A stretch of DNA of 64,000 nucleotides from Schmidtea polychroa (taxonomy: Eukaryota): positions 84,568,001 through 84,632,000 of the forward strand of contig CM097888.1 of the NCBI GenBank assembly GCA_044892525.1, written 5' to 3'. The translations under genes and the position numbers were made by a program. Positions 1-64,000 of the stretch are shown here, in pieces. How positions within the stretch are numbered: position 1 is the stretch's first letter; every line of letters starts with the position of its first letter. The notes under the pieces were generated by a model that was not told the origin of the DNA, did no database searches, and saw only the letters and a program-made list of their open reading frames with translations.

Positions 1-12995: not shown

Positions 12996-15273
12996 ATGGA
13001 TAACCTTATTCCAGTTATAAATAAATTACACGACGTATTTAGCAGTATTGAAAAAGAAATAATAAAATTACCACAAATTGTAGTAATTGGATCTCAAAGT
13101 GCGGGGAAAAGTTCAGTTTTGGAAAATATTGTAGGACATGACTTTCTTCCTAGAGGTCCCGGAATAGTTACACGATGTCCAATTATATTACAACTTATAT
13201 ATTCTCCTATTAATAATGAAGGTGGGCCATCTGAATACGGGAAGTTTTTGCACACAAAAGAAAAAATGTTTGCTGATTTCATTGAAATTAAAGAAGAAAT
13301 AGAAAGGAAAACAGAAGAAATTGCTGGAAGTGGAAAAGTAAAATTCTAAATTATGTATTTAACTGGATAAGTATTTTAGTGTGTTGTAGATGATCCAATA
13401 AATTTGAAAATATATAGTCATAAAGTTTTAAATTTAACTTTAGTTGACTTACCTGGAATCACTAAATTACCAGTTCAAGATCAACCTGAAGATATAGAAG
13501 AAAGAATTCGAAATTTGTGTATTAAATATGGGAAACAGCAAAATTCTATTTTGCTATCGGTTTCAAGTGCAAATAATGATTTGGCAAATAGCGAGTCTTT
13601 GAAATTAGCAATGAGCTTAGATCCAGATGGTTAGCAATTTATTTAATTTTGTTTATATCAAAGTTAAATTCAGTAATTGTTAAAATAGATACTTAATTTT
13701 GTTATTTCAGGAGTTAGGACTTTTTGTATATTGACGAAACTTGATTTAATGGATGATGGTACTGATGCTAAAGATATATTAACTGGAAATACTAATATAA
13801 AAAATTTTAAATTGGGAGTTATTGGAGTTGTAAATAGATCCCAAGCTGATATAAACAATCGCAAAACTATATCAGAATCTCTCGAGAGTGAAGCACAGTT
13901 TTTTAGAAAACACTATCCATCGTTAGCAAATCAAAATGGAACTCCTTATTTATCGAAAAGATTGAATGAGGTAATATTAAAAAATTAATAGATAATATCG
14001 TTTAAAATTTTGATAGCTTCTGATGAAACATATTAAATCATCATTGCCAAATCTTAAAACGGAAATTAATATTAAAATTAAGCAATGTTTGCTTGAATTA
14101 CAAGCTTATGGAAACGAAGTTAAAAATAAAGTATTGGTATTATCTGAATATATTTTATGTCGTATTATTTTACTTAGAAAGAATTATTAATGGAAATTAT
14201 TACTCATTTTAATGCAGCTTACTGTAATGCAATTGATGGAAATTCTAAAAATATAAATACTTCAGAATTGTGTGGAGGTGCTAGAATAGGATATATATTT
14301 TATTCGATGTTTCATAAAACAATTGATGAAATCGATTCTTTGGGAAACTTAAAACCAAAAGCCATTTTAACTGCTATTCAAAACGCAAGTGGTCCTAGGT
14401 GTTCTTTATTTGTACCAGAATTGACTTTTGAATTACTTGTTAAAAATCAAATCTCCCGATTGGAAGAGCCTAGCTTAATTTGTATTGATTTGGTTTTAGA
14501 CGAAATGCAACGTATTATTCAAAACTGTGGAACTCATGTAAATTTTACTTGAAATTACATAAATTAATTATTTTCAGCGAGAAATGGCGAGGTTTCCTAA
14601 ATTAAGTGACAAAATTATAAATGTTGTGACTAATTTGCTTCGACAGAGGCATGAACCTACTAATGAAATGGTTTCAAATCTTGTAAAAATAGAATTAGCC
14701 TTTATTAATAACAAACATCCGGATTTTGATACTTCCGGAGCCTATGGTAAATCTATGGATCATCATGTTAAGCACACGCATAAAAAACTGCCACAGAATG
14801 ATATTAGCATACATGAAGCAATTTAAATTATTTTTAAAAATGACTTATAGATGTTTAGGATGAAATTAGTCGTCGTTATGAAAATATGAATGATAAAGAC
14901 ATGAGAGATTGCAAATTAATAGGTATTTCATAATATTAATAAAATAAATTTAGCTTCTCATTAGAAAATTTAATTAAAAGTTATTTTGATTTGGTACGAA
15001 AAACAATTAAGGATCTAGTTCCAAAAACTATAATGTGTTTTTTAGTAAATTATATTAAAGAAAATTTACAAGGGAAATTAGTGTTGGAAGTACTTAATGA
15101 ATCAGATATTGATGAACTTTTAGAAGAAAATGCTGATTATGCCCAACGTCGTAAAGAATTGAAAGATTTATTAGAAGTAAGAATTAATACTTTATTATTC
15201 TTTTATATTGAAATAGAATCTTCGAAAGGCCAATTGTATTATCAGTGAGATTCGTGAAACTCAATTACGATAA
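12996..15273 (+). CDS. DNM1L: Dynamin-related protein 1 (Drp1), 9 exons
   Basis: GTPase motifs [18 protein letters not shown] and TKLDLMD; middle domain ELCGGARI; [14 protein letters not shown]. Introns: 13338-13379, 13630-13710, 13971-14016, 14131-14177, 14538-14577, (14767 or 14818)-14858, 14923-14964, 15177-15216. Stop TAA at 15271-15273. Confidence 0.93.
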
Positions 15274-15580
15274 AAACCAATATGATATTTAGTGACTAAA
15301 ATAGTCGTTTAAAAATTTGTTTTTAATACAACTTCTGAATATTTGGATTATTACTTATGCGGACTTAATGAAGTAAATAAGAAAATAATTGCGTACATAC
15401 TTTTGAAAATTAATAGTTATCTTTTTATATATACTTATTTAAAATTGTAATAATAAATATTAGGTAAGATTTATTTAGTTTAATAATAAAATAATGTTTC
15501 CATGAGAAATTTTCATATATGTAAGTTTTGTCATTTCATACACATGTTTAAAATTATATATGATCTTTTATGGCATAGAC

Positions 15581-17872
15581 CAGTGGTTCCCAACCTATTT
15601 TGGCCTAGGGCCACTTTGTTTAGGTGGAGGACACGAAGGGCCAAAATTTTTGAAACAACAAAAAACGGCGAAGAAGAAACCTTATTGTGAGTTAATACCC
15701 TAGATGAAAAAAACCAAGATACTTTTTTTATATGACATAATTTACAATAATATTTTACAATTGGCAAATTCCTGATTAGTAACTTTAGTTTGGTAAATTA
15801 ATTTACAGAGATAAATATTGGTTTTTAACTTTTATAAAGAAACTGTGGATTAAATAGAACACCAATAAAGTCCAGAGATAGTGATTTTCGAAATAAATCA
15901 TTATCATAGTTAAAATATATTTATAATTTCAATAAAAATATTCACAGGCATTTGGATTTAATGTGAATTTTGTGGCTGAATACTAGAAGCCAGTTTTTCA
16001 ATGTCAGGTTGAAGTTTAGTTGTTGCCAGAATCATAAGTCCATTCAAGTTCGAATCAGTAAGGCGTGAACGATTCTTGCTTTTAATCAATTTCATTGCAG
16101 AAAATGACTGCTCGCATCTGTATGTGCTACCAAAACGACAAACATAACGTTGTGCAAAAGATCGCATATGTTCAAAGTCACTCTCTGGGAACAGGTTCCA
16201 TAATGATATCATATCATCTGCAGTTGGAATAACCGGAAGCTCGGTGAATCGACTTTTCAAAACTGAGTTACACTTCAGATCTATAATTTCAAGTTGCAAA
16301 TTCTCATCTAGGCAGTTGATCCTTTTGTCTGGAAAGTTGAAAGGATTGGTAAAAAGAGCCACATTGTCAGACTGATCTGCAAATTCACTGAATCGTGACT
16401 GAAAAGCTGTCAAAAGTTCGACAACCATACACCTATATTTGTCTTCATCAAAGTCATTACCTGTCATCCTTTCTTTCATGTTTCAAACAGATTGTTACTT
16501 GCTTGCAACTTCAAATTTAGATTGTTGAGATGCCCTGTAATGTCCACCAAGAATGCTAAATCATTCAGCCATTCATTATTTGAAAGATATTCACGTTCTA
16601 TAGGCAACTCATTAATTTCCGCCAAAAATTCCAAAATACTTCCTTTTAAATCCCAGAATCGCGACAGAACTTTACCTTTTGACAACCATCTGACCTCACA
16701 GTGCAGAAGAAGTTCACCATATTCAGCATCTAATTCTGAAGTAAACTGTCTAAATTCTCGCCTATGCAATGATTTTGCACGGATTTTGTTCACACACTTC
16801 ACTACTACATCCATAACGTGCTTCATATTCATGGATTTCCCACAAAGCGACTCCTGGTGAATAATGCAGTGATATTTTAAAAGTGGACGAGCAAGAAATT
16901 TTTCGAGCAAAGACAAACATCCTACATGTCTACCTGTTAGAGCTGGTGCACCATCTGTGCAAATGCTATCCAACCTTTTCCAATCCAATTTATTTTTTTC
17001 TGCGCATGATTTTAAAACCTCAAACAAATTTGTGCATTTGGTTGTCCCTTGTATGGACTCAAGTCCAAGCAGCTCTTCGATAACCTCGAAAGTATTACTC
17101 ACCGCGCGAATAAAAATTGTTACCTGTGCTTTCGCTAATGTCAGTTGACTCGTCCATTGCAAGTGAGAAAAACTTGCAGTTTGATGCGTGAAATGCAATT
17201 TGCTCACTAACGTTATTAGCAAGTTCCTCAACCCGTCTTCTCATTGTATTGTTCGATAGTGGAATATCTTTAAAATTGGCTTCAATGTTTTTTTCTCCTA
17301 GCATTCTGGCGGCTATTTCAAGAACTAGCTTCACAATCTCTTCTCCATCAGTAAAGGGTTTCTTCTTCTTTGCCAAAAGAAGTGCCACTTCATACGATGC
17401 AATTACCATACTTTTGTTTTGCTGTAATATAGCAGTAAATAAGGATTGTTGGACATTCATTCCTTTCTCCTTCTTGGCGATAAATTCCCTTCGTAAATCA
17501 GAGGCCATTGGATATTGATCGACCAAATCTGCATGGCTACTGTTGAAATGTCTTTCCATATTATATTTCTTTACAACTGAAACGCTTGAGCTCGCTTTTT
17601 AACCAAATTAGATAATTAAAAGAATTTATAAAAAAATCAGAAGATTGAAATAAAATCAGATTATTGATGAAAACCAAGCAAAATTAATCGATACACAATT
17701 CTTTTATTATAAAATTGGCATCTGGTTTTATCATGGTTTTATCATGGTTTTAAACGAAGTTCAAGACAAACTTTTCCCAAAGAAGGTGTGAATGTGAATT
17801 TTTTCTTAGTTTTCTTTGTTGAGGAGAGGGCCACTTTTTTATGCCCGGCGGGCCACGGGTTGGGAACCATTG
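15581..17872 (-). mobile_element. hAT transposon (Buster/SPIN/Charlie-like), 2292 bp
   Basis: TIRs CAGTGGTTCCCAACC / CAATGGTTCCCAACC and a perfect 8-bp TSD GCATAGAC (nnnTAnnn) at 15573-15580 and 17873-17880. Confidence 0.95.
15958..17580 (-). pseudogene. hAT transposase, frameshifted, N-terminal zinc finger truncated
   Basis: Motifs FSLAMDESTD, CTDGAP, HCIIHQ, HCEVRWLS and STYRCEQSFS are split over three ORFs. Confidence 0.92.
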
Positions 17873-19339
17873 GCATAGACTCATCGATTGATTTTTGCAA
17901 TCCTAGCATGTGTTGTGCAGAGAACCAAACTTCTTTTAAAACCTTTTTTCCTCCTTGTTTTAACTTAATAATCCAGAGACAACTTAGAGAACTCACATAG
18001 TAAAAATATCAAATAAAATAAAAATAATTAAAAACAAGAATAATAAACGCAAGCAGTTGTGTAGGAAACACATTTTAAAGGCAAGGAAGTAACAAAATTT
18101 GCAAAAAAAATACTTTTATTTATTAAATAAAATTAGTATAAAAAGGCGATCATTCAACAAAGCAGAAAGAATAATTAATTTAAATTAAAAAGAATAAAAC
18201 CAACACACAACCTCGATGGTGATTGGTTGAAAACAAAAATAGTTTGCAGTGAACTATAATGTAAAAAAAATCAATACATGTATATTATATAAACATACAA
18301 ACTTACCTGTTTTGATTTTTATCGTTGCAATGAACAAAATAATTTAATATAGAAAGTGGTAGAAAAAATAAACTGACATACACAACATAGTAAAAAATGC
18401 ATGCACAATTTCGATATGTAGAATCGTTGTAATGAATAAACGCACTATAATAAATCATTTACAGAAATAGATAATGAAGACATTATTTCGTAAGATTTAT
18501 CTTCAATTTTTAATAAATTTAATATTAGTTATTTTAATCGAACATGACAAAATTCGACAAATTAAAGCCTTTGAAAATGTTGATAAAAAGTATTACCACC
18601 GTTCCACAATAGTTGCTACATTTGGATACTTTTGGTCTGATTATTGAAAATGTATGCTATTTGGGTAATTTTCATAAAGTTTTGCTATATTTGTACTGTA
18701 TCCATTATTTTCTAAAAGTGCAAATTTAAGAAAAAAATTATTTAGTTAAAAAAATAAATTAAATTAATTATTACTCACAAGAATGCACTTTTTTTGTTCT
18801 ACACTACTTGTCACATTTTGTCTTAGAGTGTGAATGCGCCTTGTTTGAAATTTGTGCGCGCGCATGCTCAGAAGGAATACTGAGTGTGATCTGTCAAATT
18901 TCAAGTTTTTGACAATAAATTCGTGTTTACTGTTAAGATCAGCTCCCTTTTGGGGTTACTCGTAATTTTTAAGAGTCTTTTAAACACATTTTTACTAATT
19001 ATAGATCAGGGATGGCGAACCTATGGCACGCGTGCCCAAAGTGGCACGCAGATAAATTTTCGCTGGCACGTATAATATTTTTCATTTTCATACATATGTA
19101 ATGTACTGACTAATCCAAATGCATTTTTGATATTGAAAAAATTGTGAACTCAATTCAAATTTAATGCATAAATTTTGTTATTTAAAAACGAACTTCCAGA
19201 TTTCTGGCGCCTTTATTCATAACGTTAAAATATAATTATATTATTTGCGTATGTAGGTATAGGTATGTACAAGTATGAACATGTAATTTTAAATATAAAA
19301 AAAATGTTAAAATGAATATAGTATGCTTTGGATTTTCAA

Positions 19340-19394
<55 letters not shown>

Positions 19395-19652
19395 TATTTG
19401 CATTCTCGCCAAAATTGAAATTCACTAATTCTAATGCAGTTCAGTTAAAAACTTTGTAAGTACGATTGAAAATTGTTTTAATATTTGCATTCTCGCCAAA
19501 ATTGAAATTCACTAATTCTAATTCAGTTCAGTTAAAAACTTTGTAAGTACGATTGAAAATTGTTTTAATATTTGCATTCTCGCCAAAATTGAAATTCACT
19601 AATTCTAATTCAGTTCAGTTAAAAACTTTGTAAGTGCGATTGAAAATTGTGT
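19340..19652. repeat. (TA)n tract followed by three tandem 87-bp units inside the hAT 5' region
   Basis: Unit AATATTTGCATTCTCGCCAAAATTG... starts at 19393, 19480 and 19567. Confidence 0.95.
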
Positions 19653-19783
19653 TTTCTTATTTTAGTATTATTTTTTGCTAAAAAAAAACTTATTTATATT
19701 TTTAGAAGACAATTATAATTGATTTCAAAAGGTAATTCATTAACAATTTTAATGATAAATAAATAATATGTTTCAACTTTAGA

Positions 19784-21696
19784 ATGTCAGAAAATAAGAA
19801 AAGGAAAACAGAGGCCAGCTCTAACAGACCATTTCAAGATTGGTGGACTGATAAATATGGAATGATGAAAAGCAATAACAATGCCCTGTGTGCGTTGTGT
19901 GGAAATACAGTAGTGTGCAGAACATCCTCAGTAAAACGTCATTATGAAACTACTCATTCATTTCTTTTATCTAAAAGTGATTCAGAACAAAAAGAATATA
20001 TTGCACGTGAAGTTAAAAATAAAAATTTCCAATCAAACTCATTCACTACATTTTTGAAACATACAAATTATTTAGTTGCTGCTAGTTTTGAGGTTTCCAA
20101 GACTATTGCTACTCATAGCAAACCATTTAGCGATGGAGATTATATTAAAGAAGCTTTCATTAAATGTGCACCACATTTATTTGAAGATTTTCAAAATAAA
20201 GAGCAGATACTTAAGCGCATTGAAGAATTAAGTATAAGTCGAAATACTGTTAAAGACAGGATATTAAAAATGCATAAAAATATTAATATTAAAAAAATAA
20301 ATGATATACGTTCAGCAAAGCTATTTTCTATATGTCTTGATGAAAGTACCGACGTAACATCTTCAGCTCGCTTGTCCATAATTGCTCGTTATGCTAAAGG
20401 AGAAAAAATAGTTGAGGAATTGCTTTCACTAGTTTCCTTATCAGCAAAAACAACTGGGAAAGATATTAGTGATGCAGTTATAAAAACGTTTCAAATAGCT
20501 GAGATAGATACATCAACAATAGTGTCAATTACAACTGATGGAGCTCCCTCAATGATAGGACGGCAAGCTGGTTTTGTATCTCTTTTTCAAGAACACGTTG
20601 GGCATCCAATTATTAATTTTCATTGTATAATTCATCAAGAAGTTCTATGTGCGAAGTCTGGATTGGCAGCATTTGATGATATTTTAAGTATTGTTTCCAA
20701 AATAATAAATTTTATAGCAGCTCGAGCTTTGAATAAGCGGCAATTTCAGTTGCTTCTACAAGAGGTAGGTTCAAATTATCATGGATTGTTAATGTATAAT
20801 CACGTACGCTGGCTTAGTAGAGGATTTGTGTTACAACGTTTTGTAGAATGTTTTGATGAAATTATCATGTTTCTTAATGATAAAAAACCGAATTTCCTGA
20901 ACTTTTTGATAATAACTGGATCACCAAATTAATGTTTTTAACGGATATTTCCAACCATTTAAATGAATTAAATATTAAATTGCAAGGTCCCGGAAAATCA
21001 ATTGATGTAATGTTCGATATTATTGAAGGTTTTGAGTCCAAATTAGTAATATTTAAACGCGATATTGACAACAATAATTTTAAGTATTTTCCTTTGTTGA
21101 AAGATCACCTTCAAAAATTTTCTATTCATGGAGTCTATGAAATTAATATAAATTTTTATAGCCAAGTTATAAGTGACATAAAAGACAATTTTGCTAATAG
21201 ATTTCAAGATTTCAAAAAATTTCAACCATTAATTAACTTTATTAAATATCCAGACAAGTTTGATATGGAAACTGCTAAAATTGATCAATTAGACTGGTTA
21301 CAGTTGGAGAATTTAGAAATGCAGTTGGCAGAGTTTCAATCAAGTTCTATTTGGAAGCTGAAATTTATAGAGTTAAGGCAAAAAATAGAAAATAATGAAA
21401 AAAAAAGATTAAATGAAGAAGAATACGAAAACATGAATAATATGTTGTTGAAGACATGGTGTTCGCTCCCAGAAACATTTAATGCGATGAAGAAATTGTC
21501 TTTAGCTATTCTAACAATATTTTCATCAACGTATAGCTGTGAAAGTCTATTTTCGATTATGAATAATATAAAATCTGATGTACGAAACAGACTTACCGAT
21601 GAATGTGGGGAGGCTTGTATTTCATTAAAATTGTCAAACTATGATCCGGATATTGATGCATTATCGAGAAATATTCAGCAACAAAAATCCCATTAA
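19784..21696 (+). pseudogene. hAT transposase with a single frameshift near the A-run at about 20882-20887
   Basis: CALC...RHY zinc finger, CLDESTDV, TTDGAP, HCIIHQ, VRWLSRG and STYSCESLFS. ORFs 19784-20932 and 20932-21696 join by one frameshift, which could be a homopolymer sequencing error. Confidence 0.9.
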
Positions 21697-21813
21697 AAAA
21701 CATGTCAGCATATTATAGAAATGAATCTATATATAATTTTTAAAAGCATGTATTTTCATTTAATAAAAATAATTTGTATTGGCACGCAGTCAAAAAAAGG
21801 TTCGCCATCCCTG

Positions 21814-23249
21814 GTCTTGAGCCTCTTAATTTCTATGGCATTCCCGGTATGTCATGGGCCTCAGCGCTTATGACATTAACGGAACCTATTGAACTTTTGC
21901 AGGACATGGAAATGTTTAATTTCTATGAAGGAGGGATACGGGGTGGGTTAACATTTGTTAACAAACATTATGTTGCTAGTTCTGAAGACACTAAACTCTT
22001 GTACATAGATATTAATAACTTGTATGGTTGGGCCTTAAGCCAAAATCTGCCTTATGCTGACTTTGTATGGGTGTATGATGATTTGGATATTATACTTTCT
22101 GAATGTGTGAATGATGATATTGATAACCTTCCATATGGGTATACTATGGAAGTTGATATCGATATACCCGAATGCTTGCATGACTTCCTTAATGACTTTC
22201 TTATTGCTGCGGAAAAGATGTGTCCACCGAACTCCAAAGTCGAGAAGCTGATGCTCACGCATTGGCCAAAGAAGAACTATGTTCTTCATTGGAGACTTCT
22301 TAAACTTTATCTTTCACTCAATGTGACGGTGGTTAAAATTTATAGAGCAGTTAAATTCACGCAAGCACCCATTTTTAAATCGTACATTGATAAAAACACA
22401 ACATTAAGAGCACAATCCACCAGTGAGTTATATAGAGATTTGTTTAAGCTTTATAACAACAGCTTATATGGGAAATCCGTTGAGAACTTAAAGAAAAGAA
22501 TGAATTTGAGGCTATGCAATTCAGCTGAAAAGATGATTGTATATGCCTCAAAGCCAACTTTCAGAAAATCTATCAAAATTGCTGATGATCTGATTGTGGC
22601 TCATCTGGATAAAGATTCTATATGTTTAGACAGGCCTAGCTATATTGGTCAATCAGTACTAGATTTGTCTAAACTAAGAATGTATCAACTACAATATGTG
22701 GAATTGGCCAAGTACAGGTCTAAATTTAATTGTGATATAAATATCGTTGCCGGTGACACTGACTCCTTTTTCTTAGAGATAAAGCATTGTAAGCTTGACA
22801 CTCTTTTGCCGGCAATGATTCGTGATAATCTTTTAGATACTAGCAACTATGACCCAACACATCCCTTATACTCTAGAAACCTTGATTCTGTGATAGGGAA
22901 GTTTAAGGATGAGAGTAAAGGTTTAGGGTATAAGGAATGGGTTTTCTTAAGACCTAAGTGTTATAGTTTGTTAGGGGATAAAGATCATTTAAAAGCAAAG
23001 GGAGTTCAGCTTGGTAATACTGAGATATGGCATCAGTCGTATTTAGACTGCTACAACAACAGCGTAGTATATACGGTGCCACAAACGAGAATAGGAACAC
23101 GCAACAACCAGCTCTTTACTTTTAAAAATAATAAAATAGCCTTGTCGAACAACGATGACAAGCGCCTTTGGGTGGGTCCTAATACCAGTCTCGCATATGA
23201 ACATTATTTAGGAGTCGATGTTCCAGATGTTGATCAAGTAATTTCATAA
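21814..23249 (+). pseudogene. Protein-primed family B DNA polymerase (Polinton/adintovirus type), 5'-truncated
   Basis: GIRGG, YIDINNLYGWAL, KLYNNSLYGKS, AGDTDS, GKFKDE, LRPKCYS and KAKGV motifs. It begins exactly at the hAT right TIR; the exonuclease half is missing. Confidence 0.92.
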
Positions 23250-23458
23250 ATTCGTCCACTTTTTAGCGGAATGAGTCCAGATTTCAATGATGATGACAAT
23301 GAAGCCAATGATGCCAATGATATTGATATAGATGACGTATTGTTATCGAATTGATCTGTGATTCAATATATCTTTTAATGTCTTAATTTATTATGAAAAC
23401 TAATAATAATTTTGTAAATCTTAATAATAATAATAATAATGAAAATAATAATAATAAT

Positions 23459-24473
23459 TGTTTCGACCAGTCAGAGGGGGATTGCCTCTGACTGGCATTT
23501 ATTTGGTTTTTGTCTATCGCGTCTGTGTGCGCGGTCTGGTTAGACCGAATATTGTTGGTGTGCGCACACAGACGCGAGCAATGGATTGAATTGGTGGTGC
23601 AGTAAATTGTTAATTTTTATTGATTTTTTTTATGTATTGTTGGTAGAAATTCGAGAATTGGTTTTTGTTTTAAAAAAGGGAAATTCGAGAAGTTTTGTTT
23701 CGTTTGGTTTCAAGAAAATTTGGTGGTTTTTTAAAATTTTGAATCGTTTAAAAATTGGATGAAGTTCCTTGTTAAAATGGCTTCAAGTGTCAAATGTGAT
23801 CCTTCTTATTTCGATGAAACCAGTGAATTCATTGAAAATGGCAGAAAATTTAGTGGAGTATTGGTTCACTATCTTGCTGGAATCTCAAGTAGTGGAATTA
23901 TTTTGACGGCTTATTTAATGAAACATTTTAAAGTTGGTCCAAACGATGCGATTGAGACAATTAAGGAAAAGTCATTTAATATGTCCAAATGATGGATTCA
24001 TGAAACAATTAAAGATATATTTCAACATGAATTGCAGTGATGAAATCAACAAATGCGCAAATACAGTTTCTCAAGCTCAATTTAAGTTATCAGCATCTTC
24101 AAAAGATTTAGTTCAATTCAAATGTAGAAAGTGTCGATTTTTATTATTCGACAATTCAAGTGTTGTTGAGCACAGTAAAATGAAAGCTTCGAAAGCAATA
24201 AATGAAAGCACAATTTGCAATGAGGAAATACTTATCGAAGCTCTTCCTTGGATTGATAGCAGCAATGCAGACGGGGAAATGAAAATGACAGTGTTAAAGA
24301 ATAAAATTTTAATGATTTATTTGGATCTTATTCATGGTAGCAGAGCGTGGTTCCGGCTAGCCAGCCGGAACAAGGTAATAGATGATTGTATAATGTATTT
24401 TTTGTATTTACGTGATTATTTTGTGAATTATTTTATGAATTATAATATGTGTTATATTTTTATTGTTGAAACA
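23459..24473 (+). repeat. Putative 5' LTR (TGTTTC...GAAACA) including an embedded DUSP12 fragment
   Basis: Terminal inverted hexamer TGTTTC/GAAACA. Only the first about 320 bp are confirmed by the 3' copy, and no canonical TGG PBS follows 24473. Confidence 0.55.
23782..24285 (+). pseudogene. DUSP12: Intronless dual-specificity phosphatase 12 (YVH1-like) fragment
   Basis: [22 protein letters not shown] (HCxAGxSRS with C>Y and R>S), [22 protein letters not shown]...VVEH zinc-binding domain. One frameshift; C-terminus truncated. Confidence 0.85.
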
Positions 24474-24519
24474 TTTCCCCTAGGGCCTGCCCTCCCTAAC
24501 CCCATTAGAGGTGGATTGG

Positions 24520-24970
24520 CGCGGGTATTTGTCAAAATAATAACAGGGAAGACAATTACTCTCGAAGTTGAATCTAGTGACACGATAGAAAATGTTAAAG
24601 CGAAAATACAAGATAAAGAGGGTAGTCCACCTGACCAGCAACGATTAATTTGCGCGGGAAAACCATTAGAAGATGAGCGAACATTATCTGATTATAATAT
24701 TCAAAAGGAGTCTAATTTGCGTTTAGTTTTGCGATTGAGGGGTGGAATGCAAATATTCGTGAAGACACTGACAGGAAAAACAATAACTTTGGAAGTAGAA
24801 TCAAGTGATACTATTGAGAATGTAAAGGCTAAAATTCAAGAAAAAGAAGGGATACCCCCATGGCGACAAAGACTTAATTTTGCCGGGAAAGTATTAAAAG
24901 ATGGCCTAACGTTGTTAGATTATAACGTTAGGAAAGAAGCCACGGTACATCTGGTTTTGGGTCTGGCAGG
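24520..24970 (+). CDS. Two tandem ubiquitin units, in frame with downstream BEL Gag
   Basis: Unit 1: [33 protein letters not shown]...LVLRLRGG. Unit 2: [11 protein letters not shown]...HLVLGLAG. The ORF continues without a stop into Gag. Confidence 0.95.
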
Positions 24971-26860
24971 GATAAGTCCAGTATCAGATGCGGAGTTCGA
25001 GGCAGGTTACAAGAGACAAACCGGGTGGAAGATTTCGTTAGGGTGTCTACGTAACCGGGCCTTAGGAGATGGATCGGACCCTGGGGAAGATCAAAGGAGA
25101 ATGGAGGCTTACGAAGATAACTATGAGGAAGTGATAAACGAATTGGAGGAGCTGAGGAATAATGCTCGGGAGTTAGGGCGGGAGAAAGAAGAAAAGGAAA
25201 TTGAGGCAGATCTGAAACGGTTAGAAGCGGATTTCAGCAGAATCGGTGATCTGGTCCTCACGCAGAAGGAAGAGAGTTTTAGAGTGGAGTCGCGGAAGGG
25301 CACAGAAAAATCATTTAGGAGCGAAGAGCCCAATGAGAAACAGAAGTGCATAATGGGTTTGAAACCCTTGCAGCTGCCGATCTTTAATGGAAAGGTAATA
25401 GAATATCCTGGATGGAGGGCAATTGTGAGAGCCTGCATCGAGGACACGGATGAGCCGAGTACTTGTACCTGAGACAGTACTTGGAAGGGAAGCCGCTGCA
25501 ATTAATTGCCTATATTGGATATGGCTCGCAGGCTTTCGAGGCGGCGATAAAATTACTTGATGAAAGGAAAGGGGGGACCAGAAAGATCCTATTACATGAT
25601 TCTGGATGCGGTGCAGAGGTTCTTTCCAGTGCGGCTGAACGTACTGGAGGACCTAGAGCGGTTTGAAGAGCTGCTGGGAAACCTCATCCTGAATTTCAAG
25701 GATCAGAAGAGGGAAGGCGAGTTGAACAACGGAATGTTGTATCACCAACTGCTGAAGAAGCTTCCAGAGACCATGCTGATTCAGTGGTCACGCCATTGTG
25801 ATTCGGGGAGAGAGGGAAATGTGCAAACGCTAGCCGAGTGGATCAAAACGGAAGCTAATAGGCATCGGCAAGCAATGAGCATTCTGTTTGGAGAAGGGCG
25901 GGCAAAAGGTAGAACTGTCGCCCCAACAACTAACTTCGGAAATGCGAATAGGGGCACGAAGTTTACGGATAGTAGGCGCAAGATAGAGGTTAGCAGTGCT
26001 CGAAAAAAGGAACCAATTTGTGTGAAATGTGGTTCAGAACATTATTTAAATCAATGCTCAGAGTTCCTAAAGCTGACTGTTAAGGAACGAAATGAGTTTG
26101 TGACCAAGAAGCGGCTTTGTTACAATTGTCTTACAACAGCTCACATGGTTAGAGAATGCGAAAAACCGAGCTTTTGTAAGGACAGAGATTGTACTCGAAA
26201 GCATCACAATTTGCTCCATGGCTCAGAGAACAAAGTTGATGGAGATCAAGAGCCGAGCAATGAGAACACATCAATGATGACGGTTCAAGATACACAGAGG
26301 AAGAAGATGTATGTTCCTTTACGAACGATTACAGCAAAGTTGATTAATAAAGGAAAGGAGATCAAGATCAACGCCTTGCTAGACGACGCAAGCAATGTTA
26401 GCTATATTAGCGATTGGGCGGCGCAAGAACTGGAGTTGGGAGGACAGTGGCAAAGCACTCCAGTTGGCGTGATTGGTGGACAATCACAAATGTTGGAAAC
26501 GAAGCCAGTAACGGTATTATTGGCAAGTAACAATAACAATTTAAAGGTAAATTTGAACGTCCTGGTGGTAAAAAAGATCACTGGAGACCTGGGAATGTGT
26601 AACTGGAGGAAGTTATCGACGAAATGGAAGCATCTGCGATATATAAACTTCCCGGTTATGAATACAAGGACGCAGATTGATGTATTGATTGGTTCTGATT
26701 ACCCATATCTACATCGATCTATTCGCGAAGTAACAGGAGCAAAGCATGAACCAATTGCAAGGTTGACGCCCCTCGGATGGACATGTCTTGGTAGGATTGC
26801 AAGGAATCAAGCTCCAAGATGTTCGCATTTGGCTCAGAGTTATTTTGCGGTAACGGAAAT
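24971..26860 (+). pseudogene. BEL/Pao Gag-protease, two frameshifts at about 25460 and 25575
   Basis: [87 protein letters not shown] and RLTPLGW. Confidence 0.9.
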
Positions 26861-27580
26861 GTTAAACGTCGGAGAAATGATTATTCATGATGTAGATAAT
26901 TCTGAAGAAATGGATTATATTAAAGAATGGGATGAAAATGATGAAACACATGAAAACAAAAATGCTAGCGAAGATGGAGATAGTGAAAGCAATGAATGTG
27001 ATAATTTACAATCTACCGATATTATAAATCAAGATGAAATAGAGCAAAATCGAGTCAATGAGAACGAGAATCAGTATTCTGAATTTGTAAAAAATAATAC
27101 TGAACTATTAGACAACGATTTTGATAAAGGAGACCAAGTTACAGCAGATGAATTAGAAAATATTGTCAAAAGTCACAATCAAGAAGAAAATTTTGAAAGT
27201 AAATATGATGAAACTGAAGTAGATGTGTCAGAAAAGAATGAAAATTATAATAGTCATGTAGGCACAGAGGTTGTCGACATTAATGTTATCGAAAGACCGA
27301 ATTCTTTGGTAGAAGATAATTTTCAAAACATGGAAGACGTAGTTAATGTTCAAACGGATTCTGCTTCTTCAGAAAATCATTTAGAAACTGATCGAATTAT
27401 GCCAGATTCTGAGAGCAATGACAGTGATCTGAGAGTCGATATTGGTAAAGATCATACGTCCGACACAGCTAAAGATTCTGAACAAAATACATTCACTCAA
27501 CCAACGTCTGCTTTAGATGATATCATTGCAGACTATTTACCTGGTTCCCCTTCATTAAATGAAATGCAACAGGGAAAAGT
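26860..27580 (+). other. Acidic, AT-rich in-frame ORF segment replacing RT/RNase H/integrase
   Basis: About 240 D/E/N/S-rich codons in frame with Gag-PR and a compositional shift. It is followed by a short integrase-tail-like remnant (QDGCVR...KFPLK). Confidence 0.7.
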
Positions 27581-28141
27581 GGGGACTATTGAATTGGCGA
27601 AAAATGAAGGAAGAAGAATGGAGATATTGCACCTAAGCAGAATGAAAAGTGGCAGGGGCTTGGTCGAGTATGGCGATGGTGGGGGGAGAATCCACCATGA
27701 TGTATCCAGAAAGGTGCGTGGTGCGGCGGCCTATACCATAGCAAGATGGGTGTGTGAGGGATATTGGAGAGATGCGAACAGAAAGTTTCCCCTGAAGTAA
27801 TTGGGTGGTTGATCCGCTAGAAGGGATCAAGGAGGGGGGAAATGTTTCGACCAGTCAGAGGGGGATTGCCTCTGACTGGCATTTATTTGGCTTTTGTCTA
27901 TCGCGTCTGTGTGCGCGGTCTGGTTAGACCGAATATTGTTTGTGTGCGCACACAGACGCGAGCAATGGATTGAATTGGTGGTGCGGTAAATTGTTAATTT
28001 TTATTGATTTTTTTATGTATTGTTGGTAGAAATTCGAGAATTGGTTTTTGTTTTAAAAAAGGGAAATTCGAGAAGTTTTGTTTCGTTTGGTTTCAAGAAA
28101 ATTTGGTGGTTTTTTAAAAATTTGAATCGTTTAAAAATTGG

Positions 28142-28734
28142 ATGAAGTTCCTTGTTAAAATGGCGTTTATTTCATGGATGAAATATCATTTTAGTGATGA
28201 TTCTGATAGCAAAATTGAGAATTGTGCCAATCTTGAAGATTTTGAGATGTTTTTAAGAAAGATTCCATCAAATATTAATTACCCTTGTGTATTGTCAAAT
28301 AATTGGACAGCAAATTGTGAGTTTGCGCTCCTCGTGGTCAAATGTAATCTTCTACAATCTTCTGTAGAAATGCTTTCTAATACAAAATTGTTTTGGAATT
28401 TATTAGACGATAATAAAATTCAATATATTGCCTTATCTGTGGTTGATGTTGACGGATCTATGATTTACAAGTTACGCAATATTGCGAGTCTCAATCAATC
28501 AGGAGTTCAATTAGCAAAGGAAACGAGATATTTATGCATTGTGGCTACAGGAAGAATTTCTTTTACTATAACGAGCGATGTGATAAAATCAAACTTAGAC
28601 TTTATGAAATCGGATCATGACTTAAGTGATGAGGTTTATGTAAATTATGATTTCGAACAGATCATTCAATGCTGTGAAATTTTGTTGCCACATAGAGCCG
28701 ACTCCATCGAGTCTATTTCGAATAAAATTGTTAT
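28142..28734 (+). CDS. Unidentified intronless ORF starting at the LTR-internal ATG, open into the gap
   Basis: About 190 stop-free codons in AT-rich DNA. The first 8 codons (MKFLVKMA) are LTR-derived. No family was recognised. Confidence 0.45.
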
Positions 28735-29049
28735 NNNNNNNNNNNNNNNNNNNNNNNNNNNNNNNNNNNNNNNNNNNNNNNNNNNNNNNNNNNNNNNNNN
28801 NNNNNNNNNNNNNNNNNNNNNNNNNNNNNNNNNNNNNNNNNNNNNNNNNNNNNNNNNNNNNNNNNNNNNNNNNNNNNNNNNNNNNNNNNNNNNNNNNNNN
28901 NNNNNNNNNNNNNNNNNNNNNNNNNNNNNNNNNNNNNNNNNNNNNNNNNNNNNNNNNNNNNNNNNNNNNNNNNNNNNNNNNNNNNNNNNNNNNNNNNNNN
29001 NNNNNNNNNNNNNNNNNNNNNNNNNNNNNNNNNNNNNNNNNNNNNNNNN
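28735..29049. other. Assembly gap
   Basis: N run. Confidence 1.
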
Positions 29050-30600
29050 ATAATACCCTTGCGACATGTTGAATATGACCAGTACCTTTGTGAACAATAC
29101 CCATAGGGGGACAAAATATTTTGTCGGATAGACTAGGATATATATAATAATAATCCCTGTGTTTCAAAGACCTTTATTTTCAAATAATAATAATATCTCT
29201 TGTCGGGAACTCTCAAATTTCACATTAAAAAAAAATGAACTTTACATTAAAAAATTTGACCTTGAAAAAATTTTTAAAAATTTCCCCTAGAGTGGGGGTG
29301 GGGGTGGGGGTATGTGGTCCAGCAGAGTCCTGGTCTAGCGGTGCCCTATCCATCTACTCCTATGGGTACTGCTCACACTCAACAGGTTGCAAGGGTACTA
29401 GTCATGCTTATTATTATTGTTATACAATACGATGTTACTTAGACATTTGAAGGTTCAACCATGGTTAAAATTTCTACATTTTGAAAACGCTATTTGATTG
29501 GCTACCTCAATTTTTATAAATGTAAAAACAAAAGTAATTTAGTTATTAAGAAATTTATTTATTACTGATTATTTCTACAAGTAAAATTGTTGAATATGAA
29601 TGTCTATATATATATATATATATATATGTGTCAATTTATATATGTCATTTATAGCCAGGAAATCCTACTAGAAATAAGGAAAAATTAAGTCCAACCTACT
29701 CCGAAGATAAGCGTTCATTGAAATTTTTTAACAACACAGTGGAAGATTTCATAAATAATCATGATACTTACACTGATAAGGAAATCAAAAATATTTTAAT
29801 TGTTACAGACATCCTTCCATTGAAATAATTTAGTATCTAAATTCATGTAGTAAGAGCCCACTAAAAGATCAAAATTCACTAAAATCAATATTTTCTACAA
29901 ATACTTCACCACATTTACCATCAAATACCTAACTAGAGATGAAATATTGATCATAATTCTTCATCGACTCAGCCAATTATATAGCAATTATAACGTGGAT
30001 TATCTTTCAAAATCACGAATGTCAGTATATTTTACAATAATTTTCAAGTAGATTTCAAATATATCATCATGATAAAATTAGCTGGTTTCAACTTTAGATT
30101 TTCAATATTTAAAAGTTCATCAATATTTTTAGAAAATATATGAAAAAATTATTTTGTCAAATTCAATATCATTACAAACTCATCATAAAAATTAAATAAT
30201 AATCACTTGATTATTGTAAAAACTCTAATTATTAACCTAACTGTCATTAAAAATAATTTTTATTTAAAATTAAATTTAAAAACAAGTCAATAAAATATAG
30301 CAAATTATCAAGAAATTAATTAAAATTGTCTTAGAATTAACACTAAAACCTTAAATTTTTAAATATTCTTTCAATTACTCACAAAAGGGTTAGTAATAAT
30401 GTTAGTAAAATCCCGCTAACTCTAAAAATTTACCAATAAATTTAATGCTAATTAATAAAATAAAATTTGCCTAAATAAAATCATTAAAACACACCAGTAC
30501 CTTTACGACCAGTACCCTTACGAGAAGTACCAATTGTGAACAGTACCAATAGAGGGAGAAAATATCTTGTCGGATAAACTCAGAATATATATAATAAAAC
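29050..30600. repeat. Dispersed repeat family (CAGTACCTTTGTGAG-like 15-mers plus palindrome), possibly Helitron/Helentron-like ends
   Basis: Copies at 29050-29150, 29358-29405 (inverted) and 30495-30600, with further copies at 37478-37560 and 38137-38240. Perfect palindrome GACAAAATATTTTGTC in the first copy. Confidence 0.6.
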
Positions 30601-30720
30601 GAATTGACAATAACTCCATCAAATTGAATCAGTCAAATTAACACAAATTTTGATAAAAAATCTTATTCTAAAATGGTAAGAAGCGTAAAGTCGAAAGATA
30701 ATTTTAATAACATCGAGATA
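29860..30720 (+). repeat. AT-rich dispersed repeat, homologous to 39340-40830
   Basis: Shared runs such as AAATACCTAACTAGAGATGA and ACAATAATTTTCAAGTAGATTTCAAATAT. Confidence 0.8.
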
Positions 30721-31337
30721 AATTAACAATATTATTCTCAGGTGGTGAGAATCTTCATTAAAGTGAGGAAATTATTTATTATTCTGTGATAAATTAATAA
30801 TAAAATTCAAAAGGGTTGAAATAAGTGTTAAAATTATTCATTATTGGATTATGGAAGGTCAATGAAAATATACTGAGAAGTGTCATGGATATATATTAAT
30901 ATTATTTAAAATTATTTCATAAAATTCATAAATTTCATAAAAATTCATAAAAATAATCACTTTAATAAAAAATATTTAATACAATTTTAAAAGAAATATT
31001 TGCCGGGAGAATATAAGTGATAATAATTAGTGGGAAATCGAGAATCGGCGGCTATAAGTGATGAGGATATATAAATAAAATTATTTCTATTATATGAGTT
31101 ACTTACGAAATAAAATATTTTAATAATGTGATAAACTTTTATTTAATAAAGTATTTAATCCCCAAATGATTATTTTATTACATAAGAAACCGTGAAGGGT
31201 ATTTGACAGAGTAATTATGATAAATTCATATTTTAAATCATGATTAAGTCCTTTAATATTAGCAATTTATTATTAAATTTACTATTTTACACTAAATATT
31301 TCATTTTCAGAAACAAATATTCTAAAAGATAATTTAA

Positions 31338-31555
31338 CCCTGCAGAGCGCGCGCTAAAAACTCTACCGCCAAACAATTTGATTAATATGTATTCATAATT
31401 GAAATATAAATATGTATTGTGAAATATTAGTCACAGCACTTGTTATATTTATAGAATCTATAAAATGATCCTAAGTGTTTATTTAATAATATTGTGTTTT
31501 TTTACGCAAAAAAAGATCGTCTGGGTCTGTGAGACCCAACGCGCCCTCTGGAGGG
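31338..31555. mobile_element. piggyBac-type MITE, 218 bp
   Basis: TTAA on both sides. 15-bp TIR CCCTGCAGAGCGCGC / CCCTCCAGAGGGCGC and a subterminal GGGTCTGTGAGACCC palindrome. Confidence 0.85.
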
Positions 31556-31755
31556 TTAAGATACATTATTCTTTTCAATGAAAATGAGCACTCAAAGTTA
31601 AAAGGGACACACGAAAACTTACTCAAATATAACCGAAAGACATAAAACAACAAAACTAAATTCGATTAAATACTTTATAGCAATTGTTAGTTCTTATAAT
31701 TTCTTATAATTTCATTTCAGATTGGCTATCACTATACATACTAATAATATCTGAA

Positions 31756-32769
31756 TTAGCCATCTACTTTACGAAACTGTAATGTCAAATGAGTTTTCGA
31801 ATCTTTCGGAAAGTTTATAAGTTTTCCACTATCATCACGAATATTTATTTCTATATTGTTTATACATGAGATTGAAATTGGTAAATACATGGGATTATCT
31901 ATATTTATATTGACAACTTCGTCGTGTTCATATCTTCCAATCCACACCGATTTCAAAAGAGGAACACTGGAATCACCAACAATTATGGGTTCGATAATGT
32001 TAGTATATATGAACATTTGTTGATGATGTTCTAGTATTCTTGGTTTGCGTATACCAGTCGATTTTTCTCGATATTTTTGCTTATCTAATCCAAGTGAATT
32101 TGCCAAATTTTTATCAAATGTAACTTCGCAAATATCCTCATTCAAACTGAAGATAAACTTCAAATCTTTCACAATTTCCAAATTTTTAAATATGTGTGAA
32201 CAATTGTACTTTAAATATTTAAGTAATACATCAAGTTTATCAATATATAATTCGTCAGCAAAGGTGAATGATTCTTCAACTTCATTATTATATGACATTG
32301 ATATTTTGATTTCTTCTTTCATTACACTGTTGGCTTCAAATAGATCAAAACGTAATAAGTATTCTGTTTCCATAACATCATTTTTCAGCTTATTGCAACC
32401 CATTCGTTTGGCATCTTCAATAGTTTCGAATGTTTTGTAAATGGTTTAAAATCACAACTGATATTTAATCCATCCTTGTAAAACATATAGCATTGCGGAT
32501 CTAATATTTGATTCGGAATATGATATGTTTTATGGTAATTACTGATAACAAAGATACCACTACATGTTTTCAGAACATTCCTTTGGAAATCAATCTTACA
32601 TTGACTATAAAATGGGAATGTGTTGTACACGAATGTAAAATCTTGCAATGCAACTTCCCAGTCACCAATTAATGAAATCGGATTCTGGATTGACCATGAA
32701 TTAGCTGGCTTGATTATCTGGATGAATTAATGGGCAGCTGTTGCTTGGTAAAATAGTATAAAAATTCAC
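31756..32769 (-). pseudogene. Polinton minor capsid (penton, PX-like) gene
   Basis: N-terminus FYTILPSNS...GDWEVALQDF. C-terminus IYTNIIEPIIVGDSSVPLL...YLPI...IEINIRDDSG...TLQFRK. Contains stops and frameshifts. Confidence 0.8.
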
Positions 32770-33824
32770 TTCCTAGGTCCTTTTCTGATATCCATGATGG
32801 GTTTTGATATCCATGCCACTTGACATAGTATTGTTTATCCGTGCTGACCATTTTAGTTTTCAATATCTTTTGAATTCTAAATACTTTTGGAGGAGGAATA
32901 ACTTGTAATTCTTGCTCATAAAATTTTCCATGTATAATATTATTATCATTGTCTTTGATGACATACATTACAGGACTCTGGCATATATTTATTTTTGAAA
33001 TTACAAAGACTTCATCACTCCAATTTGTATCGAAATTTTTAATAAATGGTGATGCACTAATTTTACTAATTCTAACGTGGTCACCTACTTTATATTTAGG
33101 TTTAGTAATTTTTACAGGTCTTGTAGAACTCACTGATTTTTTTGAAATGATATCAACCGGTCTTAATCCATTAAGTCCTCGATGTGATGAATGATTATAA
33201 CTGGTTATTATTTTTGGTAAAACCAATACCCATTTTTTATTACCTTGATGCACAAATAATTTCTTTAATCTATCTCTCAATGTTCAGTTAAATCTTTCAA
33301 CGTGGGCAGCTTTGTATTGAGAATGTACCGAGTAATGGTTTATTTCCAATTTATTGAGGATTTGCTTGACTTTACTGTTGTAGAATTCTTTACCTATAAT
33401 AATATTAATATAAATAGTAATAATAATAATAATACTTAAATCCGTTTGCAAGTTATTAGGATATCCTTTTTTAAATAAATTATTAACAGCTTTGGACATT
33501 TCATCTGTAGATTTTGCCTTGACTGGTATTGCTCAGGCAAACCGACTGAATACATCAATACACGTTAAAATATATTTATACCCATTGTTAATTTTTGAAT
33601 ACGGTATCATCTCTATCAAATCCATTTGCCCATAAATCCTTTATTCCATATGTTTTATATGTTCTTGTTGGGAATCGTTTCTGCATTGGTTTGTTCAAAC
33701 TGTACGCAAGCTGGTCTGATAACCACTTCTGGGTTTCCTTTTTCGAATTCCGAACTCTTTTCTTTAATTTTGCGACTTCACCGAAACCGGCTTCGCCTTC
33801 GGGGTTCGTCCAAATCTTCTTCAT
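32760..33824 (-). pseudogene. Polinton retroviral-like integrase with C-terminal chromodomain; 42-bp GT-AG insert at 33394-33435
   Basis: YKYILTCIDVFSR, QTD-x-GKEF, KAAHVERFN, YNHSSHR, KYKVGDHVRISK, GKFYEQELQ and YYVKWHGY. Confidence 0.9.
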
Positions 33825-33885
33825 TACAACAAGAAGATTTAAAATTAAATTTAATGTCGGGTAATAAAGGATTTGCACCCATTGT

Positions 33886-34380
33886 TTATGCTCGACTTCC
33901 TATTATTCCACCTAATAATGATATTGCTAAAGGTATCAATGCACCAATAAATCTCTCTTGTTGTTTATATATAATTTTCCTCATTTGTTGACGATTTTTA
34001 TTATTTACTCATGATAGCAAAGGTTTCCTATGTTTACTCAATAATTGCTTTTTAGATTTACTGATTTTAGTCTTGCCTTTGACTATTTTAAGTATAATAT
34101 CGAGTAAATGATCGACAACATAATTTGGAAATGATTGCAAAATACTGTTTCTTTTCATACTTGGTGCCTTTAACAATGTATTAAAAAGCGGGAAACTCCG
34201 ATGACTTTTAACAACTTTTACTTTCTTAGTGGTTTTACTTCTAGGTTTAGGTTTAGGATTTTTCGAAATAAGATTCATTGCAGGAAACTTTTCTGTAGTA
34301 AGTTCTTTAGATGGAGTATAAGTAGTTGTTGGTGGAACTTTTGGTTGTTTTTTATTTGATATCCTTGTTTTTGAAAACAT
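33886..34380 (-). pseudogene. Small basic Polinton-associated protein with hydrophobic C-terminal tail; one internal TGA
   Basis: Reads through KPLLS*VNNK...KQQERFIGALIPLAISLLGGIIGSRA. Its position between ATPase and integrase is typical of such elements. Confidence 0.55.
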
Positions 34381-34389
34381 TTTTTAACT

Positions 34390-35018
34390 TTAATTTGAAC
34401 TTTTTTTATAAACCGTGGCACCTTTTGAGTTGAAAATATCTGTTTTTACTCGTAAATCATCAGGACATTGTTGTGTGAAATCAAGAAATATATATCCATG
34501 CGGTATTTTCGTAACATCTTGAAATGCATTGATAAGAAAATTACGATTAGGGTATGCTTGTCGTCCAAGAAAATCAATGACAGTTGCATTTCTAGGATTC
34601 TTGAAAATAACTAAATATTGTACATTTAAATTACGTGTTCGATGTGCACCACCTTGATGAAATAGATTTTGTGTTATGAAAATAACTGTTACACCAACAG
34701 GTCTGCTGATTTTTGTGAATAAATTATTAAAATCCTTTTCTTTATTGGCTTCTTGATACAAATCATCAATAATAATCACATCATCTTTCTTCAAACAACT
34801 TGGCCAGTTTTTATCAAAACCCTTTACTATTTTCATGTTTTTCAACTGACAGAAACTTGATTGCGTCAATCCATATTCTTCGTCGGCGCCCCTATGCCAA
34901 TAAATATTGTTGAATTTTGTTTTGAACAAATTTGATTTTAATAATTTACAAACAAATAATGGTTTCCGCTACCACTCGGACCAACGATTTGGTATACTGC
35001 GTCATTTCGTAATTCCAT
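34390..35018 (-). pseudogene. Polinton packaging ATPase (A32/FtsK-like)
   Basis: Walker A GPSGSG(K) disrupted by a 1-nt frameshift; Walker B VIIIDD; IFITQNLF, YLVIFKNPR and HGYIFLDF. Confidence 0.9.
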
Positions 35019-35064
35019 TTTTTAAATTTAAACTATATAATTATTGTTTATATTGATAATTTAA

Positions 35065-35290
35065 NNNNNNNNNNNNNNNNNNNNNNNNNNNNNNNNNNNN
35101 NNNNNNNNNNNNNNNNNNNNNNNNNNNNNNNNNNNNNNNNNNNNNNNNNNNNNNNNNNNNNNNNNNNNNNNNNNNNNNNNNNNNNNNNNNNNNNNNNNNN
35201 NNNNNNNNNNNNNNNNNNNNNNNNNNNNNNNNNNNNNNNNNNNNNNNNNNNNNNNNNNNNNNNNNNNNNNNNNNNNNNNNNNNNNNNNNN
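35065..35290. other. Assembly gap
   Basis: N run. Confidence 1.
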
Positions 35291-35295
35291 ATTAA

Positions 35296-35730
35296 AATGC
35301 TTTCAAATATAAATTAGAGGGCAAAAGCTGATGTATCAAAAATGGTATTTCCAATGGGAAACCACAACAACTTATCAATAGAAGTAAAAAATATTCAATA
35401 ATATATTTCAAAACTGGTAAATATAGAATTATGGGGTGTAAGGAAATAATCAAAGCTAGTGAATATAATGTTTATGATTTAGAAATACAATCGATAACCG
35501 TATATAGATTTTTCTTGTAATTTAAATAAATTGGCTAAATTAATACCATGCTTTTAAGAACCATAATTATTTCCAGCTTTGAGATATATAAAATATAACT
35601 CTATATGTGTTAATATATTCGCTAGTGCAAAGATAGTAATTCTTGGAATAAAAAATATTGATTACAAATGTATAGTTGATAATATCATATCTGAAATTAA
35701 ATCAATAATTGAAGGAAAAGAATTTTTAGA
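35296..35730 (+). pseudogene. Divergent TATA-binding-protein-like gene (two-repeat TBP fold), decayed
   Basis: Repeat 1: GKPQQL...IIYFKTGKYRIMGCK. Repeat 2: IQSITV/IDFSCNLNKLA...F*EP*LFPALRY...VNIFASAKIVILGIK, compared with TBP YEPELFPGL...LIFVSGKVVLTGAK. Confidence 0.7.
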
Positions 35731-35869
35731 TTTTTTATTATCACTTAATTAATTATTTATCATTGCAAATTCGGTGCAATTGAAATGCATGATTCTGATT
35801 GGTCGAAATCTAATTGGCTGATGATTATTTATGACAAAATGTTTTGGGTTTAGTTATCATTTTTAAACC

Positions 35870-36180
35870 ATGTTTAATATTCAAAGTTCAGCTATAGCAG
35901 CCATGAAAGAACATGAACATTATGGTAAATTTTAATATTAATTGTATTTATCATATTATTATTTACAGATAAAAATTATGCAATAATACTGCAAAGATTG
36001 TATTTTTATTACCCGCAAATGTATGATATTCTCAAAGATCGAGATGTTGCAATAATCCCAGGTTTAATTTACAATGAAACCAGAATCTGGATTTTCGATA
36101 TTATCAATACATTTCTCTGGGAGGTGAAGGTTGGAAGAACACTGAAAGAAGTGGAAGCAGAATACCCTTGCATTTTGTGA
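35870..36180 (+). CDS. Small two-exon hypothetical protein (about 88 aa)
   Basis: ATG at 35870. A 44-bp GT-AG intron (35925-35968) restores frame with ORF 35998-36180. Upstream CTGATTGG box. Confidence 0.55.
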
Positions 36181-36493
36181 TGTAGCTGTTGCAATTTCCG
36201 ATACCACACATATGTCGAATGGTCTTATTTCGTAATTATCATTTTTGTCAAATTTTATCCAAATAAATTTTTATGTTTAACTATTTTTTGTTTTGTCTTT
36301 TTTAGTAAATAGAAATAATATTAATAATAATAATAATTTTAATAATATATAACATCTGACAATGTAATATCAATGCAATATCAATACAATTTGAATGCAA
36401 TTAAAACAAAGACATGCTGCAATCTGATTGGATGATAAACAATAGTCATAGGTATAAAAACCCTGTACCATTTCATTTTAATCATAATTCGCG

Positions 36494-36912
36494 ATGACAA
36501 AGAAAATTTCAAGCACTGAAAAACCAAAAGTTGTTCCAGAACTTGTACAACCTTTTCAAATGTTCCACAACTACAAAATGTATTTTTTAAAAGAAGAAAT
36601 CAATATGAAATTTGTGTCACCGATCAAGCTAATTCCTACCCAATTTCGATTCTTATCCAGCACACTTTCAATGATAGATGTTAAATCTATTGATGAGGTT
36701 TTCAAACGGTTGAATACGAATCTATCATGTAATCAACATGCCTGATACAACAACAGATATGCAAGATTTTATGATGCTTTTGATGAAATCAGTTTCAAAG
36801 AAAATGAAAATTGGTATATAACAATTGCAATCCAGGGATATAAAGTTGATAATAATGATGTGTATTCTCCTATTTGGAAAATTATGTCTGCTAGACTTTC
36901 ACAAATATTTTA
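36494..36912 (+). pseudogene. Small hypothetical ORF with one internal TGA
   Basis: ORF 36494-36745 continues in frame after the TGA for about 55 codons. Upstream CTGATTGG box at about 36424. Confidence 0.4.
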
Positions 36913-37054
36913 ATGTTATATTTAATAAATGTATTAGTCATATTTGTTTTTTGTCTTTATTAACAAAGAAATTGCAACATTAATGCAAATAACATGCAAA
37001 TTTAACAAAGAAAATCTATAAACAAACTTAAAATATAGTTGTAAAGTGATGAAA

Positions 37055-37413
37055 ATGACTACAGAAAAAGGTTAACATGATTAATTAAATATCGAATTAT
37101 TTATTATTTAGAATTTGTAATCAACTTTTTGTTGAAAAAATTAGCAAAAATAGCTGGTGTAAAAATTGAGGACATATTATCTGTTACAAATGCATTAAAT
37201 ATCGGCTGGGTAGTTGAGAGTCAAGATTCAGAATTTGATGAAACTGATGAAGAAAACACTGAAGATGATGAGGTAATCATTCAAGAAATTGATGAACCTA
37301 TGAAGGAATTAACGGATACTGAACCGCGTGTATATAGCGATTCTATAAATCATGTTGTTGAAAATGTTATGAAATGCGGAGATGATGAATGTGAATGTGT
37401 GAATAAATTTTAG
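37055..37413 (+). CDS. Small two-exon acidic hypothetical protein
   Basis: ATG at 37055. A 41-bp GT-AG intron (37071-37111) joins in frame to ORF 37129-37413. Confidence 0.5.
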
Positions 37414-37429
37414 TTTGAGTGTATATTCA

Positions 37430-37539
37430 AAGTATAATATATAGAATATCTTTGTAAAATTTTGCCTTGAATATTTTTAGCAGAACCTTTGTGAGCAGTA
37501 CCCATATTGGACAGAATATCTTGTCGGATAAACTCGGAG

Positions 37540-37604
<65 letters not shown>

Positions 37605-38291
37605 TCTTTCGCACGGGCGTTAATATCTTTACCNNNNNNNNNNNNNNNNNNNNNNNNNNNNNNNNNNNNNNNNNNNNNNNNNNNNNNNNNNNNNNNNNNN
37701 NNNNNNNNNNNNNNNNNNNNNNNNNNNNNNNNNNNNNNNNNNNNNNNNNNNNNNNNNNNNNNNNNNNNNNNNNNNNNNNNNTAGGCTTTAAGATGAGTTA
37801 TTGTATAATAAAATCGGATGATGGGAACATTAACTTGTTGCATGATCAAAACCATGTGCCCGCTAAAACACTAATAATATTTTGAAAAATAAAAATAATT
37901 TAACTTTGAAAAAGATGCTGGTCCTCAATTATTAATATCTTTAAAAGTAATAATGATAATAAATATATCTAAATATATCTAAATATATATAAAATGAGCC
38001 ATCAGACGATATAATATAATGATGAGAACACTAAATTGTTGCATGATCAAAACCATGTGCCCGCTAGAACACTAATAATATTTTTTATACATTGTGTTGG
38101 TGTAATAATATGTAAAAGTTTTGCCTTGAATATTTTTAGCAGTACCTTTATGAGCAGTACTTTTGTGAGCAGTACCTTTGTGAGTAGTACCTTTAGGGGG
38201 ACAGAATATCTTGTCTGATAGACTAGAAGTATATATGATAATAATATTCCCCGTGCGCGTAATACTTGTATTTGAACTTGTATTTGAAAAT

Positions 38292-38358
<67 letters not shown>

Positions 38359-38360
38359 CA
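37430..38360. repeat. Tandem duplicated repeat units with (TAA)n tracts, spanning gap 37634-37781
   Basis: 37826-37880 matches 38024-38080 and 37455-37545 matches 38114-38235. (TAA)n at about 37546-37602 and 38293-38356. Confidence 0.85.
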
Positions 38361-38699
38361 AAGTATGTGCAATAATTTTATTTTGTCAAATTTAGCGTCA
38401 AAATATGTTTTTAAAATATATTTAAATTTTAAAATACCGCAACGTAATGTATTTAATAATAAAAAAGGATGCTGAGTCATATCACTTTGTTTCTTAAATG
38501 TCTTTATTATGTAATATGTCTTTGTTATGTAACACTCCTTTGTTGTGTAATATGTATTTGTTTAAATTTATGTCTTTTTTTAAATGCCTTTGTAACGTAT
38601 ATGTCTTTGTTACGTAATTTTTTTAAAAAATTAAAAAACACCCACGGGGGTAAGGTGTGGCGTAATTTCCATTGTGATTTCATCGATTAAGTAATAGTT

Positions 38700-39300
38700 C
38701 TTTGTTCCTGGGTCCACGTGTTACCCTACTGACCTGAATTGGCATACTTTATCTACAATAGGCCTTCATTCTAATTCAATAAGGTTAATAAATAACATGT
38801 ATGACAATGTAAAAACTATCTTTGACTGTGAAGGTGAAAGGTCACTATCGGTTCCAATTTTAAGACGTAAAACAGGGTTGCCCCCTATCTATGACTCTCT
38901 TTTGCCTTTCGATCGATTTTATAATTAAAAACATCTTAATCACTCACACTTTCTTATTTGGTGGTATCTTAGCATATGCTGACGACATTGTACTGGTTTC
39001 TGACTCCTACTCCTCAATTAACTCTGCTCTTCTTGAAACTAGTCTCCTCACCTCACTTGCTAATCTTAAATTCAAACTTTCAAAATCCGGTTACTTCCAC
39101 AGACCACCACTCAATAAAACTTTATGATGAGATTATTCCGAAAATTGACGACTCTAATTTTTATAGATATCTTGGAGTCGACTTCTATAAAAAAAGGCAC
39201 AGCATAGATGAGAGACTCGAATGTTCTATTAGGGGTACCGAAAAATACTAAACTCACTGACTATTTCCCCTAAGGTATTGTAATTTCCTTAAAACAATGT
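38700..39300 (+). pseudogene. Non-LTR retrotransposon reverse-transcriptase fragment (R2/NeSL-like)
   Basis: VKQGCPLS (across a frameshift), LAYADDIVL and FYRYLGV motifs. Confidence 0.8.
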
Positions 39301-39339
39301 TACTTACCAATAAGAATAAGATCATTACCCGTTACAGAA

Positions 39340-42300
39340 AATCTAAATTCACTAAAATCAAGATTTTCTACAAATATTTCACCCCATAAAATACCTAACT
39401 AGAGATGATATATATTGATTGATCATAATTCTTCATCTATTCAGCCAATCATTTTAAAGCAATTATAGAAAACTAAACAACAAATTTCAGTATATCTTAC
39501 AATAATTTTCAAGTAGATTTCAAATATCTATCCTTGATAAAGTTAACTGGTTTCTTGGCTTATGATTTTTAAAAGTTCATCAATGTGTAAATGGAAATAC
39601 TCTTAGAAAATTATTGAGAAAAAATAATTATTTAGTCAATTTCAATATCATTACAAAGTCATCAAAACTAATCATATCAATTGATTATCGACTGTTATTA
39701 AAATTAATTTTTATTTAAAATTCAAAAGCTTATCACTAAAAAATACTGATAATTATCAAGAAATTAATTAAATTTACCTTAGAATTAAAATGAAAACTTT
39801 TAATATTCTTTAAAAATACTTTAAAATTTATTAGAATCGCCATTAAAATCTTAAATTTTAAAAATAACCTAACTGTCTTTAAAATTAATTTTTATTTAAA
39901 ATTTAAAAACTTATCACTATCATTATCATTAAAATTAATTAATTTATCAATTAAATTTATTAGAATCGCGATTTAACTTAACTGTCATTAAAATTAATTT
40001 TTATTTAAAATTTAAAAACTTTTTTATTTGAATCGCCATTAAAACCTTAAATTTCAAAAATAACCTAACTGTCATTAAAATTAATTTTTATTTAAAATTT
40101 AAAAACTTATAATAATACATCAAAATATCAAGAAATCATATAAATTTATCAATTATTAGAATCGCCATTAAAACCTTAAATTTTAAAAATAACCTAACTG
40201 TCATTAAAATTAATTTTTATCTAAAATTTAAAAACTTATCGCTAAAGAATACTGATAATTATCAAGAAATTAATTAAATTTACCTTAGAATTAAAATGAA
40301 AACTTTAAATATTCTTTCAGTCATCATGAAATTTCTAGAAAACTATTGAAAAATATATTTAGTCAAATTCAATATCATTACAAAGTCATCATCAAAAATT
40401 AATCCTATTACTTGATTATTAGCCTAACTGTCATTAAAATTAATTTTTATTTAAAAATAATAAACAACTCAATAAAATACATCAAAATATCAAGAAATTA
40501 TATAAATTTATCAATTAAATTTATTAGAATCGCCATTAAAACCTTAAATTTTAAAATATTCTTTCAGTCAATATGAAATTCACAAAAATGTTAAATATTT
40601 CCTAAAACCATTAGCTCTAAAAAATTACTAATGAATGCCTTAGACACCAAAATTTATCTAAATAATCTTTCAAATTAATTCATTAAAATTGAAGACAAAT
40701 CGCTGGAATTTGTCATTAAATTCAATTAAAATTAAATAAATCAAGATTAGAACTTTTGATAAAAAATATTATTCTAAAATGGTAAGAATTAACACTGTAT
40801 TGTTAAATGGAAAGATAATTATTCTTTAAATCTAATTAACTTAGTCATAATTTTCTTTAATTATTACTACCAATTCTCATCATCTTTCAAAATTTATTAC
40901 TTAATTTTAAATTGCATCCTTTAATTTACTTAATTTAAATTTTATCATTTAATTTACGAAATATAGCCTTTAATTACTTCTTTTTTTAAAATATAGCTCT
41001 TATTATTATTTAATAAAATATCTATTTAAATTTGTCATTGAAAATTATTTCATAAAAATTTGCATCTCAAATTGTCAATTCTCATTGATTTCAAAAATAT
41101 CTGACAATAAATTATTACAGTAATTTTAAAATGTTTACTTTAATTTACTTAATTTAGAAATATAACTATATAATTTAAAAATTTTATAATTTTAGATCTT
41201 AATTTACCTATTTATCTTTAATTTACTTTAATTTAACCCTTTATTTACTTAATTTAACCTTTGCTTACCAAATAGTCATTAATTTACTTTAATTTTTAAC
41301 TTAAGTTTAAAATATAGAGCCTTGATTACTTTTTTTTTAAATTTATCCCTTAATTTACATAATTTATATCTAAATTTATTTCAAAAAAATTTTTATCTAA
41401 AATTGTCATCGAAAAATATTTCATAAAAGTTTTCATTTAAATTTTTTTTTTCTCATCAGATGATAGTTATTCAAAATATCTGACAATAAATTATTAATTT
41501 AATTAAAAATTTTACATTAATTTACTTTAATTTAAAAATTTAGAACTTAATTACTTAATTTAGAATTTTAGACTCTAATTACTTAACCTTAATTCATCTA
41601 TTTAATTTATTTTACTTAATTTTAAAATTTGGTCCTTAAATTACTAATTTGAACTCATTGATTATTTTAATTTAAAATTTAGTCATTAATTAACTTAATT
41701 GAACATTTTAGACCTTAATTACTTAGTTTAAAATTTTAGACCATAATTTACCTATTTATCATTAATTTACTTTAGTTTAATTTTAGATCCTTGATTAATT
41801 CAATTTAAAAATTTATATCTTAATTTACTTAATTGAAAATTTTAGACCATAATTTACCTATTTATCATTAATTTACTTTAGTTTAATTTTAGATCCTTGA
41901 TTAATTCAATTTAAAAATTTAGACCCTTAATTTAATTTAATTGAAAATTTTAAACCTTAATTTGCTTATTTATCCTTAATTTACTTAAGTTTAAAAATAT
42001 AGACAATAATTTACTTTAATTTAAAATTTAGCCATTAATTTACTTAATTGAAAATTTAAGACCATAATATTCATGTGAAATTGTCATTGAAAAACATTTC
42101 ATTTCTCAGGCACTGTTTAGTAGGTAGGCAGAGATGTTAGATAAATTGGGTGGAGCAAAGTATTTCAGTTCGATAGATCTTGGAAATGCATATTATCAAG
42201 TAGAACTAGAAGATGAATCAAAGATAAAAAACGGTGTTTTCAACCAAATCAGGTCAATTTAGGACTAGATTTTAAAGTTCAGTAAATTAAGGTTAAATTT

Positions 42301-42500
42301 AAAAATTAAGTGATCTAGAATTTTAAATAAGTAAATTAAAATTAAAAATTTTAAATTAAAGTAAATTAATGTAATATGTAAATTAAAGTAAGAATTTTGA
42401 ATTTATTAACAAAAAGTTGAATAACCACCAACTTTTCAGAAATAAAAATTTTAAATGGAAATTTTTATGAAATAATTTTGAAAAACAAATTTAAATGCAA
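39340..42500. repeat. AT-rich satellite-like / foldback region
   Basis: Several AATCGCCATTAAAACCTTAAATTTT units (39830-40560) and degenerate TTAATTTACTT arrays (40830-42080). 42260-42500 is an inverted homolog of about 41000-41200 and 41380-41600. Confidence 0.7.
42131..42258 (+). pseudogene. 128-bp Gypsy RT fragment (EMLDKLGGAKYFSSIDLGNAYYQVEL)
   Basis: Closely similar to the reverse complement of 47756-47880. Confidence 0.9.
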
Positions 42501-43178
42501 ATTTTGCTAATAATAAGTAATAATAATTCAATAATCAGATACCAAGTGGTCTTAAGGTATTCAAAAATCCTCATTAGGGGTTCAGGAGTTAGGAAAAATT
42601 AAAGATAGAAGATAAAACTAGCAGAAAGGAATTTAAAAGTCAATACATTTTTACGTTAATAGAAACAGTTTTTAATACACATAATCAAACACTAAAAACT
42701 TTTAAGTAAGACAACCTAAATAATAAAAATTTATTTATAAAAAAGGAATAAATCGAGTACTTTTAAAATCTGTCCTTGATTTGTTGACAGTTTTATGTAA
42801 CGTATTAAAAATGAAATTCCAATTGCTCTATCAAACTTTAAATAATTAACATATTATTGAGATTAATTTAAATTCTTACATATTATTTTGAAACCATTAC
42901 AAATTTGTGACTCTTAAGGTTATTGTTATAATAACATTTTGTGAAAATGAAGCATATCAGTTGATAAGGAACGAAGTGCCACAATAAAAAAATAATAATT
43001 TTTGAAAATTCTTTGAATTAATTCTTCTTTTAATAAATTAATAAAATTAATATATCTCATAAAAATATTTAATGTTTCATTTAATGTTTTAATTTGAAAT
43101 TACCACTAAATAAAATTGTTTTAATTTTTGTTTATAAACTGATATTTTTAAATTTTAATTTTTTATCTTTTTATTATA

Positions 43179-45877
43179 ATGGATACTGATGATGATGATA
43201 GAACTAATATTTATGAAACTAGTGATCAACGCAAATTACTTTCTTTCAAGGTTCCTAAAAAAAATGTCAAAAATAAATGTATGAATTTTAGAATATTTAA
43301 AATAATTAAATTTTTTTTCATTTAAAGGCTCTTATGAAAAAGTGTTATTGCAATCAAATGATTTTAAAGACAATATCTATCCTAAAATTGTTACAAGTTA
43401 TAAAAATCCCAACTCTTGCACATCATTAAAAATTTTATCTGCTTATACTATTTGCAACCAAGAAGTTGAAAAATCTTTTATGAAAAGAAAGCAAATCTTT
43501 AAAAAAGACTTTTCACTACAAAGTGCAAGTGAATGTTTTGGATTCATTTTCTTAAGCAATTTGGCGGAATTTAGAAACATAGTTAGCTCTGGAAAAATTC
43601 GTAATGGGAATCTTAAAGAATCCGTTTTGGGAAAGCCTGACATGGGTATTTTATTCAATTGATTTATATTATAAATGAGATTTAGGTGTATGTGTTAGTA
43701 TGTTTTCAGATGTTTATCATCCTGGAGATGGGAAAAATTTCCCAAGAAACGGGATATTATTAATTGTAAAATATTTGAAGGGTCGCGTGTACTATGTAGT
43801 AGAAGATATTAACCCAATGGAACCTCAGCCAAATTATGATTGTCACATTTCTAAAAATTATAATCAAGAATCATTTCCTTCAATGAATAGAGCTTTTCAT
43901 TCGACTCAGGTTAAATTGAAATATTTGCATACATTACTTATGATTGTTTAAAGGTCTATTTGTATGAATACTCTGATGATTTTGATTTGGAAGATGAACC
44001 AAATCAAATTCTTCCTTGGGCTGCTATAGAATTTTCGTGGGTAGGAAATCCTTTATATAAATTAATTTCAGTTCCAATTTCTATTTCCTGTAATGGAGAG
44101 ACACTTTCCAAAGAGACTAGCAATAAATTTTTTGAAAAAAGACTGAAATCCAGTAATAGAATAACTGGTTGTCCTTCTCAGCGTATTAAACAACTGTATA
44201 GTGATTCTAACCCAGTGTTTTGTACACAACTTCAATTGAAGTTGCCGAAAATTCAGAGGACTGATGACTTATTGGAAATGTTGTCAATTGACATACCTAT
44301 TACTATTCTTTCGTATCATTCGCTATGGACTCCGTTTGATCCATTGTAAATTCTTTTTAAGGGAAGATATAAATTATTCATTATTTACTGATTTCTAGAA
44401 TGTCATCTTCCTGGCAGCTATGTGAATTAATGGAATGGTCTGCATTTGAAAAAGGTTTTATTCAACCGCTGATGAGGGATAATTCAAATGAAATAAATGA
44501 TAACAATTTCAGTATCACTAACGTTTTTAATAAACGAATAACAATTAGTCGGAACCAGGAAAATAAATTTAATAAAAACATGCTTGATACTATCAAATTA
44601 TCAACATTCGGTACACAGTATATTAACTACTTTCGTATGATAATTAATGATCCAAGTCGTGATCGTGCCAAGATGGCGAGACTTATTGAGCATTTTCTTG
44701 AAACTAAAACTGTTATTATATTAATTATATTTTTAGCATTGAATTTTATATAATTATAGGTTGGCAGAATTCATATAAATGATAATTCAGACACTTTATT
44801 ATTTGTGTTTCCAGATAGTAATTTATCTCAGAATTTCGGTACAAAATAATTTTTAAAAATCGTACTTTATTTTATTATCTGATTCATTAAGGAATTCCAT
44901 CAGTACGGACTCTCGATGTCAATTACCTTCACCTTCTTTTGGTTACCAATAGATCTCTTGATTATAATCTTGCAAATAGATATATAAGTTAATATATTTC
45001 ATTATAATTTTTTTTCGTAAATCAAATTTGTTTCGTTAAATGTTTATTTGTCAAAATTAAAATATTTGCAATATTTATTTTAGTAATATATTTAAAGTTT
45101 ATTAATATTTCAGATGAATTGGTGGAAATTGAATTAAAAGCTAAATTATCAAATATATTTCTGGGCCAAGACAATAAAGAGGTTGTGCCATTGATATCTC
45201 TTGACGTTTTAAGACAAACCGTTTGTTGCCAAAACTCTATTCAAAAGTCAAAACTTCGACAAATTTGTGGAATTTACACTAATTTACCGCTAAAGTTCGA
45301 AGAATTAAGTTTTAAATCCTTCACTGATCAAGCCAGGAATGAAGAAAATGATTCCGGCAATCATCAAAAATCGTATAAATCTCAAAGCTCTAATAAAAAA
45401 GTAGAATCTCCTTCGTGTGACAGACCATATGATCCTATTGAGAATTTTGTCGGATTGTCTGATTCTGATAGCTCAAAATTTAAATTAAAAAGATCAATTG
45501 ATTCAAAAAAAATTGAAGATAGCTTGGAACCTTCTCAGATTAAGAAATCTAAACGTGAAGACATGAAAAATGAATTAAACAACAAATTATTTCAATTATT
45601 TGCTAAAATTGAAAATACTGATACCAATGAAATTGTAGAAATGAACTCAAGTGAAAGTTATAATACTAAGTCGACTTTTTATCAGTACGCCTCAACTCTA
45701 GACAGAAACAAATTTCAAACTCAATTTAGACCTGGAATTTCGGTTTATGTTCCTGAATCAAATAACATTTGTGAACAGAGAAACTCAATGGATAAAGATT
45801 TTCGATATCAAGATCCGTTAAATCAGCAATATTTTTATTCAGATTCAATTTTAAAACAAAACGGTTTCAATCGGTAA
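43179..45877 (+). CDS. TASOR: TASOR/FAM208-like protein (pseudo-PARP DUF3715 plus SPOC-like domain), 8 exons
   Basis: FKVPKK, EKSFMKRK, LGKPDMGV, EPQPNYDCHISK and TQVYLYEY...ILPWAAIEF match the recalled TASOR DUF3715 pattern. Introns: 43279-43327, 43646-43685, 43910-43953, 44346-44398, 44712-44759, 44839-44891, about 44989-45113. Confidence 0.75.
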
Positions 45878-46210
45878 CGGCCCATGTTTTTGTTTCTTGT
45901 ATATTTTGTGTAATAAATATATTTTCAACTCTAAAAGGTCAATTGAAGTAAAAAATTATATATTTCAAAATATTAGAAATTATCTGTTTTTTTAATATTT
46001 ATTTTATTATGACTACCGTGTTTCTTCGAAAGATAGACATAGGCTGGTTTGTGTTTGTTGTCTTATTTGCTGTTCTTTCGCGAATGGTTTATCTTCGGCC
46101 ATTTGGAGGTTTAAAGTGGACGGGGTGAGGATCATGAATAGTTGTGACAATATTTTCTACTCTATTAATACAATTTAATTAATATATACAACCAATTTAT
46201 CGTACATATT

Positions 46211-49200
46211 TGTTGAGGTCTCACTATTTGAGATTCCAAACTTTACAGGTTTTTATAAATATAGTGTTGGATACAGGGAAAATAATTTAGGCTCAATCCT
46301 AAGCTACCTTCATGACTTGCCATCGATCTCCTTTACGTGTGCCCTTGTTGACAAATCAGGTTGGTGATACGCACGCAGCTCGGAACTTGCGAGCAGGTGA
46401 GCCCCTGTGTTAGGACTACTCTCAATATTCACAGTACGGGTTCCTGAGTGCCGATAGTAGGACTTACCTCTTCACTGATTCGCTAGCCTGGCACATCACC
46501 GGTCTAATTCTTATAACTTTATTATAATAAAAAATAAAAACCTTCAAAGATTTCGCGAACGTTCATAAATTAAACAGAATTGTCATCCAAACATTTCATT
46601 TTTTTATTTCTAATCCCAATTTCCATATCGATTTCTTTTTTATTTTTAATTTTACTATAGTAAATTATCGCTATATAGTTTTTTTAAAAAATCTGGATTT
46701 CCCAGATAGTGGCATTTTATATTTTAGTATTCACAATTCCTAATTGTGAACACTAAAATATTAACAAAAATAGCTGTACATTACATATGTAATTATCAAA
46801 TAGGTATCTGTAGGAATCCTTGTAGAGTTTCCGCCTATTTGATAGTCTTTTTAGTTGTTGGTTATATACATTATAATTCCTCCAATTTAAACTTATCTTT
46901 CTATAAACTATTTTAATATGTACTTATATTCGCTACAAACATCACCAACGGAGTCTTCCTACTCCAATCTCTTACATCCTATCTAGAATGAACGTATCCT
47001 GATAAACCGCAAAAATATGTCACCAGAACCTAATTTGATGAAAATACCGTACCAAACTAACCGGATTTACCCACCAAACCAACTTAACTGGATTAATCTC
47101 AGAAAATCAAATGGATTCAAAATTACACTTATCCTTGGAACCTAAATTCAAGTAAACCAATTTAATCTTGACAAAAACTACAACAATATACCGGACCAAA
47201 TTAACCGAATTAGCTTCCAAACCAAATGGATTAATTACAACTGAATTCAAAATTACACTTGTTCCTGGAATCCAAATACAATTCAACCAAAGTACAAATG
47301 ATGGAGCTTTGGCTCCTCATTCAGAGATTTAAAAATTAAGAAACTTAGAAATTCAAGGGTGATAATTTTTATTGAAATAAAATTTGATTTTTTTTTGCAT
47401 ATTCCTAGGAAGCTTCTCAGATTCTTGACACATTTTGGCTTTTCAAATGATTTAATCGCGTCTAGCTCTGACGGGTTCGTTTGTATTCCATCTTTGTTTA
47501 TTATGTGACCTAAATATTTCACTTCCTCTTTAAGGATATGGTACTTTTCAGGGTTTATCCTAAGACTCGCTTTTCTAATTTTGTCCAGCACTTCATTTAA
47601 AACTTCGCATTGATGATTGATCGTTTCTGTATATATATAAATATCATCTAAGTAAACTGCTGCATATCTCGTACCCATTAATACTTTTCCCATCAGTTCC
47701 TGAAACATACCTGGTGCCGCTGCTATTCCAAATGCCATTCTGTTCAAACAGTATTGCCCTGATTTGGTTGAAAACGCCGTTTTTAACTTTGATTCGTTCT
47801 CTAATTCTACTTGATAATATGCATTTCCAAGATCTATCGAACTGAAAAACTTTACTCCACTAAATTTATCTAACATCTCTGTTATATTTGGCATAGGAAA
47901 CGCCTGTCTCTTTGTTACTGGGTTTAATTACCTGAAATCAAGGCATAATCTGATATCCTGCTTTTCTTTCTTCCAGACGCATATTAATGGAGTGTTCCAT
48001 GGCGAATTACACTTTTTGATAATATTGTTTTCCCATAAGTTTTTATCGCTTCATCTGTTTTACCTTCCAAGTTGACTGGTTGTCTCCAAGGTTTAATATT
48101 TATCGGTTTTCCTTGAGTTTCTATTTTATGCTTCAACAGCTTTTGGCAGCCAATGTCCCATTTATCAGCCAAAAAAACATTTGATTCTTTTTTATAATGT
48201 TTAGTAGTATCGGGTTATTTATCTTTAAAGTATTCTTTGGTTTTTGAAATCGTTCCATCTCCGTTATTGTCTTCAGACATTTGGCTTCGATAATGCACAT
48301 GTGCTCTTGCGTCGTTTTCTTGACCTCTTCTTTACTTGACCTCTTCGTCACTTTAGTTGTATACCAAATTGTTTTTGCAACTCTATACAACCAATTACCT
48401 CTGGAGTCATATATCTTACTCTCGTAAATTTTACCCTTCTTTTCCTGCAATTTATTCCTATTTCTAATATTGCTTTACCTTTCGTTTCTAAAACACTATT
48501 ATGTATCAGTCGTTGTTGTTAGTTCTACATCTTTAAGTTTCTCAAATTTACACTAACTCATGACATTTACTGTAGCTCCTGTATCGAGCAGGCATTCCAT
48601 CTTCTGGTCTTGTATTTTAATAGTTACACTTGGTCGGCCTTGCATTTTGTTGAGGTCTGTAAATTAAAATAAATTTAAATATTACGATGTCCAGATTTTA
48701 CGAAACTATTTATCTTGATGACGGATGCAAGCAATGTTGCATTGGGCGTGGTGTTGGGCCAAAAAATTAAAGGTGAAAAGGACCACGTAGTAGCATACGC
48801 AAGCAGATCACTGAGATCTCATGAGAAAAACTACTCATCTATTGAAAAGGAAACGTTAGCGTTAGTGTGTGGAATTACTACTTTTAGACAATATTTATTG
48901 GGCAGGAAATTTACTGTTTATACGGATCATAATCCACTACAGTGGTTAATGAAACACAGAGATTCAGCCAGTAAGTTAATTCGATGGTCGATTGCCCTCC
49001 AAGAATACGATTTTGAGATTAAATATCGGACAGGTAAAGCTAACGCAAATGCAGATGCAACGTCAAGAATCCCAGAAATTGATAGCGAAGGAACACCTGA
49101 AAAATTGGAAGGTACTGTTGAGGTCTGTAAATTAAAATGAAATTTAGGTTAATAAGTGAAGAGAAAAGACAAATAAAAGCGGGATCATGCACAGAATTGA

Positions 49201-50860
49201 TAGTAAAGGAAAATGTGATGGAAGCAGTATTAGAAAATGCCAAAAGCAGTTGCAAAAAGCAAGAATCCGGAAATCCGAGAAAAATCAATAAATGGTAAAA
49301 TCATCGAAATCGAATGGGGAAAACGGGACAGGTATAGATTAGCTAATGGTCAACAAGATGATGATTAGGAATTTATCAGAAAATGGTTAGGAAGGGTCGA
49401 AAAGCATTCAAATGTATGAAAACAGAAAAACGTTAATTAATTAATTAATTGGCTAATGGAAAACCCGAGCTAGTGGGAAACCTGAGCCAATGGAGAACCC
49501 CAGATATGAAGGAAACCCGAGCTGGGTAAACAAGAAGAAAAGTAAACAGAAGGAAGATTGGGGCCCATTACCTTGACGCAATGATTAAGTGGAAAAGAGC
49601 AAGGAGAAGATAGTGCTTGTAGAAATGCCGGACGGGCCATTAATTATCTTTGTTTGTTGGACCATTATGGGTGACAGCCGAAGCAGATACGTGGAAGCAA
49701 ATGTCAAGTGAGAGATTGGCTCGGCAATAACCATTTGTCATCCTGATTTCGAAGAGTATATAAGGAAGGGGAAAATCAGCGCAAATCGGCATTTTGCCTC
49801 AGCTGGGATTAGAAGAAATCGAGCTTAGGAAAAGGTAAAAACGAATTTAGGAGATTAGGGAAAAAGAAGAGATTGAATAAAAATAAAAAGGGTGAAAAAG
49901 GATCAAATCAAAGAAAAAAAGGAAAACGTTGGTCAAGAGAACCTAAGGAAATAAAAGGGCAATATTATCTTTATCAAAGCATCAACACTGAGCGGAGAAT
50001 CGGTCAAACTCGAAATGTTGGACTATTTATTATTGATTGTGTATAATTGAGAGAAAATATATTTTGATTTCAATATACGTTGGGTCGGCTTATTGTTTTG
50101 ATTTAAAGGACTCGAGGAGTCAGAGGTAACCGACTTAAATTAACTGAAAACCTAACAATTTTATCATAACTAATAATATCATTTTTCCATTCATCTAATG
50201 TGAGTATTTCTCTCTCGGCTCGCTATTATATCTTGGTGATATTCTGTTCTGGCCTTCTTTCTCTCACTGCATAGATCTCTTCTGCAACTATACGAGATTC
50301 ATATAACTTCTTGATTTTTTTATTCACTTCTGTTGTCCCTTTGGTGTCACTTAGACACAATTCTCGTTTTTTCTCATTTTAGTCTTCTCGGCTGCACAGT
50401 ATACCAGCAGATATTCTGTTAAACTTTCCTTGTTTAACTTGTGCCCCAATATTTTATCGACTAACTTTTCTATGATAGTAAAATATTTATCGCGCTCCTC
50501 ACCCGTCTGTCTATAAGACATAGCAGATTGTAAATCCTCTGCCAAATTTGTTTTCTTGACGAATACCTTCCGCAATCTTTCCGCAACATTTGATATTTTG
50601 ATCAACCCCTGCATATATATCTCCTATCTGTTTGTCGATCAGTAATTCGACCATCATATTTTGTCTTGGAGTAGGCATTTGTACCACTTTAAAATATTTA
50701 TCGCATTCTTTAATGAATGTTTCAACATCATCTCCTCTATGATAATCGTTTGGAAATAGCTTCTTTATGAAGAAATCTATAGGCGTGGTCGCCATATTAG
50801 AAGCTGCTAAAACATCTTCTAAATTATTTTTTAAATCCGGTTCAAAAGTTAACGTCATAA
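46211..50860 (-). mobile_element. Ty3/Gypsy LTR retrotransposon remnant (gag-PR-RT, RNase H/IN deleted) with 3' LTR at about 46211-47280
   Basis: gag 50160-50858, protease CLLDTGATV at about 48560-48600, RT 47400-48200 (IDLGNAYYQ, YLDDI, YLGH, LRSFLG). LTR end ...GACCTCAACA at 46211. Confidence 0.85.
48648..50157 (+). mobile_element. Internally deleted Gypsy element nested at the gag/protease junction of the host element
   Basis: 4-bp TSD ATTT (48644-48647, 50158-50161). LTR start TGTTGAGGTCTGTAAATTAAAAT occurs at 48648 and 49116. RNase H fragment TDASNVALG...YTDHNPL...NADATSR lies between. The LTR ends CCTAACA. Confidence 0.88.
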
Positions 50861-51003
50861 TTCCAAATATTTATTTAATGAAATATAATTTTTAATTTAT
50901 AATTTTCAAAAAAAATAATTTTCAGCGTTGAGTAAAATATTTTCAAAACCATTTAATAAAATTTAGTTATTTAAAATATAATTATTTAAAAATTATTTAT
51001 TAA

Positions 51004-51226
51004 CCCTTTCATTCGGGAATTAATTTTTCTTTTTGCGTGTGCTCTTCACAAAATCAACTGAAAAATACTGAAAATGTCACTATTTGGCGCCAAAATTATT
51101 AAAATGTACTAGAACAAATTTCAATTTTCTTAAAAAGTACTTCTCACATCATATTTTCGAAAAGGTACAACAGATATTCAGCACACAAAACTGTGTACAA
51201 TATATTGTACACTCCGTATAAAAGGG
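51004..51226. mobile_element. piggyBac-type MITE, 223 bp
   Basis: TTAA on both sides; TIR CCCTTTCATTCGG / CCCTTTTATACGG. Confidence 0.75.
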
Positions 51227-51245
51227 TTAATAAAATTTCTTTTAA

Positions 51246-53771
51246 CACTAGGACGGCCGGAAATATTTTATACCTTGGAAGGCCAAACCGGTCAATTTGA
51301 CCGGTGCACATATGCTCCTTATTTTCATGCTGAGATTTCTATGATGCAACTCATTTAGCAATACTTTCTTTGTGCTACTAACACGCTTTCAAAATTTAAC
51401 TATTTTTATTCTAACAGTAGTTAATTTATTAAACTACTTACAACAATGAAATAAAAATATTTGTTTAGCTGACACAAAGCTACACTATTTTAAACATTGT
51501 CTTCGCGTTTATTCAGACTGGTATGTATGTATACTTCATTTCTTGTTTATAAATATTCTCTTGCTTTTATTCAAAGATAGTGCTTATTAAAAGTGTAATT
51601 AAGCAAGAATTAAGAGTTCTAAGTTTTGAAATTTGGTAAATTAAAAGAATCAAACGAAAACCTTAACGAAATGTCATAAGACAATATCTAATAATTGTTA
51701 TAGAAAATCTTTGAACTTCTTGGGATAACAAACATTATAAAACCGTGTTTTCATTAGAATCCAATAATAAATTTAACGTTTCTTATTTTACTGACGGAGT
51801 TTTTATCATTATTTTAGAATCAAATATGCCAACTAAAAGAATTGCTGCTCAACGTGCTTTACAGAAGCTATGGAATATTGACGCTGCTCTCTCCGAAGAT
51901 GAAGATCAGCCTATGGGAAGTGATGATGAGCCCGAAAGAAATGATTCTGACGAAGAGTTACATGAATGGAACTCTGATGATAATGGAAGTTCGTTAGAAA
52001 GTGACAATGAGTCAGTTAATAGCTCAATTTCTTCATTAGAAAATCAGCTTTTATCTAGCAGGGATGGCACTCTTTGGAATCGAGTAGAAAACAATCACGC
52101 TATTAGTGTTGGCAGATTCCCCGCGCACAATATTTTTAGTGGAACACCTGGTGTGAAAGCTTTTGCAAAGCGCAAAATTGACTCGCCCCTGAGCGCTTGG
52201 CGCTTGATAGTCTCTGAGGGAATGCTGAAGTTAATTCAAAAATACACAATTATGAAAGGAAAAGAAGCTTCGTCAGACTGGTGTATCAGTCTACAAGAAT
52301 TAGATGCTTTTCTTGGATTGCTTTATCTCCGTGGTGTGTTAGGCTTTCGCCGACATTCTATCAATTCAATCTGGTCATCTCAATTTGGATCTCCTTACTT
52401 CAGAGAAGTCATGTCTCGGAACCGTTTCTGTGAGATACTGCGCTTTCTTCGTTTTGATGAACAATGTTCTCGACGTCAAAGAGTAGAACAAGATAAATAT
52501 GCCCATTTTCGTGAAATATTTGACTTGTTTGTTTCAAACTGTCTTCAAGTTTATGCTCCTAATCCCTTCCTTACTGTCGACGAGCAACTTTTGCCGCTAA
52601 AAAATAGGTGTTGCTTCATCCAATTTATGCCAAATAAGCCTGATAAATTCGGTATCAAATACTGGATTCTCAGTGATGTCAAAACCAAATTTGTCATCAA
52701 TCAAATGCCATATTTAGGGGCTCACGATAGAAACGAACGCTGTGGATTACGGCTGGGTGATTTTGTAGTCAGGAAACTAATGGATCCATTTTTCAATAAA
52801 GGATACAATGTCTGCACTGACAATTTCTTTACAAGTCTCTCACTAGCTGAACATCTCCTTGTAAATCGAACAACATTGGTTGGTACTGTAAGATTAAATT
52901 CACGCTTTTTATCATCAGCTCACTTGGAGAAAAAGCCTCTTTTTGAATCGACTCATTTATCGTGTCAAAACACTGTCACTGTTTCCTATCAAGGCAAATC
53001 GGACAAGAAAGTCATTGTCATGTCAACATTCCATTCTACTGCTAGTATGAGATCTGACGAAAAGAGAAAGCCTGAAATGATACACTTTTATAACAAAAAT
53101 AAGACAGCTGTAGATACCATGGATAGCATGTTGCGTTTATACAGCAGTAAAGCCGCAACAGCAAGATGGCCAGTCGCTACTTTCTATGATTTGTTTGATA
53201 AAGCAGCTCTCAACGCTCATGTTATTTTCAAAGATGCTACGGGATCAACTATAAAAAGAAGGGATTTTATTTTTGAATTAGCTACATCTCTTTGTGAGGA
53301 GTTCAAAAGCCGTCGAACAGCAAGTCCCATCTCTGGTGAACTCTGTTCTGAACAACCAAAATTAAAGAAGCGAAAAACTTGTTCTGCTCCTCATTGTGAT
53401 AACAAATCCGGAGCTATATGCCATGTATGTAGTAAAGTTTACTGTGGAAAACATTCCCAAATGACTGTTAAATGATTCGGTTGTGTGTAAATTATATTTG
53501 GTTTTATATTTTCTAGTATGTAAGATGATTATGTGTGACTTTCTTATGTGTTTCAAGATACCGGTCAAATTGACCGGTTCGGCCTTCCATGGGGATGGCC
53601 TCATTATCTCAGTCGTGACAAATGCTATAATTGAAGCTTTGATATGCACAACAAGTTCACTAAAAATGAATAATTGTCACAAAATATGAGACGTTAATTC
53701 CTTTTCGTTTCCTCACAAAATAAAAATGAAATTGCTTAACGGTCAAAATGACCGCTCTGGCCGTCCTAGTG
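51246..53771 (+). mobile_element. Full-length piggyBac transposon, 2526 bp
   Basis: TTAA TSD, 13-bp TIR CACTAGGACGGCC, and 30-bp subterminal inverted repeats containing ACCGGTCAATTTGACCGGT. Confidence 0.96.
51826..53475 (+). CDS. piggyBac transposase, uninterrupted ORF (about 549 aa)
   Basis: D-D-D triad in TVDEQ, CTDNFFTS and AVDTMD; KPDKFGIK; C-terminal Cys-rich domain C..C...C..C...C..H. Confidence 0.95.
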   Translation: MPTKRIAAQRALQKLWNIDAALSEDEDQPMGSDDEPERNDSDEELHEWNSDDNGSSLESDNESVNSSISSLENQLLSSRDGTLWNRVENNHAISVGRFPAHNIFSGTPGVKAFAKRKIDSPLSAWRLIVSEGMLKLIQKYTIMKGKEASSDWCISLQELDAFLGLLYLRGVLGFRRHSINSIWSSQFGSPYFREVMSRNRFCEILRFLRFDEQCSRRQRVEQDKYAHFREIFDLFVSNCLQVYAPNPFLTVDEQLLPLKNRCCFIQFMPNKPDKFGIKYWILSDVKTKFVINQMPYLGAHDRNERCGLRLGDFVVRKLMDPFFNKGYNVCTDNFFTSLSLAEHLLVNRTTLVGTVRLNSRFLSSAHLEKKPLFESTHLSCQNTVTVSYQGKSDKKVIVMSTFHSTASMRSDEKRKPEMIHFYNKNKTAVDTMDSMLRLYSSKAATARWPVATFYDLFDKAALNAHVIFKDATGSTIKRRDFIFELATSLCEEFKSRRTASPISGELCSEQPKLKKRKTCSAPHCDNKSGAICHVCSKVYCGKHSQMTVK

Positions 53772-53879
53772 TTAAAAAGCTTGTTTAATTTTTCAATTTA
53801 ATATATTCAATTTAAAAATTATTTTAAGTTATTTTAATAGTCCATTATTTATCATTTATATTCATTTATAAGCAGACAA

Positions 53880-56178
53880 GAGATACGGTGCATTCATAGA
53901 CGAACCAAGTGATGAAAGAGTAGAAGATAAATACAGAAGATAAATATCAACGCCCCAATAGAAGATATTTAATTCTCAGCTGACAACACCTCACAAACCT
54001 CATGTATAAACAATATAGAAATAAATAAACGTGATGATTCTGGTAAATTAATTGAATTTCTAAAAGATTTAAGGTTAATGAAAGTGATCTCGAACTGAAT
54101 ATCGAAAGTGATGCGTGTAAAAACAGGTGCTGTAACAAATGCCAATAGCAAGGACACAATGAGCGCAATTGTTTTCTTAATGTGACTTGTTGGGGGTTGT
54201 CAGAGAAATGGACACAGAGCAAGGAAATGATGTCGCATAAAGATGTGTTACAAATGTAAAAGAACGGGACACTCAATGACTCTCCGAATGTGACAAATCC
54301 AGAGAAAAACCAATCGCGAGGAAATGCCGCAGAACATTACAATCAAAAATATGTTGAGAAAAGAATTCATCAGTCAGAAATTAGATAATATCAACCTCCA
54401 ATGTTAGCAAAAGAGCAGTCGATAAATGTAGTAAGATAACCAAATGGCATGAATGAACATGAAAAACTCAACGTAATCGAAGAATTAAGACTACAATATC
54501 TGGAATATGCTATTGTGGTAAGCTGTTTTGGATTAAGTAAATTTATGTTTGTAGTAATGTTTTAGGCTAATAAATTTTTATAATCACTTTAGTTTTTTTT
54601 GTTTTGTATTTTTTATCGTTACGGTTTTCAAAATCCGGTTCGTTCATGTTCCAATAAATAATTTTAGTAACGAGTTAGTGAATGTTATTTCATTTGATTT
54701 TGTTGGGTAGAAAGTGTCATGAGACCTGAGTACGTTCGCGGCATGCAGATACTGAAGTATTTGCATCGAGACGGAATTCGATTGGTTTTCCTCACTCAGT
54801 TGATTGGATCTCGTTCGAAGGGCCTACGATGAGTTCGTCACTGGCATAATTTTATGAACTTTAGTGTATTAGGTTTGTAATGAGGGAAGTAAGATCGATG
54901 GTACATAGAGAAGGTTAATTTTGGGTAATATGATAAAATCCACGAGTAGTTATGGTTTTATACTGGACAGGATTTGAAATATAGGCAGATACCTGGTCAA
55001 TCTTTTAGGAGAATAAGTCGAATATCCTCAAGTACGGCAGAAAGTATAGAAGAATATTTATTAACTGGGAAATGAAGGCTGATTCCTGCGCAAAACCTTT
55101 AAAAATAACATTGGAAAATCCAGAAATGAGGACCACAATTAAATGAATAAATGACAATAATAAAACAAAAGAAGAGATAATTAACAATGACGTACAAACT
55201 TCTATCAGAAGCAGTCCATAACGCGAAAATTAAAATACAATGAGGAGTAGTTTTAGCAATAGAGCTCAATTGCTCATTGATTTTTTGCCATTGCGTACAG
55301 CACCAACATGGTTGTGACCATGGGTACGCAGATAATATAAATTACATGAAGGCATTTAGGAAGAAGTCGATCCGAAATCCATAAGTACTGTTGGGTTTCA
55401 ATTGAAAGTCGGTTCTTTCTCTGACTCATCATGTTCTTATTCAGCCAAATAACTCAAACCCAACACAGAATACTTTATATTTAATCTTTATCACAATTAC
55501 AATTTGTCACTATTTGCACCTTTCTCTCTTGATAATTTTCACTCGATAAGGTAGAAAAAGGGTTAATCAACTTTTCTGGTTCGAGTCCTACCTTGTTCGA
55601 ATTAATATGTTTCTCCTTCAAATTATCGATCGCAGGATTGTGCTTCTTTGCTTTTCTTTTCTCTCTTCGACCAAATGGCGACTTGTTCGCTTCTGAGCTC
55701 TCTTTTTATGCTGTTCATAAGAGGCCAATTATCTAGAAAATTGCGCTAAATTATCCTAAATCAATATTTTTGGGTTTCTAATTTGTTTACCCTTGATTAG
55801 GGTTCAAAATATTCCTCTTTTTATCTCACTTCTCGGGTCTCACTGCGAATCGGATTTCATATGGGCTCGGACTTCCCATTGGCTCGGGTTTTCCATTACT
55901 GATTAATTAATTTTAATTAATTTGTTTTTTCGCATTAAATTTCCTTGTGAACACCTTATTAAATTTGTAATATAATTTCTGAACTCGTCTATCAATTTGG
56001 TGTTCAACCATACCCGATATTGATTTTTGATTTTTATTAAATTTTAACTAATTTTGCACTTTTATTGATTTTACCTATTTTTTGTTATGCTTTACTTTTA
56101 CATATGAATTTTTGGTTTATACGCTAACCCCAACAGTACCCATAGCACATTTAAAATGACACACTCTAAGCGTCAACA
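53880..56178 (+). mobile_element. Second, more decayed copy of the family-A gag element (knuckle triplet plus distal LTR)
   Basis: 54070-54480 is homologous to 9230-9600. 54540-55388 and 56140-56178 are homologous to 11720-12578 and end ...GTCAACA. Confidence 0.8.
55389..56135 (-). mobile_element. Solo LTR (related to 49116-50157) nested in the family-A LTR
   Basis: TGTTGGG...CCCAACA termini and a 4-bp TSD GTAC. Shares ATGGAAAACCCGAGC and terminal GAGTCAGAG...ACCGACTT blocks with the 49-kb LTR. Confidence 0.88.
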
Positions 56179-56514
56179 ATTTCATCAATTCAAAGTTATT
56201 GACTTATGCGATATGTTTTTAAATTTATTTAACCTAACTTTTTTTGAATTCAATATATTTAAATTATATTAAAATTTTCACTAAAATGTTTTCGGTTACT
56301 CATTTCAAAATTGAATAGGAAATTCGCAACTTTATATCAGATAATTATAAAATAATGTAAAGCACGAAGGACTTACACATTTTGAAAGCATATTAATAAT
56401 TATTTTATTGAAGATTACGAAAATTAATAAATATGACGAAATTTTAAATTAATTAAAATAATTGCATTACATAGTAATTGTTTTTATAAGCTAAAATTTA
56501 ATGAATAAAGCGTA

Positions 56515-59500
56515 ATGTTGACAAGAAATCGTCTAACTTCACATTCTTTATCTGAAATTGATCAGGGTTCATTTAAAAGTTTATTGTTTTAGTTTCCATT
56601 TATAAATTATGGATTTACTTAAAATAGATGCTGTAATAAGTGTTGGAAAGGATTTTCAAGCTAAATTACCTCAATTAGAAAAATTAGCTGCTATAAATCA
56701 CTATAAATGTTTAAAAAGAAAATACGAAGTGATGTTATGGAGTACATTTTTCGTGCGGTCACAAGATAAATTACAAGATATTCTTTCTACTGCAAGAATT
56801 CACTACAAGTAATATTTCTATTTTTTATTTTTTATTTTTGAATAGATACACAGAAGAAATGACTTTAGGGCTTATAAAATGGCACAAAGGAGACTTGGAT
56901 GCTGTTCAAAATGATTTAATGAACTATGTTCCTAAAAAAGATTTTTGGAATACTAGTGACAGAGTTAAATTTTTTATGGCGTTAGATTCACATAATAAAA
57001 ATTTCAATATTATTAAGGAACTTGTATGCATTATTTTATTCAATAATTCATAGTTTTATTACTAAATTGACATTAATTTTACAATAACTAGAATTTAATT
57101 ATATTTATAGTTTCCGAATAAGACGATTGGTCAGCTTGTTTCTGCTTATTATTTATTCAAGAAAAATGTTACAGTACTTAGAGATATGAATGTCCTTTTG
57201 TTTCCTGGAGCACCACTAGGAAGTTCAGTTTTGCATAAAATTAAAAAATATGAAAATGCGATGCCTAAGCATTTCGTTTCAAAGTTTGGAGCAATTATTA
57301 AAAATTTATCGCTATCGGTATTAAAATAATTAAAATTTAAATATTATTTTGGTAGAATAATCAGAATGCTGATTTATCAAATCAGCCATTATGGGGTGAT
57401 CACGCATTGGCTGAGTCAGTTAAAAGTGTTATGCGTCAAATAGAAATTAACCAAAATTTGCATTGTGGAAATAAATTTACGGAACAAACTAGAGATGTTT
57501 TGTTCGATCAAGGGAAATATGTCTCCAAAAAAATTAACAAGCATCAGCATCATTGCGTAAATGAACATAAGCAGTACTTTAATTAGTAATGGAACTAATT
57601 TAATTACAAAATTTAGATGGTTGCGAGACTTCTATCATTCGTACAATCATCAAGAGCTTATTCTATACATTCATTCTGGAGATGACAATAAACATGATTT
57701 TCTTAATCAAGAAATTAAAGATAGTAGTAACCTAATTAAAACATTAGAATCAGTAAAAATTATCTTAAATTAATTTTTAATATTTTTGTACCTATGTTCT
57801 AAATTGATGATAAAGATTTATAGAAACAATAGAAACCATGTTTATTCCAATTTTTAAATAGAATGTAATTCAATTTTTTCTAAAATTTCCTAGGTTATAG
57901 GTAAAATGCGGGATGCGTGAAAGCAAAGGGTAAAAAAACGGGAAGACTTTTGTGGGATCATTCAGCGGGAACAATGTTTGAAAAATTTTTATTTGCACAT
58001 TCAAATGAATCTGGTTTTTCGAATTTAACTTCCGTCGATTTAAGAGCATCTAATTCATTTGGGTCCACGTCGTCTGTGGGAATGATGTCGATATCGCCCA
58101 TTCTTGGATGTTTTCTTCCAGATGTTCTACCGGGTCGCTTTCTTTTGTTTTTTCTTAGCTGTGTCAAGTTCACATGTCGACGCGGAATCACTTTTTTCAT
58201 GCCTATGTCAAGTCTTGCTGCATAGATATGATAACAGTTTGATTTAGCTGGGCAGGAACAAGAAATTGTAGGAAAAAGCCGCACCAAATGTTCCCTGAAT
58301 TGTAAAAACAGCCATCTGAGGATTTAAGATGTTATTTGATTTAATAACATGTGGCACTCTTTCATTCGTCGATTTATTTATTGATTTAGGACGATTCGTC
58401 ACAGAGTTAATTGTTTCTGAAGTTGCTGAACTAGACGATTGTTGGGTTCCTCTATTGTGGTAATCTGTACGTACTGATGATTTCCTTCGTCTACTGTTGT
58501 TGGACATCCGGAAGAACGAATTATATCTACTATTTATTCTGGAGTTACGACATGTTTTGACCATGGATTTTGTGTCAATTCTTCTCGTAATTTCCTAATC
58601 CTCTGTATCTTCGTTTAATTTTCGTCAGTTGATATTCTGTCAGTTTAAGTAGACTAAGGGACATTGAATCGATTGGTGCTTCTATCCAGTCCTGTAAACG
58701 TTTGAGGATTGGTTGTAGCACGACTTAGGTTGAAATGTAGAAGTTCCCATGATTGCAGATGATGTATGTTGAAAGGTTGGCTCCATTTTGATTTCATGCC
58801 GATTTCATCCTTTTAGGTGTTTAGAGATGGGAATTCAAGAAGAGAAGTGATGCAATCGAGTGAAAGTTCATCGCTTTTCGTCACACCATAAGTTCTTAGC
58901 CACCATCATAAGAAGGTTTTCAGATAAGGAAAATTTTTGGATGTCATCAGTGATTGCTTTTTCCTGATCAGTCATCATAACCACGTTGTTTGCTTTATTT
59001 ATCTCTGGACATATTAAGTTATCTGTATATGAATCGTGCGTTTCTTGTAACTTCCTTTCATCAAAGTCAGTTTCTCTGAATAAAAGAACTGACAAGTAAA
59101 AGTCTCCAAGTTTGAAAGTAGTGTCATAGGACATCTGTTGTGTGAGAAGATTTGAGTTGGAAGATAATGTGTTCTTTAAGATTTTGATGACATCAGGATG
59201 ATACAATATGACGGACAGATCGGGAAACGTAATGATGTTTTGAATGAATTTCGAATCCTATGCAAACTCATGCAGATTAAAAAAAGTATCCATTGACAAT
59301 TGTCAAAGGTTTCTTTGTATTTTCATACAATTTCTGATTTGTTCGATGTATCTTGGGACAGCTGTTGCTAGGTTGACTTCATTAGCACTGGAACTGACTA
59401 GCGTTTCGTAAAGTCGAGAAGGTTCAGAGGATGATGTAGACTCGATGTCTTTCAGAACATGGGGTTGAGTGCGAACATAATTCATGTTTCCGTATTTCAC

Positions 59501-60320
59501 ATTGCCGTGAGGAAATTAAGCAGCAATCAATTCGTTTCCCTTATATTCAATGACTGAATTTTTGCTTATCCAGACGAGTGAAGTCACCTGCCATGCTGTT
59601 AGGACCATCAGACACTTAGAAGTATATTATACAACAAATTTCCTAAATTTAATATAACTCTCAGTAACTTATTAAACTAATTTTAGTTTCTCAATGATAA
59701 TGTAGTATATTTTAAAAAATTCATATTTCAATATTGGATTTTAAAAATGTATTTCTAACATCAAATTATACCGAAAGCATGTTTATAAATATAAATTCCT
59801 ATAGATAAATTAATAATTTCCACTTCACACTGTTTTTGGTAATTATAACAATGAACCAAGTTATTGATATAAAGCCATAATTTTTTATATACATTAAATT
59901 TCTATAGTTTGCAAACGCTGTTATTCTATAACTCAGTGTATGTTTTGTTTGACAATGTTTAATAAAAATTTATTTGAAATTCAAAAGTAAAATATTTAAA
60001 TGCTTCAGGAAATTATGAATAAATCAAAACAACTAATAGACTCATTCAAACATTACAAGCAACAAAATCCTCAGGTGCAATTTTAACTAATAACTAATTT
60101 TATTATTTTAAAGTTCAATGCTAAATGGACTGAAAGTGACATTCAATTGGCACAGCTAGCAATTAAAGAAGCCGGTGGAGATATAAAATTTGTTGCATCA
60201 GCGTTGGGCGATAAAACTGTAAACATGGTGAAGCATTTTATTTCACTTTATTCACAGCGCTTGCAAATTGATGAAGGAATATGGCAAAATTTATTATTTA
60301 ATTCTGCAAATAAAGTTTAA
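56515..60320 (+). CDS. RCOR: REST corepressor (CoREST)-like ELM2-SANT-SANT protein
   Basis: ELM2 ISVGKDFQAKLP...MLW; SANT1 FWNTSDRVKF...FPNKTIGQLVSAYYLFKK; SANT2 KWTESDIQLA...LGDKTVNMVKHF. One long intron (57753-60008). There is a 1-nt phase conflict at about 57111. Confidence 0.8.
57917..59560 (-). pseudogene. MULE/Mutator-like transposase remnant with SWIM finger, inside a CoREST intron
   Basis: SYDTTFKLGDFYLS, MTDQEKAI and CSCPAKSNCYHI motifs across broken ORFs. Confidence 0.8.
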
Positions 60321-60375
60321 TCGCATTGTTTTTTATGTCAAATGAAAATTAATTGCATTTAAAATTAAATAAAAT

Positions 60376-60920
60376 TTATATTTGTTGAATAGATTTTTGG
60401 AGCAATTTTATATATTTATTTAATGTTAATGAAAATCCTTTTGAAACGGGAGCCAATGAAAATTGTGGTAAAGAAATTGGATGAAATTTTCCAGTGTTAA
60501 TTTTTTCGTCTTTAGTGCGTTTGTTTTTTTGTGATGTTCCAATTTCAAATAGTGGAATGTCTTCTGACCATAGTGAAACAATTTCTGTGTTAGCTTCACT
60601 TTTCAATGAATTTTTATTTAAATCACAAATACTGTTGGTAATTTCAGTTGTCGATTGGATTTCAGTTATAGAAATGTTGGCCAAAATGTAATTCGTATAC
60701 GTTCTGTCGTCTAATGAACTCCAAAATTTTAGTATTCGCATGTACCTTAATATATTAGTTTGTTATTTTTGAGTAACAAAAACATGTTTTTTCTAATGCT
60801 AAAATTATGAGTTTGAATAAAATTTTCTTCATTTAGAAATTGAGATAAAGAACTTACCATCTCGATTAAAAAATTTATCTCGTTTGAATACTATTGGTAA
60901 ATAATGATGTAAGGCATATC
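60376..60920 (-). other. Possible exons of an unidentified gene convergent with CoREST
   Basis: 121-codon ORF preceded by an AG acceptor (about 60746) and an upstream GTAAGT donor (about 60858). No family was recognised. Confidence 0.3.
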
Positions 60921-61099
60921 ACCACATTTGTACTGAACAAGTATTATAGGACGGGGGCAAAAGTTATAGTTAATGTGTGCGCCGAGGTACGGGAGTGAAA
61001 AGTTAAGAGATAATTTCGATTCAGTCCACCCCTTTGATGGGCCAGAAGGCCATTAATTAATAATTAAGTTATTAAATTAAAAATAAAACTGAATGGAGT

Positions 61100-63085
61100 A
61101 AGCCAACACAGGAGAATAAGGTGAAAGTCTCACCAATTTTAGAGAAATAGAGGAATATCGAAGGAAAAACGAGTGGCATTCAGAACAATTTGATCAAGTA
61201 ATCAGAAAGTGGAAAAACCAGGAATGGGCATAATGAAGCCCATAGAAAGATAAAATCAAAGTGTGCTATTCCAATCAAAAAAGTTCGAGAATTAAAGAAG
61301 AAACTAGCCTATGAAACTCCATTCCACTTTCAGCTGCATGGATGATCGTTAGATAATAATTTGGATATCGGAGTAACGACCATGTCACTTGACGAAACGA
61401 ACGTGTTGACAATGACTGAGACATTGGGAATACCATTACAAAGAAAAGTTCCAGAGGAAAATTTGACCAAAGGGAGTTTGAGTACACCCAGCTCAGTGAA
61501 GAAAACGGAACGGTCTCTAGAACCGGCAATAGAGGATGAATTAATGATATTGAGTGACAGCGCAGATTAGGACGAAACAATGTCACCGCTAATAGTTAAA
61601 TTGCCAACAAAAATTAAGAAAAGAGAAGTGAATTAACCATCAACTAGCTATTCCAAGGACAACCTATATGATGAGCAAGAACCACTAGAAATCACTACAG
61701 AGACGGAAACAGAATTCAAGGAGTCCAACCCAGTAAATGACGGCTCCGGAAATGCACTAATGAATTGGAATTATCATATAAAAGTCACACGAGATTTATA
61801 CAGCCAGTAACAATAATTATAAACCCAGTAGGATTTCGCCCGAATCAATTAAATTTCAGTAATGTATATGGACCATTATTTCAAATACCTGATGGAAAAG
61901 GGGTGATGTTACCAGTACGATCAGAGGTCAGGGAACCAAAGAAATTTGGATTGTCTGAATTGGCAACAGGACAGGATTTTCGACCAATCCACATATCCAA
62001 CAGTGGTATGTATTTAAGCTAAGACTTAGAAGCGGCTAGATTAAACGTCTTGTTTCCAGCCCAGTGAGACTCCATCCTGTCAAACATGGTAACAATAACA
62101 GGAATAACGAATTATCAGCAAAGGTCCGAATTATGAACTATTATTGTCACCAAACCACTTTCAACAAGCCACTTCAAACATGATGAAAAGCCATGTGGGG
62201 TAGATTCTTAACTTTTGGATAAATGATGGCCGGAATATTAGGTATTATACTGATAATACAGATGTACATGTAATACATACTCAAATGTCAGCTTGCTTTG
62301 ATATTTATAAAAGGGAAAAGAAAGTCAACAGGAAAATGATAGTAGGATTTTTACCATTCTTAGCAAAAACACCGATTAAAAAGATTGATAGAACTGCTAG
62401 CAAAGATAAAAGGCTCAGACGAGGAAGTGGGAAGGAAAATTTGGAAAGCCATGTACGATGAAGCTACAAGAAAGAAGCTAAAATAAAACAAAAAAGGACT
62501 GGGAGAGAGAATAAAAGGTTCTCAATTGGATAATGATCCACGAGGATAGGGAGAATAATAACGGTGTAACCAGTACAAAACAGATTGAAGAACCTCAGTA
62601 TTCGGAGAGTAATAAATGAGAGTAATCCAGGAGTAACAATGGCAGATCCACGACACCATCTCAGACCGCAAGCAACCACTATGGGCACCAGAATGATTCT
62701 AATGACAAATATGTAGCCTCCACTACCAAACTATGTGAAATTGGACCTTATCCCTGTAAGAAGAACGCATAGTATGAATCCGGACGATGTCATCAGAACA
62801 ATTGCCGCAATGAATACGCTAGGTAGACCAGCCGTGATGGTCACAATTCACGTGAACGGTAAGGAAACTAACGCAATGATAGACACAGGTGAAAACGTAT
62901 CAGCAATAGCCATAAATCAAATACAAGGTCGACTATGGAAAGACATCGAATCGACAATGATTCACGTTATTGTATGTAGCAAAGAGACAGTAGATGTTGT
63001 TGGTCGGTGTTGGCCAAAATTGAAATAGAGAGACAAAGAAATCGACACCTACTTAGCCGTGATACCTAAATTGAGTGTGCAATGC
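61100..63085 (+). pseudogene. Degenerate Gypsy-like gag-protease remnant
   Basis: Retropepsin motif VNGKETNAMIDTGENVSAI at 62735-63028; upstream purine-rich broken ORFs. Confidence 0.65.
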
Positions 63086-63086
63086 A

Positions 63087-64000
63087 TAGGGGATCTGACC
63101 CCACCCGACTCGAGCCCGAACCCGACAGTTTTCAACTCTTTTTTAAAACTCAAAACCCGACCATAAAAACTTTCCGCGTTCGAGTTTTAATTATTAAAAA
63201 ATAAACCTTGAATGGTTAACATGAATCTTACTTTGAGTTTATTAATTTACACAAAATAGTAAAGTTTAGCTTTTCAATGTTTAAATTTTAACAACTAATA
63301 ATGAAAAGTTTTCTCGAAATCAGTTAATTAATATAATTAAAAAGCCTTTTACATAACTAGCAAATTTTATCTTATTCGGGCGCTATTTATTTGGCATTTT
63401 AATATCTCAAAATTACTGTTTTAAAACTATGAGTCGTTTGTTTTAATTTAAACCAATAAAGTATTGTTTTTATTTGCTTTTGACTTTTTAGAAAAATTTG
63501 ACAAGCACAATGTCAAACAAGAAACAATCTGGAGTTTGGAAACACTTTAAATCTGGCAGTGATAAAGATACAACAAATTGCGATTTTTGTTCATTACTAA
63601 TGAGCTGCAAACAAAGCAACATGTCTGCAATGAAAAGACATTTAATCACTCAGCCTGACATCGTTGTCACCCAATCAACCAAGGAAGATCAGCAAACAAA
63701 GAAAACCAAAGAAAAAATTAGAAACATTGAATCATTCATTAAAAAGATAACGTTGGAAGAAATCATAGCGAAGTTGGAAGCAACGGATGGAATTTCGATC
63801 AGAACAATTGCAAGGTCTAAGGGAATTATAACAGAAATATCATCCCAAGGCTTAAATCTACCCAAAAGTGAGTCCTGCATGATACAACTTGTCCATAATT
63901 TCGCTGAAAGCAGGAAAGTAGATGGATTGATCACCGTTGGATCATATAGCCCCGGTAGAAAAAAATTTGAACTTTTTTGTCAAGGTCAAATTAAAAAAAA
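63087..64000 (+). mobile_element. 5' part of a hAT-like transposon with BED-finger transposase ORF from 63510
   Basis: TAGGGG start followed by CCCGAC/CCCGAA subterminal repeats. ORF MSNKKQSGVWKHF...CDFC...MKRHL (BED finger), then LEEIIAKLEATDGIS...LPKS. Confidence 0.65.

Follow-up and report, generated by a model that had tools for sequence, protein, structure and literature searches.

Gene capture normally cripples a long terminal repeat (LTR) element, since gag or pol is replaced. Coding LTRs are familiar: the Gag frame of yeast Ty1 starts in the LTR and contains the primer-binding site (PBS), and MMTV sag and HIV nef are open reading frames in the LTR. The capture of host mRNA by LTR elements through template switching has precedent, and LTR-mediated retroposition has been described in metazoans, with maize Bs1 cited as a case (Tan et al. 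2016, PMC5131818). Ubiquitin, in turn, serves as a viral processing signal in cytopathic pestiviruses that have taken in cellular ubiquitin (PMC8310069). Here we report a computational analysis of an element in a 64,000-nucleotide (nt) stretch of Schmidtea polychroa DNA (hereafter referred to as the window), in which the two LTRs carry different coding cargos. We read it, at a probability of roughly 0.6, as a non-autonomous derivative of a BEL/Pao element in which the LTR frame runs through the PBS into ubiquitin-Gag, the cargo slot would be refilled repeatedly, and the two LTRs would be recombined variants. We found no description of this architecture, a cargo-bearing LTR frame joined to ubiquitin-Gag, in the literature covered, which excludes subscription journals and Repbase.

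Table 1 Features of the element in the window (positions are those of the window)
Feature	Start	End	Strand	Remarks
(TAA)n run	23400	23458	+	insertion target, 5′ flank; from the sequence
5′ LTR	23459	24334	+	876 nt with TG...CA ends, nt 301 onward coding; from the TG matching 27843 and the PBS at 24335
GC-rich native LTR head	23459	23578	+	two strong hairpins; 52% GC
AT-rich leader	23579	23802	+	in-frame ATGs at 23759 and 23777; 26% GC
DUSP12-like phosphatase mRNA fragment	23803	24274	+	P0001 residues 62–235; broken in the window copy
LTR tail	24275	24334	+	contains AATAAA (24300); no stop in the Gag frame
PBS	24335	24352	+	translates to GSRAWF in frame with Gag; same 18-mer in L001, L002 and L036
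Leader	24353	24503	+	stop-free in the Gag frame
Two ubiquitin units	24504	24974	+	in frame with Gag; Pfam ubiquitin E 7e-54, two stretches
BEL/Pao Gag (three Cys-His knuckles) and aspartic protease	24975	26866	+	frame-broken near 25472–25551
Third cargo, acidic coding piece	26870	27564	+	in place of RT, RNase H and integrase; in frame with the protease; 32% GC
Element 3′ region	27565	27842	+	ends in the polypurine tract (PPT), 27829–27842
3′ LTR, shared head	27843	28164	+	ATG at 28142
Cargo 2, stop-free coding piece	28175	28734	+	likely from a long host mRNA
Assembly gap	28735	29049		315 N; conceals the 3′ LTR end

As an earlier note on this DNA had described, the two LTR heads (23459–23781 and 27843–28164) are near-identical, at 98.5% over 323 alignment columns, of which five differ, and they part company after ...AAAATGGC. 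The same note had placed the end of the 5′ LTR at GAAACA (24473), which was not borne out: an 18-nt PBS-type motif, which we take to be of the initiator-Met tRNA type, directly follows the CA at 24333–24334, so that the LTR ends at 24334 and the DUSP12 piece lies within it. Upstream of the LTR start, 27 X1 contigs terminate in TAA repeats. The target-site duplication of BEL/Pao elements is 5 bp; ATAAT occurs both before 23459 and after the gap, in a (TAA)n target and with the 3′ LTR end concealed. The element is flanked by a Polinton-like polymerase and a MITE-like repeat, and no further exons were seen in the flanks.

At E ≤ 1e-10 the Gag-protease region retrieved 113 homologues of BEL/Pao type, and almost all of these contain DUF1759, Peptidase_A17 or both. 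The translated Gag has capsid and nucleocapsid homology with the three knuckles, and a PPT precedes the 3′ LTR, as in BEL/Pao elements. Whereas such elements have two matching LTRs of 0.2–1.2 kb, the pair here matches over 323 nt only, and the BEL/Pao order of protease, RT, RNase H and integrase is present in the relatives P0002–P0004 but is reduced in the window copy to the protease (E 0.031; tblastn similarity stops at 26861). Matches of 27565–27842 to integrase were at chance level only, and a remnant there was rejected. The PBS has the expected 18 nt but is of the initiator-Met type rather than for tRNA-Arg or tRNA-Gly; the PBS profile given in PMC8742986 is narrower than the BEL/Pao family, as the initiator-Met-type motif occurs in 11 of 80 fetched BEL loci. 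To judge from its sequence, the window element is a non-autonomous BEL/Pao deletion derivative (Ub-Ub-Gag-protease) and not a full member, and it is decayed, with frameshifts in both DUSP12 and gag. None of 198 candidate viral contigs was confirmed.

The cargos differ in composition from the element proper, with 32% GC and GC3 of 0.20–0.30 versus 46% GC and GC3 of 0.48 in gag-protease. The identification of the 5′ cargo as DUSP12 stands (Pfam DSPc, E 3.8e-11), with 84% and 67% identity to P0001, a full-length DUSP12-like protein that we used as the reference. Similarity begins at about 23803 (LTR nt 345), and relative to P0001 the fragment is sense and in frame. The window copy has a frameshift near 23978, misses about 17 codons near 24039, and contains neither the N-terminus nor the catalytic motif and active-site residues. 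Its earlier description as intronless holds insofar as the fragment is colinear with the protein and with contigs from runs that a tool guessed to be RNA (hereafter RNA-guess runs). One X7 contig departs from the window sequence past 23805, and an X11 contig exits it at 24274.

The stop-free 3′ reading frame, previously put at about 190 codons, extends for 197 codons from the ATG at 28142 to the gap, and the other five frames contain 10–25 stops each. Both cargos are thus in frame with an LTR ATG as claimed, that at 23759 (MKFLVKMA) leading into the DSPc fragment. Cargo 2 corresponds, with 18 differences in 559 nt and no gap, to nt 3206–3764 of a 4726-nt X7 contig; matches to RNA-guess contigs begin at 28175 (LTR nt 333), as does that of an X11 contig. 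Searches with cargo 2 gave no match in Pfam or the PDB, no usable match in the Atlas, no homologue among 1.84 billion representatives and none among 527 longer candidates, a search with near-length proteins outside its range; a single-sequence structure model had a pLDDT of 36.6. The acidic piece, which likely derives from a host mRNA, aligns to internal parts of 2198- and 2315-nt contigs from two RNA-guess runs, with 22 of about 650 nt differing, and cargo 2 likewise matches the interior of longer contigs. Further contigs diverge from the window sequence at 26866, and the acidic piece was called sense and in frame from a 30-nt loose end; homologue searches with it gave no family match.

Depth is not copy number. 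DUSP12 reaches a depth of 5026 at 23890 in X5 against a background of about 43, whereas cargo 2 lies at that background (43) in X5, with no amplified variant in that sample. In X1, cargo 2 reaches 5400–6100, the weakest X1 contigs among those listed being at 140–270, which hints that a cargo-2 variant has multiplied. X11 bins without cover were left out. We consider it highly improbable that cargo 2 is a host gene itself, a resident exon abutted by a deletion that cut the 3′ LTR at nt 323. The background depth in X5 would suit such an exon, as would the parental gene and its introns not being in view, but cargo 2 is in frame with the LTR ATG, is 3% diverged from two RNA-guess runs and is deep in X1, and the flanks described above are a polymerase and a repeat with no exons seen.

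The LTR frame crosses the PBS into ubiquitin-Gag, a feature that the earlier note had overlooked and that accounts for the in-frame rule of the cargos. The segment 24276–24503 is stop-free in the Gag frame, as were 7 of 5000 shuffles, and the other frames hold 12 and 7 stops. The first ubiquitin of the window ends in LRGG; the second has lost its di-glycine in this copy. A GT-AG pair (24375–24483, 109 nt) was rejected as an intron: its removal would break the frame, and it is absent among the joints listed.

This layout recurs in relatives. Among the best six of the 113 Gag-protease matches, ubiquitin immediately precedes Gag in four and a ubiquitin-type di-glycine end does so in all six, in contrast to 0 of the other 107, which may be proteins called from downstream starts. 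A di-glycine-ended ubiquitin directly ahead of the downstream protein is likewise found in L001, L002 and L036, which are the three ubiquitin carriers among the 11 loci with the PBS motif. These three are open through the PBS for 539, at least 135 and at least 85 codons, respectively (shuffles: 3/2000 for L001, 0/2000 for L002 and L036), whereas the eight without ubiquitin are not open. The loci are not independent, L001 and L002 being sisters, and the eight controls represent about three families, with broken gag frames in three of the eight (L007, L009 and L010). In a quick tree of 62 rows, all ten ubiquitin rows together with one 5′-truncated locus form one branch (SH-aLRT 92). Ubiquitin residues were not used, every third non-ubiquitin protein was taken, rows were dropped below 330 aligned residues for proteins and 250 for loci, and L036 was left out.

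The intact locus L001 encodes a single 2547-residue open reading frame in which pieces of GMF (E 2e-4), TRAF6-like (2e-15) and CKAP5 (6e-10) proteins precede ubiquitin-Gag-Pol. All three cargos, sense and in frame, lie between the PPT (299) and the PBS (2128) over 1.4 kb, within an LTR that begins with TG at 311 and measures up to 1.8 kb. P0002 starts with a DnaJA1 piece ahead of the GSRAWF motif (E 6e-5), and in P0006 an HSP90 piece precedes ubiquitin (E 5e-8). Upstream of the PBS, L002 has a tandem repeat and L036 an open frame, neither a recognizable host gene. No PBS-like peptide was found in P0003, P0006, P0007 or P0115; the GSRLW of P0005 was rejected as a PBS, since P0115 reveals this peptide to be ubiquitin read out of frame. 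By eye, the N-terminus of P0004 is a SENP8-like candidate. Across the ubiquitin-Gag branch, then, the earlier idea of an LTR start codon with repeated sense, in-frame capture of host mRNA holds.

The cargos might be kept for function, acting on signalling and proteostasis as decoys or regulators once the ubiquitin cut has set them free, rather than as filler, a reading compatible with the anatomy that we nonetheless regard as unlikely. Regulators do recur (TRAF RING, DnaJ, HSP90, phosphatase) and, judged by X5 depth, LTRs with DUSP12 are the common kind; against this, the domains are truncated and differ in every lineage, the DUSP12 of the window has lost its N-terminus and active-site residues, and abundant mRNAs would be expected as captures anyway.

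Transcription would start upstream of 23759, and translation likely begins inside the LTR, upstream of ubiquitin-Gag. Cleavage after ubiquitin by host deubiquitinases is predicted to release Gag, which would make the front of the frame a disposable slot, and, by this likely mechanism, any sense, in-frame mRNA piece would be tolerated there. Template switching by reverse transcriptase likely refills the slot with such pieces.

The LTR head itself folds strongly (z −6.3, 0/200 shuffles), with no match in Rfam and none for its 28-mer in metagenome contigs; it is the depth peak, and its variants diverge near LTR nt 120 (28 contigs). The start-codon segment that follows is probably a host 5′ end acquired in an earlier capture and not native LTR, given its low GC content compared with LTR nt 1–120 and the opening of the L001 frame at the GMF N-terminus. 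These features bear on the model of the earlier note, which has the LTR serving as a cassette of promoter plus ATG and places one dedicated site of capture near nt 320. Both cargos do start within 22 nt of the divergence and 45 nt of the ATG, and the first L001 cargo also starts at the ATG. However, the two matches (n = 2) begin at different sites, LTR nt 345 and 333, which are 10–22 nt past the divergence; variants already split near nt 120, capture at many places is indicated by the acidic cargo and by the three cargos of L001, and the ATG segment itself looks host-derived. A fixed point thus found no support, and we rate it as unlikely. Breakpoints would instead cluster just 3′ of the ATG because a capture 5′ of the start codon would leave Gag silent.

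The mismatched LTRs are likely two variants that recombined, either by intermolecular strand transfer between co-packaged molecules or by exchange after insertion. We think the pair probably real; a minority prospect, less likely but to be taken seriously, is that a short-read assembly entered the 323-nt head here and exited into the cargo-2 LTR of another copy, which would leave the biology unchanged. The head is highly repetitive, a gap follows cargo 2 immediately, the window contains three small gaps, LTRs are normally identical at insertion, and the target duplication is unreadable. Among the matches listed, no contig or joint bridges 28164 or connects cargo 2 to the element, in a comparison that covers, as listed, 32 of 9015 pieces, 15 of 28 joints and 24 of 510 loose ends. 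Conversely, the five differing columns indicate that the heads are not one collapsed copy, and cargo 2 (18/559) and the acidic piece are equally diverged from RNA-guess contigs, both of which a join could accommodate. For the branch as a whole, we give even chances to a broader proposal, that the LTR is the translated front of Gag-Pol, a ubiquitin-insulated exon-shuffling cassette permitting autonomous elements the cost-free capture, chaining, swapping and mass amplification of host mRNA pieces through both LTRs and solo LTRs, with this locus a swap caught in the act.

If so, the architecture would make capture free, with chains of host domains held within the LTRs of intact relatives, and each insertion or solo LTR would spread a promoter-ATG-host-fragment unit. 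Chimeric genes, and small RNAs directed at host genes, could arise by this route, which is open to test, and annotations of such genomes should then list multi-copy ‘paralogues’ of DUSP12 and ubiquitin that are false. A coding LTR is shared with Ty1, MMTV sag and HIV nef, and a frame across the PBS with Ty1; those, however, are fixed element genes with neither exchangeable host mRNA pieces nor a ubiquitin spacer. As in the cases that PMC5131818 describes, partial host mRNAs are fused to an LTR element in the sense orientation, mostly in frame, with several genes chained, and are copied onward in non-autonomous form. In place of pol, the acidic cargo fits that pattern exactly, whereas the two LTR cargos do not replace part of an internal reading frame: they lie within the LTR and form the Gag(-Pol) N-terminus, even in intact autonomous relatives (L001). 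With BEL/Pao elements, as portrayed in PMC8742986 and PMC3118150, the element shares LTRs, an 18-nt PBS, a PPT, a three-knuckle Gag, a Pao-type protease and relatives with full pol, but it differs in its coding LTR and leader, the ubiquitin before Gag, the initiator-Met-type PBS and the long LTR of L001; the word ‘ubiquitin’ has no occurrence in the main text of PMC3118150. The giant gypsy elements Burro/GYPSM1 of planarians similarly encode LTR-element polyproteins with host-like domains, although they are 30 kb long with stable internal domains, and the part of PMC6431247 considered describes no LTR cargo or ubiquitin spacer. In pestiviruses, according to PMC8310069, captured ubiquitin within the polyprotein is cut by host hydrolases to give the authentic next N-terminus, a cleavage that is predicted here; there, the trait belongs to sporadic strains of an RNA virus, whereas here it is lineage-wide and sits at the Gag N-terminus. 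If our reading is true, the pestivirus ubiquitin trick extends to a retrotransposon lineage.

A comparison of the two repeats of the BEL/Pao-derived element revealed that the copies starting at 23459 and 27843 share an LTR head of 323 aligned columns at 98.5% identity and diverge after ...AAAATGGC, in agreement with the earlier note, which had described near-identity over about 320 bp. In the 5′ copy, the ATG at 23759 opens MKFLVKMA and leads in frame, as had been claimed, into part of a dual-specificity phosphatase (Pfam E 3.8e-11). This part corresponds to residues 62–235 of the full-length DUSP12-like protein P0001, with identities of 84% and 67% for the two portions that a frameshift near 23978 separates. 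In the 3′ copy, where a different in-frame ORF of about 190 codons had been noticed, the ATG at 28142 indeed opens 197 stop-free codons up to the gap, and each of the other five frames contains 10–25 stops. An 18-nt primer-binding site (PBS) motif, which we take to be of the initiator-Met tRNA type, begins at 24335, immediately 3′ of CA; therefore, the 5′ LTR spans 23459–24334 with the DUSP12 piece inside it, and the LTR end previously placed at 24473 is wrong. The noticed feature is real and was partly misdescribed.

Features of the element, its relatives and the surrounding window
Feature	Position	Description
Long inverted repeats	5180-6776 and 10971-12513	85-96%; enclose gag-like zinc-knuckle ORFs 7321-9488
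Three 87-nt tandem copies	19393-19653	97-100%; upstream of hAT-like transposase (name by eye)
Polinton-like polymerase, integrase-chromodomain and ATPase remnants	21744-23354 (+), 31756-34968 (-)	flank element; names by eye; Pfam only Chromo E 1e-4
(TAA)n	23400-23458	27 X1 contigs with TAA repeats ahead of LTR start
Hairpin	24350-24371	near-perfect; overlaps PBS end
Palindrome	24477-24490	CCCTAGGG; counterpart of the GGGCCC palindromes
Polypurine tract (PPT)	27829-27842	directly ahead of second repeat
MITE-like element	29051-29400	directly after gap; 36-nt, 83% inverted repeat; interior recurs at 30526, 37467 and 38166
GGGCCC palindromes (read YGP)	L001:2393, L002:820, L036:784	upstream of ubiquitin; YGP also in Gag-protease homologue P0002 and in protein P0115
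PPT-to-PBS interval	L001:311-2127	1817 nt; cargo pieces in one frame with intact ubiquitin-Gag-Pol
Frame upstream of PBS	L002:1-407	10-residue tandem repeat, no host gene

The 3′ LTR runs into a 315-N gap, and none of the contigs listed from the sequencing runs X1, X5, X7 and X11 bridges 28164. We put the odds at about 70:30 in favour of a genuinely mismatched LTR pair, as against a join that the assembly made via the head common to both LTRs; intermolecular strand transfer, or an exchange at a later stage, can bring two LTR variants together in one element. That the 3′ LTR is instead truncated and lies beside a host exon is very improbable. The insertion targets of the family appear to be (TAA)n microsatellites.

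Contigs of these four of the 19 listed runs, whose 'RNA' label is a guess, were aligned to 23782–28734, and the results refer to the matches listed (32 of 9015 pieces, 15 of 28 joints and 24 of 510 loose ends). The cargo in the 3′ LTR (cargo 2; 28175–28733) aligns gap-free, with 18 differences, to nt 3206–3764 of a 4726-nt X7 contig, and the match of an X11 contig begins at the same base. Inside the element, two ubiquitins (Pfam E 7e-54) are accompanied by Gag and protease of the BEL/Pao type, which have 113 homologues and whose similarity stops at 26861; X1 and X5 contigs depart from the window at 26866, and a 695-nt acidic coding sequence stands where RT, RNase H and integrase would be. This acidic piece matches the interior of 2198- and 2315-nt contigs (X7 and X11). 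As the matches lie inside longer contigs, cargo 2 and the acidic piece are, judged by sequence, likely pieces of host transcripts, and composition agrees with this origin (cargos, 32% GC and GC3 0.20–0.30; gag-protease, 46% and 0.48). The depth of cargo 2, which is not a copy number, is 5400–6100 in X1 (weakest listed X1 contigs, 140–270) and at background (43) in X5, and this variant may be population-specific. The acidic cargo, unlike cargo 2, is high in both runs. In X1, DUSP12 reaches two to four times the binned depth of gag, a ratio that LTR sequence would be expected to show; in X5, its depth is roughly 100-fold the background. The window copy looks decayed, because many of its positions disagree with nearly all aligned depth, among them the frameshift and the place where the second ubiquitin ends.

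The earlier note had also proposed a recurrent capture point for host mRNAs; a single such point is not supported by the junctions: the LTRs diverge at LTR nt 323, the cargo 2 match begins at nt 333 and DUSP12 similarity at nt 345, in 28 X1 contigs the divergence falls near nt 120, and one X7 contig takes another course after 23805. A dedicated capture site in the LTR is accordingly improbable. LTR nt 1–120 have 52% GC, strong hairpins (z −6.3) and no Rfam match, and nt 121–300 have 26% GC; the ATG segment might itself be a captured host 5′ end. The start of cargo 2 (28175–28182) repeats the 8-mer TGGATGAA found around the LTR ATG (28139–28146), 36 nt upstream, a likeness noticed post hoc.

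Between the end of the DUSP12 piece and ubiquitin, a stretch that takes in the LTR end, the PBS and the leader, all 76 codons lack a stop in the Gag frame (7 of 5000 shuffles), and the other two frames contain 12 and 7 stops. Among the six best of the 113 homologues, ubiquitin directly precedes Gag in four and its di-glycine end does so in all six; neither occurs there in any of the other 107. The PBS motif was found in 11 of 80 metagenome loci, and the three with ubiquitin (L001, L002 and L036) are open through the PBS for 539, 135+ and 85+ codons (3, 0 and 0 of 2000 shuffles). The eight loci without ubiquitin, including L030, have no such open frame; they represent about three families, and three have a broken gag. 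The clearest example is L001, in which a PPT (299), TG (311) and PBS (2128) accompany a single 2547-aa ORF comprising, in order, a GMF N-terminus (Met at LTR nt 232), a TRAF RING and zinc fingers, a CKAP5 TOG piece, the PBS, ubiquitin and Gag-Pol. The PPT and PBS positions thus place its cargo in the LTR, though the contig holds the LTR once. On protein evidence only, a DnaJA1 piece (P0002) and an HSP90 piece (P0006) likewise form the N terminus ahead of ubiquitin-Gag-Pol; that of P0004 appears SENP8-like by eye, and a search for it was negative. No recognisable host gene precedes the PBS in L002 and L036, though their frames are open. In a quick Gag-protease tree (62 rows), all 10 ubiquitin rows and one 5′-truncated locus fall on one unstarred branch (SH-aLRT 92). 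The palindrome upstream of ubiquitin may act as a signal for dimerisation or packaging of the RNA.

The observed layout, cargos, open frame and recurrence within this branch suggest how such elements could operate. Transcription starting upstream of the ATG would place the cargo within a long R region ending near the AATAAA at 24300, and translation would yield a cargo-leader-ubiquitin-Gag protein. Host deubiquitinases would cut after the di-glycine, as described for pestivirus ubiquitin insertions in the available part of PMC8310069, so that the sequence ahead of ubiquitin would be disposable, yet would have to remain open. New pieces may arrive by template switching onto co-packaged mRNA, a source of captured pieces treated in the part of PMC5131818 available to us, and only in-frame, sense captures 3′ of the ATG would survive. 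Retention of the cargos for their function is compatible with this mechanism, and we consider it unlikely. If the proposal is correct, a swappable LTR would be a trait of the whole lineage.

In Ty1, the Gag frame starts in the LTR. Outside Repbase, subscription journals and supplements, we found no literature description of such a coding-LTR and ubiquitin-Gag architecture, and the available part of a BEL/Pao survey (PMC3118150) does not contain the word 'ubiquitin'. Three features of the ICTV BEL/Pao profile (PMC8742986), namely full pol, matching LTRs and an Arg/Gly PBS, are missing from the window copy, which is classed as a BEL/Pao derivative. The planarian Burro elements, as the accessible part of PMC6431247 describes them, are gypsy elements with internal domains. 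LTR-mediated retroposition is a like mechanism; there the retrocopy replaces internal ORFs, whereas here it is housed by the LTR, and autonomous elements retain it.

Follow-up and report, generated by a model that had tools for sequence, protein, structure and literature searches.

Ubiquitin domains directly upstream of Gag in a BEL/Pao retroelement lineage: a probable host-cut hinge in the polyprotein

Retroviruses and LTR retrotransposons are thought to cut their polyproteins with their own protease. The 64-kb stretch of DNA analyzed here (henceforth the window) harbors a BEL/Pao element with ubiquitin in front of Gag. An inherited ubiquitin module at this position would add a host-enzyme step to polyprotein processing. 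Pestiviruses acquire ubiquitin insertions sporadically, and laboratories use ubiquitin fusion as a trick; the module would be the first counterpart of either to be natural and long-lived.

Two ubiquitin units between the primer-binding site and Gag

The initial annotation had placed two ubiquitin units directly upstream of, and in frame with, a BEL Gag. Indeed, our ORF analysis of the window revealed a single open frame at 24480-25472, Pfam found two stretches matching the beta-grasp domain profile of ubiquitin in that frame (PF00240, E 7e-54; 24519-24746 and 24747-24974), and tblastn with a canonical unit (P0138 residues 1-76) recovered both (E 1e-39 and 6e-37) and no third ubiquitin match anywhere in the 64-kb window. 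Unit 1 (24516..24746, + strand; a Leu codon plus 76 residues by Pfam and tblastn, the first codon not being Met) differs from canonical ubiquitin at 12 evenly distributed positions, retains K48, K63, and I44, and ends in the LRLRGG tail that had been described for it. The four residues preceding it (IRGG; 24504..24515, +) are, from their position relative to unit 1, the C-terminal tail remnant of a further ubiquitin unit. Unit 2 (24747..24974, +) starts with MQIFVK and is a mosaic, with one difference from canonical ubiquitin in residues 1-38 and 14 in residues 39-76; it retains L8, K29, and K48, but carries I44N and, in the tail, R72G, R74A, and G76I. The tail thus reads GLAGI and lacks Gly-Gly, so that the earlier reading of I44N and a terminal LVLGLAG is correct, position 76 being Ile. 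In the window sequence as it stands, a deubiquitinase-type tail is found only at the boundary between units 1 and 2, so that a product of the window copy, if any, would consist of Gag with unit 2 still attached.

Codons 1-38 of the two units show 21 synonymous and seven non-synonymous differences with dS saturated, in agreement with the observation that prompted our analysis, namely that the first 35 or so codons differ mostly at synonymous positions. With 12 and 15 changes, a primer-binding site on the 5' side and an in-frame Gag on the 3' side, the pair does not form the uninterrupted, near-identical canonical array in a cellular context expected of a host polyubiquitin gene, and the Ub-Ub-Gag arrangement occurs only once within the 64-kb window. 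A single-sequence AlphaFold model of low confidence (mean pLDDT 48.6) shows a beta-beta-alpha-beta pattern twice and nothing more.

The units reside in an element that begins with a 5' LTR and continues, all on the + strand, with the primer-binding site, the ubiquitin units, Gag-protease, the polypurine tract, and a putative 3' LTR. The 5' LTR (23459..24334) starts with TGTT and ends with TTCA directly before the primer-binding site TGGTAGCAGAGCGTGGTT (24335..24352), which sets its 3' bound and reads GSRAW in the ubiquitin frame. Of 86 related BEL loci, 47 have the same 18-mer (with at most two mismatches) ahead of Gag, and in the related locus L005 it directly follows the LTR. No stop codon interrupts the ubiquitin frame in the leader or linker from 24353 to 24503 (+), where a splice-site-like GT..AG encloses an AT-rich stretch (24376-24483). 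We did not adopt this stretch as an intron, since the ubiquitin frame stays open across it and long coding leaders occur in the relatives. Downstream, the polypurine tract GAAGGGATCAAGGAGGGGGGAAA (27820..27842, +) adjoins the 3' LTR, as an analogous purine run precedes the LTR of L005. The first 323 bp of the 5' LTR form a direct repeat with 27843-28164 (+; 98.5% identity, both copies beginning with TGTT). Because this shared part is so similar, most of the 15 changes in unit 2 predate the window insertion.

Beyond the first 323 bp the two LTR copies diverge completely: no match to the remainder of the 5' LTR was found downstream of 28164, where unrelated sequence (28165..28734, +) runs to an assembly gap. 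An ATG at 28142, still within the LTR, opens a frame of 197 codons that continues until the gap (ORF 28142-28734) and has no Pfam or PDB match. Assembly gaps lie close to the element, and the disagreement of the LTRs after 323 bp is left unaccounted for by the hinge model set out below.

Gag and protease follow unit 2 directly (24975..26849, +), broken by two frame changes into three pieces. We established these breaks by the colinearity of the three frame pieces against P0235, a full-length BEL/Pao polyprotein of which they match residues 219-854 of 1838. In order, they encode an N-terminal coiled-coil region, a DUF1759-type core, two zinc knuckles (26019-26057 and 26118-26159, +), and the protease, whose LLDDAS motif (26376-26393, +) is invariant in the alignment with relatives and is followed by the end motif PIARLTPLGWTC (26751-26786, +). 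The piece adjoining unit 2 matches P0235 with an E of 2.5e-10, and the Gag-C/protease piece has 63 relatives with DUF1759, DUF1758, Peptidase_A17, and RVT_1 (best E 1e-85). Direct Pfam matches of the broken pieces are weak: the Gag is assigned through homologues carrying PF03564, and the DUF1758-type aspartic protease through LLDDAS, with Asp_protease_2 (0.009) and DUF1758 (0.07) missing the cut-offs.

By contrast with P0235, L008, and L027, in which reverse transcriptase, the Peptidase_A17 region, RNase H, and integrase are all present, the whole 64-kb window contains no reverse transcriptase, RNase H, or integrase, and the Peptidase_A17 region is likewise missing from the window copy. The place of Pol is taken by an acidic tail (26850..27800, +; 24% Asp+Glu) with no family or homologue match, and directly before the polypurine tract the Pol C-terminus gave colinear but non-significant matches only. 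Neither an env gene nor a membrane-targeting signal was seen. With two frame changes in Gag and no Pol, the window copy is defective; rather than a complete family member, it is a derivative that is non-autonomous or has suffered deletion, and it probably makes no ubiquitin-Gag protein at present.

The ubiquitin-Gag junction in related elements

A search for the same junction in public metagenome contigs from other samples revealed a ubiquitin-like domain at the colinear position in six other loci, the relatives having PF00240 E values of 5e-21 to 5e-6. L004, L005, and L006 are one family. In the closest relative, P0151 on L001, the ubiquitin gene adjoins Gag and BLASTP is colinear with the window across the junction (32% identity over 247 aa, E 4e-30); L001, at least, appears chimeric at its 3' end. 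The 1838-residue P0235 of the L004/L005/L006 family combines ubiquitin, DUF1759, DUF1758, RVT_1, Peptidase_A17, and integrase, while Pfam ubiquitin matches lie in frames of 918 aa in L007 (E 1e-9), 2162 aa in L008 (5e-10), and 2541 aa in L027 (3e-19). Three loci thus carry the full BEL/Pao domain set in uninterrupted frames (1838, 2162, and 2541 aa), and across the ubiquitin-bearing elements the alignment shows no shift at the junction or in the first Gag residues. The one-off retrocopy or misassembly that had been named as the way in which the fusion might dissolve is therefore not borne out: the fusion is natural and occurs in intact full-length elements. From these alignments we infer that ubiquitin before Gag is an inherited feature of the lineage. 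The design is apparently undescribed so far, since the literature that we searched, like the initial annotation, yielded no natural ubiquitin-Gag fusion for BEL/Pao.

The lineage otherwise shares with canonical BEL/Pao elements (Belpaoviridae) the order of Gag (DUF1759), zinc knuckles, DUF1758 protease, reverse transcriptase, Peptidase_A17, RNase H, and integrase, and its primer-binding site 18-mer is common to 40 ubiquitin-less BEL loci. It differs from them in the ubiquitin itself: a profile of the eight units detected no further ubiquitin among 86 loci (79 of them without the domain) or 63 related proteins. When unit 2 and the Gag N-terminus were used together as a query, polyubiquitins swamped the library search, a word-indexed search with the Gag N-terminus alone found nothing because its coiled-coil region is too divergent, and a profile of three junctions retrieved nothing beyond ordinary ubiquitin proteins and the protein of L001 itself. 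In a quick neighbor-joining tree the ubiquitin-bearing elements occupy adjacent basal branches and not one resolved clade, with 32% bootstrap for the window and L001 and with the ubiquitin-less L077 placed among them. Between two copies of the L005 family, dN/dS in the ubiquitin-like domain is 0.011/0.061, from five differing codons, too few changes for the ratio to be informative.

The non-cleavable Gag-proximal unit of the initial annotation is not conserved. Gly75 is invariant, Gly76 is found in five of the six Gag-proximal domains, and Gly-Gly in seven of the eight units, the sole exception being unit 2 of the window. The L005 domain matches ubiquitin at merely 15 of 76 residues, yet it keeps R72-L73-R74-G75-G76 and finds ISG15 and ubiquitin chains as sequence matches in the PDB. 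The other diverged domains also keep their glycines, in tails unlike the LRLRGG preferred by most deubiquitinases (LYGG in L001, VGGG in L007, QGGG in L008, FGGGG in L027). Lysines are not conserved in the diverged domains. Since all five other Gag-proximal domains retain Gly-Gly at the boundary with Gag, the conserved role is more likely cleavage between ubiquitin and Gag, the uncleavable unit 2 being a peculiarity of the window lineage or copy. Its loss of Gly-Gly also implies that a hinge would not be indispensable at the boundary of unit 2 and Gag.

Two of the Gag-proximal domains diverge from ubiquitin mainly in one half. In unit 2 of the window, 37/38 residues of the first half match canonical ubiquitin versus 24/38 of the second (Fisher p 0.00027), and the L027 domain behaves likewise (33/38 versus 13/37, p 4.5e-6); four other domains diverged evenly along their length. 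In such mosaic units, recombination of element RNA with an abundant host mRNA would have left a trace that can still be read. Alternatively, host ubiquitin might have been captured repeatedly and independently at a permissive site before Gag, each capture being short-lived, in place of one old domain. Canonical-like sequence in the window units, the distal unit of L005, and the N-terminal half of the L027 domain would fit such captures, as would a tree without a single resolved clade and the independent ubiquitin insertions at hotspots known in pestiviruses (PMC13517609). We nonetheless regard this as unlikely: domains matching ubiquitin at 15-35 of 76 residues (L005, L007, L008, L001) cannot be recent captures, the unshifted alignment of the junction and first Gag residues speaks against separate events, and the mosaics fit the patching of an older domain.

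A coding frame that spans the primer-binding site and reaches back into the LTR

Ubiquitin had been taken as the N-terminus of the protein, but in the window copy the frame continues 5' across the primer-binding site and reaches the 5' LTR, where ATG codons at 23759 and 23777 open a frame (MKFLVKMA..). The same holds for all five ubiquitin-bearing elements that include the primer-binding site, with 86-540 codons open upstream, and in L005 an ATG in the LTR opens the frame that crosses it. In canonical BEL/Pao elements, by contrast, the frame rarely crosses this site: of the 43 such sites in ubiquitin-less loci, five are open for at least 300 codons downstream.

The upstream parts vary among elements, being DUSP-like in the window, TRAF-like in L027, and tubulin-like in L001. 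The window part is a dual-specificity phosphatase fragment within the 5' LTR (23782..24300, +; 3' bound approximate) with a DSPc match (PF00782, 23804-23986, E 2.7e-11) to profile positions 57-118 of 133, i.e. the second half of the catalytic domain only. It has Tyr at the position of the catalytic-loop Cys and one frame change, and its sequence matches in the PDB are DUSP10, DUSP7, and DUSP6 (about 1e-8). A frame that starts inside the LTR and encodes host-derived domains is relevant to the question of how cellular genes are acquired and expressed by retroelements. In Ty1, too, the Gag frame starts ahead of the primer-binding site, within the 5' LTR, and reads across that site, but Ty1 belongs to another superfamily, and the LTR-encoded part found here is long (86-540 codons), variable, and separated from Gag by ubiquitin. 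Transducing retroelements, such as retroviruses that captured oncogenes and plant LTR elements with host gene fragments, likewise carry host-derived coding fragments in frame; here, however, the fragments sit upstream of the primer-binding site, in the LTR or leader, and do not replace gag, pol, or env, and L027 retains a complete polyprotein despite its TRAF-like fragment.

Ubiquitin as a probable hinge cut by host enzymes

The window copy is a defective, Pol-less member of a ubiquitin-bearing BEL/Pao lineage in which, on balance, we consider it probable that ubiquitin acts as a host-cut hinge, patched by host polyubiquitin. The polyprotein frame opens in the 5' LTR, crosses the primer-binding site and leader, encodes ubiquitin or a ubiquitin-like domain once or twice, and enters Gag directly. 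Cellular deubiquitinases, which process polyubiquitin and fusions of ubiquitin to ribosomal proteins in this way, would then cleave after the Gly-Gly tail and free Gag(-Pol) with a defined N-terminus from the variable, partly host-derived LTR/leader product. The domain is old and has been overwritten in part at least twice by host polyubiquitin sequence, probably through template switching during reverse transcription; partial overwriting would account for the mosaic state of unit 2, for the additional full-length unit 1, and for what is left of a third unit. The anatomy, its conservation, the kept Gly-Gly, the frame across the primer-binding site, and the mosaics are seen directly in the sequences; cleavage by deubiquitinases, its purpose, and the recombination mechanism are inferred from them, and the element's own protease could instead be the cutter at the junction. 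Extending the proposal, a universal host-cut hinge might turn the LTR into a cargo slot for exchangeable host-derived accessory domains, among them the TRAF-like RING/zinc-finger protein and the DUSP-like phosphatase fragment, with Gag left undisturbed and the hinge renewed by recombination with polyubiquitin mRNA; this extension is conceivable, but we hold it only tentatively.

In polyubiquitin and ubiquitin-ribosomal protein fusions, head-to-tail units end in LRLRGG before the next polypeptide and are processed by deubiquitinases. Unit 1 of the window and the distal unit of L005 resemble such cellular units, but unlike in cellular fusion genes they lie between primer-binding site and Gag, inside LTRs, and the Gag-proximal domains have diverged far more than cellular ubiquitin. 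Ubiquitin insertions in pestiviruses are cut by host ubiquitin hydrolases. In BVDV Osloss and others, recombination placed host ubiquitin immediately before a viral protein within the polyprotein, as a single or double copy and often as mosaic or partial units (PMC13517609), all of which the BEL/Pao elements share with cytopathogenic pestiviruses. However, pestiviruses are RNA viruses with sporadic insertions in single animals, whereas the BEL/Pao lineage is a germline retroelement that carries the domain before Gag and has kept it through divergence down to about 33-38% Gag-protease identity.

Ubiquitin fusions raise yield, and an uncleavable N-terminal ubiquitin destabilizes its fusion partner. 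Instead of being a hinge, the domain might therefore tune the amount or folding of Gag, as a chaperone in cis of the kind known from ubiquitin-ribosomal protein fusions or, where uncleaved, as a ubiquitin-fusion-degradation signal, consistent with a unit 2 that is not removable and keeps K29 and K48. We find this of low probability, as neither role needs the Gly-Gly that is kept in strongly diverged domains, and lysines are not conserved there. It is more doubtful still that cleavage between the units leaves Gag with a permanent N-terminal ubiquitin-like domain for budding or ESCRT recruitment or for altered particle behavior, as the initial annotation had suggested from a unit 1 with LRLRGG and a unit 2 without Gly-Gly. 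Ubiquitin fused to retroviral Gag can drive budding (PMC2958808), and the engineered fusions of prototypic foamy virus and EIAV share with the BEL/Pao elements a ubiquitin covalently in line with Gag. Yet in those fusions ubiquitin is C-terminal, its Gly-Gly was deliberately removed, and budding depends on the L8/I44 patch (PMC2958808), whereas the BEL/Pao fusion is natural and N-terminal, mostly keeps Gly-Gly (five of five other Gag-proximal domains), and in the one unit lacking it has L8 but I44N, a patch unfit for a late-domain surrogate; the absence of any visible env or membrane-targeting signal and the defects of the window copy also count against such a role.

For annotation, ubiquitin matches beside DUF1759 should not be dismissed as polyubiquitin pseudogenes. 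That the window holds a one-off, be it a host polyubiquitin retrocopy or pseudogene abutting a BEL fragment or a misassembly, has a negligible chance of being right: a single copy in 64 kb, nearby assembly gaps, and LTRs that disagree past 323 bp would agree with it, but the units lie between primer-binding site and Gag, inside the apparent LTR pair, and the colinear junction recurs in six independent loci, long uninterrupted polyprotein frames among them.

Tandem ubiquitin in a defective BEL/Pao element

The initial annotation placed tandem ubiquitin in frame before a BEL/Pao Gag, and Pfam searches bear this out: the interval under study is one open frame with two stretches of PF00240 (E 7e-54). 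Unit 1 (24519-24746) ends in LRLRGG and differs from canonical ubiquitin (residues 1-76 of the reference protein P0138) by 12 evenly spread changes. Comparison with the same reference upheld the description of unit 2 (24747-24974), the Gag-proximal domain, which starts with MQIFVK, carries I44N and ends in GLAGI with no Gly-Gly tail; one of its changes lies in residues 1-38 and 14 lie in residues 39-76. As had been proposed, the two units differ mostly at synonymous positions early on, with 21 synonymous and 7 non-synonymous codon differences in codons 1-38 and saturated dS. Unit 1 is preceded by a four-codon stub, IRGG, the tail of a further ubiquitin unit, and no ubiquitin besides units 1 and 2 was found in the 64-kb window. 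Confidence in the structure model was low.

The element includes a direct repeat of 323 bp (98.5% identity), whose copies start with TGTT at 23459 and 27843, the second just after a polypurine tract. An 18-mer at 24335-24352, TGGTAGCAGAGCGTGGTT, is found again, with at most two mismatches, in 47 of 86 related loci, where it also precedes Gag; in L005, a related BEL/Pao locus from a public metagenome, it lies directly 3' of the LTR. These two observations identify it as the primer-binding site and place the end of the 5' LTR at 24334. Downstream of unit 2 lies a BEL/Pao Gag-protease with 63 relatives carrying DUF1759, DUF1758, Peptidase_A17 and RVT_1 (best E 1e-85); it consists of three colinear pieces that require two frame changes to match residues 219-854 of P0235, the 1838-aa protein of L005. 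BEL-like similarity ends at 26849-27050 and is found nowhere else in the 64-kb window, and reverse transcriptase, RNase H and integrase are absent from this copy. In place of Pol stands an acidic tail of 316 codons (26850-27800) in which Asp, Glu, Asn and Ser abound; no relatives were detected for this tail, which may be captured or decayed sequence. The window copy is a defective, non-autonomous derivative.

Related elements and the Gly-Gly tail

The closest relative is P0151 on locus L001 (38% identity), directly upstream of which lies a ubiquitin-domain gene with the tail LALYGG; the BLASTP alignment of the window frame with L001 is gap-free across the junction (E 4e-30). P0235 and P0156 (from L004) fall into one 90% cluster, and P0235 is a single frame comprising ubiquitin, DUF1759, DUF1758, RVT_1, Peptidase_A17 and integrase. 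In L005, a canonical-like distal unit with one interrupting stop is separated by a ~105-residue spacer from the proximal domain, which is strongly diverged and whose tail, LRLRGG, immediately precedes Gag; L006, the third copy of this family, has an intact proximal domain. Scanning metagenome contigs with the Gag-protease alignment yielded 80 more BEL loci, and only L007, L008 and L027 among them have ubiquitin before Gag (Pfam E 1e-9 to 3e-19), the latter two in frames of 2162 and 2541 aa that reach integrase without interruption. None of the 63 related proteins contains ubiquitin. In a six-way alignment, the ubiquitin domain and the first Gag residues are in register. The search for other copies of the junction that the initial annotation had advised shows that the ubiquitin-Gag fusion is not private to the window copy. 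In quick neighbour-joining trees, the elements with ubiquitin fall on adjacent basal branches, separate from a large clade that lacks it, and are not resolved as a single clade.

Gly75 does not vary, and five of the six Gag-proximal domains also have Gly76; with distal units included, seven of eight end in Gly-Gly, the exception being window unit 2. Although only 15 of the 76 residues in the L005 proximal domain are those of ubiquitin, the domain retains R72-L73-R74-G75-G76, and ISG15 and ubiquitin chains are still among its PDB matches. Where a domain is left uncleaved within a protein, the Gly-Gly tail is usually lost, and we therefore read its retention here as selection for cleavage by host deubiquitinases. 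Such a host-cut hinge would make Gag independent of whatever precedes ubiquitin.

A role in budding had also been considered. In engineered ubiquitin-Gag fusions that promote budding, ubiquitin is C-terminal and L8/I44 are required (PMC2958808), whereas the window ubiquitin lies upstream of Gag. The I44N change makes unit 2 an unlikely candidate here. The nearest viral analogue is provided by the ubiquitin insertions of cytopathogenic pestiviruses, which are present as one or two, often mosaic, copies and arise independently at hotspots (PMC13517609). In line with the initial annotation, the literature searched, which did not cover most subscription journals, yielded no account of BEL/Pao elements with a natural ubiquitin-Gag fusion.

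Frames through the primer-binding site

The primer-binding site is read in frame as GSRAW in the window, L005, L007, L008 and L027, where the frame is open for 86-540 codons upstream and 176-2032 codons downstream of it; among ubiquitin-less loci, only 5 of 43 primer-binding sites are open for at least 300 codons downstream. This frame is opened by an LTR-internal ATG in L005 and by the ATG at 23759, in the shared part of the LTR, in the window. A Gag frame beginning in the LTR is known from Ty1, which has this feature in common with the ubiquitin-bearing elements.

The upstream-encoded parts vary and are in part derived from the host. The front part in the window holds a dual-specificity phosphatase fragment (Pfam E 2.7e-11; PDB matches DUSP10/7/6) with one frame change. 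In L027, the front of the 2541-aa polyprotein, encoded ahead of the primer-binding site at positions 527-2127 of the locus, contains a coiled coil, a weak TRAF RING match and zinc fingers of the TRAF type (E 5.8e-9), and is a TRAF-like host signalling adaptor in frame within an otherwise complete element. L001 has an alpha-tubulin-like C-terminal fragment (128-330) in frame upstream of its ubiquitin-like domain, preceded by a splice-acceptor-like site. Tandem repeats occur within the open frame of the L005 LTR (45 nt) and are translated into the polyprotein front of L008 (30 and 54 nt; 3-318 and 574-735).

A short CYGPQ-like motif recurs in the L005, L007 and L008 leaders, which link the primer-binding site to the ubiquitin domain, with the counterparts YGPR in L027 and LGPA in the window (24484-24500). 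The 3' scaffold end of L001 (2300-3048) is GC-rich and bacterial-looking, and this scaffold may be chimeric. In L005, 6729-7271 holds a polypurine tract and an LTR of ~450 bp followed by a second primer-binding site and leader, which points to a tandem or wrap-around assembly.

History of the units and their surroundings

The first half of window unit 2 agrees with canonical ubiquitin at 37/38 positions and the second half at 24/38 (p 2.7e-4); for the L027 domain, the values are 33/38 and 13/37 (p 4.5e-6). Both domains are mosaic, the first half being canonical-like in each, while divergence is even along the L001, L005, L007 and L008 domains. During minus-strand synthesis, a template switch may have led from the element's domain into a host polyubiquitin mRNA, and a non-homologous return further upstream would have left both unit 1, which is complete, and the stub preceding it. 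The copies of the shared LTR part have diverged by only 1.5%, so most unit 2 changes, the lost tail included, predate the window insertion.

The window LTRs (23459-24334 and 27843-28734) agree for 323 bp and are then completely different. After a shared ATG..ATGGC, the 5' copy continues into the phosphatase fragment and the 3' copy into an unrelated frame that stays open for 197 codons before it meets an assembly N gap, which starts ~16 bp beyond the expected end of an 876-bp LTR. This divergence could stem from a deletion, a misjoin or recombination among family members that differ in LTR cargo.

Other mobile elements make the window a mosaic (19784-21696 (+), 15958-17231 (-), 51745-53475 (+), 47283-47894 (-) and 8081-9193 (+)); they comprise two hAT-type transposase remnants (dimerisation domain E about 3e-6), a piggyBac-type transposase (DDE_Tnp_1_7, E 9e-68), a reverse-transcriptase fragment (RVT_1, E 6e-25) and a zinc-knuckle ORF within a GC- and A-rich stretch. 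The motifs YGK.. and ..DTDS.. in a 491-codon frame at 21774-23249 (+) are suggestive of the protein-primed family B DNA polymerases that Maverick/Polinton elements encode, an identity that Pfam and PDB sequence searches did not confirm. At 19393-19653, an 87-bp unit is repeated three times in tandem (97-100% identity), and the 2-kb stretch at 40001-42000 has a G+C content of only 16.5%.
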